From Moraxella nasovis (GTDB taxonomy: Bacteria; Pseudomonadota; Gammaproteobacteria; Pseudomonadales; Moraxellaceae), in NCBI RefSeq assembly GCF_022701215.1, contig NZ_CP089976.1:1380001-1412000 (forward strand): 32,000 nucleotides of DNA, written 5' to 3'. Under the pieces are notes generated by a model. That model did no database searches. It worked only from the letters and a program-made list of their open reading frames with translations, and had not been told where the DNA came from. Positions 1-32,000 of the stretch are shown piece by piece. Every line of letters starts with the position of its first letter. Position 1 is the stretch's first letter. The position numbers and the translations under genes were made by a program.

Positions 1-2
1 TA

Positions 3-203
3 TTGCCTACTATTGGCGGGTTTTATTTTACAACCAAAGCCGTAGAATTGGGTGAGGCAAGTAAAGTGCAAATTATAGAAACAAGCGACCCACTTTTTGC
101 CACCTTATTTGCGTTTATATTTTTTGGTGATTTGTTAGGATTTTATGGTTACATTGGTGCTTTATTGATATTTGTTGGGCTTTTGACCTCAATTAAATCA
201 TAA
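3..203 (+). CDS. DMT/EamA-family permease, C-terminal fragment (5' end outside the window)
   Basis: The ORF runs in from the left edge. Its hydrophobic TM-rich tail (LFATLFAFIFFGDLLGFYGYIGALLIFVGLL) is typical of the second EamA repeat. Confidence 0.55.
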   Translation: MPTIGGFYFTTKAVELGEASKVQIIETSDPLFATLFAFIFFGDLLGFYGYIGALLIFVGLLTSIKS

Positions 204-258
204 AGTTTATTTTTGAGTATATCTCAACCCAACCGCCCCAATCTCATTGGTGGCATAA

Positions 259-1296
<1,038 letters not shown>

Positions 1297-1324
1297 TTTT
1301 TTGCCTTGATTTGTTGTACAATAA

Positions 1325-1349
1325 ACGGTCGCTTAGGCGATCGTTTTTT
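1325..1349 (+). terminator. Rho-independent terminator after ilvC
   Basis: 8-bp stem acggtcgc/gcgatcgt (one G-U pair) with loop ttag, followed by tttttt. Confidence 0.6.
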
Positions 1350-1367
1350 ATAAATTACTAGAATGAT

Positions 1368-1802
1368 ATGAATAATTTTGATGTAAGTATGTTGGCTATC
1401 TCCTTGGGTTATTGGGAAAAAGCGTATATTGTGGCAAGTTTGATCGTTGCGGTGATGATTTGGATAGAAGCGACCATGCTAAGTTGTAATGACGGCAAGC
1501 TACCAGAGCAAGTGGGATTTATGATGGTGAGTATGATTACATCATCATGGCTTGTGATATCTGGACTTGCTTTGTGGTTCTTAGAATTTGACAGCTTTGC
1601 GATGGCTGTGCCTGTGATGTATGGGGTGTACTCGGTATTAGGCTGGTTCTATGGTGCTAAACTTATGGCTAAGACAGATGTTCCAGATAATCCAGCTGAT
1701 TTTGTGGTTCCTGCCAAATATCTTGTGTTTTCTAAATCTTTTGCCATTGCGTTCGCCATTTTATCAATCTTTGTCTTATGTACGACCTATTTTATACCAT
1801 GA
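1368..1802 (+). CDS. Hypothetical small integral membrane protein (about 4 TM helices)
   Basis: 144-aa ORF with four long hydrophobic segments. I recognise no family. Confidence 0.55.
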   Translation: MNNFDVSMLAISLGYWEKAYIVASLIVAVMIWIEATMLSCNDGKLPEQVGFMMVSMITSSWLVISGLALWFLEFDSFAMAVPVMYGVYSVLGWFYGAKLMAKTDVPDNPADFVVPAKYLVFSKSFAIAFAILSIFVLCTTYFIP

Positions 1803-1936
1803 TAAGGATGAGCTAGATATGCTCATTTTAATCGTATAGATTGTGTTTGTGATAGTGCCTGAAGTCCTAAAATAAAGTTGTTAGCAAGATTATTTTAATT
1901 TTTTTTGAAAAAATAATCCCCAAACGGGATAAATTT

Positions 1937-1945
1937 TGTTATACT
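1937..1945 (+). promoter_or_regulatory. Possible extended -10 promoter element (TGtTATACT) for the cold-shock gene, implying a ~230-nt leader
   Basis: tgttatact matches TGnTATAAT and is preceded by an A/T-rich tract. No good -35 is present. The distance to the ATG at 2176 fits the long 5' UTRs known for cspA-type genes. Confidence 0.3.
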
Positions 1946-2175
1946 AGGCGTATGGTATTTATGTACCGCTGTAAGTTTAGACTAAAATCATGGTTTTGTG
2001 CTAATGCACCGTTTCCATGACAAGGCAGTGATAGTCAAGGCGTTTTTGAAAGCCTTTTTGGTGAGTGAAAAATGGGGCAACCCAACGTCTGTATCTTGTT
2101 TTATACATTCAGCAACATGAATGGCATTCATAGACGTTAGTCGTCTTAATTTTCAACTCATTTAGGAATTATCTC

Positions 2176-2388
2176 ATGTCAAACAAAGTTCAAGGCACTG
2201 TAAAATGGTTTAACGAAGCAAAAGGCTTTGGTTTTATCGCTCAAGACAACGGCGGTCAAGACGTATTTGCTCATTTTAGTGCTATCTCAGGTTCAGGTTT
2301 TAAAACTCTTGCCGAAGGTCAAAAGGTTTCTTTCATTCTTGGTGAAGGCCCTAAAGGTCTACAAGCCGAAGAAATCGAAAAAATCTAA
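2176..2388 (+). CDS. cspA: Cold-shock protein, CspA family
   Basis: 70-aa ORF with RNP1/RNP2 motifs KGFGFI and VFAHFS, and an AGGA SD upstream. Confidence 0.94.
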
Positions 2389-2405
2389 GTTTATTTGATT
2401 TAAAA

Positions 2406-2429
2406 ACACCGCTTTTTGCGGTGTTTTTT
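2406..2429 (+). terminator. Rho-independent terminator after the cold-shock gene
   Basis: Perfect 7-bp stem acaccgc/gcggtgt with loop ttttt, followed by ttttt. Confidence 0.75.
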
Positions 2430-2621
2430 ATGCCGATAAAAAAAATATACCAAAAAAAATGACTTGCCGTTCACGTTAATCGTTTGCTCAATTGGTACTT
2501 ATTTTGCAAAATAAATCTTAAGCGGATAAGTATCCTGCTTGCGAATGATTTGAAACTATTTACAAAACAGCGTGTAAATGATATAAAGAAAGGCGTACCC
2601 ATAATAAATTACGGAGCTATC

Positions 2622-3371
2622 ATGAAAGTATTAGTTGCGGTAAAACGTGTTGTTGATCACAACGTCAAAGTGCGTGTCAAGGCAGATGAATCTGGCATGG
2701 AGCTTGCCAATGCCAAGATGAGCATCAATCCATTTTGTGAGATTGCCATTGAAGAAGCGGTTCGCCTAAAAGAAAAAGGCGTGGTGAGTGAGATTATTGC
2801 TGTGTCTGTTGGCACGACCCAAGCCCAAGAACAACTGCGTTCAGCGATGGCACTTGGTGCTGATCGTGGTATTTTGGTTCAGACAGACGAAAAGCCATAC
2901 CCACTACACGTCGCCAAAATCCTAAAAGGCGTGGCAGAGTCAGAAGATGTGCCACTTATCTTGCTTGGCAAGCAGGCGATTGACGATGATAATAATCAGA
3001 CAGGGCAAATGCTCTCAGCACTCATGAACGCATCACAAGGCACATTTGCATCGCAAGTTGTGGTTGATGGTGAAAAGGTGCAAGTTACTCGTGAGATTGA
3101 TGGGGGGTTGCAGACGGTTGAACTGACCTTGCCTGCGGTGATTACCACCGATTTACGCCTAAATGAGCCACGTTTTCCAAAATTACCAAACATCATGGCT
3201 GCCAAGAAAAAACCATTAGACATCAAAACGCCTGCCGACTTTGGTGTGGACATGAGCTCTAAATTGACTACATTAACAGTCAAAGCACCTGCCGAACGTG
3301 GTGCTGGCGTGAAAGTGGCAAGCGTTGATGAGCTGATTGACAAACTACGCAATGAAGCAAAAGTGATTTGA
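2622..3371 (+). CDS. etfB: Electron transfer flavoprotein, beta subunit
   Basis: [19 protein letters not shown] is the canonical EtfB N-terminus, and ACGGAG SD lies just upstream of the ATG at 2622. The track ORF starts at 2484, which adds a non-homologous 46-aa extension. Confidence 0.93.
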
Positions 3372-3516
3372 TGCCTGCTTAGGCGAATGGTGTTTGAGAC
3401 TAGGCGTATTTGATGACATGAATATTGATTTGAATATGAAGTCGTCTGTTGAGACAGCCCAATGAGCCACATCAAGCAAAACCACATAAAAATAAACCAA
3501 ATAAAAGGATAATACA

Positions 3517-4446
3517 ATGACTGTACTGGTGTATGCCGAACATGATAATACTGAACTAAAACCTGCCACGTTGTCTGCCATTACCGCAGCAAGCCAAATT
3601 GATGGCGATGTACACGTTTTGGTGGCAGGGGAGAATGCCCAAGCTGTCGCAGATAGTGTCGCTCAGGTCGCTTTTGTGAGCAAGGTTTTGTTGGCGGATA
3701 ACACAGCGTTTGCCAATCAGCTTGCGGAGAATATTGCCCCTGTGGTTGTTAATCTTGCGGATAATTATACGCACATCATCGCCCCTGCCACAACCACTGG
3801 CAAGAACTTTTTGCCACGTGTGGCGGCGTTATTGGACGTGAGCATGATATCAGACATCACAGCGGTGATTGATGCTACGACCTTTGAGCGTCCGATTTAT
3901 GCAGGCAATGCCATTGCAACCGTCAAGACTGCCGAAGATAAAGTGATACTGACGGTGCGTGCCACTGCCTTTGATATGGCAGTCATAGGCGGTAATGCCA
4001 GCATTGAGCGTGTGTCATTGGGTGGCGATACAGGCAAATCATCTTTTGTTAAAGAAGAGCTTGCCAAATCTGACCGTCCTGAATTGACATCAGCGGACAT
4101 TGTGGTATCTGGTGGTCGTGCGTTGGCAAGTGGTGAGAATTTCACCAAATACATTGAACCGCTTGCTGACAAATTGGGTGCTGCGGTGGGAGCAAGCCGT
4201 GCGGCAGTCGATGCAGGATTTGTCCCCAATGACCTACAAGTGGGGCAAACTGGTAAGATTGTCGCACCAAACCTATACATCGCTTGTGGTATCTCAGGGG
4301 CGATTCAGCATTTGGCGGGTATGAAAGACTCAAAAGTCATCGTGGCGATTAACAACGACCCAGAAGCACCGATTGCACAGGTGGCAGATTATTTCTTGGA
4401 AGCGGATATTTTTACCGCACTGCCAGAGCTGACCCAAAAGCTATGA
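3517..4446 (+). CDS. etfA: Electron transfer flavoprotein, alpha subunit
   Basis: 309-aa ORF with AAGGA SD. The FAD-binding C-terminal region reads VVSGGRAL...[11 protein letters not shown]...[29 protein letters not shown]. Confidence 0.95.
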
Positions 4447-4499
4447 CCTAAAAACCATGACCTAAGCTTTATGAGTTGCTATTAAATTTAGTATAAAAG

Positions 4500-4525
4500 A
4501 CGCACTTAAAAACGGTGCGTTTTTT
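4500..4525 (+). terminator. Rho-independent terminator after etfA
   Basis: Stem acgcac/gtgcgt with a 9-nt loop, followed by tttttt. Confidence 0.55.
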
Positions 4526-4594
4526 GTGGGTGATGATCTGGCAGGTGTTGCTTTGGGGGCTTGATTTTGTGTAGATGGATTTTTTAGAAATTAA

Positions 4595-4648
4595 GGTTTG
4601 ATAATTAAGGTGTGTAATTATGGTTTGATAATTATGGTTTGATAATTA
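4595..4648. repeat. Three copies of ggtttgataatta (two tandem with a 14-bp period, one 27 bp upstream)
   Basis: Exact copies at 4595-4607, 4622-4634 and 4636-4648. The last copy overlaps the stop codon of the minus-strand methyltransferase gene. Confidence 0.8.
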
Positions 4649-5422
4649 AGTAAAATTTCTTTGGCGTAGCATTTCATATAAACACACCGACCCTGCCACA
4701 CCCACATTTAGGCTTTCTTGACCGTTTGGTTGGGGTAGGGCGATGGCGGTGGCAAGGCTCAAAAATTCATCACGCACGCCTTGTCCTTCATGTCCTAGTA
4801 CCCATGCAATCGGCTTACGCAAATCATGATGATAGATGACCTTGTTGGTGTGCGAGCTTGTGGCGTATAGCGGTGTTTTGACCTTAGCCAAAATCTCATC
4901 GGTGCTGACCTGCTCATGGATAGATAAGGCAAAATTCGCCCCCATGCCAGCACGCAGACACTTGGGCGACCACAGATGGGCGGTGTGCGGTGTGGTAATA
5001 ATTGTAGTAATGCCAACAGCCGATGCCGTGCGAAGTAGCGTGCCGATATTGCCCGCATCTTGTAAGCCGTCTAGTATCATGCAGTCATCTGTAACTGTCC
5101 CAAGTGGGGGTGTAGGGGTATCAATGACTGCCATGATGTCCACGCCATCGCCTAGGGTGCGGATTTGTTTATACAGGCTGTCTGTGATTGTGATGATGGC
5201 GTGTGTTGGAATTTTATTAAGTAAATCAATGACTTCTATGTAATTACACGCACTTTGGCTGACGATGACCTGATGGGGTGTCAAGCCTTGCTTTAATAAT
5301 GCGTCTAATAAATGCACGCCTTCAATCACTGTCTGACCGCTTTTTTTGCGGTGGCGGTGATTGGTGAGTAGGGTGTGGGCGTGGCGGATGGTGGGATTGG
5401 TGGGGGAGGTGATTGGGTTCAT
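4646..5422 (-). CDS. SpoU/TrmH-family RNA 2'-O-ribose methyltransferase
   Basis: SPOUT motifs LDGLQDAGNIGTLLRTA, WVLGHEGQGV and IALPQPNGQESLNVGVAGSVCLYE. I placed the start at MNPITSP (5422). The upstream ATG at 5476 is possible but would overlap the neighbouring ORF. Confidence 0.85.
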   Translation of the reverse strand: MNPITSPTNPTIRHAHTLLTNHRHRKKSGQTVIEGVHLLDALLKQGLTPHQVIVSQSACNYIEVIDLLNKIPTHAIITITDSLYKQIRTLGDGVDIMAVIDTPTPPLGTVTDDCMILDGLQDAGNIGTLLRTASAVGITTIITTPHTAHLWSPKCLRAGMGANFALSIHEQVSTDEILAKVKTPLYATSSHTNKVIYHHDLRKPIAWVLGHEGQGVRDEFLSLATAIALPQPNGQESLNVGVAGSVCLYEMLRQRNFT

Positions 5423-5433
5423 AGGGATTTTAT

Positions 5434-5970
5434 TTATAAGGTTTGGATTTTGGTAAATGGGGTTAAAATTTGGCAAATTTGCGTTTCATGGCGATTTAGC
5501 CAATCTTGGCAATACTGGACAAATGAATAAACATGATGATTTTTCGGTTTGTCATGACAATATTCTATTTCATAATAGAAATTATAAATTGGCTCAATGA
5601 GTTCATGATGACATTTATTATTTTCTAAGCCTACTCCAAAATAATCCCAAATATAATAATCATCAAAAAGCATGAAATTGGTTGGTAGAGTAAAAATCAA
5701 TAATAAAATGTCTAAGGTATAAATCAATATCAATTCATCATCATCAAATTTATAAAAATTTAAATTTTTACAAATTGTTAATAGTAACTCACGAATTTCT
5801 ATTTTTACCAAATCATCATCAAGTATATCAAGCATTAAATCATCATAAAATCCCAAATTCATCAAATCATGGACAAACGCCATCATCTCATCGCCATCTA
5901 GTAAATCTAATTGCAAAAGACAAATATGGATAGCGATGTGATATTGGGGATTGGTCAGACAAATATTCAT
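5434..5970 (-). CDS. Hypothetical, strongly acidic cytoplasmic protein (orphan, AT-rich)
   Basis: ORF open from the ATG at 5970 (MNICLTNPQYH...). By my count it has about 29 D/E against 9 K/R in 178 aa. There is no signal peptide or TM segment, and the DNA is visibly more AT-rich than the flanking genes. The start is uncertain: an ATG at 6036 is possible but overlaps the fbp 3' end. Confidence 0.5.
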   Translation of the reverse strand: MNICLTNPQYHIAIHICLLQLDLLDGDEMMAFVHDLMNLGFYDDLMLDILDDDLVKIEIRELLLTICKNLNFYKFDDDELILIYTLDILLLIFTLPTNFMLFDDYYIWDYFGVGLENNKCHHELIEPIYNFYYEIEYCHDKPKNHHVYSFVQYCQDWLNRHETQICQILTPFTKIQTL

Positions 5971-6019
5971 AGAATTAAGATAAATAAAACCGCCAATTTG
6001 ACGGCTTTGGATTGCTAGG

Positions 6020-7018
6020 TTAAACAGCTGTGCCATCTGCCAAAATCCCATGCTCTTTATGCAAATCTGCGACATATTCAACTTCCTGCCTTGCCCCCAA
6101 GACCACAGGCACACGCTGATGGATATGGGTGGGTGTGATGTCCATGATTCGCCCCACAGCGTCTGTGCTGGCACCGCCTGCTTGCTCAATAATAAAGCTC
6201 ATGGGATTGGCTTCATACATTAGGCGTAATTTGCCCGCTTTACCTTCAATTTTGGTATCAAAAGGATACATAAATACCCCACCACGCATCAAAATGCGAT
6301 GCACATCTGCTATCATTGCCGCCACCCAACGCATATTATAGTCTTTGTTACGTATGCCCATATCCCCTGCAACAAGCTCATCAATATAGCGTTTCATGGG
6401 TGTCAGCCAGTAGCGGTAATTGGACGCATTGATGGCGTATTCGGCAGTCGTATCGCTGATTTTGACATCATCATTGATCAGCACATAGGTCTGGGTGGTG
6501 GGGTCAAAGCTAAACATCACCACGCCTGCCCCCAGTGTAAAAGCGAGCATGGTAGACGTACCATAGATAAAATACCCTGCCGCCACTTGCTGACTGCCTT
6601 TTTGTAGGAAGTCTTGTTCACACGCTGTTTGTCCGCTGTTATGATAAGGCAAAATAGAAAAAATCGTCCCAACGGTCATGTTAATATCAATATTAGAAGA
6701 GCCGTCTAGTGGGTCAAAAGTAACCAGTAGCGTGCCGTCATCGTGAGCAAGGCTAATCTCGTCCAATTCTTCACTGGCAACCCCTGCACAATGGGGGTTG
6801 TGAGTTAGGGTATTTAATAATAGGTCATTGGCAATCACGTCTAGCTTTTTTTGGGTTTCGCCTTGGATATTTTGTCCGCCTGCTTCCCCATGAATGCCTG
6901 CCAATGCCCCTTTGCTCAGTAGATGGCTAATGGAGATGCTGGCAGTGGCAAGGGTGTTCATGGTGCTTGCCAAATTGGGTGCGGCGTGTGTGGCTAAGTA
7001 GTCGGATAATGTGGTCAT
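6020..7018 (-). CDS. fbp: Fructose-1,6-bisphosphatase, class I
   Basis: 332-aa ORF with [10 protein letters not shown] (metal site) and [21 protein letters not shown], both hallmarks of class I FBPase. Confidence 0.96.
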
Positions 7019-7517
7019 AATGTGCCTTAAACATAAGATAAGTGGGGTGGTATCATTTCGTTATTATACTTTTTTAATGCGTCTGTGTAAACGGCTGCGG
7101 CAGCGTACGGTGATTTTGATGGTGTCGTGATATGTTGGTTAGGATATGTAAGACTTTATTGCTTTATCTTAATCATATTAGATTTAATGTAAAAGACCTT
7201 ACTTGCGGTGGGCAAGACGCTAAATGACTATCAAGGCGATGCAAGTTTGTCAAAAATAGTATGAATAATTGCTATAAGGTTTGCAATTACCAAAGATTTG
7301 AAATGGTGGCTTTATCACAACCTAAAAACAGTAGGCAAAACCATCACGTTAAAAAAATATTTTTAAGATAAAAGTAACAGTGGCGGTAAATTGCGTATCC
7401 AAGGCGATTTTAAAAAAGTGTGTGAGCATTACTCATTGATAAAGATAAAAACCTAAGTGGTGATATATGCTAGATGAGATACCACAAGGCTATATAGATG
7501 AGCTTTTTGAATGAATG

Positions 7518-7545
7518 AAAAAAAGCAAGGATAACCTTGCTTTTT
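7518..7545 (-). terminator. Terminator downstream of the cytochrome c peroxidase gene (bidirectional shape)
   Basis: Stem gcaagg/ccttgc with loop ataa, flanked by aaaaaaa on the left and ttttt on the right. Confidence 0.7.
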
Positions 7546-7560
7546 ATTTTGGCTGTTTGC

Positions 7561-8667
7561 CTATTCACCAAAAGGGTTGGGTTTTGGTGTGCTGGTATTG
7601 GAAGGTGGTAAGTTGGGTAGTTGGATATTAGGTTGATCTCCTGTCAAGGTTTTTAAAAATGCCACGATGTCTGCGGTTTCTTCGTTGGTAAATTCTTTGT
7701 TGAGCTGAATCTTACCCATGATACGCACTGCTTCTTCTAATGAATTAACTTGACCGTCATGAAAATAAGGATATGTCAGCTCGATATTTCTGAGTGTAGG
7801 AACTTTAAAGAGCATTTTATCTTCAGGCTTGCCAGTAACCGCAAAGCGTCCTTGCGATAGATTTTTGGTGGTATACTGTTCAAAGACGCCAAATTTTTGA
7901 AATGAGCCACCCCCGAGCAACTCGCCATTGTGACATGCCACGCAGCCTGACTGTTTAAAGGTCTGATAGCCGCGCAATTCTTGCTCATTGATGGCGTTAT
8001 CATCACCAGCAAGCCACTTATCAAAGCGAGAATTTGGTGTGACTAGTGTATCTTCAAAGCTGGCTAAGGCTTGGGTAACTTGTTCAATTGTGATACTGCC
8101 TTGATGATCGTCAAACGCTCTTTGAAACTCTTGTTTATAGGCAGGAATGCTGTTTAGTACCTGTACGACGTATTCGTGGCTGGATGCCATCTCTAAGGGG
8201 TTTTCAATCGGTCCACCTGCTTGCTCTTGTAGAGTTTTTGCGCGTCCGTCCCAAAATTGAGCGATGGCAAGACCGCTGTTTAGTACGGTGGGAGAATTAA
8301 TCGGTCCTTCTGCCCATTTATGACCGATGGAGGTGGTCATGTTGTCTGTACCACCCATCGCAAGGTTATGACAAGAGTTGCACGACATACCGCCCGACTT
8401 AGATAGGCGGGTATCAAACCATAGCTTTTTGCCAAGCTCTACCATTGCAGGATTGTCCACGTGAGCAAGGGCGATGGGTTTGATAGGTTCATCAGGGCGT
8501 GTACTGACTAAGGACTCAACTGGTACGTTGGGAGCGTTGTCACTACTAGTGGTGTTTTGGGAGGGGGTGCTAGCAAACTCAGTCAAGGTAAGCATGCCTA
8601 AAAAGACAACCCCTAGAACCGCTAGCAAGGCAGATATACCAACTAAAGATAGACCAGTATTTTTCAT
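7561..8667 (-). CDS. ccp: Di-haem cytochrome c peroxidase (CCP/MauG family)
   Basis: 368-aa ORF with AGGAGG SD and an N-terminal signal/anchor. It has two CxxCH haem-c motifs (CNSCH, CVACH) and the conserved PTLRNIELTYPYFHDG near the C-terminus. Confidence 0.93.
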   Translation of the reverse strand: MKNTGLSLVGISALLAVLGVVFLGMLTLTEFASTPSQNTTSSDNAPNVPVESLVSTRPDEPIKPIALAHVDNPAMVELGKKLWFDTRLSKSGGMSCNSCHNLAMGGTDNMTTSIGHKWAEGPINSPTVLNSGLAIAQFWDGRAKTLQEQAGGPIENPLEMASSHEYVVQVLNSIPAYKQEFQRAFDDHQGSITIEQVTQALASFEDTLVTPNSRFDKWLAGDDNAINEQELRGYQTFKQSGCVACHNGELLGGGSFQKFGVFEQYTTKNLSQGRFAVTGKPEDKMLFKVPTLRNIELTYPYFHDGQVNSLEEAVRIMGKIQLNKEFTNEETADIVAFLKTLTGDQPNIQLPNLPPSNTSTPKPNPFGE

Positions 8668-8887
8668 TGATGCCTCCTGACGATAATAATCATAAATATT
8701 GCTGCTTTATAATTAAATACACAATTTTTGTGTGGTTTTAATATAAAATGATTTGTCAGGTTTTGCTATTAAATAAAATTAATGAGTCGTATTAAATTTA
8801 TTTATAACTGACCATTATAGTAGGAATTCATTAAAATTTATGTGGATTTGATAAACTGCCATATTAAAAATATATTTGCCTAAAGCA

Positions 8888-8915
8888 CAAAAACCGCCCT
8901 AATAGGACGGTTTTT
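8888..8915 (-). terminator. Probable terminator downstream of the catalase gene
   Basis: Imperfect hairpin accgccc/ggacggt flanked by A- and T-runs, 15 nt past the catalase stop. Confidence 0.4.
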
Positions 8916-8929
8916 AAATTGAGCTTGCA

Positions 8930-10468
8930 TTACATTTTTGGTGGCAAACAGCTCTTTAAATGCTTGGCAGGGTCGGTGTCATACGCCTTAATCGCATCTT
9001 CTACCGTAAGCCCCAACGCTTTGGCAACGCCTTGTCCATAGTCTTCGTGGCAGGCATGGCAGTTGCGGATATGGCGGTATTTGATAAAGTCTAACGCATC
9101 GCCCATCGCTGCTGCGGTGTTGTCAAACAAGGCTTGTTTTTGGGTGTCGTCCATTAGGTTGAACAACGCTCGTGGCTGGCTAAAATAGTCGCTGTCATCT
9201 TCACGAAAATCCCAGTGTTTGGCATCGCCATTGATTTTGAGTGGCGGCTCGGCATATTGTGGCTGCTCTTGCCATTGACTAAAACTGTTTGGCTCATAAT
9301 GCGGACGACCGCCATAGTTGTCGCCAACACGCCCTTGTCCGTCTCTGTGGTTGGAGTATACAGGGCAGCGTGGGGCATTAACAGGAATCTGATGGCGATT
9401 CACGCCAAGGCGATAACGCTGTGCATCAGCATAGTTAAATAAGCGAGCTTGGAGCATTTTGTCAGGAGAAACACTAATACCTGGCACTAGGTTGCTTGGG
9501 GCGAAAGCGGCTTGTTCTACGTCTAAGAAGAAGTTTTCTGGGTTGCGATTTAATTCAAATTCGCCCACTTCAATGAGTGGAAATTGTTTTTTTGACCAAA
9601 CTTTTGTCAAATCAAAGGGGTGAAAATCCACTTCGTTCGCTTGTTCTTCTGGCATGACTTGGATATACATTTTCCATTTTGGATAATCGCCACGCTCAAT
9701 CGCTTCAAACAAATCACGCTGGTTGCTTTCACGGTCTTTGGCAATTACCGCTTCAGCTTCGCTATCTGTCAAATTCTCAATGCCTTGTTGGGTGCGAAAA
9801 TGCATTTTTACCCAAAAACGCTCATTGTCGCTATTAATGAAGCTGTATGTGTGCGAGCTAAAACCGTGCATATGACGAAATGATTTTGGAATGCCACGGT
9901 CGCTCATCACGATGGTTACTTGATGAAAAGCCTCTGGCAGTAGTGTCCAAAAATCCCAGTTATTGGTTGCTGACCGCATATTGGTTTTGGGGTCTCTTTT
10001 GACCGCTTTGTTTAGGTCAGGGAATTTGCGTGGATCTCTTAAAAAGAACACAGGCGTGTTATTGCCGACCATGTCCCAGTTGCCTTCTTCGGTGTAGAAT
10101 TTTAAGGCAAAACCACGAATATCTCGTTCAGCGTCCGCCGCCCCACGCTCACCTGCTACGGTGGTGAAACGAGCGAACATTTCGGTTTTTTTGCCAACTT
10201 CGCTAAAAATCTTGGCTTTGGTGTATTTGGTGATGTCGTGGGTAACAGTAAAAGTACCAAAGGCACCAGAACCTTTGGCGTGCATACGGCGTTCTGGAAT
10301 GACTTCACGAGCAAAGTCGGCTAATTTTTCGTTAAGCCACAAATCTTGGGCAAGGAGTGGACCACGCTGCCCTGCGGTTAAGCTGTTTTGGTTATCGGCA
10401 ACGGGCGCTCCGTTGTTCATGGTGAGGGGAGTGCCTGAGTAGGGGCATTTTGGGGTATTGTCGTTCAT
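8930..10468 (-). CDS. katA: Monofunctional haem catalase (small-subunit type)
   Basis: 512-aa ORF with the distal His region [22 protein letters not shown], and the proximal Tyr region [14 protein letters not shown]. Confidence 0.96.
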
Positions 10469-10718
10469 AAATCACCTATTATTAAGTTTTTGGGTTGGAT
10501 TTTCTTGGTTGTTAAATTATTATTTTGGACTAAAATGGTAACATGCTTGGCGATAAATTTGTTTGGATAAATGTTGTGATAATGTAAAGGTTGGGAGTGA
10601 TTTTTATTTGGGAAATGGTGTATTTTGGGAGTATGTTTCTCTTTTATTAAATTGACTGATTGCCATTGTATTTGACGTGTATTTGATGCAAATATTTTTA
10701 TCATCAGAAATAACTCAT

Positions 10719-10752
10719 AAAAAACCACCCCAATTTCTTGAAGTGGTTTTTT
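10719..10752 (-). terminator. Probable terminator downstream of katG
   Basis: aaaaaaccac...gtggtttttt hairpin with flanking A/T runs, about 30 nt past the katG stop. Confidence 0.5.
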
Positions 10753-10778
10753 ATTATTTTCATATGAAATATCTAAGA

Positions 10779-13049
<2,271 letters not shown>

Positions 13050-20712: not shown

Positions 20713-21311
20713 CACAACACCCCATCATCACGTCTAAGCCACGTTGCAATAGAAAACCGCTGTCTTTGGGTAATCTCCACCTGATGGCGTAGGTTACTAT
20801 CAAATACCACAAGGCGATTGAGTTTGGGTAGTAGCTGTACTGTCTGTCCAAGTTTATCCACGACCGTGATTTGACCGCCGTCTGTATCCGTCCAGTCGTC
20901 ATTTAGATAAAACACCGCCGAAATCACTCGCTCGTCTCGCCCCATGGGGTTATCGGTATGCCATTGGTAGCCAAAACCTGCTGGGTAGCAGGCGTAATGG
21001 GCTTCTGATGAGCGAATGCCGATATAGAGTGTCTCGTTAAAATACCGCCCCAAATCATCAATGGCAGACAGATATTTTGACCCAATAGGACAAGTATCAT
21101 CAATCCAACGAATGCTATCGCCACGGATATTCACCGCACGCTCACCATGGGTTAGATGAGCGTCTTTGTAGTCTATAAATCCACTCTCAGCTTGTAGGGC
21201 AGCCAAAGCGTGATGCTTAAACACATCGTCTAGTGTCAGCGTGCCTGTGCTCAAAAATTCATCTAATTTGGGGTCTATTAAGGCGTGCCAATCGGTGTCA
21301 AAAGTGGTCAT
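20712..21311 (-). CDS. 2OG-Fe(II) oxygenase superfamily protein (prolyl-4-hydroxylase-like)
   Basis: 199 aa with the HxD...H facial triad (WHTDNP ... LRHQV) and the C-terminal R.SI..W motif (RFSIATWL) typical of small P4Hc-type dioxygenases. Confidence 0.8.
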   Translation of the reverse strand: MTTFDTDWHALIDPKLDEFLSTGTLTLDDVFKHHALAALQAESGFIDYKDAHLTHGERAVNIRGDSIRWIDDTCPIGSKYLSAIDDLGRYFNETLYIGIRSSEAHYACYPAGFGYQWHTDNPMGRDERVISAVFYLNDDWTDTDGGQITVVDKLGQTVQLLPKLNRLVVFDSNLRHQVEITQRQRFSIATWLRRDDGVL

Positions 21312-21381
21312 AATAAATAAAAATTAGCTAAATACTGCTGATTATGCTACCATAACTCATTTAAAATTGCATATATTTATC

Positions 21382-22260
21382 ATGAATTATAAACACGCCT
21401 ATCACGCTGGCAACTTTGCCGATGTCGTCAAGCATATTTTGCTATTACAATTACTTGCCCAATTTAGTGCCAAAGCCAAGCCTTTTTATGTGCTAGACGC
21501 TTATGGTGGGCGTGGCTTATACTCGCTAGACAGCGTTGAAGCTACCAAAACGGGCGAGGCGGACAGGGGTATTTATGCACTCCAAAACGCAAATCTTGAC
21601 ACACCACCCAAAGCCGTTGCCCAGTATTTGATGGATTTGAATACCGCTAGAAAAACCTATGACAAGCACGTTTATCCTGGCTCGCCGTGGTGGATTGCCA
21701 ATCACGCTTTGAATCATTCAAAAGACGCACCAATGCGTAGCGAGGCGTTTGAGGCTGTTGCAGACGAGTACGACGCACTAAATTATCAGCTGTATCAGTT
21801 GCCCATCGGCATACATCATCGTGATGCCTTTGAAGGCGTGCCTGCGGTGCTGCCCCCCAAAGAAAAGCGTGGCATTATCCTGCTTGATCCGCCTTTTGAA
21901 CAAGAGCATAAAGATTTTAGCCGTTTGGTGGATTTGCTTGTTGCAAGCCACAAAAAATTCGCCACAGGCACGTTGGTGCTATGGTATCCCATCAAAAACC
22001 TTGATGCAGTAGAATTATTCTACAAAAAAATGAAACGCACCGACATTCGCCGTCAGCTCGTCTGCGAATTAAATCTATACCCCAATGACGTGGCGGTTGG
22101 TATCAATGGCACAGGACTACTTATTATCAATCCGCCTTGGCAGTTTGATGAGCATGCCAAAGATATTTTGCAATTTTTAGCCCCCATTTTACGACCAGCA
22201 GACGCACCTAGCATGAGTGTTGATGAGATGGCGGTGGTCAAATGGCTTGTTGGTGAGTAG
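21382..22260 (+). CDS. rlmJ: 23S rRNA (adenine2030-N6)-methyltransferase
   Basis: MNYKHAYHAGNFADVVKH is the RlmJ N-terminus, and LLDPPFEQE is the catalytic DPPF/Y motif. The ATG at 21382 is preferred over the TTG at 21367. Confidence 0.9.
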   Translation: MNYKHAYHAGNFADVVKHILLLQLLAQFSAKAKPFYVLDAYGGRGLYSLDSVEATKTGEADRGIYALQNANLDTPPKAVAQYLMDLNTARKTYDKHVYPGSPWWIANHALNHSKDAPMRSEAFEAVADEYDALNYQLYQLPIGIHHRDAFEGVPAVLPPKEKRGIILLDPPFEQEHKDFSRLVDLLVASHKKFATGTLVLWYPIKNLDAVELFYKKMKRTDIRRQLVCELNLYPNDVAVGINGTGLLIINPPWQFDEHAKDILQFLAPILRPADAPSMSVDEMAVVKWLVGE

Positions 22261-22449
22261 TGCAATGTTTTGAAGTAACGATACTTTGATGGCATGATTT
22301 ATTATTGGTTGATACTCAGATGTTTATATCATAATGGTTTACCAAAAATCTTTGCCATCTTTACCAACAATGTATCAGCCACGATGAGCTTGTCATTCAT
22401 AAGACAAACATAAGAAAATACAAAATTAGTTAATATCAATTCATAAACC

Positions 22450-23292
22450 ATGATAAAACCAAGCAATCAGCCCAATCAAAGCCAAAACCATGACGATGGT
22501 GGTATCACCTTTGAAGTGGTGGAATTAGAGACAGCACAAAATGCAAGACAAGGCGACAACAAGCTAAGTCGTGGCGTGTATCTTGTGCCAAATCTCATCA
22601 CCACAGCGTCTATGCTTTGTGCTTTTTTTTCCATCATATCAAGTAGTGAAGGGGCTTATTATAAAGCTGCTTTGGCGATTTTTTTATCTGCGGTGCTTGA
22701 TGGCATGGACGGACGAGCCGCCCGTATGCTAGATGCTCAAAGCCCCTTTGGCGAACAGTTTGACAGTCTTGCTGATTGCGTTGCCTTTGGGCTTGCCCCT
22801 GCCGTGCTTGTTTATCAATTTGCATTGCATGGGCTTGGGCGTTTTGGGCTGGCGTGTGCTTTTGTATTTAGTGCGTGTGCAGCATTTCGTTTGGCACGCT
22901 TTAATGTACAAGTTGATGTGGTGGACAAAAAATACTTCATCGGTTTAGCCAGTCCCCTTGCCGCCATACTCATCGCATCAAGCGTGATGATGGCGATTGA
23001 CCATACAAATTGGCTTGGCAGTGTGGGGACTCATATTGGCTTGGCAGAATTTATCTTTGCGGTGTGGACGGTGATGTGTGGTTTGCTGATGGTGAGTAAT
23101 GTCAAATATTATTCATTCAAAGAATTTGACCGCCAAAAAGTGCCTTTCGTGGCATTGATTATCGGTGTGTTTGTCATGGGAGCGGTATTGTACGACTTGC
23201 CAGTGGGTATTTTGGCGATTGGTATGGTGTATGCCTTATCAGGAATTGTAACCACAATACTAACCAAGACAAAAGCCAGCAGGCAAAAATGA
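22450..23292 (+). CDS. pssA: CDP-diacylglycerol--serine O-phosphatidyltransferase
   Basis: 280 aa, polytopic membrane protein with the CDP-alcohol phosphatidyltransferase motif DGMDGRAARM....GEQFDSLAD. Confidence 0.9.
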   Translation: MIKPSNQPNQSQNHDDGGITFEVVELETAQNARQGDNKLSRGVYLVPNLITTASMLCAFFSIISSSEGAYYKAALAIFLSAVLDGMDGRAARMLDAQSPFGEQFDSLADCVAFGLAPAVLVYQFALHGLGRFGLACAFVFSACAAFRLARFNVQVDVVDKKYFIGLASPLAAILIASSVMMAIDHTNWLGSVGTHIGLAEFIFAVWTVMCGLLMVSNVKYYSFKEFDRQKVPFVALIIGVFVMGAVLYDLPVGILAIGMVYALSGIVTTILTKTKASRQK

Positions 23293-23312
23293 TAAAAATA
23301 TCTAAAAAATGC

Positions 23313-23340
23313 TTGACAAGCATTAAATAATAGCTATAAT
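23313..23340 (+). promoter_or_regulatory. rrn promoter P1
   Basis: Consensus TTGACA (23313-23318) and consensus TATAAT (23335-23340) with a 16-nt spacer and an A/T-rich UP-like tract upstream. Confidence 0.65.
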
Positions 23341-23427
23341 AGCCACCACTGACAAGCGAACAATTACCAAGAGCTTTATAAGATAATAAAGAAACTTAAA
23401 AATCTTCCAAAATTCTTGAAAAAAAGC

Positions 23428-23455
23428 TTGACATCAAATATTAAAAGCGTATAAT
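23428..23455 (+). promoter_or_regulatory. rrn promoter P2
   Basis: Consensus TTGACA (23428-23433) and consensus TATAAT (23450-23455) with a 16-nt spacer and an aaaaaa tract upstream. The layout matches P1, 115 bp upstream. Confidence 0.65.
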
Positions 23456-23503
23456 ACGCACTCATTCGCTGGACGACAGACGAATACACTATTTAAAATC
23501 AAA

Positions 23504-23518
23504 CAAAGAACAACTTGT
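23504..23518 (+). other. 5' half of the 16S precursor processing stem (pairs with 25297-25311 in the ITS)
   Basis: caaagaacaacttgt is the exact reverse complement of acaagttgttctttg at 25297-25311. A stem enclosing the whole 16S is the classical RNase III substrate. The ITS half contains a boxA-like tgttcttt. Confidence 0.6.
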
Positions 23519-23665
23519 GTGGATTTTTGTCAATACAAGATAAATCAAATAATATAAATATGCAAGTATCATTTATTATTTATTATCATGACAAAAATAC
23601 TCAAAGTTAATTCATTTACACGATGAGCAAATTTTGCTAGTAATAAAAATAAATGAGCCAAGTCC

Positions 23666-23713
23666 TAATCTTTAATTTATTTTAAATTTTTTTAATCTTT
23701 AATTTACTTTAAA
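23666..23713 (+). repeat. Direct 21-nt repeat in the 16S leader (taatctttaatttaYtttaaa, two copies)
   Basis: Copies at 23666-23686 and 23693-23713 differ at one position. The core ctttaa..tttat resembles the rrn boxA region (cucuuuaacaauuuau). Confidence 0.8.
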
Positions 23714-23734
23714 GCCTTAGGCAAAACAAAGATT

Positions 23735-25266
<1,532 letters not shown>

Positions 25267-25328
25267 ACGATATTATCTGATTGGCAAGAATTCACAACAA
25301 GTTGTTCTTTGGAAAGATGTTTTAAAAC

Positions 25329-25405
25329 GGGTCTATAGCTCAGTTGGTTAGAGCACCGTGTTGATAACGCGGGGGTCATAAGTTCAAGTCTTATTAGACC
25401 CACCA
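25329..25405 (+). tRNA. tRNA-Ile (anticodon GAU)
   Basis: 77 nt with a cloverleaf fold: acceptor gggtcta/tagaccc, anticodon loop ttGATaa, T-arm ataagttcaagtcttat, and encoded CCA. Confidence 0.98.
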
Positions 25406-25414
25406 TTAACACAT

Positions 25415-25490
25415 GGGGTTATAGCTCAGTTGGTAGAGCGCCTGCCTTGCACGCAGGAGGTCAGGAGTTCGACTCTCCTTAACTCCACCA
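25415..25490 (+). tRNA. tRNA-Ala (anticodon UGC)
   Basis: 76 nt: acceptor ggggtta/taactcc with the G3:U70 identity pair, anticodon loop ttGCAc (TGC), and encoded CCA. Confidence 0.98.
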
Positions 25491-25736
25491 TTAAAACATC
25501 AATAAGCATACATAAGCAATTTAAATAAGATTTCTTATTTATGCTTTAACTTTATAAACTGACGAAGTTTATATCATTATTTAACAACATATTATGAGTC
25601 TGGGTTAATTATTTATTCCAACAAATAATTAACCATGGTGATTATACCCAATATAATCACCTAAAAGTAAAGAGAACTGAATCAAGCGTAAACATAGGTA
25701 AATCGTTACAATCATTCTCATACATCACAAGTAAGT

Positions 25737-25756
25737 AAAACTACTTGGGGTTGTAT
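25737..25756 (+). other. 5' flank of the 23S precursor processing stem (25737-25763 pairs with 28917-28944)
   Basis: aaaactacttggggttgtatggtcaag pairs with cttgaccatacaacacccaagtggtttt, giving 27 pairs with one bulge and one G-U. Confidence 0.6.
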
Positions 25757-26272
25757 GGTCAAGTAATGAAGTGCACATGGTGGATGCCTTGGCAGTCAGA
25801 GGCGATGAAAGACGTGATAGCCTGCGATAAGCGTCGGTGAGGTGGCAATATCCTGTGACCCGGCGATTTCTGAATGGGGAAACCCACTTATCATAAGATA
25901 GGTATTCTATCCTTTGGATAGAAGGCAAACCGGGAGAAGTGAAACATCTCAGTACCCCGAGGAAAAGACATCAATAGAGATTCCGTAAGTAGCGGCGAGC
26001 GAACACGGAGGAGCCGATCAAATTTACAGTAGCAAAATGGCGTGGGAAAGCCAACCATAGTAGGTGATAGTCCTGTATGCGAAACTGTTTATACGACATA
26101 TTAAGTAGGGCGAGACACGTGAAATCTTGTCTGAAGATGGGGGGACCATCCTCCAAGGCTAAATACTCCTGACTGACCGATAGTGAACCAGTACCGTGAG
26201 GGAAAGGCGAAAAGAACCCCTGTTAGGGGAGTGAAATAGAACCTGAAACCGTGTGCATACAAGCAGTCGGAG

Positions 26273-26595
26273 CCCGACCACTTAATCGTTTTGAGGATAG
26301 CATGAACTTTTACTACGTCTATGTCATACAAAATGTGAATAATCATGATGAGTTTTATACTGGTTTTACTACCAACTTAAAACAAAGAATTGATTCACAT
26401 AATGGTGACAATACCTACTCAACCAGAAGTAGAACATGGCGTATTGTTTATTGTGAAGCCTATATAAATGAGCAAGTGGCAAGAAAGCGAGAGCGAGACA
26501 TTAAAAATAATGGTCGCACAAGAACTTTCTTAATGAACCGCATTAAATCGCAGTTTGATACTGATGTATCAACACAGAACGATTAAGTGGTCGGG
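26273..26595 (+). other. 23S rRNA intervening sequence (IVS) replacing the tip of helix 25
   Basis: Canonical 23S sequence runs up to ...caagcagtcggagc and resumes at gtgacggcgtaccttttgtataatgggtcagcg. Where E. coli has a ~12-nt hairpin tip, there are 321 nt here. Perfect 18-bp inverted arms, cccgaccacttaatcgtt (26273-26290) and aacgattaagtggtcggg (26578-26595), bracket the insert. The interior is much more AT-rich than the surrounding rRNA. Confidence 0.85.
26302..26586 (+). CDS. GIY-YIG nuclease-domain protein (YhbQ/COG2827-like, 94 aa) encoded inside the 23S IVS
   Basis: GAGGA SD (26293-26297) lies 4 nt before the ATG. MNFYYVYVIQNVNNHDEFYTGFTTNLKQRIDSHN...WRIVYCEAY...ARKRERDIK carries the GIY (YVY) and YIG (YTG) strands, the conserved Arg/His helix and the catalytic-Glu region. 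The stop codon lies inside the right arm of the IVS stem. Confidence 0.75.
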   Translation: MNFYYVYVIQNVNNHDEFYTGFTTNLKQRIDSHNGDNTYSTRSRTWRIVYCEAYINEQVARKRERDIKNNGRTRTFLMNRIKSQFDTDVSTQND

Positions 26596-27096
26596 TGACG
26601 GCGTACCTTTTGTATAATGGGTCAGCGACTTATATTCTGTAGCAAGCTTAACCGTTTAGGGGAGGCGTAGGGAAACCGAGTCTTAATAGGGCGACTTAAG
26701 TTGCAGGGTATAGACCCGAAACCGAGTGATCTATCCATGAGCAGGTTGAAAGTGCCGTAACAGGCACCGGAGGACCGAACCCACTGTCGTTGAAAAGCCA
26801 GGGGATGACTTGTGGATAGGGGTGAAAGGCTAATCAAACTCGGTGATAGCTGGTTCTCCCCGAAAGCTATTTAGGTAGCGCCTCGGACGAACACCATTGG
26901 GGGTAGAGCACTGTTTCGGCTAGGGGGTCATACCGACTTACCAAACCGATGCAAACTCCGAATACCGATGAGTGATATCCGGGAGACAGACGGCGGGTGC
27001 TAACGTCCGTCGTCAAGAGGGAAACAACCCAGACCGCCAGCTAAGGCCCCAAATTCCTAGTTAAGTGGGAAACGATGTGGGAAGGCACAGACAGCT

Positions 27097-27148
<52 letters not shown>

Positions 27149-27937
27149 AGTCGAGTCGGCCTGCGCGGAAGATGTAACGGGGCTCAAACTAGGAGCCGAA
27201 GCTGCGGATTTAATTGTTTCAATTAAGTGGTAGGGGAGCGTTGTGTAAGCCTGTGAAGGTGTATCGTAAGGTATGCTGGAGGTATCACAAGAGCGAATGC
27301 TGACGTGAGTAACGACAAAACGGGTGAAAAGCCCGTTCGCCGGAAGACCAAGGGTTCCAGTCCAACGTTAATCGGGGCTGGGTGAGTCGACCCCTAAGGC
27401 GAGGCCGAAAGGCGTAGTCGATGGGAAATTGGTTAATATTCCAATACTTGTTTATGATGCGATGGAGGGACGGAGAAGGTTATGTCAGCCTGGCGTTGGT
27501 TGTCCAGGTGAAAGGATGTAGGTAGGTTTAGTAGGCAAATCCGCTAGACTATTACTGAGATCTGACAGCAAGCCAATTTATTGGCGAAGTGGCAAATACC
27601 ATGCTTCCAGGAAAAGCTTCTAAGCGATAGTCTTAAACAAATCGTACCCGAAACCGACACAGGTGGTCAGGTAGAGAATACCAAGGCGCTTGAGAGAACT
27701 CTGCTGAAGGAACTAGGCAAAATGGTACCGTAACTTCGGGAGAAGGTACGCTGCTGATGGTGATAAGACTTGCTCTTTGAGCTATTGGCAGTCGCAGATA
27801 CCAGGCTGCTGCAACTGTTTATTAAAAACACAGCACTCTGCAAACACGAAAGTGGACGTATAGGGTGTGATGCCTGCCCGGTGCTGGAAGGTTAATTGAT
27901 GGGGTTAGCGTAAGCGAAGCTCTTGATCGAAGCCCCA

Positions 27938-28019
<82 letters not shown>

Positions 28020-28422
28020 TGATGGCAGCGCTGTCTCCAGCAGAGACTCAGTGAAATCGAAATCGCAGTGAAGATGCTGTGTACCCGCGGCTAGACGGAA
28101 AGACCCCGTGAACCTTTACTACAGCTTTACATTGAACTTTGACCTAACTTGTGTAGGATAGGTGGGAGGCTTTGAAGTGTGAACGCCAGTTTGCATGGAG
28201 CCAACCTTGAAATACCACCCTGGTTATGTTGGGGTTCTAACTTAGATGTAACAACATCAAGGACAATGTATGGTGGGTAGTTTGACTGGGGCGGTCTCCT
28301 CCTAAAGAGTAACGGAGGAGTACGAAGGTGCGCTCAGAACGGTCGGAAATCGTTCAAAGAGTATAAAGGCAAAAGCGCGCTTAACTGCGAGACCCACAAG
28401 TCGAGCAGGTACGAAAGTAGGT

Positions 28423-28498
<76 letters not shown>

Positions 28499-28554
28499 AC
28501 CGCCCAAGAGTTCATATCGACGGCGGTGTTTGGCACCTCGATGTCGGCTCATCT

Positions 28555-28605
<51 letters not shown>

Positions 28606-28772
28606 AGGTACGCGAGCTGGGTTTAGAACGTCGTGAGACAGTTCGGTCCCTATCTACCGTGGGCGTTGGAAATTTGAGAGGATCTGCTCCTAGTACGAGA
28701 GGACCAGAGTGGACGAACCTCTGGTGTTCCGGTTGTTTCGCCAGAAGCATTGCCGGGTAGCTACGTTCGGAT

Positions 28773-28809
<37 letters not shown>

Positions 28810-29081
28810 CTCAAGATAAGATTTCCCTAAAGAGCCGTTGTAGACTACGACGTTGATAGGTTGGGTGTGGAAGCATGGTGACATGTGTAGCTAACCAATA
28901 CTAATTGCTCGTTTGGCTTGACCATACAACACCCAAGTGGTTTTGTATGATTAAAGTGTAAAGATTTTACCTAACAAGCTTGATAAAGAATATATCTTGA
29001 AGTAAATTTAATAAAGATTAAATCAATTTAATAAATTAAATTTAAATAAAAACAGACTCATAATCGTTGTTAATCCTTTTA

Positions 29082-29197
29082 CGCTGACGACAATAGCAAG
29101 ATGGAACCACCTGATCCCTTCCCGAACTCAGAAGTGAAACGTCTTAGCGCCGATGGTAGTGTGGTTCGCCCATGTGAGAGTAGGTCATCGTCAGCAC
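29082..29197 (+). rRNA. rrf: 5S ribosomal RNA
   Basis: Conserved ccgaactcagaagtgaaac and gcgccgatggtagtgtgg blocks, with terminal helix gctgacga/tcgtcagc. Ends are accurate to 2-3 nt. Confidence 0.95.
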
Positions 29198-29209
29198 CCT
29201 TATTTAAGA

Positions 29210-29236
29210 CCCCCGCAAATGCGGGGGTTTTTGTTT
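29210..29236 (+). terminator. rrn operon rho-independent terminator
   Basis: Perfect GC-rich stem cccccgc/gcggggg with loop aaat, followed by tttttgtttt. Confidence 0.88.
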
Positions 29237-29290
29237 TGGGAGAGGGGTGAAAGGTGAAAAAGGGCTATCATTTAGGGGGAAAGGTTGCTT

Positions 29291-29815
29291 ATGGAGCGTG
29301 GGTACAGCTTATTAGAGATTATGGTTGTATTGTTTGTTATTGCCATTATTGCATTATTTGCTTATCCAGCCTACGATGGCATAATGGCTAAAGTGGAGGC
29401 TCAAAATGTGCAACACCATGCTCAAGAAGCATTAAGACTTGCTAAAGTTGAGGCATTGCTCCAAAAAAGTGATGTTATAGTTTGCTATTCCCCTGATGGC
29501 GATATTTGTAGAAAAAATGCTCAAGAATATATAATTGTTTTTGTGGATAAAAATAGAAATAACAAGCTAGATAAAAAAGATTATTTGGTAAGTCGAGAGT
29601 ATCTTGGGCTGTCATACGGTAGAATTCAGATGAATGTATCTTTGAGGCGTGACTTTATCAAGTTTATGGGTGATAATGCTAAGCCAAGAGGGCATTTTGG
29701 GCATATCAAGTACTGCTCATTTGCCAATGATAAATACAGTTACCAAGTCGTGATTAATGCACACGGCATAGTATCTTATAAATGGGGTAAGTATGAGAAT
29801 ATCGGATGTGAGTAA
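29291..29815 (+). CDS. fimT: Type IV pilus minor pilin, FimT/GspH-like
   Basis: MERG|YSLLEIMVVLFVIAIIALFAYP provides a short prepilin leader, the conserved Glu5, and the hydrophobic alpha1-N helix. The ~170-aa size, the Cys residues in the body and the DKNRNNKLD segment resemble GspH/FimT domain proteins. Confidence 0.78.
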   Translation: MERGYSLLEIMVVLFVIAIIALFAYPAYDGIMAKVEAQNVQHHAQEALRLAKVEALLQKSDVIVCYSPDGDICRKNAQEYIIVFVDKNRNNKLDKKDYLVSREYLGLSYGRIQMNVSLRRDFIKFMGDNAKPRGHFGHIKYCSFANDKYSYQVVINAHGIVSYKWGKYENIGCE

Positions 29816-29819
29816 TCGG

Positions 29820-30662
29820 ATGCAATATGCCATGATTGATACGCATACGCATTTTGATGTTGATGAATATGATCGTAACCGAGCCGAGTTTGCAAATAAT
29901 GCATATCGTGAAGGTGTTCGACATTTACTGTTAATTGGTGTTTTGGCAAAAAACTTTAGCGACATGGTGCGTGTAGAGCATGAGCTTAATCGCTTGAAAG
30001 ATTCACCAAAAGCTCATTGTGCGTTTGGTCTGCACCCATTATATATCGCTGATCATGATGAGTGTGACTTGGCTAAACTTGAAGAATATATTGTGAATTA
30101 TCGTAGCATTGCCATTAGCGAGATTGGACTAGATACTTACCCTAAGCATTTTGCAGGTGATATACTTAAAAAACAACAGCATTTTTTTATTGAGCAAATT
30201 CACTTGGCAAAAAAATATAATTTGCCGATTATTTTACACATTCGTAAGGCTCATGCTCAAGTTTTGAAGATTTTAAAAGAACAAAAATATCGTGCCAATG
30301 TGCAAGGCGGAATAGCCCACAGTTTTAGCGGCGGAGAGCAAGAAGCGATAGCTTTCGTTAAAATGGGGTTTAAGCTTGGCATTACAGGTCAAATCACCAA
30401 TCCCAATGCTAAAAAGCTAAGAAATGCAGTTATGGCGGTGTTTAATCGATATGGGGCGCAGGCATTTGTGATAGAGACGGACAGCCCTGATATGTTGCCT
30501 TTGCCGTGCCAAACTGGTCAGTCTCGATTGAATGAGCCTGCTAATTTATTTTATGTATTACAAGAATTGTCGATTATGTTTAAGATGGATCAAGCTAAAT
30601 TGGCAGATATTTTATGGCAAAACAGTAACGATGCCCTATGCCAAAACTGGACTATAAGTTAG
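29820..30662 (+). CDS. TatD-family metal-dependent hydrolase/DNase
   Basis: The IDTHTHFD metal-binding motif lies at the N-terminus, with later EIGLD, ILHIR and HSFSG motifs and D in ETDSP. The start at 29820 lies 4 nt after the fimT-like stop; 29832 is an alternative. Confidence 0.88.
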   Translation: MQYAMIDTHTHFDVDEYDRNRAEFANNAYREGVRHLLLIGVLAKNFSDMVRVEHELNRLKDSPKAHCAFGLHPLYIADHDECDLAKLEEYIVNYRSIAISEIGLDTYPKHFAGDILKKQQHFFIEQIHLAKKYNLPIILHIRKAHAQVLKILKEQKYRANVQGGIAHSFSGGEQEAIAFVKMGFKLGITGQITNPNAKKLRNAVMAVFNRYGAQAFVIETDSPDMLPLPCQTGQSRLNEPANLFYVLQELSIMFKMDQAKLADILWQNSNDALCQNWTIS

Positions 30663-30669
30663 GTGAATC

Positions 30670-32000: not shown

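Follow-up and report, generated by a model that had tools for sequence, protein, structure and literature searches.

The 23S rRNA gene and its insert

The window, a stretch of 32,000 nt from the genome of Moraxella nasovis (contig NZ_CP089976.1, positions 1,380,001 to 1,412,000), contains one rrn copy, arranged in the order 16S, tRNA-Ile, tRNA-Ala, 23S and 5S, and its 23S was recognized by Rfam as a complete bacterial LSU rRNA (Table 1). Alignment to E. coli rrlH showed that this 23S is collinear with its counterpart up to position 540 and again from position 550, i.e., on either side of the tip of helix 25, where an insert of 323 nt takes the place of the terminal stem-loop. Without the insert, the M. 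nasovis 23S measures 2846 nt. Rfam detected no intron family overlapping the insert, and a group I intron is thereby ruled out. The GC content is 0.35-0.39 in the insert, compared to 0.45-0.55 in the remaining 23S, and no sigma-70-like promoter match was found in 25700-27000. These results agree with an earlier reading made from the letters of the window only (the sequence-only reading), which had placed an AT-rich minigene lacking a promoter of its own in helix 25.

Table 1. Coordinates of the rrn operon of the window and of the insert in its 23S rRNA gene.
Feature	Position	Strand	Remark
rrn operon	23735-29196	+	supplies transcription to the insert
16S	23735-25266	+	rrn operon of the window
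tRNA-Ile	25329-25405	+	rrn operon of the window
tRNA-Ala	25415-25490	+	rrn operon of the window
23S rRNA gene (host of the insert)	25757-28925	+	Rfam RF02541, 2805 bits, model positions 1-2925
Left arm of closing stem, GCCCGACCACTTAATCGTTTTG	26272-26293	+	outer part is the family motif CCCnnCAC
Intervening sequence (cassette)	26273-26595	+	blastn and MAFFT mapping to E. coli rrlH
Shine-Dalgarno-like GAGGA	26293-26297	+	4 nt 5' of the ATG
ORF for a 94-aa protein, predicted minimal GIY-YIG (Slx1/UPF0213-type) nuclease, stop included	26302-26586	+	Pfam PF01541
Right arm of closing stem, CAGAACGATTAAGTGGTCGGGT	26575-26596	+	outer part is GTGnnGGG
5S	29083-29196	+	rrn operon of the window

The insert is bracketed by two 18-nt arms of perfect complementarity (26273-26290 and 26578-26595), as the same reading had noticed, and the pairing reaches even further, to 21-22 bp, when G-U pairs are included (26272-26293 with 26575-26596). 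In the predicted fold of the region the stem is closed (MFE -106.8 kcal/mol, z = -7.7 relative to shuffled sequences). An intervening sequence (IVS) is expected to carry a stem of at least about 20 bp at its ends, and that of the window insert is 22 bp. The M. nasovis insert is a helix-25 IVS with an RNase III-type stem. IVSs in helix 25 or helix 45 of the 23S rRNA occur in Salmonella, Yersinia, Campylobacter, Leptospira and Coxiella, where they are excised by RNase III without religation, and the ORFs described in them encode four-helix-bundle proteins of the S23p (23S_rRNA_IVP) type, PF05635.

The encoded protein

The insert carries an ORF whose ribosome-binding site has a GAGG core complementary to the 3' end of the 16S rRNA (...CACCTCCTTA), and whose TAA stop (26584-26586) lies within the right arm, together with the last three sense codons. 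The ORF, the spacing of its Shine-Dalgarno (SD) sequence and the buried stop codon had all been read correctly from the sequence. A Pfam search of the 94-aa protein returned PF01541 (GIY-YIG) at 48.5 bits (cut-off 22.6; E 1.1e-12), in accordance with the identity first proposed from its motifs, and gave no match to PF05635 at E <= 1, which rules out an S23p-type protein. An NCBIfam scan matched no family. The window's protein was missing from the protein collection that we searched, likely because gene callers skip ORFs within rRNA genes.

In sequence searches the nearest entries were 1zg2 and SLX1. The AF2 model (pLDDT 86) has a beta-alpha GIY-YIG fold, for which Foldseek returned 1zg2, 7cq2, 4xm5, 6seh and 7wme at probability 1.0; the best matches were UPF0213 and Slx1 proteins, and UvrC (1yd4) appeared only at rank 47. 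Residues Y7, Y19, G21, R29, H33 and E64 are 99-100% conserved among 85 unique relatives. Pfam found the catalytic domain alone, and at its C-terminus the modelled chain has a single helix and a disordered tail. Judged by sequence and modelled fold, the protein belongs to the minimal, structure-specific Slx1/UPF0213 lineage and not to the I-TevI or UvrC lineages. The sequence-only reading had cautioned that a domain lacking a DNA-binding extension makes a doubtful homing enzyme; Pfam, sequence and predicted fold uphold that caution, and a catalytic-only domain of 94 aa is unlikely to act as a sequence-specific homing enzyme.

[quoted passage not shown] The M. nasovis protein shares with them a catalytic core of ~90 aa without further domains, and the motif set YxY...YxG...R...H...E. 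However, those genes have been treated as ordinary chromosomal genes of unassigned function, whereas the clade of the M. nasovis protein resides within stable-RNA genes, bracketed by conserved arms. Our search of the literature on YhbQ, UPF0213 and COG2827 found no paper tying the family to stable-RNA genes.

Conservation in Moraxella

M. nasovis shares the IVS with M. catarrhalis, M. caprae, M. atlantae and about four further lineages, and its site is identical in the independent assemblies of M. caprae DSM 19149 and M. atlantae NBRC 14588. One variant was recovered from 21 Logan contigs, and further copies occur in several ENA and JGI metagenomes. This recurrence rules out an assembly chimera, one of the objections that the sequence-only reading had raised against itself. 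Another, that relatives might carry a decayed ORF, is answered by the Moraxella-type variants (n = 8, those of M. catarrhalis, M. caprae and M. atlantae among them): each of the eight has an uninterrupted ORF of 88-97 aa and retains its SD motif, and pairwise dN/dS is 0.06-0.26 at dS values of 0.3 to >2. Since the reading frame is uniformly intact and dN/dS is this low, the comparison indicates a functional gene, not a fossil, and purifying selection of such strength implies production of the protein. Within the genus, the IVS could be of old age and passed on vertically, which would fit both the saturated dS and its occurrence in two species so distant from each other, M. atlantae and M. catarrhalis. 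No paper on IVSs or fragmented 23S in Moraxella turned up in our literature searches.

A cassette family in stable-RNA genes

Relatives of the ORF were found well beyond helix 25. All nine homologs recovered by word search lie within rRNA, as do four of four additional top HMM matches, the latter in 23S. Among the matches listed by a scan of genome contigs (at least 50 stretches) were M. caprae, M. atlantae and distant free-standing genes; M. nasovis itself and M. catarrhalis were not among them, and we draw no conclusion on absence from this list. About 50 of 80 metagenome loci are inside 16S or 23S on the rRNA strand, although the stable-RNA fraction is biased upward because this sample was seeded with rRNA-borne proteins. 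The 23S sites (E. coli numbering) are 540/550, ~1866/1875, 2790/2808, 130/157, ~650 and 2088/2225, and those of the 16S are 181/220 and 439/494, plus the 16S leader; they include helices 25, 68 and 98, among others, in 23S, and helices 10 and 17 in 16S. RNase P RNA hosts three copies, and six or seven adjoin tRNA genes on the same strand. The remaining copies lie between co-oriented ORFs; a permissive Rfam search and ARAGORN, run around copies not yet assigned to an RNA, yielded a single stable-RNA case, the RNase P RNA of L093. Orientation is sense in every stable-RNA case. A search of viral contigs yielded no relatives, and hence no sign of a phage vector.

The arms accompany the ORF. In 67 of 88 unique elements it is bracketed by inverted repeats of 14 bp or more, compared to 4 of 264 shuffled sequences. 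The aligned arms yield the consensus nCCCnnCACTnA / TnAGTGnnGGGn, with compensatory changes at 20 of 20 pairs, the percentage of arm pairing being partly circular because the arms were chosen as best inverted repeats. Most copies conserve the outer stem sequence CCCnnCAC / GTGnnGGG; elements range from 266 to 333 nt, where the stem is clear, the stop codon is in most cases found 5-14 nt into the right arm, and many copies bury start or stop codons within the stem. Since most copies are bracketed by a stem with conserved outer sequence, comparison of the copies indicates that the stem belongs to the cassette, ORF and arms forming one promoter-less unit of ~300 nt. An extension of the host helix is ruled out as the origin of the stem by the occurrence of the same motif in relatives at different sites and in unrelated host RNAs. 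The window insert is one lineage of this widespread family. Because the same cassette is found in rRNA, in RNase P RNA and beside the tRNA genes of many bacteria, it looks like a little-studied mobile element living in stable-RNA genes.

Some copies show signs of insertion at the DNA level. In tRNA contexts, duplications of the tRNA 5' end, of 11, 12, 17 and 20 nt, flank the copies, and one copy has an 84-nt repeat. Long direct repeats occur only in these tRNA-context copies and in copies with duplicated arms; no fixed-length target-site duplications were seen at rRNA sites, where 9-nt repeats proved to be ordinary rRNA sequence. In a rough neighbor-joining tree of the proteins, insertion sites are interleaved. 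IVS similarity is uncoupled from similarity of the host 23S: L001 and L011 show flank identities of 98.8% but IVS identities of 79-81%, and for L017 the flank and IVS identities are 87% and 83%. A few copies are decayed (L067, L097 and L094), as expected of a selfish element.

Comparison with described systems

RNase III excision of IVSs has been documented, and the S23p ORF of the Coxiella IVS is degenerating and apparently not expressed (PMC4990558). The Moraxella insert resembles the known helix-25 IVSs in occupying the same tip and in having a long complementary stem around an AT-richer insert, and by analogy a fragmented yet functional 23S would be expected. It differs from them in that its ORF encodes a GIY-YIG protein, not PF05635, with an SD sequence and under strong purifying selection, and in that its stem sequence is conserved as part of the cassette, which also occurs outside rRNA.

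The sequence-only reading was not aware of a described helix-25 IVS encoding a GIY-YIG protein. The combination is not unprecedented, since 30 GIY-YIG ORFs have been counted in non-intron rRNA insertions of CPR bacteria (Tsurumaki et al. 2024, PMC11270868), and that paper cites Brown et al. (2015) for CPR non-intron rRNA insertions encoding GIY-YIG proteins. The window insert has the same attributes, i.e., an rRNA insertion of at least 100 bp with no group I or group II intron and a PF01541 ORF, in a Moraxella instead of a CPR host, and the two groups also share insertion into 16S and 23S at several scattered sites. However, the CPR work (PMC11270868) gives counts without anatomy and covers CPR hosts only, whereas the present host is a cultured gammaproteobacterial genus. 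The arm motif, the fixed geometry of start and stop codons, the purifying selection, the RNase P RNA and tRNA contexts and the flanking duplications are new beyond those counts.

With the homing genes of rRNA group I introns (LAGLIDADG) and of phage introns (I-TevI class) the cassette shares a nuclease gene inside an intervening sequence, the removal of which at the RNA level makes insertion into a conserved, highly expressed RNA tolerable. Unlike them, it has no ribozyme, no religation and no DNA-binding domain, and its GIY-YIG lineage is a different one; the hallmarks of the I-TevI class, namely a C-terminal DNA-binding domain, a self-splicing intron and relatives in viral contigs, were all absent. 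MITEs and integron cassettes with attC hairpins are likewise short, promoter-less, bounded by conserved inverted repeats and co-oriented with host transcription. This resemblance is one of analogy only, as the present cassette has its own nuclease, arms on both sides of the ORF and no integrase or known transposase.

Proposed mechanism and alternatives

We lean, by a modest measure, toward a mobile IVS cassette consisting of a nuclease gene and its own arms and co-transcribed with the host RNA. The insert would be transcribed within the rrn precursor, a step supported by the sense orientation of every stable-RNA case and by the lack of a promoter-like site. The 22-bp stem would then form and be cut by RNase III, as in the IVSs of Salmonella and Coxiella, removing the insert and splitting the 23S, which would stay functional, into fragments of about 0.52 kb and 2.33 kb. 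The ORF would be translated from its own SD, on either the precursor or the released RNA, to yield a nuclease predicted to be active from its conserved catalytic set and presumed to serve the spread or maintenance of the cassette at the DNA level. Because of the Slx1/UPF0213 lineage, its action would most likely be structure-specific cleavage, with a hairpin or cruciform formed by the arms, or empty target hairpins, as possible substrates, as opposed to I-TevI-like homing. On this reading, the cassette has moved repeatedly among the hairpin tips of stable RNAs and other co-transcribed positions. Several observations count against mobility: the duplicated tRNA ends differ in length, unlike classical target-site duplications; the 94-aa domain has no obvious DNA-targeting module; a purely selfish homing gene does not usually stay under purifying selection long after it has become fixed; and we know of no GIY-YIG transposase. 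That the Slx1-like enzyme itself makes the ~300-bp element autonomous, by cleaving hairpins or cruciforms in its own arms and/or in hairpin-forming targets within strongly transcribed stable-RNA genes, is a proposal we offer tentatively and hold to be rather unlikely, although it would explain both the variable tRNA duplications and insertion at the helix tips of rRNAs (16S, 23S) and of RNase P RNA.

The strong purifying selection over saturated synonymous divergence, with the ORF intact in all Moraxella-type variants, would also be expected if the nuclease had been domesticated and benefited the cell, e.g., by Slx1-like resolution of replication-transcription or recombination intermediates at heavily transcribed rDNA, in a dose tied to rRNA synthesis by its position within the rrn transcript. 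Eukaryotic Slx1 maintains rDNA (PMC1564403), and M. catarrhalis has four identical rrn operons and a 23S numbering consistent with an insert in the reference gene. However, the cassette occupies many unrelated sites and host RNAs, including duplicated tRNA flanks, operon gaps and RNase P RNA, and is absent from most bacteria, and element-specific conserved arms and occasional decayed copies are what a mobile element shows and a housekeeping gene does not; we judge domestication unlikely. Classical homing, the leading idea of the sequence-only reading, in which the protein would cut IVS-less helix-25 rDNA and repair from an IVS-bearing rrn copy would spread the insert, appears more doubtful still. 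There are homing endonucleases among the GIY-YIG enzymes, homing into rRNA genes is a classic case, and helix-25 copies occur in hosts whose 16S are only 86% identical to that of the window (L030, L032, L034, L036 and L097), but the protein amounts to a catalytic core without a DNA-binding extension, Slx1/UPF0213 proteins are nearest in both sequence and fold (with UvrC far down the fold ranking), and close protein relatives sit at many sites whose flanks have no sequence in common. Moreover, these sites are variable helix tips and thus poor conserved targets, a point on which the authors of the CPR study likewise doubted classical homing (PMC11270868).

The conservation of the outer, non-coding arm sequence across hosts and sites is not explained by RNase III recognition alone. 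Together with the burial of start or stop codons in the stems of many copies, it would suit a role at the RNA level, in which the protein binds or cleaves the stem RNA for self-processing, protection of the released mRNA or translational autoregulation. To our knowledge, however, no GIY-YIG enzyme acts on RNA. Although a prokaryotic member of the Slx1 family is fused to a TrmH-like RNA methyltransferase (PMC1564403), RNase III is nearly universal in bacteria and is enough for the known IVSs (PMC4990558), and we regard such a role as highly improbable. The degenerating and apparently silent S23p ORF of Coxiella (PMC4990558) sets a precedent for an inert relic, i.e., a decaying passenger, but the low dN/dS, the conserved catalytic residues and SD, and the uniformly intact Moraxella-type ORFs oppose this, just as the many independent assemblies oppose an artefact; the chance of either is close to nil.

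The spread of IVSs and the function of their ORFs have posed a standing question since the 1990s, and here the IVS ORF encodes a recognizable enzyme under clear selection in cultivable hosts. A single armed cassette in 16S, 23S, RNase P RNA, tRNA flanks and operon gaps points to a ribozyme-free strategy for living in stable-RNA genes, parallel to that of introns with homing endonucleases. If mobilization of ~300 bp by a GIY-YIG enzyme were true, the cassette would be among the smallest autonomous mobile elements known and would represent an unrecognized transposable or homing class with a GIY-YIG 'transposase', providing the first mechanistic account of IVS spread. Since the ORF encodes an enzyme and a close copy is carried by M. 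catarrhalis, a human pathogen for which genetic methods are established, the question is directly testable. The M. catarrhalis homologue is 90 aa in length (predicted peptide, e.g., IVYCEAYINEQVAR) and 87% identical to the product of the window's ORF. The 23S numbering of this species, which fits an insert within the reference gene, is offset by ~272 nt from that of E. coli (e.g., in the macrolide-resistance mutation A2330T), probably as a result of the insert.

A GIY-YIG cassette in the helix-25 tip

IVSs at helices 25 and 45 of the 23S rRNA are well established, as is their excision by RNase III, and the ORFs described in them are of the S23p type (PF05635). The window holds a single, complete rrn operon as annotated with Rfam, and alignment of its 23S rRNA with E. 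coli rrlH showed the two to be collinear as far as position 540 and from position 550 onward; the extra sequence between these points is at the tip of helix 25. Two proteins encoded in the window are exact matches to Moraxella nasovis (genome of 2.03 Mb). The sequence-only reading had placed an insert at this helix and described perfectly complementary 18-nt arms (26273-26290 and 26578-26595), an ORF (26302-26586) encoding 94 aa, a GAGGA Shine-Dalgarno (SD) motif 4 nt upstream of its start, a TAA stop within the right arm, and an AT-richer interior; this anatomy was correct throughout. Counting G-U pairs, the stem extends to 22 bp (26272-26293 and 26575-26596), and it stayed closed when the region was folded (-106.8 kcal/mol, z = -7.7 versus shuffles). 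The GAGG core of the SD is complementary to the 3' end of 16S rRNA, and GC content is 0.35-0.39 in the insert versus 0.45-0.55 in the remainder of the 23S rRNA. No match to a sigma-70-like promoter was found within 25700-27000. The cassette would be transcribed as part of the rrn precursor, and its stem would be an expected substrate of RNase III, whose cut, by analogy with known IVSs, may yield a two-piece 23S rRNA.

The encoded nuclease

In Pfam, the ORF product matched GIY-YIG (PF01541) at 48.5 bits (cut-off 22.6), with a second, weaker match to T5orf172 and none to PF05635, and NCBIfam likewise returned no family; the profile check thus upheld the nuclease identification made from sequence. 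Its closest solved structures by sequence are UPF0213 BH0048 (1zg2) and SLX1. An AlphaFold2 model (pLDDT 86) has a beta-beta-alpha-beta-alpha-alpha core, and the top Foldseek matches of the model were UPF0213, Slx1, and At-HIGLE (probability 1.0), with UvrC first appearing at rank 47. Since sequence and model lead to the same relatives, the protein is the minimal, stand-alone form of the Slx1 family (Dunin-Horkawicz et al., 2006; PMC1564403). An I-TevI-type homing enzyme was rejected because of this Slx1/UPF0213 lineage and the absence of a DNA-binding extension. Residues Y7, Y19, G21, R29, H33, and E64 are 99-100% conserved among 85 unique proteins, and the protein is probably an active nuclease.

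Arms as part of the cassette

Of 88 unique elements, 67 have the ORF enclosed by an inverted repeat of 14-29 bp, versus 4 of 264 shuffled controls reaching 14 bp; arm-to-arm length is 266-333 nt. Where a clear stem flanks the ORF closely, the distance from the end of the left arm to the start codon is at most ~26 nt, and the arm sometimes includes this codon; in most such copies the right arm includes the stop codon, 5-14 nt in. The arms could be aligned across sites and host RNAs (consensus left nCCCnnCACTnA..., right ...TnAGTGnnGGGn), and an outer motif, CCCnnCAC on the left and GTGnnGGG on the right, recurs at various sites in rRNA, within RNase P RNA, beside tRNAs, and in operon gaps (the window and homologous loci L029-L106). 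Double-sided compensatory changes were present at all 20 aligned arm pairs, and slid controls fell to ~40% pairing; since the arms were chosen as inverted repeats, the percentage paired is partly circular, but the compensatory pattern and the common motif are not. Because the outer motif is common to unrelated sites and host RNAs, these comparisons indicate that the stem is part of the cassette rather than of the host helix. Moreover, coding constraint does not explain arm conservation, since it is strongest in the outer part, past the stop codon. SD-like tetramers precede 32 of the 88 starts (~10% expected).

Host RNAs and insertion sites

A metagenome scan seeded with the IVS-protein alignment yielded 80 loci, which were placed by blastn against the window and E. 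coli rRNAs. In ~50 of these the ORF lies within an rRNA gene, every time on the rRNA strand. The helix names in the table are those that we take to correspond to the E. coli numbering and are approximate except for helix 25. Some hosts in the helix-25 group have 16S rRNA just 86% identical to that of the window, and some have very divergent 23S rRNA. An unbiased HMM search (9074 matches at E below 1e-3) placed all four further top matches in 23S rRNA, three at helix 25 and one at helix 68. As the seed was derived from rRNA, both fractions hold for this clade and not for COG2827 proteins at large. The rrn leader copies (L051, L057, and L066), which have identical 23-bp arms, and a copy at the 23S 5' end (L061) lie close to the stems at which RNase III naturally processes pre-rRNA. 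One 16S rRNA (L100, 1354-3875) has two insertions: the cassette, in the helix-10 region, and a group I intron (Rfam RF00028, 3060-3875) close to the 3' end.

Of the loci that lack rRNA nearby, three carry the element within RNase P RNA; we know of no described protein-coding insertion in this RNA. Several others directly adjoin tRNA genes of the same strand, on the 5' or 3' side or between two of them, the tRNA itself being intact. In all four copies located 5' of a tRNA, a duplicate of the tRNA 5' end (11, 12, 17, or 20 nt) precedes the cassette; a repeated 23-nt stretch and, in L102, an 84-nt repeat of the tRNA 3' part plus downstream sequence were also found. Unlike classical target-site duplications, these repeats vary in length. 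The remaining loci are short gaps between co-oriented ORFs (L055, L089, L064, L103, L092, L098, L070, L003, and L005), where many copies have conserved arms and the start codon is sometimes within the left arm. The general pattern seems to be that the cassette lacks a promoter and shares the orientation of host transcription. In a Levyibacteriota MAG (L006), a free-standing, distant GIY-YIG gene is preceded, at ~2.8 kb, by a LOOT RNA (RF03000, 67.6 bits; 1054-1163) that is probably unrelated to it.

Positions of rRNA and tRNA genes, insertion sites (E. coli numbering), and features of homologous loci
Locus or RNA	Feature	Position	Strand	Remark
Window	16S rRNA	23735-25266	+	Rfam
Window	tRNA-Ile, tRNA-Ala	between 16S and 23S	+	Rfam
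Window	23S rRNA, 3169 nt	25757-28925	+	Rfam
Window	5S rRNA	29083-29196	+	Rfam
23S	insertion site	540/550		helix 25; majority of copies
23S	insertion site	~1866/1875		helix 68 tip
23S	insertion site	2790/2808		helix 98
23S	insertion site	130/157
23S	insertion site	~650
23S	insertion site	2088/2225
16S	insertion site	181/220		helix 10
16S	insertion site	439/494		helix 17
16S leader	insertion site	~100 nt upstream of 16S 5' end
L093	RNase P RNA; element	2261-2871; 2469-2773		5' and 3' RNA parts align well on either side
L065	element in RNase P RNA	1618-1924		arms in place of P3 hairpin, directly before GAGGAAAGUCC
L095	element in RNase P RNA	~88-345		arms in place of P3 hairpin, directly before GAGGAAAGUCC
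L072	direct repeats, tRNA-adjacent	811/1135
L086	direct repeats, tRNA-adjacent	447/756
L090	direct repeats, tRNA-adjacent	1253/1597
L091	direct repeats, tRNA-adjacent	139/465
L102	direct repeats, tRNA-adjacent	2414/2777
L004	direct repeats, tRNA-adjacent	3924/4271
L011	extra block after stop	3268-3352
L018	extra block after stop	1602-1661
L021	extra block after stop	1653-1715
L038	extra block after stop
L067	truncated ORF	974-1129
L097	truncated ORF	2631-2756
L094	truncated ORF	1200-1424
L087/L088	truncated ORF
L027	23S rRNA	1954-5110

The best-supported reading is that of a promoter-less cassette, consisting of the ORF and its arms, that resides in loci that are transcribed, most of them into stable RNAs. 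Non-intron rRNA insertions with GIY-YIG ORFs are already known from CPR bacteria, in which Tsurumaki et al. (2024; PMC11270868) counted 30 such ORFs after earlier work by Brown et al. (2015), so the window insert is not wholly without precedent. In the open-access literature, we found no paper on a Moraxella IVS of the GIY-YIG kind, on Moraxella 23S rRNA fragmentation, or linking UPF0213/YhbQ-type proteins to stable-RNA genes. What is new is a cultured host genus with M. catarrhalis among its species, evidence of selection on an IVS ORF, a cassette with conserved arms, and its reach into RNase P RNA, tRNA, and operon contexts.

Selection on the ORF in Moraxella

The 94-aa protein itself was not found in a collection of 15 billion proteins, of which a word search returned only nine homologs; we infer that it is missing because gene callers mask rRNA. 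All nine lie inside rRNA genes: seven in Moraxella-like 23S rRNA, at the helix-25 site of the window insert (including M. caprae DSM 19149 and M. atlantae NBRC 14588), one in a divergent 23S rRNA, and one (50% identity) in helix 10 of 16S rRNA. In a scan of species-representative genomes, M. nasovis and M. catarrhalis were not among the matches listed (at least 50 stretches), although the ORFs of both fit the search patterns, so that absence from this listing carries no information.

In eight distinct Moraxella-type IVSs, the ORF is always intact (88-97 aa), the SD does not differ, and the arms are almost identical, T/C at left-arm position 17 covarying with A/G on the right-arm side. Pairwise Nei-Gojobori dN/dS was 0.06-0.26, with dS from 0.3 to saturation. 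The decayed ORFs that the sequence-only reading had named as the mark of a fossil were not seen among these eight, and an inert relic is excluded by the selection data. In contrast, the S23p ORF of the Coxiella IVS is decaying and apparently not made in vivo (PMC4990558). Since selection on the Moraxella-type ORF demands it, the ORF would be translated, from either the precursor or the excised RNA.

Hints of mobility and a proposed role for the nuclease

Several observations, the duplicated tRNA ends among them, point to mobility of the cassette as DNA. Insertion contexts were interleaved on a rough NJ tree, and IVS similarity does not follow host similarity: compared with the window, L017 has an 87% identical 23S flank and an 83% identical IVS, while the flanks of L001 and L011 are 98.8% identical and their IVSs just 79-81%. 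Several helix-25 copies (L011, L018, L021, and L038) have an extra 60-70 nt past the stop and read left arm, ORF, right-arm-like, left-arm-like, and right arm, with a short loop between the two arm-like parts and 5 nt between the second of these and the right arm; in effect, an ORF-bearing hairpin is followed by an empty one. The IVSs of L001 and L011 share 96% nucleotide identity and differ by exactly one 69-nt block of this kind, which also alters the C-terminal tail of the protein. In a few rRNA-embedded copies the ORF is truncated (41-74 aa); these copies, some of which retain intact arms, appear to be decaying cassettes.

Given the lineage of the protein, the conservation of the arms, insertion at hairpin tips, and duplications in the flanks, we favor a role in which the nuclease would serve spread or maintenance of the cassette by structure-specific DNA cleavage. 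Classical, sequence-specific homing is weakened by the lack of a DNA-binding domain and by how varied the insertion sites are. Purifying selection on the ORF, together with the parallel between Slx1 and rDNA, lends support to a rival reading, a domesticated nuclease engaged in rDNA maintenance, and a role at the RNA level, with the nuclease acting on the conserved stem, is a further rival to structure-specific DNA cleavage.

The M. catarrhalis IVS

Protein P0007, named [quoted passage not shown] by NCBI, matches residues 1-54 of P0001 exactly, and on this identity the IVS variant of L009, L010, and L027 is assigned to M. catarrhalis. We take A2330 of M. catarrhalis 23S rRNA to be the equivalent of E. 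coli A2058, which maps to position 2332 of the L027 23S rRNA, within 2 nt of the clinical "A2330T" numbering; given that equivalence, the ~272-nt numbering offset of M. catarrhalis 23S rRNA is probably due to the insert. The A2330T macrolide-resistance mutation was called on NR_103214.1, in a species with four identical rrn operons (PMC5075928). In NCBI, the M. catarrhalis IVS ORF is annotated solely in the form of partial proteins from tiny contigs.
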